From positions 43,772,001 through 43,836,000 of the forward strand of contig CM060732.1 in NCBI GenBank assembly GCA_030704615.1: DNA of 64,000 bases, written 5' to 3'. Below are positions 1-64,000 of this stretch, piece by piece. The position numbers and the translations under genes were made by a program. The notes under the pieces were generated by a model that saw nothing but the letters and a program-made list of their open reading frames with translations, did no database searches and was not told where the DNA came from. This DNA comes from Takakia lepidozioides (Eukaryota > Plantae > Bryophyta). Every line of letters begins with the position of its first letter. Position 1 is the first letter of the stretch.

Positions 1-53
1 CTAGTGTCTCAAAGGCAAAATCACCTTATTACAGCCGCAACAGAGAGAAGTGC

Positions 54-3000
54 CTAATAACCAGAGGGAGTAATCACGTCATCAATCTTGAGAATCATTT
101 TCACCACCTGGGTTGCCAGAAGCATCTGCTGCTTTTTACCAATCAGTGTCTCGAACACGTTTTGCTCTCTCATGTCATTTGTCCCTGTGTCATTGCAGTC
201 AATCCCCAAATATGGATTCCGTTCCTGCCAGTTGTGAAGGCACGGTCATTATGATACTCTGATAGGACAAGTTGGGAAGCGAGAGGTGGCAATCACTAGA
301 CCAGTACTTGCAATGACAATTCTATAATATTTGAATGGTAACATCTGACCTGGTCATTACAAATTCTGATGAAAAGTACGCCAAAGAGCATTGACTAAGC
401 AATCCATTGCTAACAAGCGCTGTCCCTATTAGGTCAGACAACTCTATGAGAGATCCAACTGGCTCTTTACCTTGATTTGTTGTGCTTTGACAACCGTCAA
501 CGTGTTGATGGGCTGCAAACCACTGTTCTCTGCCAGGGCCATGGGCACCATATCAAGTGCATCTGCAAATGCCCTCATGGCATACTGGTAACCAACAACC
601 AACAGAGCATCCCGTATTAGTAACATAAGCTCAACATGTTCTGACACACAAAAGCAAACTGATGCAAGACATCAACACTAGACAAAAATTTCCTCATCAA
701 CAGTTCCTGTGAGTGGACTACAACATATACCAGAGGGAATAGTCCCTGAGTTACTGCTTTCACCTACCAGGATATGCAACTCCATCCTAAAATAACACAG
801 CAATTGTCTCAGACAAATTTTTTGCAGGATACTACACAGGCAATGAAACTCAGTGCAACACAAAGGAGTGAGACAGAACCTGTTCCACACCCGGAATCTT
901 ATCAGCGGCTGCCTCAACAGCCAAGGAACAGGAAATCTCAGCTGATCCACCACCGAACACAATCGAATTGTCACGAATCAAGTTTCTTGCGACACATAGA
1001 GCATCATGCAGACTCCGCTTTGTCTCCTCAATCATCATTTTGTTTCCTGTTCACAAACAGTTAAGGGCCAACAGAACACCAGATCATCCGGATCTGTACC
1101 ACTCCTGACTACATACACTACTAACTAAAAGAGCGAGTTCGCTTCTTGCAAAGCAGATAGGTAAGACATCACCAATGAACAGAGACCTTTTAACCTGGAC
1201 CACAAACCACAAACAACAAAATTTCAACATGGAGCTATAAGACCTTCAGGATTCCTTCTGGGCATGCAAGATGGACAGTTCAAAACCAGTTTTTTCAGGG
1301 GAGGGACAGCCTTTGATCCTTACCACGGGACCTGATGCTATCAGACACCCACAAGTGCATCAATGAGTCTTTAACTTGGACTACACAAGTTTGCAGCAGG
1401 TCAAGGCACCACAGGAACCCTCCAGGTGCACCTTACTAGTCATGCTGGGAGGAGTTGCACAGCCAGACAGTGGATTCCCGAAGAAGATACATAACATGCC
1501 TCTATGTCCTCTTCTTTGTATAACATGTCAGCAAGGACAGGAAAGATTGTACTCATAAGACGTTGTTTGCCGTAGCCTTGTGGCCATTGACCCCGCGCCC
1601 AGTTTGAGCGGGAACAAAAGGGACAGAACCTACCTCTGTCAGGGGCTGACGTTGGTAGTAAGACTTACCTCCATATAAAGAATTAATCCGGGTTTTCCAG
1701 ATATCCTCTAGAAATCCCTTCACACAAGCATCAATCTGCTGTGTGTGATTTGCCCAAAAACTAGGCCTCAGGAGGGCCTGGGCTTTTGGCTCAGCCTCGA
1801 GACTTTCAAAGTTGGTAAACAGGGGTACAGGCACAATTCCCTTAATAGTCTTCAGATTGCCCACACAACGGGCAATTGCACTCTCCCTTTCCTCTCTGCT
1901 TCTGTTTGCTGTTCAAAGGTAGGCTTCCTGCCCTGAGTTTAAATTTCAGTCTAGTGCCGAGAGTGGGTAGACCCTTGAGGTCATCCAAGATGTCCTCCCC
2001 CATGTCACAGACTGGAAACAAGTTCAGGGAAGTTTTCTGCCTAACTTCATTTTCATCAGACAATCTCATGGCAACAGACATGGCTGAGGACACTACAGCC
2101 TCTAAGTCAGATTTATCCAGCAGGGTCAAGACTTGCGGATCCAGGTCCAGGTCCTTGAGGATCTCTTCTACTCTCTTCTGCCAGGACTTAGCCTGTTTGA
2201 CAGGGCGGTCCTGTTTCCAAGATATAGAGTCGATTAATTTAGGATATCTGGTGTTGGGCATATGTTGCAGCTGACCCCACCATCTGACCTTGAATTCATC
2301 TCGTCGGGAGCTTAAGGACGGAATGCCAAACTCACCCCGAACAGCCACATTGGCTGTTTTGGAGCATGCTGACATACACTCCTTAAGCACCCCCACTTGA
2401 ATGGATTCTAGAGACTTAGCCTGGTTGGAGTTATCAACCCATATAGCAGATCCGTACTCCAAGGCAGGTCTAATAACGCGACAAAGGGCAGGAAAGATAG
2501 AAAGGGCAAGGGAACAAAAAGGTAAAGCCCTCCCAAAGCCCCAAACTAGAAGCCGTTGGCACAAAGGACGTCCAAGGTCTCGCACAAACAGACTCAGACA
2601 CCAGAGGGAAGAACCTACCACCACGAATGAAGATGGTGACAGCTCTAGAATTGGCACACTGCTCAATGTAGAGCATTCGGTCCTTTGTTGTTCCAAAGCT
2701 TTTCTCCCGCACCAATCCAGCCTGGAAAGGTACCCACAAAAGACATGTAGCATCCAGACATAACAATACATTGATACCTTCACTGATGTCAAAACTAGGA
2801 AGTTAATGCTGTTTGCAGACAAGGAAATAGCCTTCCTACCAGTGCACCTCCACTTCATTGTGAAGAAGACCCATCCAAAGGAACCTTTCCCAAGAGCCAA
2901 AGAAATCATTTAGCACGAGACTAGTTGTGGTATGTTACACTTTCCTACTGTTTAGATCCTGAAATAGCATATTCCTCAGTTCAGAAAGTAGCCTGAGAAA

Positions 3001-5389
3001 TGAGCACTACCTTGCCCAGCTTGTCGGGTGTAAGCTCTTGAAATCTTGGGACAATGCGGCCACCTGCCCACCAGCTCCACAGGGGAATGCAACCATAAGC
3101 TTTCAATCTAAGAAAGAGAAGGATGCACTGCAATTCCTGTTGACCGATATCAAATAGTGAAAAACATCAATCATCATATGAGATGCTCTAAACCTCGCAT
3201 TTCAGTGTAAGTCTTCCTTACAGCAGCAAAAATGAAAAACATCACTCGTTGTAAGAGAAGCTCTAATTCAGCGTCATTCTTCCCTACAGCAGTAAACGAA
3301 TCACTGGACATACATCAAAGTGAGAACCACAAACCTGTGGCAATAGCAATGAGCTCCAACTCCACTCCTCCAACCCACCGTACAGCTGGTAACCCACGGT
3401 GCATCAGCAAGTGATTGGCTTCGTCATCAAAACCCCATTGACAGATCACTAGTGTGGCACCAGCATCCTGCACACGAGTACAGAGATCAGATATCTTTCA
3501 TATCCAAGCCTGCAAAATCTGCAGAATAAGCAAAGAAACATATCTCATACCTTGCACTGCTGCACCATCTCATCGAAGTACTTCTTCTCAGAATCGCGCA
3601 GAGCTGCAAACTTCTCAACCGAGTCAATGTCCACCTTATGCTTGGTCTTGGGCTTTGGGGGTTCAAAGGGGCACGTCAGGATGGCAATTTTAGCATTCTC
3701 AATTTGCTTCGGCATCTGGGGGTGGCTCATATCCTTGTCAACCACTATACCATAGACAAGCTCTGTGTCTTCTAGCTTTCCCCCCACTTTCCCTTCCACT
3801 TTGATCAGATCCAGATTCACATCTTGCCTCTCTAGGTCAGCCACTGCCAAAACAGCTTTCACAGCAATCTCTGCCAACATCCGCTTACACCGTCCCACAC
3901 TGCAACACAGAATGCCAACCCCAGGGTTAGTCCAGTGGGAATGTTGCCCCTTGCTTTTGAGCTAGTCATATGATAGATTAGAACAATCCAGGATGCAACT
4001 GTTTCAAATAGATGTCTGAAAGAGAAGCACAAGTGGGAGAAGTACAGAATAAAGCACAGAAGTACAGAATAAAATTGAGTTCATAAATGAAGCTTCAGAG
4101 AGAGAAACTTGTACATCTTAGAAGAGAGGGTGGTCATGCAAGTCTGGACAAGCGCCTCAGAACTGGAGAGGCTGAACTCAAATTTGTGTGCAATAAGTGA
4201 CAGGTGATCCACTGCCAGCTTGGAAGCCATTTCATAGCCCTCAGCCACCCGGATAGGATGAATTCCCCGTTCTAGCAGCACCTCAGCCTGCTCAAGTAAG
4301 GCTCCAGCCAATACCACCACGCCAGTTGTCCCATCACCAATCTCATAGTCCTGGCTTCGAGAGAGCTCCACCATCAGCTTCCCTATTTGGTTTTCAACCT
4401 CCATCTGCTCCAAGATTGTAGCCCCATCATTTGCTGCCATACATCACAAAACACCTAATATCAGTTCATTGCCAAAGGGTTGACCATGCAAGCAACAAGC
4501 AGTATGCCAGAGTTTGATTTTTACCCTAACCTTACCAGAAAATATGCATGTGGCCAAAAAGCAAGGTGCAGAGATGGAAAGCAGCATGAGGTTCTTCAAC
4601 ATGTGTAAGGTGTACATAGAGCAGTCGAGAATTTTTTCTGTGGGACTTATAATCTCCATTAGGAGAAAAACACATGAGGAATGCAGAAGCACTGCATGAG
4701 TCCCTATACTGATTAGATGCAAACTCCAAATCTGAGGTGATACAGGCACGAGTGTACACAATGATCTGCCAACCAACTGGGCAGGGCCCACTCAAACCAA
4801 GACAGAAAAGATCTTGACTGGAGCTGTGTGCAGTTGCTATGCATCCTCAGGTCATAGTGTGTCTAAACGTCTAAACCTCGGAGCAAAGCACATCTAGCCA
4901 TAATCTGACCTTAACTGGGTAAAAATTGACGGAACCCTAAAGGCAATAATGTTCTTTCTTAGCGAGATGACAATCTTCTAAGGAACGATGAGACAAAACA
5001 GAAAGACAAAAACGTGACCAGGACACAGCTCCAGAGGGAACCCTGACAACACCATAAAAAGACAAACTCAAAAATCACGGAATGAGGTGAAAAACTGCGT
5101 ATCAGGTTATTGGAGATCACATGAATTATTCGAGAAAGGGTTGAGAGATAACAAGCATATACTACCAAGAAGACAAGAAGAGGTTCTCACTGATGGTGAC
5201 GTCGCCGTCGGCACTCTGCAACATCTTGTCCATGCCCTTGGGGCCAAGAGAAGTTCGCAAAATGCGAGCCACGGATTTGGCCGCCATGATGTTGGCCTTC
5301 TGTGCATCCAGCCCCCGCACCCGCGATTTCTGTTCCTGCTCGCGGATGATGATGAACGGCCGCCCATACTCGTCGAACGCCAACGCCAT
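54..5389 (-). CDS. CCT5: T-complex protein 1 subunit epsilon (chaperonin CCT5), about 9 exons
   Basis: Exons translate to [15 protein letters not shown]..., [10 protein letters not shown]...[25 protein letters not shown]..., [43 protein letters not shown] and ...[11 protein letters not shown]. Approximate exons 5191-5389, 4116-4433, 3551-3900, 3334-3467, 3011-3064, 2618-2722, 878-1047, 471-585, 54-224, with GT-AG introns. Confidence 0.96.
1548..2486 (-). mobile_element. 5'-truncated non-LTR retrotransposon (RTE-X-like LINE) in a CCT5 intron
   Basis: Encodes the RT C-terminus (IRPALEYG...) and the CPLC zinc-knuckle region. Near-identical to 25069-26064 except for a 62-bp deletion and a 6-bp indel. 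Flanked by a 15-bp TSD aagg(a/g)caggaaagat at 1533-1547 and 2484-2498. Confidence 0.9.
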
Positions 5390-5669
5390 GGCTGCAAATA
5401 CAAAATGCAAGCCAATGCAACCTCCTAACCGTCGCTACAGTCGTGTCTCTGGCGCGCTGTGTGCACGCAACCTACAATTCCAATTGCGACCACCTGCCTT
5501 CCCGCCCCCTCTGCACCGATCCCTTGAAAGCCCCCCTCACCACAACACCTCTGAAACACATGGTGCTAGGAAGAAAGATCCCAAAACCCTAATAAGAGAG
5601 AGAGAGAGAGGCTGCAGGAAGAGTGAGGGAGATTTTGTTTAACTATTTACATGAATTCGCCTTATATTG

Positions 5670-7360
5670 ATTTTTCCTACCCTCAGGATAAGGGTATATA
5701 TGATTTTGGGGGTCAAACTTATCCTCAGGGTAAGGGTATAATTGTTTTTTGAAAATATTTACCCTCCGGGTAAGGGTATATAATTTTTTTGGTAGACATT
5801 TACCCTAAGGGTAAGGGTATTGGGTGCCACATATACCATGAGGGTAAGGGTAATTGCAGGATAATGGTACCATTTTTATATCCTTGGATATCCCAGGGTA
5901 ATTATAAAGGGTAAATTAATCTAATTAATTTAATTTGTGAATTTTATTAAATACTTAGAATAAAGCATTTCAACTATGTAACATCCCCATTATATAGAAT
6001 TTAAGGGGCTATGCCTTTTTTTCTTTTTTCTTTTTTCTTTTTTAAATAAAAAGGCATTGGCCAATTCAATAATTTTTGGGGAAAAATTAACCCCATTGAT
6101 GGCATAAGGCATGATACACATCCATGGCATAATCAAGAGAGACTGCCGAACCTGCCATGACGAGGACCAAAAAGGTCCGGGGATGAGAGGACGGTCGACC
6201 ATAGTCGGCCATACCCCATGCAGTTCAATGATGCATAAATGCAGAAAATTAAATGTTGTGTTGTACCCCTACGAAGAAGGATCAAAATTTGTAACTGCCT
6301 GCCTAGTGAGGACTTTTGACTAGCATTCTGGAGAGCCCAGGAAGAAAGACGATGTGATCAGTGATCGAAGTTGAGCTTCAACGAACTCTTGCCCTTGATG
6401 TGTCTCCAGTTGATGTCTCGGTCAAAGTCTGGCGATTCAGGGTAGTGGCGAGTTGCAATTTCTCCATTCTTGAGGGATGGAACCCCAAATGTAGGTTGTT
6501 GGCGCATGCCTTTTATTTTGAAAAAATAAATTATTTACTTTTTTTGTGGCTTATGAATAGCAAAATTTTAGCCCTCATTTATGCTCCTCTAATGGCCCTA
6601 AAATATAATAACAAAACAAGGCATTTGATCATAATGAGGTCCAAAATCACCAGCGCTTGAAGCAGACTCTTTGCACGATAGAGAGAATGGCGGGGACTGA
6701 GGAAGGAGAGAGCTCGGCAGTAGCACACGCTTTTTGCAAGAAGGAGAGAGTGGCAAGGACCGGTCTTGGAGCATAAGCTGCGGCCAGAGGAAGACCAACG
6801 AAGGGAAAAAAATAAAAAATAAAAATAAAAATGCTAGTGTTTGCCTTCTCTACTAGCAAATACCACACCTACCAATAGTTGGTAGCTCAGATGGAAAGTG
6901 CACTTATTGCCACCCAGCAGGTTCTGGGGTCAAATCTTGCTACCTTGATGGCTGTGGTATGTTGTGGGCGGTGTCCCATGCGTAAGCCTTCACGGCGAGG
7001 TTACTCTGAAAGAGGTTATTTTTTCCTCTCACTATAACTAAGGGGACTGATTTGTGAGCTGTCCCTTTAAAAATATATAGATATATATATATACCACACC
7101 TAAACCTAAACCTAGTAATCAAATTATTATACCCTTCCCTATTACCCGGCCATTGAACAGATTTACCCTCAGGGTAAGGGTATCCTTCCAAATTTCAAAC
7201 CCCAGTGTATAATCCATTAAGGGTACAACAAAAATAATCACCCCTGACAAGGGTAGGGTAAGGGTATTTTGGAATTTCCAGGGTACGGTATATCCATATA
7301 CCCTTATTGGGTTTTACCCTCAGGGTATAATGGCAGAAAAAGGGTATCCTTCCAACATTG
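5670..7360. mobile_element. Non-autonomous hAT-like element, left terminus not found
   Basis: Clustered taccctNNgggtaagggtat subterminal repeats at 5670-5910 and 7120-7350. Right end ...ccttccaacattg resembles the termini of the other hAT elements here. Confidence 0.55.
6872..7090 (+). mobile_element. tRNA-derived SINE (family 1)
   Basis: A box tagctcagatgg and B-box-like gggtcaaatc, 3' ctgtcccttt followed by an A/(TA)n tail, 12-bp TSD ataccacaccta at 6860-6871 and 7091-7102. Confidence 0.8.
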
Positions 7361-7406
7361 GTTTGAACCCCGGATCACCTGGTTATATGATTAGGTAAGT
7401 TGGAAC

Positions 7407-8144
7407 CAGTGTTGGACCGGTATGTGGGGGTGAGACGAGGTATCAGCACGGGTAAGGGTACCATACCAGGCGGGGATAAGCAACTGGCGATACCCTGGGC
7501 AGAACATATTGGGGGCAATATAGTATAATGCTAATACCTGGGCTCCTACCAGACTAGCCTGGTATCGCAAGGAACGCAACTTTGTTGATACCAGTACTAT
7601 GTCTTCCACCGTCGCTTGCACCCTAGGTATCAATATGTGGAGCGTTAGGGATTTAGGGTGCAGCAATGGAGAGTTGCGGCTCTTTGATTGAGACGATCTG
7701 AATGGCGATTTTGGGGGCTCTGGTTTTGCCATTCAAAATTCTGCTTAGGCTTGGAGCATTGTCTCATTTATCAGCCTGTAATATGGCTCTTGTAAGGTGA
7801 CCTCAAATTACCTAAGGTGAGATCTAGCTCCTTGTTATTATAAATTGCGGCACTCAACCGCTGAAGTGCTCACCTCAGCGGTATAATTTGGACAGATTTT
7901 TATTTTTCAGTTTAAAAAATAAAAATAAAAAATTGTATTGATACCAGTATTGATATACCCCTAATATAAGATTTGAAATTTGAAATACTGATACCATACC
8001 ATACCAAACCAATATACATACCAGACTGGTACATTAAAAGCTTAATACCTATCTTGATACCATTACCTGCCAGGTATGAAGGAGGCCTCTGACAATACTA
8101 TTCCCTGGCTGGTATGAAATGTTGATGATACCGGTCCAACATTG
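7407..8144. mobile_element. Non-autonomous hAT element (MITE), 738 bp
   Basis: 17-bp TIRs cagtgttggaccggtat / ataccggtccaacattg (1 mismatch), perfect 8-bp TSD gttggaac at 7399-7406 and 8145-8152, many ggtat/atacc subterminal motifs. Confidence 0.92.
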
Positions 8145-8862
8145 GTTGGAACCAGAGCGAATAGGAATGCCGACACTCTAGACAGTTTCTCTTCCTCAAT
8201 ACCACCATTCCATCTCCAACTCAAAGAAGTCAAGCTCGTCACTGGTGCATGCCAATGGGATCGTAGACGTGTCAGGCAGGTGAGGCCGGTGTAACTAAGA
8301 GCCATTTCGCCTTGCGGCTACTGCGCCCTTTTCGGGGGTGGGCCTTATAAAAGAAAAGATGCGAATCTCAGAGGGTCTTGCTCAATCGAGCAGATAGTGG
8401 GCAAATCTAGAGCTGCTCGCGACTATGTAATGACGTTCTTCATTCACTGGCTTCCTCTTGGTTGACCACTCTTGGGAGTGGACTCCCCAAACCATCTTCC
8501 AACCAGTGGGCTTTGGTGGTCTTGCAGGGGCAGCTCCTGTGGTATTTGTCCATGATACTTCTCCTTTAGGTCATGTGTTATTCCCTTTTAGAATTGACAC
8601 GACCACCTTGACTCTCCATCTCATCAACGTCAATCCTATTTCTACCCTCCATATCCCCCTGACTCCAATTGGAGTTTGCTGCTGGTCTGATTTGTTAGGT
8701 GCCTATGGAGCCCGGACTGGAACCGCGAACCAGTCCATCAGAGAAGAACGTAACCACTGAAACTTCGGAGCTGATCTTTACGGACACCTGCAGGTGACAA
8801 GATTTCAGGCAAGCTAATGGCTTTAAGAGGTTAGGGATTCGTGATGAAGAACGAGCACTGTG

Positions 8863-9590
8863 TGTCGCGGCCCTTTGCCTTGAGGGCAGGGGGTCGGGAT
8901 ACATGAGGGGCTGCCCCTGTGGTGGGGGCAGCAACAGTGATAGGTATTGGGGGGCTGAAGCACCCTTGAGTGCCCAAGGCACTCAGGGAAGCGGAGGCGC
9001 TCACTAGGTGGAGCCCCGCACACCGGGTTGCGGTGGGGGTGGCTCCACAAGGGGTGGTGGTAGCTTAGCGGGACTTAGTGGGGGTGGCATAGGACTCACC
9101 ATGGGGGCGGAGAACTCATGGTGGGAGTCGTGGGGAGTCTTGGGACTCATCACAGTCCATAGGGGCCGTGGTGAGTGGGCCAAGACTCACCGCGACTCAT
9201 CACCGGGAGTCGAGGGTTTTCGTGGTGGTTCGCCAGAAAATGGCATGGCTGGTTGTGAAACCCCCGCGGACAGCTACAGAAGTATATATAGGGAGTAGTA
9301 ACCCCGAGAACGGTGCAAGCCCGTTGGTGACCAAAAACTAGTGAGTAAGCGAGCGAGCCGGAAAGCGACCAAAGAGTGGGGAGCTGTTCCGGACTGCCAA
9401 TTACCAAAGGGAATTCCCGCTGGTTCCAAATCGGTGGAGGGTTCTTCGGGAGAACAAAGGGGGACCGTTATGCCCTGGTGAGCAGCCGAAGCTCCAAATT
9501 GGCCCGGCGGCCAGGTTGGGAGTTAGGCGCGCGCATCAAAGTGAATAACTATGACTTGAAGGGGAGCTTATCGAAGTGAGGTTCGCGACA
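8863..9590 (+). repeat. 5' LTR
   Basis: tgtcgcgg...cgcgaca; differs from the 3' LTR at about 21 of 728 positions by manual count, mostly transitions. Confidence 0.96.
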
Positions 9591-9645
9591 TTTGGTATCA
9601 GAGCTTAGAGTTCAGTACGCGATCATCCTTGGGATTGGCCTCATC

Positions 9646-12600
9646 ATGGGGTCGGGCAAGCCAAAGCGAAAGCGGAACGGCCCAAAAGATGATGATCCTG
9701 GTGAGCCCGATGGGGCCGACGTGTCACCGAAGCGACTGTTTGAGGAAGCGACGCACGTTTCTGAAAACGAGGCCGCTCAAGAGCGGGAGGAATCCGAGGA
9801 GTCGGAGCCCGAGGAATCCCTGAGAGCTCCGACAGACCAACAGATGCCTCCCATGCCGGCAGCTTTTTGGGAAGGGTTGTTGGCGTAGTTTGGCGGGACG
9901 TTGAAAGACGTGTTGAAGGCGGCTAATGCCACTTCCGCTAAGGCAAAGTTTAAGGTGAAGCCTAAGGAACCCGGCACCTTTGAGGGCGTCCGAAATCGGA
10001 AGGCACTCAACACCTGGCTCTTGGAGCTAGAGCAGTACTTCCGGGCGGCCAAGTTGAGTGACGAGGATCGGGTGGAAGTGGCTCCCACCTATTTGAGGGG
10101 CTATGCTCAACAATGGTGGCAGAAACACCTTCACGACCGAGATCCAAGCCCGGAAACCTTGAACTGGAGTGGGTTCAAGGAATTGATGAAGAGACAGTTT
10201 GTGCCCCTCAACGCGTCCTGGCTTGCTCGGGACAAGATGAGAAATTTGAAGCAAACAGATGACATTCGGGGGTATGTCCAGGCTTTCAATGTGCTGTTGC
10301 TCGAAGTCGCGGACATGGCAGAACCAGAAATGGTCTTCAACTTTGTGGCGGGACTGGCCCCATGGGCCAGGCGGAAGTTGGAGGAGAAGCCACCCAAAAC
10401 TTTGAATGAGGCAATTGAGAGGGCTGAATGTTTCGGCTGACGTTGGTAGTAAGACTTACCTTCATATATAGAATTAATCCGGGTTTTCCATAGGGGTGAG
10501 AGACAAGGCCGTACGGAGCTGAACCACAAGAAGACCCGGCGGGAAGGTGACTCCTTCCGACCGGAAAAGAAGTGGGATAGGCCACGCGGCGACAATGACA
10601 CGTGGAAATCGAAGGGAGGGCCTTCACACGTCAAGGCGGCACCCGGTGCTTCGAAAGGAAAAGCGGGTGGAGCGGCTTATGGCGGACAAAATGCGACCTT
10701 TGATGGAGTGTGTTTCAATTGCGGGGAGCCCGGGCACATGGCCAAGAAGTGCACGAAACCTCGACAATTGAACATGACTCGGGCAACCACGGAGCTGTCG
10801 GAAGATACCATCAGTCGCTTGGTGGAAGCGGTGGTCGCCAGGACTTGCAAGGTAGGCAAATATTCTTGTGAGTTGTATCAGGAAACTGACACATTGCGTA
10901 AAGGGAGTCACTTATTGTTCGTGGATGGGATAATATCCGGAACTAACGTGTCATTGTTGGTGGACACAGGAGCGTCGCACTCCTTCATGACACCGGCAAC
11001 GGCACAAAAGCTGGGACTCCCGACAACTGACGTAGGGGCCTCTATTGAGGTGCGTTCTGCCAAAGGAGAACCGCAATTGGCGACGAGGTTGGCGTTTGAT
11101 GTTCCTCTTCAACTAGGGAGTTGGGAGGGACGTGAGAACTTCACCATCTGCGAGATCGATGGAGCGGATCTCATTTTGGGGATGACATTTTTGAGCAAAT
11201 CCGGAGCGGTCATAGATGGCCGCAAGAGGATAGTCACGCTGCCATGTTGGAATGGTGGCGAGGTCTTACGAGTTTCGGAAACACCCAAACCCGTGGGAGG
11301 GCGAATAAACCTTTTGTCAGCAAGAGAGTGGGCCGTGGAGGAGGCACATGAGCCCCAATTTTTGCTCTACATTAGAGAAGTGAAGGGAGAAGGCAATGGA
11401 GAGCCGAGCCCAGATTGGATCAAGGGGATTTTGGAGAAATACCATGATGTGATGCCAGAGGATTTGCCAAGCGGCTTGCCACCGCGAAGAGGAGTTGACC
11501 ACAAGATTGAGGTGATACCGGGATCGGAACCGCCTGCCAAGGCGCCCTACCGGTTGAGCCACAGAGAGTTGGTCGAGCTGAAGACTCAGCTCAAGGATCT
11601 AATGTCAAAGGGGTACATCCGGCCGAGTAAGTCACCTTACGGAGCCCCGGTGCTATTTGCAGACAAGAAGGATGGGACGCTGCGGATATGTGTCGATTAC
11701 AGGGTTCTGAATAAGGTGACTATAAAAAACCGGTACCCTTTGCCAATGATAGACGACCTCTTCGATCGGTTGGCAGGAGCGAAGTATTTCAGCCGGATCG
11801 ACTTGCGCTCCGGCTATCATCAAATTCGAGTGGCGGAAGGAGATGAGGAGAAGACCGCGTGCAGGACGAGGTATGGTTCGTATGAGTTCTTGGTGATGCT
11901 TTTTGGGCTCACCAACGCACCCGCGACCTTTAGCATGCTGATGAATAGCCTTTTCCAGGAGTGGTTGGATGACTTTGTGATCGTGTACATCGACGACATC
12001 TTGGTGTATTCGAAAACAAAGGAGGAGCACCTGCAGCACCTCAAAAGGGTGTTCCAGAAATTGCGAGAAGGGAAGCTGTATGCCAAAGCTTCAAAGTGCG
12101 AATTCGGGGTCACAAAAGTGGAATTCCTGGGGCATACGATTACACAGGATGGGATCAAAATGGATGACAGAAAGATGAGGGCAATTTTGGACTGGGAGCC
12201 TCCGACTTCGGTCCCGGGAGTGCAATCCTTCCTAGGACTCGCCTCCTATTACCGGAAGTATGTGAGAAATTTCGCCAAAATCGCGGGTCCGCTGTCAAAC
12301 CTTCTGTGTAAATCTAAAGTCTGGGCATGTAACACCTTTTGTGGCCAAGCTTTTGCTGAATTGAAGCAGCGGATGGCGGAAGCTCCAGTCTTGAAAATCC
12401 CGGAGTTCGATCTTCCGTTCGAGATACATACAGATGCGTCGGACTTCGCAATTGGGGGTATACTGATGCAAGATGGACGTCCAGTGGCTTACGAAAGTAA
12501 GAAACTGAATGAAGTGGAGCGACGGTGGCCGACGCACGAGAAAGAGATGAATGCGGTGGTGCACTGTCTTGAGCTTTGGCGCCACTATGTTGGTTCCAAC

Positions 12601-14244
12601 CCAGTGAAGGTGTTCACGGACAATGTCACGGTGAAGTATTTTGCCACGCAGCCCAAGTTGTCCCCAAAACAACTTAGGTGGCAAGATACTTTGGCGGTGT
12701 TCGACGTGGATATCCAGTACAAACCGGGACGAGACAACGTGGTGGCCGATGCTTTAAGTAGAAAGCAGCAGCTCTTGTTGGTGTACAAGGGCAAGACGGC
12801 GCTCCAAAGGAAGATCCGAAAGGCTTGCCGGAAGGATGAGCTGGCGAAGTCCGTGATGCAGGACTTGAGGATGGGGGTTAAATCGTAGTTGCACTTGCAA
12901 AATGGACTGCTCCGGTATAAGCAAAAACATCTCTACGTGCCAAAGAGAAGGATCAGAGATAGTCTCTTGAGAGAATGCCATGATAGCCCGCTTGCGGGCT
13001 ACGGCGGAGCCAAGCGCACCGCGGCACTTTTGAAGAAAGAGTATTTCTGGCCCAAACTGAGGGAGGAGGCAGAGGAGTATGTCAAGACATGCACCACATG
13101 CCAACAAAACCGGAGCGAGTACAAAAAGCAAGCGGGGCTGTTACAACCCTTGCCGATTCCAGAGGGGACTTGGGAAAGCGTCTCGATGGATTTCATGACT
13201 GTTATGCCGCTATCAAAAGGATTCGATGCAATCATGGTGGTGGTGGATAGGTTGAGTAAAATGGGCCATTTCATCCCCACCAAGGAGACGGCAACGGCGC
13301 AGGAGACAGGGCGACTTTACTTCGCCCACGTCTTAAAGCATCATGGAGTCCCGAAGGATATTGTCTCGGACCGCGACCCAAAGTTTACGAGTAAATTTTG
13401 GAGGGCACTTTGGAAGAAGATGGGGACGAGGCTGAAGATGAGCACCGCCTTCCGACCTACGACCGACGGCCAAACAGAAAGAGTGAATTCCATAGTGAAG
13501 CAGATCTTGCGGAATTACGTGTCGGCAAACCAAACAGACTGGGTGGAACACTTAGACGCGGCGGAGTTCTGTTATAATAACACATAACACTCCGCAACGG
13601 GAGTTTCCCCTTTCGTATTGGTCTATGGAAAAGCACCTTTGGTGCTGACAAGTTGGGCTGCCCAGGACGTTGAGGAACAGGCAGTACTGGAAGAACGCGA
13701 GCGTTTGTTGAAGCTCGCAAAATACAACATTGCCAAAGCTAGGAAACGGTATGAAAGGCAGGCGAATCGGAAGCGGAGAGAAGTGAAGTTTGAGGCAGGC
13801 ACAGAGGTCTGGTTGAACATCAAGAATTTCCGACTACCTCCGGAAGTGAGTCCAAAGTTCGTACCTCCGTATGCGGGACATTTTCGCATTCGGAAGGTTA
13901 TGAATGAGGATGTGTATGAATTGGAGCTGCCGGCAAATAGCAAGGTGCACCCAGTATTCCATGCCTCACTTTTGAAGCCTTACTTCAAAGATGAAGCGGG
14001 TCCGAATCGGCATCAAATGTTGCGTCCGCCACCTATGCTGTTGGATCATGAAAATGAACCTGAGTACGAGGTGGAGGCAATACTTAAGTCGAGGAGGTTC
14101 AAGAACCGAGAAACGGAGTATCTCGTCAAATGGAAGGGTTATCATCATGTTGAGGCATCTTGGGTACGTGCCTCAGAAATGGGAAACGCATCCGAGGCGG
14201 TCGCAGCTTTCGACGGGCGACCTCAAAAGCGAAAGAAGCGTTGA
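9646..14244 (+). pseudogene. gag-pol polyprotein of the chromovirus, one reading frame broken by stops
   Basis: ORFs at 9592, 9901, 10708, 12889 and 13618 share one frame: Gag, CCHC knuckle ([14 protein letters not shown]), protease (LVDTGAS), RT (YIDD), RNase H (TDAS), integrase, chromodomain (YEVEAIL...YLVKWKGY). Stops at 9886, 10438-10452 (insertion), 12886 and 13585. Confidence 0.95.
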
Positions 14245-15147
14245 TGGGGACATCAACCTTGGAGCGTGGGGGAGGAAGTGCATGCTTAGCCCGGCTTAGC
14301 TAGCTTAGGAATCCGATTGCAAAAACTTGTATTGTACAAAACGTGCTATAAATGAAATGGATTCCAAATGTTGTGCGTCCTATTTTGTTTGGAATGGTGA
14401 TGCATGGTATGGTTGGCTAGTGTGTAGAATGCATGCTAGCTTATAAAAGTGGGAGAGGTAAATTGGGTTAATCGTGTGTTTGCGTAGTGCTGAAATCGGG
14501 TGACCCCATCCGAGGGGCAAGGAAACTTGCGCCTTCTTTGGGAGTTCACGTGCTAGTGCGCACCTGGCGCGTGCGCATACTATAACTGCGCTACCGAGGG
14601 GGTTGTCTTGTAGTGCGGGCTAACGCGGAAGCCACGTGCTTCCGTTCACGTACTATAATCGTGTAGCCTCGGGACGAAGTCGTAGTGCGGCTTCGGCATG
14701 TTCCCGTACCTCAGGCAAACATTCCAAGGCGGACCCAATTGTAGTGATTGGGGCGCACGGTTGGTTCAAATTATCTTCCTAGTCAAAGAGGGTTCTAGGT
14801 GAACCCTTGCTCAAGGTGATGCCAAAAGCGGCATCATGAGCGGTCGCAAGCAATGTTGTTGCAGTAAGGCGATTCGATCCTCGAGGAGGATCGTTCCTTG
14901 GCCTTGAAGTAGGCCAAGAAGAGTGCACTGGGAGGAGCTGGAGAGGCTCCACCCTTGGCCGGGACTTGGAGGAAGTTGGCCGAACTAGCTAGTGGAGAGT
15001 AGAGTCAAGTGTGGGGTTTGGTTCTTTGCCATGGGACGCCATGGTACGGAAACAAACTCCTTGATGTAAGACGCCACAACTTGGATGTTCGTTTCTACAA
15101 AATGGACAAGTCGATGAGGACATCGACTCCCTGTTGGTAGGGGTGTG

Positions 15148-15875
15148 TGTCGCGGCCCTTTGCCTTGAGGGCAGGGGGTCGGGACACATGAGGAGCTGCC
15201 CCTGTGGTGGGGGCAGCGACAGTGATAGGTATGGGGGGCCTGAAGCACCCTTGAGTGCCCAAGGCACTCAGAGAAGCGGAGGCGCTCACTAGGTGGAGCC
15301 CCGCACACCGGGTTGCGGTGGGGGTGGCTCCACAAGGGGTGGTGGTAGCTTAGCGGGACTTAGTGGGGATGGCATAGGACTCACCATGGGGGCGGAGAAC
15401 TCGTGGTGGGAGTCGTGGGGAGTCTTGGGACTCATCACAGTCCATAAGGGCCGTGGTGAGTGGACCAAGACTCACCGCAACTCATCACCGGGAGTCGAGG
15501 GTTTTCGTGGTGGTTCGCCATAAAATGGCATGGCTGGTTGTGAAACCCCCGCGGACAGCTACAGAAGTATATATAGGGAGTAGTAACCCCAAGAACGGTG
15601 CAAGCCCGTTGGTGACCAAAAACTAATGAGTAAGCGAGCGAACCGGGAAGCGACCAAAGAGTGGGGAACTGTTCCGGACTGCCAATTACCAAAGGGAATT
15701 CCCGCTGGTTCCAAATCGGTGGAGGGTTCTTCGGGAGAACAAAGGGGGACCGTTATGCCCCGGTGAGCAGCCGAAGCTCCAAGTTGGCCCGGCGGCCAGG
15801 TTGGGAGTTAGGCGCGCGCATCAAAGTGAGTAACTATGACTTGAAGGGGAGCTTATCGAAGTGAGGTGCGCGACA
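15148..15875 (+). repeat. 3' LTR
   Basis: Direct copy of 8863-9590, preceded by a G-rich tract at 15136-15147. Confidence 0.96.
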
Positions 15876-15880
15876 CTGTG

Positions 15881-17450
15881 TGACGATGGCAAGGATGGCT
15901 GTGGCGTAGGTTTCTGGGGCAGGCCTAAATTGAGAAAAAAACAAAGATGATTTGAAAAGAGGGCCTGAACAAGATGTGTGATATGTGCATAGAGAAGATG
16001 AAAATACATAGCATGGTGTGGCGGTTGGGTGGACCGGAAGTGTGATCCGGTACTGTGTTGTTAGTGCTAGGGATGTAAGGATGAACGGTGATCTTTCTTA
16101 CTAGCGGGACCAGAACAATGATGCCATCTCTACACGGAGAAGTGTACAAATTGTGAATAGAGTTCCAGTAAGGCAGGTTCATACTGGGTTTAAACTGAAC
16201 TAGATCCCTGTGATAGTGAACAGAGAAGTATCTTATACTGGCGTTGATTTTCCTGGTGAATGTAATCAAGTGAACATCCTTGGAATTCTGGAATGAGATC
16301 TATTTGAGTTGAGAGTTGTCACTGTTAAGAACTGGGCTGAACTGGTAGAAGCGCTACGGTTGAAATTAAGAGAGAACTGTGATAAGTGGTATCAGAGCGG
16401 TTCAGTGATCGGGGAGAGCAGATCGTGAAATTTCGAATTTTTCAGAAGTAAATCGTGTGAATGAGCCAGATCTCATTCAGCTCTGTGAGCACACACCCCG
16501 GTGACGACAATCAAGATAGTGAGTGGCAGGAAAACGTGAGCGTTCCAATGTGGCCAGCCTGCACCGAACTTCAGATCGTGAGCGTGGGAGTCAGTTATTT
16601 TCCCAACAACAGATGGAAGCCTTGGGTGCATTAATTCGATCTGAAATGTAGAAATTGGCTCATGTACAAACTCAAACTCAAAAGCGATCTCGGGAGTTGG
16701 CTGTGAGTGAGCCACGGAATGAGGACGAATCTGAAGCCGATTCCCATGAGGCCAGGATGAAGCGAAGCAAGGATGTCACTAGGGAAATCAGAAGGTTGGT
16801 GAAATTGCCAGAATTTTATGGTAAGCCATCTATCAAGCCCGAGGAAATATTATCTTTTCTGGATACTGGATACATTAGAAGAGTTATTTGAGGATGACTA
16901 TTCAGAGGAAGCCAAGATACAGACAGTTGCTCTGCAGCTCCGTGATCCCGCCAAGATATGGTGGTCGCACCAGAAACAGGAACTCTGTGAACACAAAAAA
17001 TCACATGTGGATAGTTGGGGTATGTTCAAGACACTGTTCTTAGCCCACTATCTACCTGGCGACTATGCACTCAAAATGAAGGTGGAATTGTTCAGGTTGA
17101 AACAAGAGACCTTGAGCGTTGGTGAATTCAAAACCAGATTTGAAACCCACGCAAGCTACTTTCCTTCCCTGAGTGAAGAAGACAAGGTCGACTTCTTTGT
17201 GGATGGCCTGAATGATTCCCTTAAATACAAAGTCGAGGCCCACAATCCTCGGACAGAAGCAGAGGCCTATCACTTGGCAGCAAATTTGAAAGTGAGATCA
17301 GGGCAAAGAGGATTGTGACTCAGGCTCGTGAATTCAAGCCAAATGCGGTACCATCTTGGCAACCAACTAAGAAAAAGAGGAATTGGAAAAGGTTCAAGCC
17401 CTATAACAAAAGGCAGGATGGCTCGAATAGTCGAAGGCCATCGCAGGTAG
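15881..17450 (+). mobile_element. Truncated second LTR retrotransposon (LTR remnant, PBS and gag)
   Basis: PBS tggtatcagagc at 16387-16398. Retrotransposon Gag (KLPEFYG..., AKIWW..., LFRLKQ...FVDGL) at 16655-17318, frameshifted by a 7-bp duplication ctggata near 16860. No pol. Confidence 0.75.
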
Positions 17451-18987
17451 AAGCCTCTGCACGGCAGTAGCCCTTGTGGTGAAGAGACACCATAAGTTAC
17501 ACTCCCTTCGGGAAGCGTTATACTTTTTTTTTTACGGTCTTCCTTGGAGGCTATTTTTTCCTCATCTCTCTAACGTTTTCTCCTTTATTAAATAAAGTTT
17601 TTTCAGGGCCACTGTCCCCTTAAAGAAAAAAAGGGGACAGAGGCCCTTTAACTCTTATTAAACAAAAAACGGACTTGGCCTTGCGGTTAGGCTACTGCCC
17701 TTTTCGGGGGTGGGGCGGGCCTCGGCACTATGTCCTAAGCCCTTTTAGGATAGTGCCGCCGGCCCGGGCTCCCGTCCTCGTGCCCGGCCTGGGCTACTGG
17801 CTGGCCCCGCTGCCAGGTCAGCTCTTCCTGCGACGCGGTCCCATGCGCTCTTGCTGGCCCGCGGGGTCTGCTTGATGTCGACGCCCCAACACCGGGGCGA
17901 TCATATTGGAGCAAGTTATTAGTGCAGGAGGTTACTGTTGTTTGGGTCCCAGTTTTCCATGAGGCAGTGATGGAAGCCAACGCACTCGCTTGAAGGAGAA
18001 CCCCTTACCCATGGATCTACGAGCATTTTATTCTGAAGCACTCATTTTCAAGAGCACGAAGTCTCTACATTTCTTCGACCAGTTAGTCGTGAACAAATAT
18101 GTCACTAAGATCTGGAGGAAGACCAGCTTTAGAAAGTTTTACTACTTTTCCGAGTGAGAGAGTGTGATAAGTCAGACGAGCAGGATGGACGTGAAGCTAT
18201 CAGCAGCTCTCACTTCAGAAACTGTGCATTATGAATCTGGAGTCTGGACTTGGACCAGAAAGGGTGATGGCCCCGAATTCGACATGCACTCTCCAGGAAT
18301 TAGATCGACACGATCATACCAGCCGAGGTCTAACCGTCCCGTCCCTTGTACGTCCTTTGTTGACCAGTGTTTTCATCTCATTGATACCTGCAGCGGACTC
18401 GTCGATTACCTTATTTGACAAGCTTGATCCTGAGGGCTGACTCCCAAGGCCATGTACAGCTTGAACTTTGATGGGTTGCAACTATGATGGGTTCCAACTG
18501 CCTGCACCCTGCTTGCAAGCAGACTTTGCTTCACTCAACAACCCAGTCTAGATGGCAGCTCGGATGGCAGAAACTACTTATCATTTTTCCTCGCGGGCTC
18601 CGCTTAAGCCCAAAGTTGTGATCACGATATCTCTCGTTTGACATCTAGATCTAACCTAGCTACTTCGCGACGTGGCAGGGAGCTAGCTAGAAGGCAGGGC
18701 AGCGATCAGGAGGAGCCGACGTGGCAGGGAGCCAGGAACAAGCCAGGCCGGGCACGAGGACGGGTGCCCGGGCCCGCGGCACTATCCTGAAAGGGCTTGG
18801 GCCGGGGTCCTGTGTTTGTTTCAAAAGGATTCGAGGTATCGAACAGAATTCCTTTCTCTCCCTCCAGACCTATCATTCCTGAGCTCTTTCTCAATGCTCT
18901 ATGCTGCCCTCCTTTTCGCACCATAGCCACTCATGCATTCTAGGCGAGAATAAGTAGATCACAAACGTGCTGACCTCAGAGCTCGCA

Positions 18988-21900
18988 ATGGAGGAGCCCG
19001 ATTTAGAAGAGCTGGAATGGATGGCATGCCAGCCTCCAGAAGAAGATGATGCTGAGGACTATTGCGACGACTTTCCTTTGACTTCTCACACTCGTGGTGG
19101 TCTGGAAGCCCAATTGGTGGCTTCCTCGCATGACGGAAGCTGTCACAAAAGGCTCTGGTCAGATGGGGGCTTGAATGAGCAGGATGATGTTTTGAAGGAG
19201 GCAGCAACAGCAAAGCGTAGCCGTGGTCTTTCAGACATATCTTCATATGATTGTTTGGAAAAAGCATGGCTCGGGCCCCACCCAGCACTAAAGGCTTCTA
19301 CAGAGAAAGAATGGTCACCTCCACCGCCTCCAATAGTATCATGTCGATGCCCATCACTACATGAGAAGGCTACTTCCTCAAACGTTTCAACAGAGAAAGC
19401 GTGGTCACTGTCTCCACCTCCCCCAGCCCCCAGCCTCTCAACAGTAGAGCAGGGTGCAGTGGCAGAAGAAGCTTTACACACATTCGCTCCAGTAGACCAA
19501 GAGGAAGCAGTGGCTACAGAGATTCAACCTCCAGTGCCATGCCAATTACCACACCGGCGGGCGGCAGACATTGCTGGGGACTTCATATCGATCACAGGGG
19601 CTTCTGGAGAGAGAGTGTATGCTGCAAGGGTGGTGCCCCAGATCTCCAGTAAAAATAAATTCAGCTACAGTGCAATTAGGAAAGGTTTGCTTTCCAGACC
19701 AATTGAGGCGCTTATTGAACAATTGGAGCATGAAGCATTTGAGCAGGTTGTTGCAGCCAGTGAGAAGAAAGATCATGGGGAGGACAATTCCAAGGAGATG
19801 GAGGAAGCAATGGTGCATGAGGAGCTGTGGGTCGACAAGTTTGCCCCACGGTCATTCACTGATCTTCTTAGTGACGAACAAACCAACAGAGAGGTTCTCA
19901 GGTGGCTGAAGCAGTGGGATCCTTGTGTGTTTGGTTCCAAGAAACATTCTACATCTGATGAGGTGTTGACATCCCTGCGTCGCCAATTGCCTCAGTCACA
20001 GGCAAGGGGATTTGGTGAAGCCAGGGGCTCATTCAACCAGTCGTTGATTGGAGGTCTGTCTGGTGGTGCACATGGCAATGTCAATGGACTTGGCTGGCAG
20101 TCTCACAGTAGCTTTTCCAATCCTGAACCTGCTAGGAAACTAGGAACAAATGATCAAGCTACCAGTGATCGGCCAGAGGAAAAGGTGTTGCTGCTGTGTG
20201 GACCACCTGGGCTGGGAAAGACAACATTGGCACATGTAGCTGCTAAACATTGCGGGTATCGTATTGTAGAGATAAATGCAAGTGATGATCGTGTGGCAAC
20301 AACATTGCAAGGGAAAATTCTGGATGCCATTCAGATGAAGTCAGTGATGGGAGAGAGGCGACCTAATTGTCTGGTTATCGACGAGATTGATGGAGTGTTG
20401 GGTGGAATGGAAGGGAAAGGAGCTATCGATTCTCTTATAGAGATTATCAATGCTGAAAAGAAGCTGTCACGAGAAAGAGAGAACGATGAGGATGACGGAA
20501 TATCTAAAAAGGTGTCAAAGAAAAGAGCAGGTTCAGCAGTGCGCCGGTTGTCAAGGCCTGTCATCTGCATCTGTAATGATCTCTATGCGCCAGCTTTGAG
20601 AGCCCTTCGGCAAGTGGCCAGGGTGCATGTTTTTGCACGACCGAGCACCAGTCGAGTTGTCTCCAGGCTCAAGTACATTTGTAGCATGGAGGGTTACAAA
20701 ACAAATGCACGTGCTCTTACTGCCCTTGCTGAGCATACAGAGTGTGATATCCGATCATGCCTCAATACTCTTCAATTTCTCAAAAGGAGAAGGCAATCCC
20801 TAAAGACGCTCGATGTGGAGTCGCAAGTGATTGGTCGGAAGGACATGACCAGCAGCATTTTTGATATATGGGCGGAGGTGTTTCACAGAAGAAAGGTGCG
20901 GTCGGGAGCTGTGATGCGGGGCATGGTGGACATGTCTGAAAATGGTGGGCCACAGCACAAAGATTTTGCTCGTCTTCATGGATTATTCACCAAGCATGGA
21001 GACTATGAGCTGGCCATGAATGGAATCCATGAGAACATTTTGCACATACGCTATCATGATGCCTCACTTCACAAAACGGTGGAAGCACTTGAGTGGATGG
21101 GGGCTGCTGAAATATTTGGGCACCGTGTTGTATCCAAGCAGCAATTTTTTCTCCTGGCATATCAGCCTTCAACATTGATTGCAATTCGGAGTTTAGTGGC
21201 GCAGCCAGACAGACCTCAAGTTGAATGGCCAAAGTCATTTCAAAGGTATCGATCAGAGATAGCTGTGAAGAAGGAGATGCTGAGTTCCTGGCTTGCTGCT
21301 ATGTCGGCTACAGTCTCCCGAAGTCTGTCAGCAGCCCGTCTTGCTGTGGACATGGTGTCACCGTTCCTTTCCATCCTTAGCCCCCCAAGTCTCCGGCCTG
21401 TAGCGTCCCAGCTACTGAGCTCCAAGGAAAAGGAAGAGATATTACAGCTGGTGGACACCATGATTGGCTATGGAATCTCTTATAAGCACCCAAAGCTAGG
21501 CCTTCTTACTGCAAGCAAACCTGAATATGGATTGGATGGACACGGAGTGCTTCTACTGGATCCGCCCATTGACTCATTCATCAAATTCAAGGCGTCTGCA
21601 GCAAGGCAGCCCCAACTTTCCTCCACATTACGCCAAATGTTGGGCCATGAGGTTGAGATGGAAAAACTTCGACGAGAAGGAGCTTTGCGTGCAGCCAGGA
21701 TAGCATCAACGACTCAATTGCAACCCAGGGGGGCTATTGCAGCCACCTCCATAAACAGAGAAGGAGAACAAGAGTGCCTGCACTCCATGATCAAAAGCAA
21801 AAATGGTGGAAGTGAGCTCTCGAGTCCTACTGGTAATCAGACTGCGAGTTCTGACATCATGAGAGGCAGGGAATACCTCGGTTCTTCAGAAAAGAGTGCA

Positions 21901-22137
21901 GCATACCTTCCATTATCAGACTCCAGAAAGACAATAGTGGGGAAGGCTGGAGCACTCCAAACTACAAATTTTTTTGAAAGGTTCAAGAAATCGGCACAAA
22001 GAGGGGTTAGTGCTGAGGCAAAAGCAAATTCAGAGATTGCAACTATGCAGCGAGATTCGCGACCATTACTCTACAAATTCCATGAGGGTTTCACCAATGC
22101 TGTCAAGAGGCCAATGCTTCTGCGGGACTTCCTTTGA
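18988..22137 (+). CDS. CTF18: Chromosome transmission fidelity protein 18 (RFC-like clamp loader), 1049 aa, single exon
   Basis: LWVDKFAP (RFC box II), Walker A GPPGLGKTTLAH, EINASDDR, Walker B LVIDEIDG, RPVICICNDLY, DIRSCLNTLQF and C-terminal YKFHEGFTNAVKRP. Confidence 0.96.
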   Translation: MEEPDLEELEWMACQPPEEDDAEDYCDDFPLTSHTRGGLEAQLVASSHDGSCHKRLWSDGGLNEQDDVLKEAATAKRSRGLSDISSYDCLEKAWLGPHPALKASTEKEWSPPPPPIVSCRCPSLHEKATSSNVSTEKAWSLSPPPPAPSLSTVEQGAVAEEALHTFAPVDQEEAVATEIQPPVPCQLPHRRAADIAGDFISITGASGERVYAARVVPQISSKNKFSYSAIRKGLLSRPIEALIEQLEHEAFEQVVAASEKKDHGEDNSKEMEEAMVHEELWVDKFAPRSFTDLLSDEQTNREVLRWLKQWDPCVFGSKKHSTSDEVLTSLRRQLPQSQARGFGEARGSFNQSLIGGLSGGAHGNVNGLGWQSHSSFSNPEPARKLGTNDQATSDRPEEKVLLLCGPPGLGKTTLAHVAAKHCGYRIVEINASDDRVATTLQGKILDAIQMKSVMGERRPNCLVIDEIDGVLGGMEGKGAIDSLIEIINAEKKLSRERENDEDDGISKKVSKKRAGSAVRRLSRPVICICNDLYAPALRALRQVARVHVFARPSTSRVVSRLKYICSMEGYKTNARALTALAEHTECDIRSCLNTLQFLKRRRQSLKTLDVESQVIGRKDMTSSIFDIWAEVFHRRKVRSGAVMRGMVDMSENGGPQHKDFARLHGLFTKHGDYELAMNGIHENILHIRYHDASLHKTVEALEWMGAAEIFGHRVVSKQQFFLLAYQPSTLIAIRSLVAQPDRPQVEWPKSFQRYRSEIAVKKEMLSSWLAAMSATVSRSLSAARLAVDMVSPFLSILSPPSLRPVASQLLSSKEKEEILQLVDTMIGYGISYKHPKLGLLTASKPEYGLDGHGVLLLDPPIDSFIKFKASAARQPQLSSTLRQMLGHEVEMEKLRREGALRAARIASTTQLQPRGAIAATSINREGEQECLHSMIKSKNGGSELSSPTGNQTASSDIMRGREYLGSSEKSAAYLPLSDSRKTIVGKAGALQTTNFFERFKKSAQRGVSAEAKANSEIATMQRDSRPLLYKFHEGFTNAVKRPMLLRDFL

Positions 22138-23940
22138 TGTTTTCACTTCCACTCCTTAAACAGGTGTTTGTCACAGCAATGTGCCGAGAAGAAGTCAAGA
22201 AGTTCTCTCAAGCTCTAGGAAAAGGACAAGAATTTCCAATGTAAAGTTTAAAAAATGTGCACAGTCCATCCTCTGTAGCATCACTGGTTTCTGACAGTGC
22301 TATGGACATGGAAAAAAAATAAAATCGGGGATGTCCCCCCTCCCCCCCTTCACGGCTTCCCTGGTGGTTATTTTTTCCACCTTATGTGAACTCTTATTTA
22401 TTTAATTTGATTAAAAGGGCCTCTGTCCCCTTTCTCTAAAAAATAAATAAATAAAAAACGGCCAAGGCCGGGATACATATAGGAAAAAATAACCTCTGAA
22501 GGTGCCATAAGGCTGAAGACGGAAGACTCTGCTTCAGGACCTACAACGAAGGAGAAGAAGAAGACGGGGCTGAGACAAGCACAGAGTGTCTCTACGTAGC
22601 ATCAGAGCCAGACAAGGAACTACTTAGCAGAAATGCTATCAAAGGAGAGCTGCACCTTAGATCTAGTCTTAGAGCATCTCCACCGGGGGTACACCGTGGC
22701 CTTGATCCCCTCCCCCAGCGGTAACTCCATCAAACTGCATCAAACTACCCTGCACATGATGACGTGCCTTGCTACGGAGGGACCATCTGGCAGACACACC
22801 GCCTTACCATCACGCCATAAATGCATGCGGGCGTGCTTTTTAGTCGCTCCAGCAGGTACCGGCCGGGCTGACGAGGGCCAGTATCCTGCACCAAAGTGCG
22901 GGCCTGGGGGTGCGGATACTAGGGCACCGGTGGGGATGCTCTTAGATCTAGTCTTTAAGAATTTTACTTAAAAAGTTAATGTAATAAAGCGGATGTGAAC
23001 ATTGCAATCAACTTCGGACCCAAAAAATTGCATGCATTCTATCGGCCGGCACTCGAGACAGGAGAGTACATGTACAATTGTAAAAATAATATTGAGTTTT
23101 ATAAGGTCTTGTGTAACTCGGACAAGATGACAGCTTCACTTGTATATATAGAAGTTTTTAATAAAATATCATGTTTCCCATACAACTCAACATAATCCAG
23201 CTTCAGTTGTTCATCATAACTGCTTAGATCCATTCTTGGGCTTCTAACGATCAAGCTAAAAGCAGGAAATGCACAGCTGAAGCCGGGTTGAGGATATCAT
23301 ATGAGAAGCTACAAGTCAGAGCAGAGAGCAGAGAGAATATCATTTAAAAGAATTAGATGGTGCAGCAACTGCTGCAAATTTAACTTGGAGTGGGGCACTC
23401 CAGCTGATGACATGAAGAGCTAACATAGCATTTGCAACCAAATCTATACTAGGTGATACTTATACACCTTGTGGTTGTTCCCATTGATAGCTTTTCCTCC
23501 TTTGAGGAACTCACTAAAGATCAAAGTTTCTGTGAAAGACAATCACTGCAGATATAGTGTCGAACTCATCTCACAGATCACACTACTCATCCATATAACA
23601 CTACTCCTGCTTAAGAATAGGGACTTGCTAAGTAACTACAAGCTCACAGAATGACGTGGGCAAGTAGCTCCCTAATTTGAACTGGACAACCTGGCCTTCC
23701 AGTGTCTGCTTTGCCATTTTGACAAAGTTACTGTACACCAAAGTTCTTTAAGCCACCTCCAATGCCCAACTCCTACCCCTCATTCCCAATACCACTTCTC
23801 CATATCCAGGTAAAATTACTGTCAATTCCTAGTTTAAGCAGAAAGTTTTAGAAGAGATGATTGCTGGCCCATCAACCATCTGCCCTGTAAAAATTCCGGA
23901 TTGCTTCCCACCGGATTGATAGACTCACAGCCGGAAGCAT

Positions 23941-26900
23941 TCAGATGAAGGAGTGTGTCTTGCTCAGTAACAGTTTGCCATCCCAGTTCCATGGGTTCAC
24001 ATCAGGACTCAGCAAGTAGAAACCGTAGGCCAGACACACTCCCACACCAAGTGTGAGAGTAGCCTTTGCACATGCCGGAACCTGTGACAATTTCCTTTGG
24101 ATGGCTTTGCAAGTGTTGTCTGCAGCTTTTAACTGTCCCTCGAGTTCGGCGTTTCCCTTCACTGTCTCCAGCCCATGTTTGTGCTGCCAGAACAAAATAC
24201 ATTCTGTAAGTGAAAAAGAGCTTTAATTTGTGCTTCTTCTGCCTAATGCAGTGGGACATACTTTTGACATTGTTTAGACATGATAATTGTACAGAAGCTG
24301 ACAGACAGGCGAGTTAGAAACAAATCTCCAAAAACCAGTAATGAACACAGTGCTCTTCTTCTGTGGCCTACCAAAGTAGTCCGCTTTAAATAAAGCTCTC
24401 ACTACCACCACTGGTAAAATCATCAAGCTGGACACATCTAACAGCTCTCACACAGATACCTTGGATCTGAAAGAGCGGATCATCTTCTTCAAGTCCGACA
24501 GTGGAGTGAGGCACGCAACTGTGTCTTTCCAGTCATACCGTAAATGACTGAGAACCCGATTACTTGCCTTCAAGTTCTCCAAATGCAACTTTTCCTGCAA
24601 GGAGGTGAGATTCTTTAATTAGATAAAGCTGCAGAGGAAAAAAAGTCGGTGGTAAGGCACATGTAGCAGTTCACCACTGACCATGGCCTTCTGTCCCACT
24701 TGCAGGCAAAAGGAACATGTTGAGGCTGGAGACAAGGATTGTTAGAAGCGAAAGGAAATTACAGTGCTGAGGTAGATACCCATTGCTTATAGCAGTCTGG
24801 ATTCTGTGATAAACACCACATGAAGTTGCTGCAAGCTTCTGATGACAATCTCTCCACATCTGCAACCGAAAATATTAACACCACAACAGCCACACATGAG
24901 AAAAGTCCATGCAGCTATAAAACTGACCACTATAACATCAGTGTCCAGTAGGTTTTAGCTGCATCCTCAAAACTCCCAATTTCCAGTGAAATGTTGCTGA
25001 TGGGCCCCTAAGCTTCTGGTCAGAGGTTTGTGGCTGTGGCTCAGCAGACTATAAAACTGACCTTCAGATTGTACTCATAAGACGTTGTTTGCCGTAGCCT
25101 TGTGGCCATTGACCCCGCGCCCAGTTTGAGCGGGAACAAAAGGGACAGAACCTACCTCTGGCTGACGTTGGTAGTAAGACTTACCTCCATATAAAGAATT
25201 AATCCGGGTTTTCCAGATATCCTCTAGAAATCCCTTCACACAAGCATCAATCTGCTGTGTGTGATTTGCCCAAAAACTAGGCCTCAGGAGGGCCTGGGCT
25301 TTTGGCTCAGCCTCGAGACTTTCAAAGTTGGTAAACAGGGGTACAGGCACAATTCCCTTAATAGATTTGAAGAGAGCGTCTCTTTGGTGAGAGAACCCCG
25401 GACAGTGTATCAGAAAATGAATACTGTCTTCAGATTGCCCACACAACGGGCAATTACACTCTCCCTTTCCTCTCTGCTTCTGTTTGCTGTTCAAAGGTAG
25501 GCTTCCTGCCCTGAGTTTAAATTTCAGTCTAGTGCCGAGAGTGGGTAGACCCTTGAGGTCATCCAAGATGTCCTCCCCCACGTCACAGACTGGAAACAAG
25601 TTCAGGGAAGTTTTCTGCCTAACTTCATTTTCATCAGACAATCTCATGGCAACAGACATGGCTGAGGACACTACAGCCTCTAAGTCAGATTTATCCAGCA
25701 GGGTCAAGACTTGCGGATCCAGGTCCAGGTCCTTGAGGATCTCTTCTACTCTCTTCTGCCAGGACTTAGCCTGTTTGACAGGGCGGTCCTGTTTCCAAGA
25801 TATAGAGTCGATTAACTTAGGATATCTGGTGTTGGGCATATGTTGCAGCTGACCCCACCATCTGACCTTGAATTCATCTCGTCGGGAGCTTAAGGACGGA
25901 ATGCCAAACTCACCCCGAACAGCCACATTGGCTGTTTTGGAGCATGCTGACATACACTCCTTAAGCACCCCCACTTGAATGGATTCTAGAGACTTAGCCT
26001 GGTTGGAGTTATCAACCCATATAGCAGATCCGTACTCCAAGGCAGGTCTAATAACGCGACAAAGATTGGTTTTCTTGACCTCAGAGTTGACCCCTCTGCA
26101 GTGGAAAAATTTAGTGAGCCCCAGAGCTTTGCCCTTGCCAGTTTGAACAACTTTCCGGATATGTGCATCCCAATTACAATGGGAGGAGAACTCAACGCCC
26201 AGGTAAGTGTAGGAAGGGAGGACCGGGATCTCTTGGCTACCCCACTGCCACTTAAGATCACTTCCTCCCTCTCCTCTGTCGTTGAATGCTACCACTGCAC
26301 ATTTGCTGACATTAGCCTCTAGCCCCCAAAGATCAAAGTATCCCTTCACGCAATCAATCAACTGACCTTCAGAGATGGCAGCAAAGCTCAAAGGCAGAAG
26401 CTGTTGTGCAACTGGTCGGGTTCCTTTGCTGCGGTATGTCCCTGCCAATGCGAGCTCCCTCACGATCGGATACACAGACTGAAACCTCTCTGTGGCCTGA
26501 CCCACCGTCACATAGCCCACACACATGCAAAGAAACATTAATACACCTAAGAGCACAGATGTATTGATATGATTGTTAACAACAACAACACATGGGCTAT
26601 CCTCTAAGCACCAATTGATTCCATGATCACCTTCAGGTCACTGTAATGACCTGCAAATAGAGCATGGTTACACTCCATAGCAAACATAGAACTTGTTGCT
26701 AAACCCCAGTTGTATGTATTTCAATACATTGAAAAACCATAAGATGACTGGTAACAGGATCTTCAAATCTTCCAGATAGTATATCATGGTGAAAGACCTT
26801 ACATTTCTTGTTCTGCCAAGCAATTACATCCAACTTCATCCTCTACAAGATGGTTTTAATATGAGACTGGACATAACCCACCTTGGTTCGAGCTGAATCA

Positions 26901-29900
26901 GGGGGATAGGCAGCCCGTAGTACTAAATCCAGAGACAAGGGAGGCACCAGTCTTTCTCCTTTTCTGGAGACACCATTTAGCAGAATAGGACGAGCTTTTT
27001 TCAAATTCGCCAACACAACACTGCATGGACAAACCAAATCAAGATAATATGAATAGAGAGGGAGAGGGAAATGGTACACAATACACTGTAAGAGATCCCT
27101 CAACAACCATAGTGCAATCATCACGCTGCGACAACTGCCAAGTTGGGGTGAACTGCAAACTACCAAGTTCAAAGTGCACTCACATTTAGACAAAATGATG
27201 AAATGTTTAGCTGTGTGGATTCCAGTGTTCTCATCTGGTTAACTAGTTGAAGCCTCACCACATCATCGCCAGGAGCCTAGACCTAAGGACCTCCAATTAT
27301 TTATAATATTGGGTTCAGTCACTAGGGTCACAAGAGGGCTTGCCCTCCTAGACAGTTATTACGAGATTTGAAATCATTCAGTCAATGACAAAAACTTTCA
27401 CCCAACAGTCGAGAACTGAGAGAATAGAAGGACACCAAACCTTTCGATGAATTGAAGGACTGTGTCTCGAGAAGCAGGAGTGCTGGACTTTCCAACTGCA
27501 AGAGGCAATAAGTTTTGCACCCATAGATACATCCCTGCCACCAGATCTCCCTGGGCTACCTGTCACAGGACAAAGAGAAAGATCCATGTCCACACACAGA
27601 AGCGGATCATGTTCGTTGCTCACTAATTGTTCACGAACCAGCTAAGGCCAGCTTTTGCTTACTTGCAAAAGCTCAATCTTGTTGTTTTGAGAATAGCTAC
27701 AGTTTGTGTGTTGCTTGGCTCATCCTCAGGTCCAGTAGTCTATATGCATATACATCTGGCAAGCTATGTTGCAAGGTTTACCTGTGGCACTCACTCAGAC
27801 AGAGTCAAGCTTTCTGCCAGTTTGAGAGGATTTTAGAGCACACCAATATCCGGCAGGACCCATGGCATGTGTGCAAACATCATACAACCAGCCCAACAGA
27901 GTGCCATATTGAATTCACCATCTTTATGCAACCCCTGGCACTCATGGTTTCAGAACATCAAGAACATACTAAGAAGATCTACTCACAAACCTTCAAGAGA
28001 CCTAAAAACAAACCTGTCCATATGCCCACACCAACGTGACAAGCTTGTCGGGGCCCTGGAATTGGGAGCGCACAGTGGCTGCCTGCTGTTGCACCAAGTC
28101 AGGTCTTCTCCTCAAGATAATAGCTAGCACCACAAGAATTCCTACCTGTTCACGCCAAAAGAGCTTAATATCAGAGCCCATTTATAGAACAACTTAAGAC
28201 ATAGGTCGTGCCTCATCCTTTGGGATGCTTGCTTACAGAACTGACACTTGGTTTGACTTCTTCCTTAAGCGACACTCTTTGTGGTGATTGAGAGCCATCC
28301 CCAGTGTTAGCTACTGTGAATCAGTGCTCCGCGAGTCACTCACTCCCGAAATTCCATCTTTATGTGTGAACAGTACAGTTCACTGTTGTGGATGTAGGCA
28401 ACTACTGGAAACATCAGTATCAGTAGGTTGATTGAACTACAACCTTATACACAGGAATATAAAACGGTACTGGATTGGACAGCTATGGAACAGCAACCCA
28501 GGCTATTTAGAGTTTAGACATGCAACTACTATCAGTATCTACTAGCTCACATTCTCATGCAGTAAACGTCCTCAAATATGTTATTTCAAGATCCTGTCAT
28601 CACATGCTGTTTTCAAAACAGAACAAGACGTACCTTTGTTTTTCCGGCAGGAGGAGGTGTAGAAACCTTTGAGCTTTTGTGCAGAACTGATTGTGATTGT
28701 GAGTCATCCAAAATCTCCGTCAACAGCCAAAACATAAACTTGGACAAAGCTTCTGCTGGTCTTTGCACAAGCCAGTCTGCAGTTATCTTCATCACAGTCT
28801 CTGGGAGGTAGCAAAGAGGTACCTGCATCAATTTCACAATTTTATGGTAGACATTACATTGGAAATTTCAACATGTGACGCAGCAACAATCAAGCTAAAA
28901 ATTATTCTAAACTCTCTCACCTCAACAAACTCAGAGAAAATCACAATACTTTCAAACATACTGAGCAAGATAAGGTGGCCAGACCTCAATTGTCTTGGCA
29001 AGGGAAGTTTCTCGCAGTATTTTGTTCCAGGCAAACTGAGCACTAGTAACAGCCATAAAGGCATGGGCAAAGTAGTCCGCACATCGCATGAGCTGAACAT
29101 CTGGCACTGATGCAAATGATTCCTGCAGAGGATACCCACAAATCTACATGAAACAAGTAACCAAGAAATAAATCATGTCCAAAGCAGTACAAACATCTTG
29201 TGTTCAATAACATGTAAAGCATCGACAGGGCAGGACCTTCCCCCACCTGCTTGAGAATGCCTGGTTCAAGCAACCAGACAACTCCATGCAGGAGTTTCAC
29301 CATTTTACATGTTCACTTCATTCTTTCACACATGCAAATTCGCACAACCAAATGCTGCCCACAAAACCTTCACCATTAGACTTTCTAGATCATTTCTACA
29401 AGACCGCCAATCCCTTCAGCCAAAAATTACGAGAAGTTAACAGTAGAAAGAGTGATGCATGCAGGCTAATTTGGCAATGGTGCCAATATGTCAATGACGA
29501 CATGGCTGGCTTCTGACAAGAAGCTTCCATATTGCATTTCACTATCACAGCAACAAGCATAGTTGTTAAGGACTTGGAACAGTTTTCATTGTGTATGAAG
29601 CACCCTATGGTTCCCTTGGTCACCTGGGTAGATGAGCAGACTTGCCTTCACTACAGCAAGTTTCCTACAGAAGGGTCTCTGCAATGGATCCTCATCACAT
29701 GATAACTGAGAGAGAGAAAGAATATGGTTTATCTCCAAAACTCTGCCCCTTTTACCACCTGCAACCACATGTCTTTTACTCCTTAGGTGAAGTCAGCTGC
29801 ATTAACACCTCTAACCAACAGATCCAGGTGCCCCATGGGAGCATCCCTTCTTGGGTTTCTCCCTGGACCTGATTTATACTGAAAACAGATTTTAGGGATC

Positions 29901-30738
29901 CATGCAGCTCCTAACAGATCAAGTCAGCACTGCCAGGTGAGGATCTGATTGGAATAACTATATTCACGCGGTGTTCCAAACAGTTTGCCCCTACAGAGAA
30001 ACCCTACCATAAAGCTTCAGTTTCAATGTGTCTGTTTGCACGGTGATCGTTCGTCTAAGAAATCTCCGAGTCCAGAGACATTAGCGACGAGCAAAAACGA
30101 CGAGCAAATTCTTGCGTAGTTGCATAAGCCGAACGACATCGCCAGTTTGCGTCCAGCTTGTCAAGCTTGCATATACCTGGACACTGTAAAACCCTGCCAA
30201 TTACGGGAAGAGAGAACAAGGAAGAAGCTTGAATGATTACCGAGATGCCTGCAAGAAAAGTTGCAAGATCGGACGGATCGATCGCCGCTGCAGCATCCGC
30301 CACCGACACTTTTGGCTTCTTTGCCTTCTTCGGCTTGGATTTCTTCACTTCCCCATTAACTGCCCCATTAGCTTGAGGACCAGCTCGATGATCCCCTTCC
30401 ACATCACTGTCCTCTTCCCCAGAGTGAGTTGGCTCCCCCGCAGCCAAAGCCGCCGCTAGCCTAGCCTCCCTTCGAACGCGCCGATCCTCTGCCTCACTCT
30501 CCAGGGCTTGAAAAGCCTTGGATTCACCAACAAGTCCCCCTTTCTCGGCCTCAGATTGCAGCCCCGTCGTGGCTTTCGTCTTCAATTCATTCCTCCTTTG
30601 CCTCTTCACATTGGTCACTTTCTGCCAACCGTGATTGCTAGCATTCCCGTTTCCATTCTCAGTCCCACTTCTGCTCACCGCTCCACCTCCATTCTCCTCC
30701 CCCTCCAGCACGCCGTTCCGCTCCCCCTCCATCGCCAT
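23941..30738 (-). CDS. TMEM214: Transmembrane protein 214 / DUF2359 family protein, multi-exon
   Basis: Exon 1 at 30241-30738 (HGWQKVTNVKRQR...KKPKVSVADAAAAID). Later exons include DVQLMRCADYF, VPLCYLPE, KKARPILLNG...GERLVPP, ATERFQSVYP, and a last exon with ADNTCKAI and a C-terminal TM segment. Confidence 0.85.
25069..26359 (-). mobile_element. 5'-truncated RTE-X-like LINE with an open ORF, in a TMEM214 intron
   Basis: Open frame covering the RT C-terminal half ([22 protein letters not shown]) and CPLC...HFLIHC. 14-bp TSD aactgaccttcaga at 25055-25068 and 26360-26373. Confidence 0.92.
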
Positions 30739-32924
30739 GACCACACACCAGCACAACAAAACCCTACAAAACCCTCCACTCTGCGATCGATCTCCGAGCA
30801 GCAAAAACTCTCAACCCCGCCTCACATCGACAGCACAAGAAGCACAAATCCACAACGCCCGATCACGACCACGATCCGGAGAAGAAGATGCTGTTCGGAT
30901 CGACACAGCCTCGCAGAAGAAGAGAAGAAGGAAGACGAGAAGAGACCGAGGAAAACGCGCTCCCGAGGAAACGACGGTCGACCCGTCCTCAATCACCTGG
31001 AACCCGTTCTCCGGCATGGCGGGATCCGCTGGCGCATCCGGGCGTCTACCGGCCACCGGGAGATCGCGTCGGTCACGACCGCGTGCACCGGTTGTCGCCG
31101 GTAGCATGCACTGGAGGGTTAGGTGTTTGTGGGGTTGGCAAACGTTGGACCACCGGTTTGGCACGCCTGTTACAGCATGGAACGGTTCGGATGTATTGTA
31201 AGTCACTCTTTTCCTTTTCATTTTCCTTCACCTTTACTCCACGTACTTGGACGTTTTTCTTTCTCTTTTTTTCTTTTTCTTTTTTCTTTTTTTTTTTTCT
31301 TTTTTCCAGATTTAAAATGCTAATTTCGCCCAATGAAACCATCTCCTCCACTTTTCATTAACTTTTTTAAAAAAAAAACCCTCTTCTTTACGCCATTCTT
31401 GTAAGTTGCCTCCATGTTCACTCATACATACTGATTCACACTGCGATGTATGCATGGGCCATCCTGGATATGCACTGCCATACATTGATGGCGATACATG
31501 TACATACCATCTCAAGCCATCCCATGCCATCCATACTATCAATGCCATGCCATGTTATGATGTGAATTGTTAGTAGCTATATTATAGTATTAATATGTAC
31601 ATTTAAGCATTTAAGTGAGTCATATTTCTTATAAATTTTTAGAATACGAGCAACGAGGAGACGTCAAACTATTAATTGGATATTGTGTGTATTTTGGAAA
31701 GGGGATAAACGTCGAATTTGTAATATAGTCCCACTGCAGTGGGATTTGTTTCTGATGTGGTGTTTAGGGTTATCTCGAATTAGGGTTCGAATACAACAGG
31801 GGTGTAGGCAAGTGGGGTGTTATACAAGGGTATGCCGTCAAAGTAGTGCTCTACTTAATGAGTCTGTCAGTCTTCTGCATACATTTGTGTTCATCCGCTC
31901 CAATTTGTTGTCTTCTCTCCAATTCATCACTTCTCCTCTCGAGCATAAGCATTCTCTTCGTATATCCCCTGTCGAATCGGTGTCACCGTCGTGGTACTCT
32001 CAATTTACATCTTCTCTCGGAGCTTTTGATGCTGAATGGTATTACGTGGCCAACACTCGGCGTCGAATTGTGCTCATCTCTGTATACGGTGAAGATTATG
32101 TCATTTGATTAGAACCCTATTTTGTGTTTTAGTAGTGGGGTCATTCTGGTTTTACCTTCTTGTTGCTAAGATCTCCTAGTTCATGGGATGTCATCTAGTA
32201 TAACCGGAGTTATCTGGCTGTGACACTATTCAGGTCGAAGAAAGAATTTGATCCCCGTAGTGGTTTTATCAGTGGCCCCGGTCTCACTATATTCTTGTTG
32301 GTGGGTCCCTACTGGCAAGGGCTTGGTGTGTCATGTGATGATCAAGATGCACGACATCTGAAAGAAGAGCTTTTCTTGAGTCTTGTGGAGAGTGCATTAT
32401 GTGGAGTTACCACATGACTCCGTGGCGAGGCTTGACCCGAGGTTGGGATATAAGCCTTGCGTTATTCTTCCCTAAAAGCCTTGTGGGAACAGATGGGATT
32501 TCATTTCGCTCTTGGTTCAAGGTTCTCGACTCACAGTGTCCTGGGGCCGAACATTCTCCTACAAGAGATTATGCAATTGAAAAATGATGCACTTCATGAG
32601 CACATAACGATTATGGATTTCTTACAACATGCACTCACCATACTCTCATTCTCACATGAGGATTATGAAATTATGCATTTAATAGATATTGGTAAGGTTG
32701 ATGAACTGGAGTGCTTGGAGTGGGATCAATTACTTTCGCTTTCAATCATATCCTCAAATGTCTTTGACAATTTTGCTTATTCTCATGCAGGTAAATACTC
32801 CTCCAGAGCTGCCCAAAACCCACGACCCTTGAGATCAAGGTCTACAATTCAGGGTTCAGGGTTTAAGCCTTCGTCTTTGCCCAGCTTTTCCTTGGTTGTT
32901 CCTCAGTAACAAAGTCTTGCTCAG

Positions 32925-33590
32925 ATGTCGAGCCATGGTGACCCGCAAATGGGCTATCAATCGGTGCTCCATTGGTTGGAGGAGGGAGGGGACGACGTTG
33001 GTCTCCGGAAATTCGATCCGTGTGAGTATGGGTTCCATGCAGGTGCCATCCCCAGTGAGGTCTTGATGTATAACCACGACTGTTTGTCCGGTGGTCCACA
33101 TGAATCGCCGGGTGAAGGGATTTTAATGCGCGTTACGCAGATGGTGCATGCAGTGGCAACGGGACGCCACGAGCCCGGGCGAGTAATGGGGTTGTATTGG
33201 TGGCCTGGGGCCTGTACAACAAGGGTGTCTCCTGCCATTGAGCAAGCCGCAAACAAACCAGAGTGCTGAGATCCATGCAGCTATCTTGGCGCTCGAGGTT
33301 GCCAAGGGATTATTTGAGTTGGAGTCGGGAAGAGTATTGTTGGTGTGAAACAACATTTTTGTGGTCATGGATTCCAATTATGTGGTTCAGGCAATGACAG
33401 ACTGGATTCGGAAATGGCGAGCCAAAAATTTTCGTAATGCTCATGAGGAGCCTCTCATCAATGGAGATGCCTTTCAGCGTCTTGACAATGAGATCAAGCG
33501 ACTCCTGGTCGAACATGCGTCAATATTCGCTTCTGGTATGTTCCGCGCCAGCACAACGTAGGGGCTGCCGGATGGCAGCTGAAGAGCACT
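32925..33590 (+). pseudogene. RNase HI pseudogene of fungal (Dikarya-like) type
   Basis: Joined across frameshifts: YADGACSGNGTPRARA (33134), GLYW, QTNQSAEIHAAILALE, VVMDSNYVVQAMTDWIRKWRAKNFRNA...NGDAFQRLD, FWYVPRQHN. Confidence 0.8.
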
Positions 33591-33694
33591 TAGGAGTGGG
33601 TCACAACCTCGGACAGCAGTTCATCAGACTGATCAAAGGAGCACATCCCCAGTCCAGTACCCCAGTCGGCCCTATCCTGAGGAATATTGTGAAG

Positions 33695-33910
33695 CCGAAT
33701 TGGCCCCGTAAAGCAGAATCCGCAGTGAGTGCCGGCCATTGAAGGCCGATTCGGCCCTGTACGCGGCCGATTCTGCCTGCTGTCCGATACGCACAGGCAC
33801 TGTTAATGCCAGTGAAAGGGCCGCGTAGGGACGATTCTGCCCTGTAAGCGGCCACAGGGCTCTCCCCTGTGGCCGCGCACAGGGGAGAATCGCCACTTGC
33901 GGCCCTTTCT
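33695..33910. repeat. Dispersed repeat with ggccgattctgcc motifs (MITE-like remnant)
   Basis: The same motifs, including gattctgccctgtaagcggcc, recur at 46810-47205. Confidence 0.5.
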
Positions 33911-35694
33911 CTAATACAAAACGTCCCGTTTGATGTATTTTTAAGGAATATTTCCTCATTTGACATTTGGTGCAGATTGGAGCTGCAAGTGGACACTACA
34001 CCTAACCTTTGGCATTATTATAACCCCTGAACGCCCCACGCCCTTCTCAATGTAGTCAAACTTTCGATCTATAGCTCAATTTCCGGTCTTTGAATTTGAG
34101 AAATTATTTTTTTAATATTTTTAGATGAACCTATACGCTTACTATAAATCTTGAATTTTTCAGAATTGTATCATAAAAATTGGAATATTATGATGTTCTT
34201 AAACCTAAAGTTCCCAAGCGACCTGAATCGGCTCACTTTGAATTTGTAGTTCGACCTAATTTTTGCAGATCTAATCTGATGGGGCCCATTCCTGAAGCTT
34301 TAATGACAAAGGATTGATGCAAAAAACAAAACTAAGAAAAAACAAAAGCTGCCACGTACAAAAAATATCTTAGATCTCTCATTTACGTTTTGGGCCTGAA
34401 AAGGGCTTGTTGACCGCTGACGTGGCAGTAAACAAGCCCAAAACAGATTGCACTCCAAAAGGCCACTTTTTTGGAAAAAAAAAAAATAGCAATTTGGAAA
34501 AACAGCACTTCACCTTGGTGGTGTGTGAGCATTACATACACAACATCCACCATTGGCTTTAAGAATTTGTAGAAAAAAAAAAAGTACTTCATTTGGAGGC
34601 ACCATTTTCTCTGTCAATTTGAGATTTCCAACCCCCATGTAATTGCATTGCATAGAACCATAGGTGAAAAAATCAATTGGAAACTGCAATTTAGGGGTCA
34701 TAGCCACTCCACTATTGATTTGGAAAACGGTGGGTCTTGGGGCAAGCAAAATGGATAAAGCTGGTTTTGATTTGGTTTCTTTCTCCACTTTTATTTGGAC
34801 ATTGATATTTGAGGTCCGGGCCAAACGGTATAATCCAGGGTTGGGCGGTTTTGGGATTATAATCAGTGTTGGGCGGTTCTTGCCTTTGTGAAGGAACCTT
34901 CGGTCTGGTTCCACAAATTTTTGAAGAAGAGACAGTTCCGGATCCGGATCCGGTTATTTTTATTAAGGCGGTTCCGGTCCGGTTCAGGTTCTGAATTTTA
35001 ACATGGGGGCGGTTCCGGTTAACGGTTAGTTGCTGGAAAAAAAAAACCACCGGTTCCGGTTAGGTTCCGGTTCTTTTTAAAAATATATTAAATTCTTTTA
35101 ATTTTTTATTCTTCTGGAAAATTAGATGAACTGATCTGATTGATTCATACTGAATATTCAGAATTTTTAACTAAAACCAGGGAATTTTAGTAGTAAAACA
35201 GAAGTTAATAAACTTATATGTTTTTTGTGATTGTCTTTTATGGTATATATAACAAGTAAATTACGCATGGTCTCCATTAAAAATGGAAAACCAGAGGATT
35301 TTATAAGTTTTCGTACGGTGTAGCAAAGAACAACTAAAAAACAACTAACTACATAAGGATCTTAATTCAATATACAAATAAATTAAACATGTGTGTAATT
35401 CTATGGTTACCGTTTATGGTGCAGCAAAAGCACAACTAAAAAAAACTACATAAATTGTGTTTTTTTGGATGATGCTTTGTCGATATAGCATACAACAAAC
35501 TAAGTACACGGATTTGTCACTGAAATTTTCAATAAAAATGGACAAATAAACAAACTCCAATCAAAGGAGTATAGTGTTAATATGTGAACAATAATTTGTC
35601 TCTAAGATAAATCATTCTACTCTTAAAGAGGTTTGCCTCTGCAATCAAGTCCTCATTCTCATCTAAGATGACTTTTCCCTATCCAAAAACTCTT

Positions 35695-37925
35695 TCATGG
35701 AAGTACTATAAAGCAACCAACTCTAGCATCATTTGGCCAATTCTTGACTACACTCACAAGCATATCAAGGTTTTCAATATTTAATCTGCACCGTCTCAAG
35801 CTTGTTATGACACCTGCAATACTAAAAACCCTCTCAGCTTCAATCTGAGATCCAACTATGCCCAAGATTAGCCATGCCAAAAATCCCACATACGGAAGAG
35901 AGACTCGTATTCTTTCCACCATTCAAAGGAGCCACGCACTCACCCTCAATTTTCTTCGTCCTTCTGAAATGTGATTGTGATAGTTGTTCTCTCACTACTG
36001 TCAATGTCATGTCTTCATTGTGGTTATGCACACCAAATAAGGACATCTCGTCCATGTGGAAGTGGGCTGTGATTGGGCCGGAGTATCCGGATGTAAGACC
36101 TTGAAACACTTTACAAAAAGAGGTTTTAACACCATGCTATTATATTGGGACACAATATGCAAAGCACGATCTTGTGATACCAATGACAACCCCTTGTAAC
36201 GTGGGTCAAGCATAAGCGCGAGCATATTGTGAACTTTGCGCGATTGAAACCCTTCCAAAAAAGAAAAAGAAATGGTTCCAAGACATATACCACTTCTCGA
36301 GCCATCCGCCATTCCAACGATGTCAACTCTGTTGAGAAATCCCCCATGCAATGATCAATAGTTGCAGCCCTGGGCGCACTACTTCTTCGCATGCGAATTG
36401 TGTGGCAATGGCTGCATGCATTAGAGCATCGGACAACAGCCAAAATCCCCCAGATTGATTCATAATGCACTCATAAACCACATGCCCTAGAACTATAGAA
36501 ATTGATTGGGCAATGGCCCACACTTGTGGACTTGGTATGCGAGACTGCAGTGCCAATGAGGTTTGCCTAGAGTAACAAGTGATTATGGCTTGCCTAAATT
36601 CCAAAGTCTCTTGGAAGATGATCACCTTGGAAGCAAACTGTGTCTTCACCGGAGTCTTCAATTTGTGGGGATGAATGTCGCTGTCCACACATGCCTTTGC
36701 TCATTCTTGTCTCTCTTTGCCACTTTTTTTTGTCCAAGTAATGGTTTTTTGCAACTCTAATGGGGCATTTTTTATAGAAACTGATCTCATATCTACGCAT
36801 ACTTTTGCATCATTTGTTGCATACTGGCAACACTTGGACATTGCATGTCCAAAACAGCTACCCACAAATGGAGAATCCAACCCCAACACGCACATGAGAC
36901 CACCGAATTCAAAGCATTGGTCAAAATTGGCCAAGTTACCTCCCTCATCTTTGACGTAAGCAATAATGCGAGTATTGAAGCCATACTTCACAAGAAGATT
37001 GTTGACTTGATGTGTCATGGCAGCCCCAGATGAGTCAGGTGTCTCAAACATGCCAAGAGTCACATGACATTGCTCCCACTGTTCATTAATATAGTGCGCT
37101 ATGATGACAAAAGTGTCAGTTCCCCTCTTGACATCCACAAATCAAAACTCACAGAGCAAGTAGCACAACTCTGAAGAGATGGGGACATGTAGCGCTCTTT
37201 CGTCTTCTCTGCCAAGATTGGAATGGCTCATTCACAAATGTCCGTCGAGAAGGGAAAACAATCCAAGGATTTTGCCTCAACACCATCCTTCTTAGCCAAG
37301 GGGATTCTACCAAAGACAGTGGAACCAAACTCCTTTGCAATGAACAAGACTAAATCCTATTGAACTGCTTCTGTTGATCATCACATTTTGGTTGTATGGA
37401 GTGGAGCTCCCAAAAAAAAAAGTTATGTTTCCAGGAGTGGGGCCGAGCCTCTTTTTGGCTGGCCTACGGGCCTTCTCATGTCCTTCATTTTCCCTCTCAA
37501 TCCACCTACGCAAAACAATGTCATGTTCTTGATCCACATGCTTTCGAAGGGCAGAGATACCATTGGTTTTATTATAGGTCACAATGCCCTTCTTGCTTGC
37601 AGGAGTGACACCAACATGATGACATAGAACACACCTCATTTGTTGTGGATTTGTTATGTCAACTCGAGCAGAGTCTTTTGTTGCATAGAATGCCCATGTC
37701 GAAGCAATGCGATTGTGGGGCTTCCAAAAATCCCATTGTTTTTCAAGTATTGGGAGCTGCGCCTCCACATCCAACACCTGTGTGTGATGGCGAAACTGTG
37801 GAAGATGACATTGCAGCCGAGGCTTGAGGGAACTGATGTAAATGAGGCGCATGCATGATGAGCATCCTCCGCAACATGGCACTCCACCAAAGCTCTCTCA
37901 TTATCAACATTGATGTCAGGAACAA
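35695..37925 (-). pseudogene. hAT transposase, frameshifted
   Basis: BED zinc finger (W..F...CVLC...LRKHV..EH), SFDLWMS catalytic Asp motif near 37140, CFGH, LDPRYK and dimerisation motif SQIEAERVFSIAG. Confidence 0.92.
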
Positions 37926-38239
37926 CTTCCCTTTCTAGTTCATCGAAAATATTGGGTTCTATGACATAAAAAAATTGTGGAACAACTCATGTGTAAGAAC
38001 AATGCAAACAAAGAATCCAAAAGGCATTTAATAATTGTGCACAACTCATATATTTACAAAGTTTGGGAATGGTATATGGCTGGCCAAAACGAAAGTATGG
38101 GGAGAGACACCGCACTGCTCAATTTATTATTTCATATTGAGCTGAATGTTACATGCATGACCTACATTTAGATCTAAGTTATTTTTTTTTATCTAGTACA
38201 TGTACATTTACATTTTCAAATTACAAAAACTACATAGCA

Positions 38240-40070
38240 AGTTGGGGGTGGACCAATCTTATGCTTCAGTGGTCAGCTTGGCTACTTCATGCCTTGGGAA
38301 ATGATCTGCAATGCCCCCACCACATATAAATAAATCAGTCCTTGTTGTACCACAACATGAAGAGTTATAACTAAAAATTATGAAGCTTTAAAGTGGGGTG
38401 ATTGTCCACAAGAGGTAGGGGCTGGCTGTCAAGCCTTCTTGATATTTGTGCTCCCCTTTTCGAGTTCAAACTTTCACTATGAGAGGAGGAGCAAATCATC
38501 CCTCTGTTGTACCACACATTGGAAAAAATAAAATAAAAAACTAAATTATTAAAGGGTGGGGGCTTACCATAGGATGAGGGGGCTGGTTAGCGGGCTCTAA
38601 ACTCGCACTCCTCCTTCTTGTGTGTGATCTACATAGCAACGGAGTAGGGGCTGATCAGCCCTTTGCTATGCCAATTTTCTGGGGAAAAAAAAATATGCAA
38701 CATTGAATTAGGGGCATGCTTACATGTGGTGGAACGGGGGCTGGTTGGCAAGCCTCCCTACTTGCCATCTTTCCCTCCCATGCACGATCTACAATAGCAA
38801 AAGAGCAAGGGGCTAATCAGCTCCTCTTATATCACAAACTTAAAATAATTAAGAAAATAAAGAACAATGAAGGGGAAATACACGCGGGTAATGGGGGCTG
38901 GTTGGCTGGTCAAGAGGCCTCCTATTCCTGCTCCCTTCCCGAGTGCAACATATCACTACGAGGAAGGGCGAATCAGCCTTTTGTTGTACCACACATTGGA
39001 AAGAATAACATTAAAAAACTAAGCTAAAGGGTGGGGGCTTACTACAAGATGAGAGGGGCTGGTTGACGTGCTTTTTTACTTGCACTGGACGTCCTTCTTG
39101 TGTGTGATCTGCATTAGCAACGGCTAATCAGCCCTTGCTATACCAATTTTATGGGAAAAAAAAATGAAGGGGGATGCTTACATGTGCGGTGCAAGAGGGG
39201 CTGGTTGGCCAGCCTTCCTACTTGTCTTCTTTTCCCTCTCATGCTCGATCAGCCGTAGCACAAGAGCAATGGGCTAATCAGCCCCTCTTTTAACAAAAAT
39301 TTAAACAACTAAAAAAATAAAGCTCAATGAAAGGGAGTTACAAGCGGGTAATGGGGGCTGGTTGGCAGGTCCCTCCCTGCTTTGGGCTCCCTCCCTCTGA
39401 TGCAGAATCTGCCATAACAGAAGCCAAAGGGGCTATCTTATCAACCCCCAATTGTATCAAGAATTTAAAAAAATTTAAAGAAAGGGACGATACTTACCAG
39501 TGGGTAATGTGGGCTGGTTGGCGGGGCCCTCCTTGCTTGTGCTCCCTCCAATGTAAAATCTACCATAGTGGAGCAAGGGGCTATCAACCCCTTGGTATAT
39601 CATCAAAGAAAACAGGAAAAAATAAAATAAAAAATGATGATCAATGATTACCATGGACCAAGGGGGCTGGTTGCAGGTGGGGCCCTCCTTACTCGTCCTC
39701 CCTACCTCCTCCTGCACCACATGCCATAGCAGAAAAGGAGGAGGCTGATTTAGCTTTATGGTGAACTAAAGCTAAAAACAATAAAATAACCAAAAGTGGT
39801 GGATGCTTACCAACAAGGGGCTGGTTGACGACGGGGCTGGTTGCGCGGGCCTTCCTGCTGGCACTTCCTCCCTCCAATGCGCCACTTACCACAATACAAG
39901 AGCATGGGGCCCATTAGCTCCGCTGAACCAAAAAATTAAAAAAAAACAAGAACATGGTGGATGCTCACCAACAACAAGCGACGGCTGGTTGGCGGGGCCC
40001 TCTTGCTCACACTCCCTCCCTTTGTGTCCACCACCTGCCACAGCAGCAGAAGAGAGATCAGCCCCCTCTT
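38240..40070. repeat. Degenerate tandem array of about 11-12 monomers of ~157 bp inside the hAT element
   Basis: Core ggggctggttgg recurs near 38417, 38579, 38737, 38894, 39055, 39196, 39353, 39511, 39662, 39817 and 39983, separated by A-rich tracts. Confidence 0.9.
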
Positions 40071-41340
40071 GTGCGATAAACTGAGAAGAAAATAAACAAA
40101 CAACACATTAAATCAATCAACCTAAGAGGGAAAGAGAATGGAGATGGAGATGAAATGAGAGCGAGAGAGAAATCAAACAAATAAAGTAGGAGATGGAGAC
40201 ACGGAACACGAACCTTACCTGGACTGGAGTAGCGAGCAAGATGTATGCGAGAGAGAGCGAGCTGGATGAGTTGTAGAGACACTTAGGGCTACAGCCCACG
40301 GGTGGAACTGGAACCGGAACCGCTTTAGAGTCCCCAAACCCCGGTTCCCACACATGTGGTCGTAGCTAGAACCAGTGGTTCCGGTTCCACACAACCCCAA
40401 TTTCCGGTTCCGGTTCTGCACAGGCGGGTCCGGTTCCGGTCCGGTTCCACATAACCGGAACAGGAACCGGTGGTTACCCGGGGGCAGGCGGGTAACCGCC
40501 CAACACTGGTTATAATCTCACAATTTCCACGGTGGACTTGGCTCATTTTGTGGTATGTCATGCATAAATGAGCTGGGCCCACTGCTATAAGGCTGGAATC
40601 TATGGATGATTTTTGGTAGGTTTCTAGGGGCAATTTACTGCAGTTGGGTACCCAAAATTGGTAAAAAGTCAAAAAAGGGCTTGGGAACTTAAGGGTTAAG
40701 CTTAATGTTTTCAAAAATCCATATCAATTATATGTATCCAAAATTTATGAAATTCTTACCTTGGGTGTAAATCACAATGAAAAACACTTTAGTCTATTTC
40801 AAAGTCAAAAAAACTTTTTTAATTGGAAAAAATCGATAGAAAAACTATGCTAAAGAACAAATTGGCTCTTGACCCATTGAATTGGTAATGGCTATAAAAG
40901 ATTCAATAATTGGTATTTTGATGAATCATAAAGTGGAATAGAAGCTAGACTTGATTATCTTTACTTTGTTAGTTCAACTCAAATGCAAAAAAGATTGTTT
41001 TCAAAGTGAAAACTAAGTTTGACCAGAGAGGAGCCACTCGAGGGCCTCTTGGGCGTTCAGGGGATAACCCGGGGTTGGACTCCAAATGAAGTTCGTTGAA
41101 GCATCTTTTTACCTTAATTGTTTTTACAGCAAAAATCCCATCTTGATTTTATATTTCTAGCAACCAGCTTTTTCCACTACATACACCATAGAAATACATT
41201 TTACATCGAATATTTGTATATATTGAATTAATATTTTATGATATATTTTTATGATATATTTTATTTTCAATATATGATCTAATTAAAGAACATTATGAAG
41301 CAACCGTTAGGTGACCAAGTAAGGTTACGGTTAGATAGAA

Positions 41341-41520
41341 TGTACTCACAAGATGTTGTTTGCCGTGGCCTTGTTGCCATTGACCTGGCACCCAGTTTGA
41401 GCGGAATACAATGGGACAGAACCCGGTCCGGTCTGGTCCGGTTCCTTATAACCGGAACTGGAACCGGCGGTTAACAAGGGTCCAGGCGGTTAATCGCACA
41501 ACACGGCACAGAATCTACCT
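41341..41520 (-). mobile_element. LINE 3'-end remnant interrupted by an 84-bp hAT right-end fragment
   Basis: 41341-41422 matches the LINE terminus (tgtactca...gggacagaac). 41423-41506 resembles 40425-40508 and is flanked by gacagaac / cacagaat, after which LINE-like ctacct resumes. Confidence 0.7.
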
Positions 41521-42793
41521 TTGTGAGTAAACTCCCCAAGCTTGGTCAAGATAAACCCCAATTTATCACTTCTTCCCTACAACCAATACCTATTCCCTCT
41601 ACCCATTTGAGATTTCGTGTAATAAGTTTCTCAAATTCATCACCTTTTAGTAAGAAGTAATCACAGAAATCTAACCATTTGTCTACCCAACCATAAGGTG
41701 AATCTACAGCCACTCCCATACAAAAATCTTATGCATCATCCGCATACCTATGGTAGCTTCGAATAAATCATATATCATTTTTCTCTCTATCTAAGAATGT
41801 AAAACAAAGGAGTTTGTGCAAAGCCAAGATGGAAGAGCTAAGGAGAAGCTTCAAAGAGCACAATGATGGTTGCTATTCAACCCCCCCATATCAGAAAGAA
41901 GCATTCAGAGGATTCAGCAAAAGCCTTCATTTTATGAACAGCGGTTCGTCAGATGTTGGAAACTCTGATCATTCTATCAAACCAGCATGGTCAATTTTCT
42001 TCTTTCTGTTGAGAAGCGACCCATTCGAAATGACCTTGTTGATACAATTGTAGATTCTGGAAATTAAGTTTCAACATCATACATATGTTCCTGGTTTTGA
42101 TTGAAATGGTGACAAACAGTTCTGGACTGCACACTCCCACTTTAAAGGGCACAGTACTATTCTTGCTACAGATTCTTGCTATTTTTTACAAGGTTTCTAG
42201 AAAAGTAGGAGCATATCCCCTTGCCAGGGGAGGCAGACTGCTTGAGAACTCCCTAATAAGGTAGATACAGAGCCGCCTGGAGTTGTAAAACCTTTAGGAA
42301 TGCGCACTTGAGTCTGCATCGCCAGAACACTTGTGCAAAACCAATGCTTATTTCCAATTTTAAGACATCAGATGCAACCGTCTTCCTTCCTGTGGCGATG
42401 GTACATCAGCTTGTGACCGTAGACCCACGCCCGGTTTGGATGAAGCAGAAAGTGAGAGAGAATCATTAAATCAACTCTCCCCTCAGCTTGCTATTCACGT
42501 CAACAGTTGGGCAAGAACCACTCTATTTTGGAAGGTGTCCAACCCCAGAACTCAGACCCAAGGATGGCCACACTTTTGGACAGCAGCTTCAGCTTCTCGA
42601 ACATAAGAAAGAGGTGCAGTGACAGTCTGTTAGATGTTATCCAAGGTTGCCTCTCATTGATTCTCTATGTTCTTGCTGGATTACATTAATGTACAGAGAG
42701 AAAGAGAGAGAAAGAGAGAGGACTAAGACAGCTGGTTTTCTGCTGATCACATTGGTGTTTGCTTTCTTGTCATGGCTGTGAGCATGGTTGCTG

Positions 42794-45700
42794 TCATTGA
42801 AACTGGTAAGTTGCAAAGCTATGACCGGCGCGACCTTCATTTGTTGCTTTCAGATCAAGCTTTTGAAAGGGACTGCAAGAGACATCACCATACAGCAACC
42901 TCAGTACTTCCAGTGTATCGCAATATTCATCACCTATACATATATGCTTAGACCTGGAATTCTTCAGCTTGATAATTTGGAATTTGAAGAATTTCAGAAG
43001 CAGCAGGACTCACATAGAGCTAAGATGCACCCTGTATGTAAGGATTGTTCCTTCATCAAAAGTTACAAGAATGAGTCATTGACCCAGCATCATTCTATAA
43101 TTGCTTGCACTTTCCAAAACTGCCAGTCTGTTTTTGTCCCTGATTTAGCAAGCTCTAGTACCTTATCTCAGTGAATCTAGCTCGAACATGTGCACAGTTC
43201 TATTGATGTTAAATTACCCACCCCTTTCACATGGACAAGGTACCAACACACCATTTTGTATATGCAACAGGATATGTTTTTGAAGAGATGGAACAGGAAA
43301 TTCACACAGATACTTGCAGAAATAGGCATACGAGAGAAGGCAAGATAGGTGGTTCACTACAGAGAAGAAGTTAGTCAAGTGAACCTGCTGTTTGGGTCAA
43401 AGTAGAATCCATGGACTGAGCCATCACTGCGGGAAAAGCAGACATAATAAAAGCCCGCAATAGTCAAGCCACAGTCGGTGCCAACATTCACAAAAAACTT
43501 CTCCTTCCATCTCTGTGCCCACAGCACATTCATCCAGCAACCAGACTTGTAGAGTGAAGAAAGGACGATCAGGAATCCAAGACCTTTCCACTGGCTACAG
43601 TACACAAAGTGAACAATGGCCAGTTAGACCACATTGCAAGTCATCTTATGTTTCGCCTTGAGGGCAGGGGGTCGGGACACGAAATGAGCCTCCAAAATAT
43701 GACTCGATCGGAAGGCAAATTAAGAGCATAAATATTGATTAATCCCATGATGTTGTTTCCAGAGCAGGAGTGAAGGAATCCGCATTGAGACCTTCTTTGG
43801 ACCCAAGTATAGGTATCACGAAAGTCGAGAGCAAGAGCAGCAGAGATGAGGATAGTAGTCCCTCCCCTGGAATCCACCACCAAACGGTTTCACCAAGCCA
43901 AGTATGAAGGCCATAGTAACCGCCCAACATAGGAAATCGTACGATCGTCCAGCTTATGCTCCTGAAGGAAGAGGAATTAAAATTATTTAGGGCCGAAACG
44001 GCCTTATGGGGCAACAGGAGATAGTGGGAACCATGATAGCAAGTCTTTGGGTACCATCCACTCACCATGAACATGAAGGGATAATTTGCAAGATCCAGTG
44101 ACCGGCCACCATCCCTCTGCACTTCCTCCTGCCCAAGCAAATTCAACTCTTCATGTGCCCAGTCCTTAAATGTAATAAGTGAAACAAAAATTTGTTGTTG
44201 ATTAGAAGAAAACGTTTACCAGAGATGACAGCTAAGGCCAGATGCCCAGAATCCCAGCTCCTATCTCGTCACTAAATTTCCCAGCAAGGATTAAACCTAC
44301 TGACAGACAGCAGCAAGATGACATTATGGACAGTCAAAAAATTAGAGAAAATGGATGCCTGAGGACAGTGGAGTAAGTCATTGTACCTTGAGGTCTAGGA
44401 AAGATGCGAACTTTGACCAATGCTTCACATCTGTGTCTTTCCTGAACAATTAACATGTGGACAACTGCATGATGAGGAAAGGAAAGTGTGCTGTGAACCC
44501 CACAAGTGTCTGGATTCTATTTGGACTCTGACAAATCATTTGTATACACATACTCAAACGGAGAAATAAACTTGCCAATCCTAGTCAGTAGTCTATCATG
44601 ATTCCTCCATTCTGCACCAGGTTTTCATCTGTGATCCACAACTACTGGAGAAAAAACACTCACAGGTCAAACATCTGATTTATGAGTGGAGGAAAGTAAA
44701 ACTGGGAGAAGATCCCACTTCAAAGTGCCTACAGAGAGTACAACAATCAGAGCCCTCTCCAGTTCCAAACATACAGCACATGCACTTCTATGTAAAGGCA
44801 ACCAAAGCCTTTCCACCGGAGAGAAGAGACCGACAGCCAAAGCTCACTTCCACACAGATGACAGGTTGACAAGAATAAAAGGAATTAAATATTGGAACTC
44901 ACGACGCATCCCATTGGCCTGTGAAGAAGGTATAGTTTTTATTGTCCACAATTTCCCCCTCCCAGAATGTCACCACCTGCCATCCAGTTCAGATCTCAGA
45001 CTTCAGATACGCCTGTCAGTGCAGGAAAGATGCCCACTCTCCTCCAAAGTGTGTGACTGCAATCTGTTCCTTAATGAAGATATCATTCAGGCAGTTCCTG
45101 GACTGGTTCCAGGACTTTCTCAACCTGCTACGATCTAGGACTGCCTAGATACTCGTCAGTGGCAAGAGAGAATCATCTCAACACAGAAAAGTCACATGAG
45201 CAACAGAAAAGAAAATTTGAAATTGAATTAGCAGCCCCGGTCTGTAAGTTCGTGATGTACATATGGCAGCCAGAAAGTAGAGCACCAAACAACAAAACAC
45301 AGAACATTGCACAAAGATACCAGTAAGACAAAGAGGGTTGGTAAGAGGGCTAGAAGAAGATAGAGAGAGGCAAAGCATGCACAGACAGGGGTCTCGGCGG
45401 AGGGCACATTGAGAGCCTCCATGCTGCCACACAGATAGCCACGCTGCATGTCACATCCTTGTAGCCGCACATTAACTTTCCATGCCTCATCTTTTTGCAA
45501 ATTTGACACATTCTGTGTTCCAGCAAATGCCTGCATTGGACATAACAGTTGAGCCGTATTTACACAGCTGTGCATATTTTAACCATACATAACCGTACAG
45601 ATAGCATATTCACTAGAACTGTTTGTAAATCTTAGGATTCTTACAGTTTGTGACTTGAAGCTTCGTATACTAGACTAAAGTTAGTATGACCTGAAAGTGA

Positions 45701-45890
45701 ACCATCACAGGCATACCTGACCAACATTTAAAAAAGTGCAAGGTGGGGGGAGCGCCTGGCCTGGCATAGTTGCCCTGTTAACACAAACACAACCTTAGCT
45801 TGCCAATTGTCTCATTAAAAGCATGTACGGCAACCATGTTACTTACCAACACAGACAGATCTGACACACACAGGTCTGGGTAAGAGTTTT
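42794..45890 (-). CDS. GID4: Glucose-induced degradation protein 4 homolog (GID/CTLH substrate receptor); start codon uncertain
   Basis: Exons encode CTFLNVGQ, AFAGTQNVSNLQKDEAWKVNVRLQGCD...GYLCGSMEALNVP, VVTFWEGEIVD, HWSKF, YPFMFM, RWKEKFFV...GLTIAGFYYVCFSRSDGSVHGFYFDPNS and PFQKLDLK. Confidence 0.93.
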
Positions 45891-46809
45891 TCGCATCCTC
45901 CTCTCAAATCCTTGCTCATTATGAAAGGCAATGAGAGTGCATATGAAAGGGACAGAGATAGAGAGAGAAAAATTATATGGGTAACGGTGGTATTGCAGCC
46001 AAGCGACTTTCAACATGCTTGGAACAATTGGACCCGGAACAAAGTAGGGTTACGAATTGAGAGAGGGCAAGAAAGGCAAGTAGGCGAACGATGTATTCAT
46101 TGTAATGTGCTCGCAATATCTTTGTGTCTAGGAACCCTGCGCTTAGGGATATACAGAGCCTGCGCGGGCATGTTGAGATGAAGAATGCTGTGTTAGGTCC
46201 CAAATCACATCAGGAACCCAAATTTTTGAAATTTGACTTTTGAGTACCCACCGCAAGAACTTCGATGAGTCTTGACATGGCAAAAGACACGCATTTGCAG
46301 AATTGATCGCAGTTGGAGGTACAAGAATGGGCCTGATGCTGTCAGGACTGTTATTTTTCCTCTTGTGATTTGGTTAGAAGGCTTGTTATGACCGATACCA
46401 TATGAGTTGTTCTGGATAGAACTTAGGCGCAAAGCTACAATCCTCCTTACTTCCAATGAATATCTGAAGCACAGTGAGATAGACCAACACAGCATCAGCA
46501 TCAACACAGATGGCAACGAGAAACACACCTGCCACGGATCAAGTGGAGCACCTGCACGTGATCGATGTCCAGACACTAACCCCCCACTTGCTCCACTGCG
46601 TCAACTCAAACCCTAATTACAATGCTGAGCGTTGTAAACGTGCTTGTAAATTATTATGGCAATTGCTTGCTGGGCCTTGCACCAGCATTTTTTTGGCCAG
46701 CTAGTTCCAAAATTTTGTTTCTCGACGGGACAAAAGGCCACGTGAATAGGTTTTGGCTAAACCTTAAAACACTAGTTCTGGCTTTGCTAAATATGAGGGT
46801 TTCATGTAC

Positions 46810-47208
46810 TAGAGAAGGGGCCCTGTTTGGCCGATTCTGCCCTGTAAGCGGCCTTTGGGCGAGCCTGTCAGGGCGAGCCCTATGGCCGCACATAGGCCAG
46901 AGTCGGCCAACTCGGCCCGCGTTAAAAGCAGGTGTGGCGGATTCTCGCCGCTACATGGCGCAATATGATTGAGGTTCGATTATCCCATATCGATTGCCCA
47001 GATTCGGAGCCCCGGAGAGGATATAAACGGGGCGAGCCTCAGGGGAAGGCGGGTGGGTGGGTTGACGGCTGATGACATGGGCCTCGGTGGTAGGTCTGCC
47101 ATCCTCTGTGCGTAATCGGCCATCCCTGCCGATTCTGCCCTGGGTGGCCGATTCTGCCCTGAGAATTCGGCCGAAAAAGTGGCGGAATCCGCCACACCTG
47201 CTTTTACG
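46810..47208. repeat. MITE-like repeat with an internal inverted repeat
   Basis: taaaagcaggtgtggcggattc (46923) and gaatccgccacacctgctttta (47185) are perfect inverted repeats; motifs are shared with 33695-33910. Confidence 0.55.
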
Positions 47209-47225
47209 TGAAGTTTTAGAGACAA

Positions 47226-47396
47226 TGAGAATGTAGCCTGGTGGTAATGGGCATAGACCACATTGGATGTGGTTGTGGGTTCAAACCACGGCCTGGTGTG
47301 TCATGAAGGTGTCCACCTTCCTAGTGGAAGGCAGTAGGTAGCCCTTGGGGGGTGAAGTGAAATAAGTTACGCTTCCTTCGGGAGGCGTCATACTTT
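47226..47396 (+). mobile_element. tRNA-derived SINE (family 2)
   Basis: A box tagcctggtgg, B box ggttcaaacc, structured 3' half, 15-bp TSD aagttt(t/c)agagacaa at 47211-47225 and 47397-47411. Confidence 0.85.
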
Positions 47397-48058
47397 AAGT
47401 TTCAGAGACAAAAACTTCAGAGACTCAATTTTTGTCGTTAGGAAATTATTTTATGTCACATGTTAATCGGAGTTACGATGTACTAAGTTGTTGATGACTA
47501 TATCTTAATTGATAGTTTTGGAGCTAATGATTTGGTCGTGAACTCGCACAGGTAATAAAGGTAGGAGGAGGAAAAGGAGTTTAAACTGTCATCGGCAGCG
47601 AGGCCTGGGGACTTGTGTGATATTTTTGAAGGGGAGCGACGTGGTGAAGATGGGCAAGCAGACGCAAGGCTAACTAGTTCAGGTGGAGTCAGTGTGCTGC
47701 AAGGTGTCGGTCATCTCTTCATTGAATTTATAGAAGAGAAGTGTTTATTGAAGTACTATGTTTGATCTGGCATTTTCTGCATTTTCTTTCTCAGGGGGCA
47801 TGTTAGAGCAGACTTTGCACTGTTGCGTATCTCTTCATTTTTAAATTTTCGATCCCAAGAGACTAACTACGGTTTTTATGTTTCTAATGTTTCGATGTTT
47901 TGGCGATCAACAGGTTGTACGATCGTACATTCATGTAATGATCGTGAATACTCTTGAGCAATGAGCAATGAGCAATTCAACTACGAGCTATGAGCAATCA
48001 GTAATCAGCAATCAGCTATCAGCAAGGGTCACTTGGTATTTACCAAAGTGACAAAGCA

Positions 48059-49140
48059 CACTACAAGAAAAAAGGTGGGGGTTTACTATGCCCCAGCCAC
48101 GCCCGTGCAGGGGGGAGGGGCCAAATTTGCGATGCCCGGGCGTTGCATACCCGTCGCAAAGGCGTCGCCAAAAAAACGTCGTAAAATTGCGACCAATGGG
48201 GATCGCACATTTGCGACGCCGGCACGACTTGCAACACCCGGGCGTTAAAAAAAAAAACAAAAAAAACTACTCTCAACGTCCGGGGGTCGCAAAGTGCGAC
48301 GCCCGGGTGTCGCAGTTTAAGGGGGGTGGGAAAATTTAAATTTGAATTTTGAATTTCAAAAACTTGTTGACCATTGACTCCGGTTCTGTCCAATGGCGAT
48401 ATATTCATTGTTCTACATATATTAGGCAATGCATATTTGAACCTAGAACCTCCATGTTATAACATTTCAAAGACACTAAAGACTAATCAAAACACCTACG
48501 ATACATCTATGTATCACTAAAGCAATCTAAATATATATATACATATCAAGATTTCTTTCAAATTCATTCTAAGAGGGTCCATCTTGTGACACCGGGGAGT
48601 TTCAACCTCCACAGCCTTAGTGCCTAGCCCCAGCCACAGTCCCAGCATCGTCGCCGTTGTTGCAGCCCCACCGCCAAGTGCCCCAAGTGACATCCTTGTG
48701 ATGACCTAAGCTGATTACAACATCGTTGCGACCCCCTATGGCGACGCCTTGACGTCGCAGTGTTGGGTGTCCCAGTGCGGGGCGCCCCCAACGACGCTTT
48801 TGTGACGTTGAGGGCCGCAAAGCCAAAAAAAAAAAAAAAAACCCTCATTTTGGGGATGTTGTTGCGACGCCCCGGCGTCACGGAGGCGCTGGGGCGCCCT
48901 CAGTGACGCTTTTGCGAAGCCAAGGCGTCGCAACACCCAAAAAAAAAAAAAACGACGTCGGAGTGTCACAAGAAAAAAATATCCGTAGCAGTGGGGGGGG
49001 CTTTTTCCCCTTCATGCCACCTTGCGTCGCAAGGGCGTCGCAGCAGAGGGGTTTGACGCCCGGGCGTCGCAGGCTCAGCGCCGCGCGGGACGTGGGGGGC
49101 ACGGCTCGCGTCACAACCCCCCCCCCCATTTGTTGTAGTG
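48059..49140. mobile_element. Non-autonomous CACTA (En/Spm) element, 1082 bp
   Basis: TIRs CACTACAAGAAA / TTTGTTGTAGTG, 3-bp TSD gca, dense gcgacgcc/ggcgtcgc subterminal repeats. Confidence 0.93.
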
Positions 49141-49699
49141 GCAAAAACTTTATAATCAGCTTATGAACAATTGCATTGTTTCATGTTTAACAAAAAAATT
49201 ATTTTTCTCACACAAGTGCATGGAATTATTAGAACATAATAGGCTATTTTTATTTTATTTTTTATTTTTTAAGGTGAACAGGGGACGGTGCCCCTGGAGG
49301 AGATTTTATTTAGATTACTGAAGGGAAAAAAAATTAAAGCTAATTCTATTATAGACCTTGAGTATAAATAGGAAGAGCTCGAAACGGAACAACTTGTTGT
49401 ATTTTAATGGTTGGGCAGCTTGCATGCATTTGTATTTGATCCACCAAATGTAGATGGACACAGACTAATATATACAACATTATCACGTTCTAAAAAAAAA
49501 CTAAATTTGTTCCTCTTAGCTCATTTTCAAGTCTACAATTTCCATGTAGAGGATAACGTACACGAAATAATACACAAACTAGAAACAATACACTAAGTTT
49601 ACAGCATCTATACTATACAAATCTAATCATACAATCATTGAATATTTATTCAATGCAGAATCACTATTGTGACATCATGAACAACTATAAATCTACGAT

Positions 49700-50650
49700 C
49701 ATTATTTTACAACCGATTTGTAACTACGATACGTAGGGCTTGCATGTATTCCATGCGTTTTTTTTTGTTTTGTAGATTTGAGATGTCCCCAACCGTGAGG
49801 CTCCAGCCTTGGTGCTTAGTACCGTTGGAAAGCCCTCGACGAGGAGGGGGGCACGGGCTTGGTCTCATGATTTTTGGACTTGCGGTGTGGGAGATGTGGA
49901 ATTTCAAGTACTTTGGGTCGTTGGAAATTCCCGAAAAATAGCAAAGTGGGAATTCCTGGGACAATGGTTGGAGCCTCGAGATGAGAGAAGGGAAAGGTCT
50001 CCGGTTCAAATATGGTTGTAGGCTCTGTGGAAAAAGAAATTCAGTGAACTTAGATGACATTGGACCTTTGGGCCAACGACAGAGGCTACCCTCGAGGTCG
50101 CACATCGGCCTCGACATAAGAGGCGCACTTGCATACATAGGAGATTGCACTGGGCTTAGACACTTGACACCTGGGCCAACGGCATAGGCTACCCTAGCCC
50201 TTACAAGTTATTTGGGATTATTCGGGGAAAAAAATTAAAATCCCTAATACACCATAAGGCACACACACATCAATATATGGTCGTTGGAAATTTGCAAAAA
50301 ATAGCAAATTGGGCTTTCTTGGAGCAGTGATTGGCCCTTCATGTGGGAGATTTGGAATTTCAGGTACTTTTGGTCGTTGGAAATTCGTGAAAAATAGCAA
50401 AGTGGATATATCAATATATGAAGCCTCCACAGGGGGCTGCCCTAGTATTGACTAGGGGAGCCTGTGCCGTTGGCCCAAGTGCGTCATCTAAGTCTAAGTG
50501 TGCCGTTGGCACAAGTGTCCAATGTCATCTAAGTCCAAGTGTATCAATATATGAAGCAAACCATATATAATCATTTTTTTTTCCACGGAGCCTACGACCA
50601 GATTTGAACCGGAGATCTTTCCCTTGATATATCTCTTGTCGAGGCTCTAA
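49700..50650. repeat. Composite repeat with an inverted duplication; possibly tail-to-tail Helitron-like ends
   Basis: 49970-50095 is inversely repeated at 50452-50648. CTAG-T ends face each other at 50442-50455. Confidence 0.4.
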
Positions 50651-52612
50651 TCCTGGCACCATCTCCTCATCCGTCTCACCATGCCACCGAGCTCCAGTAT
50701 CATCATGCTCATTCGTGTATGGATTACAACTGAATCCATCTACATCCCGATTGATAATACCGACTCGATGCACCACCTGAAAGTCGTATTCTTGAAGCAT
50801 AAGTGCCCATCGTGCAAGCTTCCCTGTAAGTTTGTCTGACTCCATCAACCACTTCAATGGTTGGTGATCCGTGACAAGGGTGAAGAGATTGTCATAGAGG
50901 TAGCATCTGAAATGTGTCACTGCCCATACCGCAGCTAGACACTCCCCTTCATATGAACTATACTTCGCCTCGGCATCATTGTTTGAGCGGCTAGCATATG
51001 CCACTACGAACTCTCTTCCCTCATCATCCACTTGTGTGAACACTGCTCCAACCCCCAGCATATTCCAATCCGTATGTAGCTGGAAAGGCCGCCCCCGAAT
51101 AGGCCGCCTCAGAATAGGTGCAGAAGTCAATCGAGCCTTAAGTTCCTCAAAGGCTTCCTCCTGCTCCTCCTCCCACTGCCACTCCTGACCCACCTTGGTC
51201 AACTTAGTAAGAGCCTTTGCAATGCTGCTAAATCCCTTAACAAACCGTCGAAAATAGTTTGCCAACCCCATGAAAACACGAACTCTGCTAATATCTATGG
51301 GGTGTGGAATGCGTGCAATGGCCTACACCTTTGTCTTTTGAACACCCAATCCTCCAGGGTATATCATGTGGCCCAGATACTCAATCTGGTTGTGGAAGAA
51401 CTTGCATTTCCTAGGGTGCAATTTCAACCCATGCGCTCTCAAGCGTTCAAACACCACCTGAAGGTGTCTCTCATGCTTCTCAACCGCAGCACTAAAGACG
51501 ATGATGTCATCAATGTAACACCGGGCAAAGTCTAGCCCCGCGAGAATCCTATCAATAACCCTCTGAAACTCTGCAGGAGCATTCTTCAACCCAAATGGGA
51601 GGAAGCGCCATTGGTACAAGCAATCATTTCCATGTTGGTCAATCCCCCAGAATGCCGTCTTTTGCTTGTCAGCCTCTTTGATTGGCAACTGGTGGTAATT
51701 GGATCGCAAGTCCAATGTGCTAAACACCTTCGCATGCTCAATGGCATCAAAGATTTCCTCTGGAGTTGGCATGGCATATCTATCGGACTTAGTCTGACGG
51801 TTTACAGGACGATAGTCCCCACATATCATTCTTTCTGTCCAATTGCCATAGATATCCTTCTTAGCTGGCATCACCGTTGCCGAGGCATACTCCCCACCTG
51901 ATAACTCCACCAATCCAGCTTCGAACAATTCCATAGTCCGTGACTGGATCAATGACCTCTCCATGTCACTATACCGGTAGGGCCTTCGAAAGATTGACGT
52001 GTCACTTGCCAAATCAATACGAATCTCCTGACCCTTCAAACTCCCCAAATCCTTCAAACCGAAGGCAAAGCAATTTTTATAAGCCCTTAGAAATCGTTGG
52101 ATCCTCCGTCTCTCTCCTCCGGTGACTGTAGGTCCAACATCTGGTTTCCAATTGTCCTCAGTGACTGCAACCTTTGGTACATCAGGCTTGGAGGTAGGAG
52201 ACGAATCCTTTGGTTGCTAGATAGCAACCTCTTGGGCCTTGTCCGCCCAATCTGACTGTGGCGTAGCCTCCACTTGCTCTGCCATAACCACCTTGAGAAC
52301 ATCCTCTGGGGAAGAAACATTCTCAACCTCTTCAAAAACATTGGTCATCTTGTCCTCCAACTGATCCTCAGTGTATGGCTCTCCCCACTCCTCATATTGA
52401 TGCTTGAGAGATCGAATGACTTTCTTTTTCCGCATCTCATCCCACATCTGCCATGGGTGTTTGCACCTCATGATCCTGTGCTCGCCCCCACTCACTGCCT
52501 CAACCGTCTCGGTTGGCAGAGGGGATACAATACCAAATGGGAGTGCAGAAGTAGCCACCACTATCTGCAACCTCCATTGCTCAACCATGCACAAGCCAAT
52601 GACCCATGTCAA
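50650..52612 (-). pseudogene. Ty3/gypsy pol fragment (RT and RNase H) and upstream degenerate sequence
   Basis: PYRYS, DYRPVN, LPFGLKNAPAEFQ, YIDD, GLANYFRRFV, LHTDW, YEGECLA, TDHQPL; frameshifted, no LTRs recognised. Confidence 0.88.
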
Positions 52613-53630
52613 TCAATTTAGATCTATTGCTTGACCCAACACATGTCGACGTGATGCCTCTGATAGAGCTGGCACAGCTGTAGTGCCCGTGACAAATCCC
52701 ATTGTCCGCTCTCGCTCATCTAAATTGGGCTCTACCAATTGCTGTAGCACACTGTCCCAAATCAACCCATGACCATTGTCTCAAAAAGCAAGAGACGAGG
52801 GAAAGCACATGAGCGTAGGCAAGGCCGCGCATGGCTGCCCCACTCGATTTACCACTACTAGATGTGGACGGTCATCATGTCGCACCCTCTGTGGTTGCCT
52901 CCCTTGGTCAAAAATACCCTCAATTGTGAGATTGGGTGGCCGTTGAATGAAATCGTATGCTCTCTTGAGCAGCTCTGGTCGTGCAAGATTGGTTCACCAC
53001 AATCGAGGTCGATGCGCTCGTGATCCCACCGCTGCTGCATCCAATAGCACCGCCGATCCAATCCAACACCGCATTTGATACATACTGGCCATAACCTTGG
53101 CCCGAGAGTCCCCCATAAGAAAAACATTCTCCAAGATATAGGCTAGAGGTTGCACTTGCCTCGTCTGCAAGTCACGCTACACTCTCAACTACTCCAAATG
53201 CAAGGTTGGAACACAACACCTCGTTATCACTGCGGATGTCAGAGGTGAAGCACATAACCATAACATCCAAGGTTTGTAATAGTAAGATATCCTTAACCTA
53301 CCACCCAAATACACTACGCCTCTACTAAGAGGCTTACGCTTCGCAGCAATTACATCGCTCACATCCCTAATTCTCAATAAGCGTAAGATTGAAGGTGGCC
53401 AGTGAACCACGGTGTACCAGTTATGGTGCGGACAGAGCCCATGGGCAATTGAAGCTCCGATTTTGCATGCAAAAGGAGACATCATGAAGGGCTTTCCCTG
53501 GAAAGATGGAAAGAAAGGTGTGGTGATATCTACAAGATAAATGCAAAGCAATCGGATCCATTTTGTGAGCACGATAATCTGGCTTGCACTGTCAATTCTT
53601 TTTTCTCGGGGTCCCATTCACCTTGGGGCA

Positions 53631-56600
53631 ATGGGTGCCAAGGCGGGAATCCATTTCGATATACTCTCAAGGAATGCCCTCCTTGTTGCCAAGCAGACGG
53701 ATTTCTCACCTTGCGGCCCCGTGGGACATACCTCTCCCTCTCCAGTTTCTTTCTCTGGCAGACTTCACCATCCGCGCCATCTCTCTAAATCTCTACTCTC
53801 CTTCAAAAGCTTCGAGTCTCCGTTGACAGGTTAAGATGTGGGAGCATTTTGGTCGTTGCGCTCTCTCTCCACTTCCAGATTGCAACCTTGCTCCAATCGT
53901 TCTCAGTTTTCCCCTCTGACGTCCTCTCGCAGAGGACATAACTCGCAGACCGCGTCCGGAAGAGGAAGGGAGGGGCAATCAGCCACGGATGATGTTCTCA
54001 AGATAGAGGAAGGAACTAGCAAGGAGGTACCTCTTAATATAGTCTCTGACACAGAGGAAATCATTACTGAATCCGATTCAGACATAAGGGGTGCGTTTTC
54101 GGAGAATGGTGATGGTACACAAGAAGGCATTGTCTCCAGTTCCAATACAGACATCAACAGTCAGACGAATTTGCAGGTAAAGGAGAGGGAAAATTCCTAT
54201 TTTCGTTTTCTGGATGTTGGCCAGGAGGAGGGAGGAATGAAATGCATAGGGACGGGATCGGATGTCGAGTGTGTGGTACCTCTCACAGACATAGAGTCCA
54301 CAATTTCACGAAAGATGGCTTCGAGAGCCATCAAGATTGTGGCAGACAGTGTCCAAGTTGCAGGTGGTATAAGTGATGCTGAAGTGGATAGCAGTATGTT
54401 GAACGACATTCCTTCATCAGGCAGTAAGCGGATGCCTGTCAAGGAGAAACTTGAGAGAGATGCCGAATTCTCACTTGTCATCGCGCTACTGGAAACTTTA
54501 CTTCTCATTTCCCCATTCTTTTTCTGGGGCACAGCTATGGTGGCCATGAAAGGGGTCCTACCCAAGGCAGGCCCATTGTTTGTAGCAGCCACGCGTCTCA
54601 TTCCATCAGGGGGCATGCTCGTTGCATTTGCAAGGTGAAATTTCTCTCCTCTCGGTCACAGATAAACAGTCAGGGCCTTTGATGTATCCTTTGGTTTCCT
54701 GTTGTAATTCCACCTGCTCTCATGTGCCCTCTCTGCTCCCAGTGGACAGTACAAACTTCTTTTTCTTTCATTTCTTTTCTGTCAAGCTCGAGTCTGTTTC
54801 TCTTTGTGTATGCCCCCTTTCCCCTCTCTTTTCCTCATGTAAAATAAATTTCGTATGTCATTGAAGCTAATAATTGCTTTGGAGGTAAAACAGCTTGGCT
54901 GCAAGTGAAAGAACTGTCATGAAGCACCAGGGGTAGGGCGGATATGAAGTCCGCTCTACCCACCAGCACAGTCATATGACATGAGTCAAGTCTTGGTATG
55001 ACTGTGCGACACACTCATACTTGACTTCAATTCCTTTCAGTTCAAGAGGGAGAAAAGTGCCAGAGGGTGTGACAGCGTGGTTAGCCATTGCTCTGTTTGG
55101 TGTAATTGACGCATCATGCTTCCAGGTTTGCAGCTAAAATGCTTAATTTGTCTCTTTTTCTCACTTTGCCGCGTGGACATCAGAATGTTTCTTTATTTCT
55201 TTCTTTTCAAAGGTTTACAACCGGAGAACTATCCCTTCTCCCTCTCTCTCCTCTTGCTCTGTGCAATTAAATACAGTACAAGGTTCTTGTTTGTTGTGGC
55301 ATTTGTGGTGAAGGCACCACCCTGATGGCAGGAGGCAACTGAAATGTCTATGGCTTGTAGAGGGCCACACGCACTATAAAAGACTGCCCTTCCATGAACC
55401 ATATTCCAGGTCTATTTGTGAAGTTTTGGGATTTGCACAAGGCTCATGCTCTACCCACAGCTTGCTCTCTAATGTGCTGAAAATTGGGGTGCATTTGTTT
55501 GATAAACCCTTCATGTAGGTCCTTACAACTACAGACGTTGGTTGCTATCTTCTTAAACTTACTCTGACTGAAGCTCAAATTATTATCAACTTAGTTTTAA
55601 AAACTACTTATTTTACTCCAGGTGATGTTTGACCATGTGAAACGTCTCACAAACCGATGGACAACAATGGCTTGCCATGCTACAACCCTTTCTCCAGGAC
55701 AATTGCAATATGTGAAATGACAGCAGAGGACATGTCGGCCCAGATTTGCATGTGGAAGATGATTAACAAGACAACAAATCTATCGCTGTGCAGCTAGGTT
55801 GCCAGTTGTTAGGGTCTCTTACTGTCCTTACTCATAGAAATCTTTTTGTATACTCTTCAAGGCTTGCTCCCTAGTCTCTATTGGTGGTGGTGGAGAAGAT
55901 TATTTCTGATTTTAACACAGCTCCCGGTTTCTGCATTTTATTCTTAGCAGAACAGCTTTGGTCAAAGTTATTCACTTCAATAACAATCCACTGGCATCTG
56001 AAGTATGCTCTCAGTTTGTGTTGCCTTCTTTAGCTTATGCTGTGAGGCTCTTGGAACGTAGAGGTCGTTTTCTGTCTCTCTGCAACTCAATCAAAAGGAT
56101 TCGTTCATCACTGCCATCTTTAGTATTCCATGCATGGTGAATTTGCTTGCAAATCTTCTGTCAAGTTCTTCATCATACCCAAATTTAACCCTGACATGTA
56201 AAGCTCATTGTTCTACTCTCATTCTGACTCAAAGCTGCCGATGCCAATTCCCATCTTCACAATCTCTTGACGGCATTCCAGGATTCCTAGCTATTAAGCA
56301 GAAGGATGAGGTAAGTGCTGGAATGACCATATTTAGGAATGACTCATTACTTAGTAGTTGCCGGTTTTGCTGATGACTTTGTCCTTGGCTTGATGATGCA
56401 GGGGTTTCTGGCTGAAGGCCTGCGCAGAACAAGTGCCAGCCTTGGCAGTGTTAGTTTTCTTTACTATCCACTTTCCTATCCATAGATGTGTCAGGATGTG
56501 GGAGAAATAGCTGGAGGCTTGTAGAGTTTATACAGGCTATTGCATTGTGGATGTATGAAGGTTTATATATGGCAAATGTGAATGTGTTGACGTGGGCATA

Positions 56601-59600
56601 TTTGTGGTGTTGACATGTGAAAATAGGACAGGTGATAATTGACTCGCAGCCACTGACAGTGGCGGTTCTGGCAGCACTCTTTTTTGAGGAGACACTTGGT
56701 CCCCTTGCTATCTTGGGCCTGGGGTGTGGCGTGGTGGGGCTAGTCTTGTTGGAGGTATGTTCTCTAGGTCCTAGCTCTTGTACCTCTTTCAAACTCTCTA
56801 TGCAAGGTGCTTCATTTCTTTTCGGTCTGCAGTTGAACAATTGTTTTTGGTGAAAGTTAGGCTCGCCACTTTTCTCCAGACAGGCTAGCATGGCAAGTCA
56901 TCAGTATGTCCCACCGACATTCCAAACAGATCAGAAGAAAGGTCCATGCAAGTGTGTGCGAGTTAATTTCACAGTCTAAGAGCTCTTTTATGAATGCATT
57001 TAAGAGATGCCTCAGTGTAGCTCCCTGATGTTTGCAGGTGCCTTGGGAGGTTCTTCAAAGTGTGACAAGTGCAGAGGGGCTACGTCAATTAATGCAGTCT
57101 GTCACTGCCAACAATGAACCTGCTGTAGCAGGTCATTGGACAGTGTGGGACAGCGGGGAGTGGTGGATGCTATTGGCAGCTCAGAGTATGGCCATTGGGA
57201 CTGTAATGGTGCGCTGGGTTTGCCAGTATTCTGACCCTATCATGGCGACGGGCTGGGTATCTCTCCTCTCCCTCTCCTTTCTCTCTCTGAAGTTTAAAGG
57301 GCTATTGCAAACAGTGTCTTTCGAGTACAGCTGAAGTTAAAAGGACCATTCTTCGAAACATTATCAGGCCTGTCTTGGAGTATGCATCTGCCGCGTGGGA
57401 TGGTTACTCCAACCATGCTAAAACTTTGGAGTCCATTCAGCTTTAGGTGCTCAAAGGGAGCCTGTCAGCGTGTTCTAGAACAGCAAGACCATCCTGTTAA
57501 ACAGGCGAGGAGATTTTCAAGTACCTGAATATTAGGTAGGAAGAACTGACACTGCAAGATGGAGCTGACTTGGAGGCGGAAGTGCCTAAGGCCATGTCCG
57601 AAGCACAGAATGTCCGAACAAAACGAAGTTAGGCATTAAACCTCCCTGATCTTGTTTCCAGTTTCTGACATGGCTATATGTTGTTGGGTTTACTGCCTGA
57701 AAGCCACATCAAGGACATTCCACAGTGTATACTCCCTGTTCTTCTTCCTCCATATGTTGCACAAATATTGTAGGGTCAAGTAGCATATCGAATGTCATAC
57801 CACTGAGAAGATTAGTCAAATAAATTTATAATGGCATGCTCTGATACTTCACATTTGTCGCTTTTTTAATTGAGAAGACCCTCTAGTCAATACTAAATGT
57901 GGCGAAGGGTGGCGTTGGCTGTGAGGGCTATCACACTTCGATTTTCAGTTCAACATTAGGGGTTAGAGTCTGTGTCTTATGGTGACACGGCTGCATGATC
58001 TGTGAAATCTTGAAGTATTGGAGATCTGAGTACATTGCTGTCAGAGCTACACTTGGCAATTTGTACCTTACCTTGAAATGGGTGGGGATGGCAGCATATG
58101 GTCCTGGGGGGGGTACCACTGCTGGCTTTGTCGGTGTTGCAACATGACCCTGCTGTTAGTGGACACCTGCAAGACCTCGATTCTAGTGACTGGGGAGCAC
58201 TTGCATATACCTCAATCTTTGGTAGTGCCATCAGCTATGGTGTCTACTTCTACAATGCTACCAGAGGTGCCCACACTCTTGCTCTGTCCCCTCTGTCTGT
58301 CTTCTCTCTAACATATGTGAAAACCCTACCCATAGGGCCCACCCTTGGAAGAGGGCAGTAGCCCCAAGTCGAAGTGGCTCTTAGTTACGCCAGCTTTGGC
58401 TGGAGCCTTCTTCTTCTTCTTCTAGAAACCCTTTCTGATGGAGGGTAATTCTGCTTGGAGACTGCAGGTAGTTTGACAAAGCTCAGCTCACTGACGTTTC
58501 TCACACCAATGTTTGCAGCACTCTTTGGGTAATTCCAGTGCCTTTTCGTCACTTCATTGAGTATCTGTACATCGTTCTGCTGTGTTCTTTCTTGTGGTCA
58601 GAGAAATACAACCTTCATTGGCGTGGAGAGAGAAGAGCCCACTCACCTGCTTTTGGTAGGCTGGGCTGTTGACATTCAATAGATAGCCCAGTGGTTAGGG
58701 CATAATACCAGTTTTAGTGGTTGTCAGTTCAAAACCACACGAGTGTGTTGGATGTCATAAAGGTACAACCTTCCCATCTGAAGGCAGTAGCCCTTCGGGG
58801 TCAAGTGACATCATAAGTCACGCTTGCTTCGGCAAGAGTCTGTCATTTACTGTCAGGTCATTTGCATGTGTTTGGTGTTTCCACTTTTGGTCTTTTCAAT
58901 ATCAGCCAGAGTTGTCCTCTCAAGTCATAAGTGGGGAGCTTTTTGCCTGCTTTGGTTAGTCAGGTCCTTGGTTTCTTGTCCTTCATTTTGTTGCCTCGTA
59001 AGACTTATTTGTTTTTTCCTGTCATCTCTGTAGCTGCCTTCTCTTTGTATTGCTGAAACTGTTTCTTGGCTCATCAACAGTGACTGAAAGTATTGTGTTT
59101 TTGTACCCACTACAAACACATGAAGTCAGTGGGCAGTTGTAGGGACTAGCCGCAGCTATTCAAGAAGTGGTTGAATTGTCTTGTGAGTTTGATGACCATC
59201 TTAGATTCAAGGCTGCAGTCATCCTTCTTGTTTTTCTGTTGCTCATGTTATTGCTTTATTCTCTAGTCTTCTGTTTCTTCTTTCATGGAGCAGTCACTTG
59301 GATGCGGTCAATCGTTTTCCCAGATTAGTACACCAAAGGAACAGGATGAGAACTTCTAAGAGTAGCCACAGACGCATAGATGTGGCTAACAGTAACTCGC
59401 ATACCTATCTACACGTAAGAGCAGAGGAAAACTCGAGGCTTAAATTTGGAATGTAAATGTTTGAACGTATATTCTTCTGTAAGGAGATAATTCTGTAGTG
59501 CCAGAACAAGGGTACGTTCCACTACAGGAGTGAGCATTCAGCAATGGTGGTGTCCCCCCTATTTTCCTTCTTCTTGTTTCACATCCACCCATCTCCCTCC

Positions 59601-59822
59601 TGCACTGTCCAAGGGGGATAGGGGTGTTCTTGAGTACGGCAAACAGTCCAAAGAGCACATCCCTCTTCCTCTTTCTGGATTGTTGACAAGGGATGGCTGG
59701 TGCATGGCAGGTACCTAGTGCTTGATGAGACACTCACTGGAGTACAGTTGGTAGGAGCCTCCATCACTCTCGGCTCCATCTACCTGGTTAACATTAAGAA
59801 GGGACCTGAAAGGCAAGACTGA
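53631..59822 (+). CDS. WAT1-related / EamA drug-metabolite transporter, plastid-type, multi-exon
   Basis: LISPFFFWGTAMVAMKGVLPKAGPLFVAATRLIPSG, GFLAEGLRRTSASLGS, VIIDSQPLTVA, SGEWWMLLAAQSMAIGTVMVRWV...DPIMATGW, HMVLGG, YTSIFGSAISYGVYFYNATRG, SLTKLSSLTFLTPMFA, YLVLDETL...; the 5' structure is uncertain because of an in-frame TAA at 53832. Confidence 0.88.
57350..57670 (+). mobile_element. Old degenerate fragment of the same LINE family, in a WAT1 intron
   Basis: ttatcaggcctgtcttggagtat...tccaaccatgctaaaactttggagtccattca aligns to the IRPALEY...[10 protein letters not shown] coding sequence. Confidence 0.7.
58683..58850 (+). mobile_element. tRNA-derived SINE (family 2), intronic
   Basis: A box tagcccagtgg, degenerate B box agttcaaaacc, and a 3' half colinear with 47300-47395. 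Confidence 0.75.
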
Positions 59823-60089
59823 CCAGGAGAAATCCAAGACAAGTTGAGGTGTCAGTCATACCCGTGGACATGTAGTCATATAATGTGATCATGAAGTTAT
59901 GTACTCATGACTACATCATGGCATCATGGCATTATATGATACAATATTCTTTCCCACATTTAGGTCATATATGTTGTCCATGTGGACATGTGTCACATCC
60001 GGAGTGCTACATGTGTCCCTTTGACACCTCTCTATGGAGTCATTTACTTTGTAGACACGTAGTCATATAGTTAGTCATATATAAGTCAT

Positions 60090-60881
60090 ATAGTTGTTAC
60101 TACATCGCTCTCTGCAGCATGCATGACTCCAGGTGCCACGCAAGCAGTCACGGACACACTCAACTTTGCCTCCATCTCATGCATCTACATACACCTAGTG
60201 ACCAAAACTTCAAGCAAACAAACGAAACATTGCTGCCTCCTAGGATAGTAAATGGATGCCTATATTTCCCATGTTGAGTAGATGACAAACATGCCTCTGA
60301 ATGCAGCTTCTTCACCCTGTCTCTGATTTGCATGAGTGTCAAATTGGCTTTCATGGAGCGAATTTCTGCAAACATAGAACATGCAGCACAGGGAAACCGT
60401 AAGGGGTTTGCTACAGCCTAATCTAAACTCCTGCAGAACATAGAACAAGCACAAGGAAGGCCTGCTACCACATTCATTCAAAGCATTCATCTGCGTCCAG
60501 AGTTTATGTGCTCCTACCATGTAGAGAACAATATTCATGCTCTATCTGCTCTCTCTCCAACAGAAAATACTTCACCCATTTTCAATGTACCGCAGACTGA
60601 CCTGCATACTGCAGCAACATTAGTGTGCAAGAGGTCATTATGTTTTTTCATCTGCTCCAGCTCATCAATGTTGGGGATGTCAAACTGTGCCTGACTGGCA
60701 AGGTACACCTTCTGCTTTCCATACTCCTTATACATAATTTTCTCCGCGGTCACCAGTGTGTCCAACGCCTTCTGTACTGCCATCTTTTTGAAGCCGTACT
60801 TTTGTAGTGCGTCTGCCACATTCTGGGTGTTCAAAGGCCTGCTTTCCTGTCACATACCGTTGGTCCAACATTTGTTCAGCT

Positions 60882-60915
<34 letters not shown>

Positions 60916-61769
60916 GCCCAAACTGGGCGCTGGGTCTATGGCCACAAGGCTACGGCAAACGTCGTCTTATGGGGACATTCTCTCTTTCTTATATGCCTCG
61001 GCACTGTTGCCAAACTGGGCTGGGGGTCTATGGCCACAAGGCTACGGAAAACAACGTCTAGTGGGTACATTCTCTCTGTTTTCTCTCTCTGGTTTATATC
61101 AAGGTAAGTCACACTATTGGAATGAGCCCCTCATGTTTCCGTCCAAACTGGGCGTGGGGTCTATGGGCACAAGGCTACAGCAAACAAAGTCCTATGAGTA
61201 CATTTCTTTTTCTCTCTCCAGCCCTGAGGGTCTAATTGCTGGGCACCTCGCACACAGCAGATTGATGCTTGTGTGAAGGGCTTTCTAGACGAAGATACTT
61301 CACTCTCCGACCTACTGTGAGGTAAGCTGTTCACCTTCTTTGCCGTAGAGTATGATTGCTAACTCCAAAGCTTCAGCGTGGGATAGACAGGCCTAAAATG
61401 GAGGGAAAGAAAATGTTCACCATGCCACACCACCCTGTTGTGTGCACATACTTTTCTAAGCTAGGAATTTGCTACCGTGTGCACCTGATTTTGTTGGACG
61501 AGCAATAAAAGCAGTCATATTTTCTAAGAAATTGCATATTATCAGGTGATCATAAATTTCGAGGCACCAATTCTCAATCTCTCTTTCTTGTAGTTCTACA
61601 TTGTTCATGGGCCACGTGGGGGGGGGCGTTATAAAGTACCATTTCATTTCTTCTTCTTTAACCCTCTATCTCTTCTCTCCTCCTTTCCACACACACAGAT
61701 GCGACCCTTGACTTAAGGAGTAACAGTTCTAGAAATAGTACCTTCAACATCATCCCGCTTGGGAGGCAT
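60090..61769 (-). pseudogene. HOP2: HOP2/PSMC3IP homologous-pairing protein, probably degenerate
   Basis: MPPKRDDVE, RPLNTQNVADALQKYGFKKMAVQKALDTL...KEYGKQKVYLASQAQFDIP, EIRSMKANLTL, MHEMEAKL. Apparent frameshift near 60850 and no intact C-terminal exon found. Confidence 0.65.
60883..61295 (+). mobile_element. (CT)n microsatellite followed by three tandem LINE 3'-end fragments and an internal LINE fragment
   Basis: caaactgggc...ggtctatggNcacaaggctac.g..aac occurs three times (about 60914, 61009, 61144), each ending in (g)tacatt-ctct-like sequence. 61250-61290 matches the [13 protein letters not shown] coding sequence. Confidence 0.8.
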
Positions 61770-62500
61770 TGTGAGGGAAACAGGCACAGAACACTCTTGA
61801 AGAAGAGGAAGAACAAAATTGATGACAATGCCTGCTTTCTACATTTGTTCGCGCTCCTCGCCAACACCGCCGCCACGTCCCCTCTCTGTCCTTTCTATAT
61901 TCTACCAATCCAGACATTCTACGATTTCGATTCCTTAGTATGCTGTCACAGGCGTTTCCACGCTGTCCCCCCTATTTCGTAAAGCTGAGGGATCGACCTA
62001 GGATGAAACCCGTCGTCAGCGCTGCAATGTCTCCGGACCTTTGACTGACAGAGACGAAATCTGCACAATCAGAATTTCCAGCACTCTTTCTGCAAAACCG
62101 ATGGATCCAATTTCGAAGACGGGAATTCACAAGCAGCTCTGGATCGGACCTTCAAAGTTCACTACAACTGAAAAGGAAATAAGAAATTCTTTCAAATCGT
62201 TCAAATAAGGAATTCAGTCGTTCAAATTTCGCAACAGTCACCGTCGTCCTTCCCACCAAACAGGAGCGGTCGTCGTAGCAGAAGGATATTCGAAATGAGC
62301 ACTTCGGTGACCCCTACGATGTGACAGAATCCACAAGCACCTAACGCACTCATTCAAAACAACCAGCACTTTGTTTCTTTGGAATGCACCAGTCATCGCA
62401 GACAAAATCAAAACGACAATGTGCCTCCTACACGAAATTTTCTTTTACAATTTCCTCATTCTGTGACCTTTATGATTCCAGAAGCAAACATTCGGATACA

Positions 62501-62544
<44 letters not shown>

Positions 62545-62762
62545 GTGCAAAGCAGAGATGGCGGTGCGTGGTACAAAATGGCGAGACTCCATCAATGATC
62601 AGGCGCCATAGTTTTCATCCTGCAGTGGATGCATATCATCCCACATCCAACTCCGTCCGCCACATTAATAGGATAGATGAATGAAGGTCACGAGTTACGA
62701 GAACTACTTCAAGCGAATCTCAAGATGCCATAAGTATCTCGGGCACGTGTGAGGCTGCTCGA

Positions 62763-62828
62763 TTTGGAGTGTGTTGAGGGAAGAAGAGTGAAATAGTTCT
62801 CACTCTTCTTCCCTCAACACACTCCAAA
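62763..62828. repeat. Perfect 29-bp inverted repeat with an 8-nt loop
   Basis: tttggagtgtgttgagggaagaagagtga - aatagttc - tcactcttcttccctcaacacactccaaa. Confidence 0.95.
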
Positions 62829-62908
62829 GCTGAGAATTGTTGCGTGAAGAAGGCAGGGATTGAATCACGCACGAATTACTCTCACGCATCCAGCTGTGGA
62901 AGATCAGG

Positions 62909-63673
62909 ATGCCGGAGCTACCGGAGGTGGAGGCGGCGCGGAGATTAGTGGAGAAGTATTGCATTGGGGGAGTTATATTGGAAGCCACAGTGGCAGACGA
63001 TGCCAAGGTTATCGAGGGGATTTCTTCGTCGTCGCTGGAAGAATCTCTCAAATCGAAGCGCATATTGGCCGCTTCTCGCAAAGGGAAGCATCTCTGGTTG
63101 GAGCTTGATCAGCAGCCATGGCCATCGTTTCATTTTGGTAGGTTTCTCTGTTTCTTTCGTTGTCTGTGTCTGGAGGTAGGCGAGTTGGGTAAGAGCAACA
63201 TCCCTGGTGAAATATGCAGCTGAATTCCTGGAGGGTGCGGGTTGGTGCACAAGGGTGTTTGCATTGCATTCAGTGCGCTCAAGGATACTGTCATACCAAA
63301 GGTCAGGTTCTACAGTGCACGGATGCACCAGTCAATCCTGTGGGAGAGAAAGAGAATACACATTGTACAAGGGTGGAATGGTGCAGGCATGACTGGAGCG
63401 GTGCTTATCAAGGGTGTCAAAGGGCCGCAGTATAAAAGGTGTAACATGTTTCCTACCGATTTTCACACACCACAAAGATAGGCACATGTGACAATGTCCT
63501 TGGATCAGGCCCCTTCTCTCAAATTTCGGTCGTGACGTCCCGTCTGCCTGAGGTCCGGTGAATGTGAAATGTGCGATTACCTTACCGATGCTAGTGTACT
63601 TTGGAACATGAGCAGCTCAGCTCTGAAGGACGAAGACGTCTGGCCTTCTAAGTTCTCCAAAGTCCACATCAAG
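62909..63673 (+). CDS. FPG: Formamidopyrimidine-DNA glycosylase (Fpg/MutM), first three exons; gene continues beyond the window
   Basis: Catalytic N-terminus MPELPEVE, RKGKHLW, HFG|MTG, KGVKGPQYKR, WPSKFSK; exons about 62909-63137, 63388-63438, 63616-63673. Confidence 0.94.
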
Positions 63674-64000
63674 GTATACCAGCTGTGGCCTTGCCCTGCC
63701 TCTGCCTTGACATCTCGTGAAGCTAGCTGGCACAGAGAGGGAGAGAGTGTGAGAGAGAGCAACTTTTGATAAACCCACGCCAAAACAGCTGGTTGGTCAC
63801 ACAAACAAAGCACTAGAGAGTTTCTGACCTTAACTCAGCATAGTTTTCATATACAATTCACTTTTAACAGTTGACGGATGTTGGGCACTGTCTTGTCCTT
63901 TTTTGTTGTGGTCCAATTGAGTAACCTCTTCGATATCTGTCTTCATTTTGTTTGCGTCTACCATTTTCATGCACAATGCTTTTCCATTGTCAAAGGAATC

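Follow-up and report, generated by a model that had tools for sequence, protein, structure and literature searches.

On the transposase strand of a decayed hAT transposon in Takakia lepidozioides, a tandem array of twelve exon-plus-intron units precedes the transposase, and this array probably serves as a multi-intron 5′ leader in a family of autonomous hAT transposons. Two junctions observed in a relative of the examined copy support splicing of array units. The element was studied within the window, which is the whole 64-kb stretch of DNA that was analysed, and an earlier note on its letters had proposed that the array is a chain of mini-exons and spliceosomal introns. The array is real: its twelve units align with one another, each alternates between GC-rich and U-rich sequence, and the order GTAAG...CTGAT...YAG recurs.

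Anatomy of the hAT element

The element spans 5.6 kb (34864–40508), and the array lies downstream of the 5′ subterminal repeats and ahead of the decayed transposase (Table 1). Both ends have the hallmarks of a hAT transposon, namely short terminal inverted repeats, which are perfect over 15 bp, and an 8-bp target-site duplication, the two copies of which (ATTATAAT and GTTATAAT) are alike at seven of eight positions. The related locus L003 carries the identical terminal inverted repeat, CAGTGTTGGGCGGTT, at its end, and the GGAACCGG/CCGGTTCC motif class is common to both ends of the examined element.

Table 1. Features of the hAT element and its upstream array, in window coordinates.
Feature	Position	Strand	Details
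Target-site duplication, left copy	34856–34863	.	ATTATAAT; sequence read
Terminal inverted repeat, transposase 3′ end	34864–34878	+	CAGTGTTGGGCGGTT; 15/15 complementary to 40494–40508
3′ subterminal region	34879–35095	.	GGAACCGG / CCGGTTCC motifs; sequence read
Decayed hAT transposase	35698–37882	-	ORF pieces; several frameshifts and stops
Tandem array of 12 exon-plus-intron units	38306–40218	-	From first donor G (40218) to last acceptor G (38306)
Mini-exon	38568–38628	-	X2 contig covers 38628 to 38575 (letters 103–156)
95-nt intron	38629–38723	-	GTAAGC...TGTAG; removed in X2 contig; GT 38723–38722, AG 38630–38629
65-nt mini-exon, splice joints on both sides	38724–38788	-	X2 record 14, letters 36–99 on 38788–38725, then 3 letters
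254-nt piece	38789–39042	-	GTAAGC...TTGTAG; removed in X2 contig, joint 38788 to 39043; CT..AC on plus strand
Mini-exon	39043–39108	-	3′ 35 nt (39077–39043) covered by X2 contig
Putative first (leader) exon	40219–40300	-	Ends CAG/GTAAGG; inference from sequence read
5′ subterminal region	40301–40493	.	Repeated GGAACCGG / CCGGTTCC motifs; sequence read
Terminal inverted repeat, transposase 5′ end	40494–40508	-	Pairs with 34864–34878
Target-site duplication, right copy	40509–40516	.	GTTATAAT; sequence read

The transposase survives as separate pieces, which comprise a BED-like finger within the ORF at 37307–37882, a core piece at 36701–37138, and a putative C-terminal dimerisation remnant at 35698–35844, the last divided by a frameshift from the upstream ORF, which ends in another frame just before it. 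The core piece is an RNase-H-like core homologous to those of hAT transposases, and its matches in the protein search (best identity 56%) include P0151–P0153 (E 5e-43 to 5e-40), of which P0153 has PF27041, and the 995-aa protein P0004 (E 1e-29), which carries PF05699 (Dimer_Tnp_hAT). The C-terminal piece itself matches PF05699 weakly (E 0.036; 14.3 bits, below the cut-off of 21.4), and a protein search with the BED ORF, aimed at closer copies of the family or at full-length transcripts, gave no match. Frameshifts and stops disrupt the transposase of the examined copy, which on this sequence evidence is dead. A joint from run X1, 37170 to 37328, was considered as a coding intron and rejected, as the skipped part is conserved hAT coding sequence (PLSLVESPWLRRMV...PSRRT); we take this joint to be an unaligned diverged stretch and no intron.

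Structure of the array units

The twelve units are 142–164 bp long and share a mean identity of 56% in a MAFFT alignment. The array is partly a three-unit higher-order repeat, with direct-repeat families spaced at 150–165 and 460–477 bp, and it was not detected by Tandem Repeats Finder because its copies are too diverged. The exonic anchor AACCAGCCCC occurs nine times on the minus strand of 38579–39842 and nowhere else in the 64 kb, where 0.22 occurrences would be expected. Each unit consists of a GC-rich block of 60–74 nt (GC 0.57 and T 0.15 over the exon blocks) followed by a U-rich block of 73–101 nt (GC 0.39 and T 0.41 over the intron blocks), the latter bordered by GTAAG and YAG and carrying CTGAT or CTAAT about 26 nt before the AG. 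In this the U-rich blocks agree with plant U2-type introns, for which a branch-like CTRAY is expected 18–40 nt before the acceptor, together with an interior richer in U and poorer in GC than the exons; the pyrimidine content of their last 25 nt is only 0.44–0.76.

The signals at the intron borders are retained in most units. A GT donor is present in 11 of the 12 units and takes the form GT[AG]A in ten. All ten donors claimed in the earlier note were found, reading in order GTAAGG, GTGAGC, GTAAGC, GTAATC, GTAAGT, GTAACT, and then GTAAGC four times, with 40217 corrected to 40218; a further, eleventh unit reads GTATTT (38881), and GACAAT, a dead donor, stands in the last. The seven claimed YAG acceptors are likewise in place and in register, once 38305 is moved to 38306, and the other five units have an AG within 8 nt. 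The description of the acceptor as one base off in three other units did not hold throughout, as the off-register AGs are displaced from the acceptor column by +1 (39885), +8 (39712), +6 (39244), or -6 (38956 and 38477).

Other classes of non-coding sequence were also considered for the array. A host transcript for snoRNAs or miRNAs was rejected: an Rfam scan of 37900–40520 (E up to 1) found no known small-RNA family and returned only one bacterial riboswitch match at chance level. A scan for promoters of bacterial type, which has no relevance here, was likewise empty. Pairing of the exon anchor with an intron motif as an RNA structure gave z-scores of +0.3 to -2.6, and the winning pairing differs between units.

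A spliced contig from a related copy

Run X2, which bears the same species label and is guessed to be RNA, contains one 156-nt contig (record 14, depth 2.9) that joins 39043 to 38788 and 38724 to 38628. The pieces removed run from GT to AG on the minus strand, the transposase sense strand, and both junctions use predicted donors (39042 and 38723) and acceptors (38789 and 38629). Letters 1–35 and 36–99 of the contig are contiguous, and three letters (CAT, minus strand) lie between the two sides of the joint 38628 to 38725 and close the exon. Removal from RNA, as is expected of a U2-type intron, is therefore seen at 39042/38789 and 38723/38629, for a related copy in a run of guessed type. The larger removed piece holds the exon of one unit (38955–38882), the splice signals of which are weak in the examined copy. 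The proposal that the transposase mRNA had a 5′ leader of about ten introns of about 95 nt is partly supported, by two junctions at predicted sites and by the conserved donor columns; one exon (38955–38882) is skipped or absent in the contig. The splice evidence is a single contig from a related copy rather than from the examined locus, and covers two of about ten junctions; no read connects the array with the transposase ORF.

It is very unlikely that the joined contig represents variant DNA or an error of assembly and that the GT/AG pattern is a coincidence of a conserved repeat. Such a reading can point to the short length and low depth of the contig and to the guessed type of its run; however, both removed pieces have canonical GT..AG ends on one strand, at positions predicted beforehand, and the skips of 254 and 95–96 nt are not multiples of the ~157-bp unit and thus out of register with it, so they are not accounted for by unequal crossover. 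No 30-mer able to mislead a de Bruijn assembler is shared between the flanks of the junctions, and run X2 contains no unspliced contig of the array. In both X1 and X2 the examined locus is absent (word share 0.00; no contig at least 99% alike), and none of the contigs in either run covers intron sequence of the array, which fits RNA rather than genomic DNA.

The mini-exons as non-coding sequence

The mini-exons could in principle encode a repetitive N-terminal extension of the transposase, and a four-exon chain (40034 to 39498) is indeed open when the phases are followed. This coding reading was rejected as extremely improbable: the exons, at 60–74 nt, are not multiples of three, which bears out the claim that the blocks keep no common frame; the reading frame of the conserved anchor varies from unit to unit; the open chain runs into a stop that spans a junction; and in several exons just a single frame is open. 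The coding test is weak because the examined copy is decayed. Five mini-exons carry an ATG, and these ATGs would be a burden on the translation of the downstream ORF, which counts against the leader reading.

Conservation of splice signals and of other motifs

In the alignment of the units, the donor GTAA columns are conserved at 0.91 each and form the second-best four-column block (rank 8 of 151), while ranks 1–7 all lie inside the anchor; within CTGAT, the GAT is conserved at 0.82/1/1. When the splice columns are compared with their flanks, as had been proposed, the donor stands above almost all other columns, but the best block is the exonic AACCAGCCCC (0.82–1.0), which is no splice signal. 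Conservation is therefore not creditable to splicing alone, and something besides the splice signals is constrained.

This second constraint is the ground for regarding the array as mainly a bank of protein-binding sites at the DNA level, serving as an enhancer, as a landing pad for the transposase or a host factor, or in methylation control like the GC-rich leader of En/Spm, with splicing as a side effect. The most conserved blocks are AACCAGCCCC and the intronic palindrome GGGGCTGATYAGCCCC, which together supply three copies of a CAGCCCC half-site in each unit. We consider this reading unlikely, since the clear subterminal motif of transposase type, GGAACCGG, differs from these blocks and lies outside the array, the GC/U contrast and the order GTAAG...CTGAT...YAG would be superfluous in an array of binding sites, and the spliced X2 contig shows RNA processing.

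A further possibility, which is the strongest of the alternatives although still somewhat unlikely, is that the array is a neutral minisatellite, in which unequal exchange or slippage multiplied a leader stretch with one intron, so that splicing was inherited and the number of introns brings no benefit. In favour of this view, unequal exchange typically leaves higher-order duplications such as the three-unit one of the array (460–477-bp spacings), splice signals are weak or displaced in several units, the X2 contig skips one exon, and related elements have unrelated arrays at the equivalent place. Against neutrality, the donor GTAA remains at 0.91 while the units have fallen to 56% identity, and this difference points to prolonged maintenance under constraint.

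A proposed multi-intron leader

The leader reading supposes that a single unit, in which a short, GC-rich leader exon was joined to a U-rich U2-type GT-AG intron of ~90 nt, was amplified in tandem, and that growth, partly by three-unit blocks, produced the array of about twelve copies that now separates the 5′ subterminal repeats from the start codon of the transposase. The anatomy of the units, their conservation, and the two GT-AG junctions in an RNA-like contig indicate that the host spliceosome excises the U-rich segments of the transcript in transposase sense and joins the mini-exons of ~65 nt. Where the signals of a unit have weakened, its exon is skipped, producing an intron of ~254 nt. 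The leader would be continuous with the transposase mRNA, and the donors may have been retained by selection in an active lineage, since a leader with unspliced units would contain U-rich sequence with AUGs. Two motifs, AACCAGCCCC in the exon and the palindrome GGGGCTGATYAGCCCC in the intron, may serve as additional bound or regulatory sites, either as splicing enhancers or at the DNA level.

Splicing near the 5′ end has been shown to raise expression and lower siRNA levels, and introns suppress RDR6-dependent silencing (Christie et al. 2011, reviewed in PMC7488869), effects that were demonstrated for transgenes with one or few introns (PMC7488869). By analogy, an equivalent effect may be proposed for the array, in which many splicing events near the 5′ end could raise expression or make the transcript appear “host-like” to the RDR6 silencing pathway. 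In its fullest form, which we put forward as a doubtful and speculative extension, an active hAT lineage keeps its amplified exon–intron leader under selection, and repeated splicing (8–10 junctions within ~2 kb of the cap), together with AACCAGCCCC, marks the transposase mRNA as “host-like”, raising its expression or shielding it from RDR6/siRNA; the array would then be an intron-dosage counter-defence and a natural source of new, related introns.

Comparison with known systems

The element resembles the plant hAT transposons Ac, Tam3, and their relatives in its short terminal inverted repeats, its 8-bp target-site duplication, and the short subterminal repeats at both ends, and also in having what is probably a long untranslated leader before a transposase with BED-finger, RNase-H-like, and putative hAT-dimerisation parts, and host-spliced introns. 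The leader of Ac is long and is not known to contain introns, and the few introns of that element are unique and lie in the coding part, whereas about twelve related exon–intron units in tandem make up the leader described here. The array is also comparable to the GC-rich repetitive leader (DCR) of En/Spm and to internal minisatellites of plant DNA transposons, in that the stretch from the element end to the transposase start is repetitive and partly GC-rich; such arrays, that of En/Spm among them, are not known to consist of intron-bearing units.

Among related hAT elements, L003 and L006 also have arrays ahead of the transposase, which are unrelated to the present one, lack the GC/U alternation and the GTAAG...YAG order, and are not exon/intron-like; a tendency to form arrays exists there without introns. 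The related locus L001, on a chromosome of GCA_014871385.1, which we take to be a moss, has no array. A metagenome scan for two anchors 130–160 nt apart returned 40 loci, all of them unrelated proline-rich or other repeats, none with a blastn match to the array, and a literature search returned no published description of a tandem exon–intron array as the leader of a transposon.

Two known routes to new introns were compared with the array. Tandem genomic duplication can create introns from a duplicated gene segment that is then spliced; in this model, an exonic segment bearing AGGT is duplicated and one intron arises from former exon inside a coding gene (PMC3265369; PMC4974935). The array does not conform to it, since the whole exon-plus-intron unit has been copied about twelve times in a non-coding transposon leader, and each unit pairs its exon with a complete U-rich intron that has a donor, branch, and acceptor of its own, rather than with a duplicated exon. 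Introners occur as dispersed, non-autonomous copies that each form an intron of a host gene when they insert, and they, like the array, link a DNA transposon with spliceosomal introns that share sequence (PMC9860276). Unlike introners, however, the similar introns of the array stand in tandem inside the element’s own transcript, and in the 64-kb window the unit anchor is found only inside the array, with no dispersed intron copies.

Biological significance

Previous work on introns and silencing rests on transgenes with one or few introns. If the intron chain is confirmed across the family, it would become possible to test on a natural object whether the protection that introns give from plant RNA silencing depends on their dose, and whether whole introns can be multiplied by tandem duplication. 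About ten related introns, amplified recently within one leader, would offer a rare many-step view of intron birth by duplication, in which the unit-by-unit decay of signals and the skipping of exons are visible. For genome annotation, arrays of this kind are masked as simple repeats inside transposons, and their splicing is therefore overlooked.

Organization of the Array within a Dead hAT Element

A diverged tandem array of exon-like and intron-like units (38306–40218, minus strand; 12 units) is situated where the leader would lie in a hAT element spanning 34864–40508. The inverted repeat that delimits the element is flanked by ATTATAAT and GTTATAAT, and the subterminal motifs GGAACCGG/CCGGTTCC are present at both ends. 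One piece of the broken transposase (36701–37138) matches hAT-type proteins with E values of 1e-29 to 5e-43, among them P0004, which bears a hAT dimerisation domain, and the C-terminal remnant scores weakly against PF05699 (E 0.036). From the inverted repeat, its flanks, the subterminal motifs, and the broken transposase, the element is therefore a dead 5.6-kb hAT. Its anatomy bears out the placement proposed in the earlier note: the array is read on the sense strand and separates the 5′ subterminal region from the transposase.

A second TIR-like copy, CAGGGTTGGGCGGTT, with one mismatch, resides at 34836–34850 in the same orientation, 28 bp beyond the left element end, and might be left over from an earlier insertion or from the duplication of an end; another minus-strand copy, with two mismatches, is found at 43918–43932. 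An AT-rich stretch (38210–37960, minus strand) separates the last array exon from the region of the transposase start; with GTAAAT close to 38211 and TGTCATAG, whose end is at 37961, it may represent an additional, non-repeated leader intron. About 3.5 kb from the element, 30055–31361 (GC 0.58–0.59) contains long overlapping ORFs on both strands and is probably the first exon of a host gene.

Features of the element, its array, and the X2 contig (shares are those of the commonest base in each column of the unit alignment)
Feature	Position	Strand	Description
Inverted repeat CAGTGTTGGGCGGTT	34864–34878 and 40494–40508		15 nt, perfect
Broken transposase	37882 down to ~35700	minus	ORF pieces
First removed piece	39042–38789	minus	254 nt, GT..AG ends
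Second removed piece	38723–38629	minus	95 nt, GT..AG ends
Mini-exon	38788–38724	minus	joints on both sides in X2 record 14
Donor GT			11/12 units; GT[AG]A in 10/12; GTATTT in one unit; GACAAT in the last
Acceptor AG			in register in 7/12 units; nearest AG in the others +1, +8, +6, -6, -6 from the column
Exonic AACCAGCCCC			share 0.82–1.0
Donor GTAA			share 0.91 per column
GAT of CTGAT			shares 0.82 / 1 / 1
Acceptor A, G			shares 0.91, 0.73

Unit Relationships and Splice Signals

Read on the minus strand, a repeated pattern is visible over 40320–38240. Tandem Repeats Finder reported no array within this interval, and a repeat search recovered more than 20 direct-repeat families with spacings of 150–165 bp and also of 460–477 bp. 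The exonic 10-mer AACCAGCCCC occurs nine times between 38579 and 39842, always on the minus strand, compared with 0.22 occurrences expected by chance in the 64-kb window, and is found nowhere else across that window. When the region was cut at this anchor and aligned, 12 units of 142–164 bp were obtained, and pairwise identity among the 11 canonical units averaged 0.56 (range 0.37–0.83). Three unit pairs (39363/38903, 39206/38746, and 39064/38588) indicate that the last six units are a duplicated trimer (B-C-A-B-C-A, after the three unit classes), which accounts for the ~470-bp periodicity. Because a shifted acceptor (YRTAG, then TGA) is common to both A-type units, this change is older than the trimer duplication. 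Neutral expansion of the array remains a live explanation and is compatible with splicing.

Candidate introns are 73–101 nt long (184 nt for the first), with a GC content of 0.39 and a T content of 0.41, and CTGAT lies ~26 nt upstream of the AG; the exon blocks measure 60–74 nt (GC 0.57, T 0.15). The donor and acceptor coordinates read from the sequence alone were all verified, with two off by one (40217, now 40218, and 38305, now 38306). Examined singly, the exon blocks do not look coding; as had been claimed, they keep no common reading frame, since their lengths are not multiples of three and the frame of the AACCAGCCCC anchor varies from unit to unit, and exon phases traced by hand run into stops.

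The donor GTAA ranks 8th of 151 four-column windows, ranks 1–7 all falling within the anchor. By this rank and the column shares, the donor and the branch-like motif bear out the expectation that splice columns exceed their flanking columns, and the acceptor does so less strongly; the donor columns are conserved far beyond the unit average. Conserved positions extend beyond the splice signals, and the anchor and the palindrome GGGGCTGATYAGCCCC place three CAGCCCC half-sites in each unit. The array as a set of DNA-binding sites is likewise a live explanation that is compatible with splicing. In predicted RNA folds, the anchor pairs with the intron motif in some units and GGGGCTGATYAGCCCC folds on itself in others, with z-scores that are inconsistent among units (+0.3 to -2.6). 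An Rfam scan gave nothing beyond one chance-level match to a bacterial riboswitch.

A Probably Spliced Contig from a Related Copy

X1 and X2, two small runs with the same species label that are available as contigs and are RNA by guess, contain almost none of the element's words. Their contigs were aligned along the full element (5645 letters) with a likeness setting of 80%. Neither run yielded a contig at least 99% alike to the element or a contig covering intron sequence of the array; the element locus is therefore not present as DNA in the runs, consistent with RNA libraries to which the silent, dead copy does not contribute.

Record 14 of X2 is a 156-nt contig (depth 2.9) whose letters 1–35 end at 39043, whose letters 36–99 lie on 38788–38725, followed by three extra letters (CAT, minus strand), and whose letters 103–156 lie on 38628–38575. 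The second removed piece reads GT..AG because the three extra letters close the exon, like the ...CAT in the window copy. The joints coincide with donors (39042 and 38723) and acceptors (38789 and 38629) that the earlier note had named. Skips of 254 and 95–96 nt do not follow the ~157-bp register of the units and so are not accounted for by unequal exchange among them, and no long shared word able to mislead the assembler was found between the junction flanks. The contig, RNA-like and from a related copy, lacks two segments with canonical GT-AG borders, both at sites that had been predicted. The 254-nt piece includes exon 38955–38882, which has a shifted A-type acceptor and a weak GTATTT donor in the window copy, and which was either skipped in the contig or missing from its source copy.

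A joint in X1 (37170 to 37328) was rejected as an intron, since what it skips is hAT coding sequence that is conserved. Abundant contigs, with a depth of 119 in X2 and 581 in X1, cover the element's 5′ TIR and subterminal sequence (40274–40508) and depart from it at 40274 or 40429; well-expressed transcripts appear to contain short derivatives of the element's end.

Related Elements and Known Systems

No close relative of the transposase family was found in protein databases, where the best identity was 56%. L003, a metagenome contig with a related hAT (56% identity over the core piece), has a TIR (L003:13411–13425) identical to the 15-bp TIR of the element, and GGAACC-type subterminal motifs. 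Its 1.5-kb upstream array (L003:7720–9250) consists of alternating 53+46-nt pyrimidine-rich units, which lack the GC/U alternation and have no homology to the units of 38306–40218; a prokaryote-style gene call lies on the opposite strand at 8776–9039. At the locus L006 (L006:2000–2720), another related hAT piece (55% identity) has a transposase fragment with a tandem array of 34-nt units ~2 kb before it, and a third locus, L001, has no array. An array placed ahead of the transposase, on its 5′ side, is therefore recurrent in the clade, but among these loci the exon–intron build is peculiar to the family of the window element. A metagenome scan with the anchor pair returned unrelated repeats only.

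Intron gain through tandem duplication (PMC3265369, PMC4974935) and Introners (PMC9860276) are both documented, but the former includes no transposon with its own leader as a chain of related introns, and the latter likewise lack a transposon leader built of tandem related introns. A full-text literature search found no description of such a leader; the array is a variation on the known kinds that it combines, namely hAT elements, arrays internal to transposons, and the duplication of introns.

We infer that the array serves the transposase mRNA as its spliced 5′ leader, that it was born from the tandem duplication of a single exon–intron unit, and that its splicing was maintained under selection. 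Introns that raise expression or lower RDR6-dependent silencing have been reviewed (PMC7488869); speculatively, the numerous 5′ introns of this element might boost its expression or dampen RDR6-dependent silencing.
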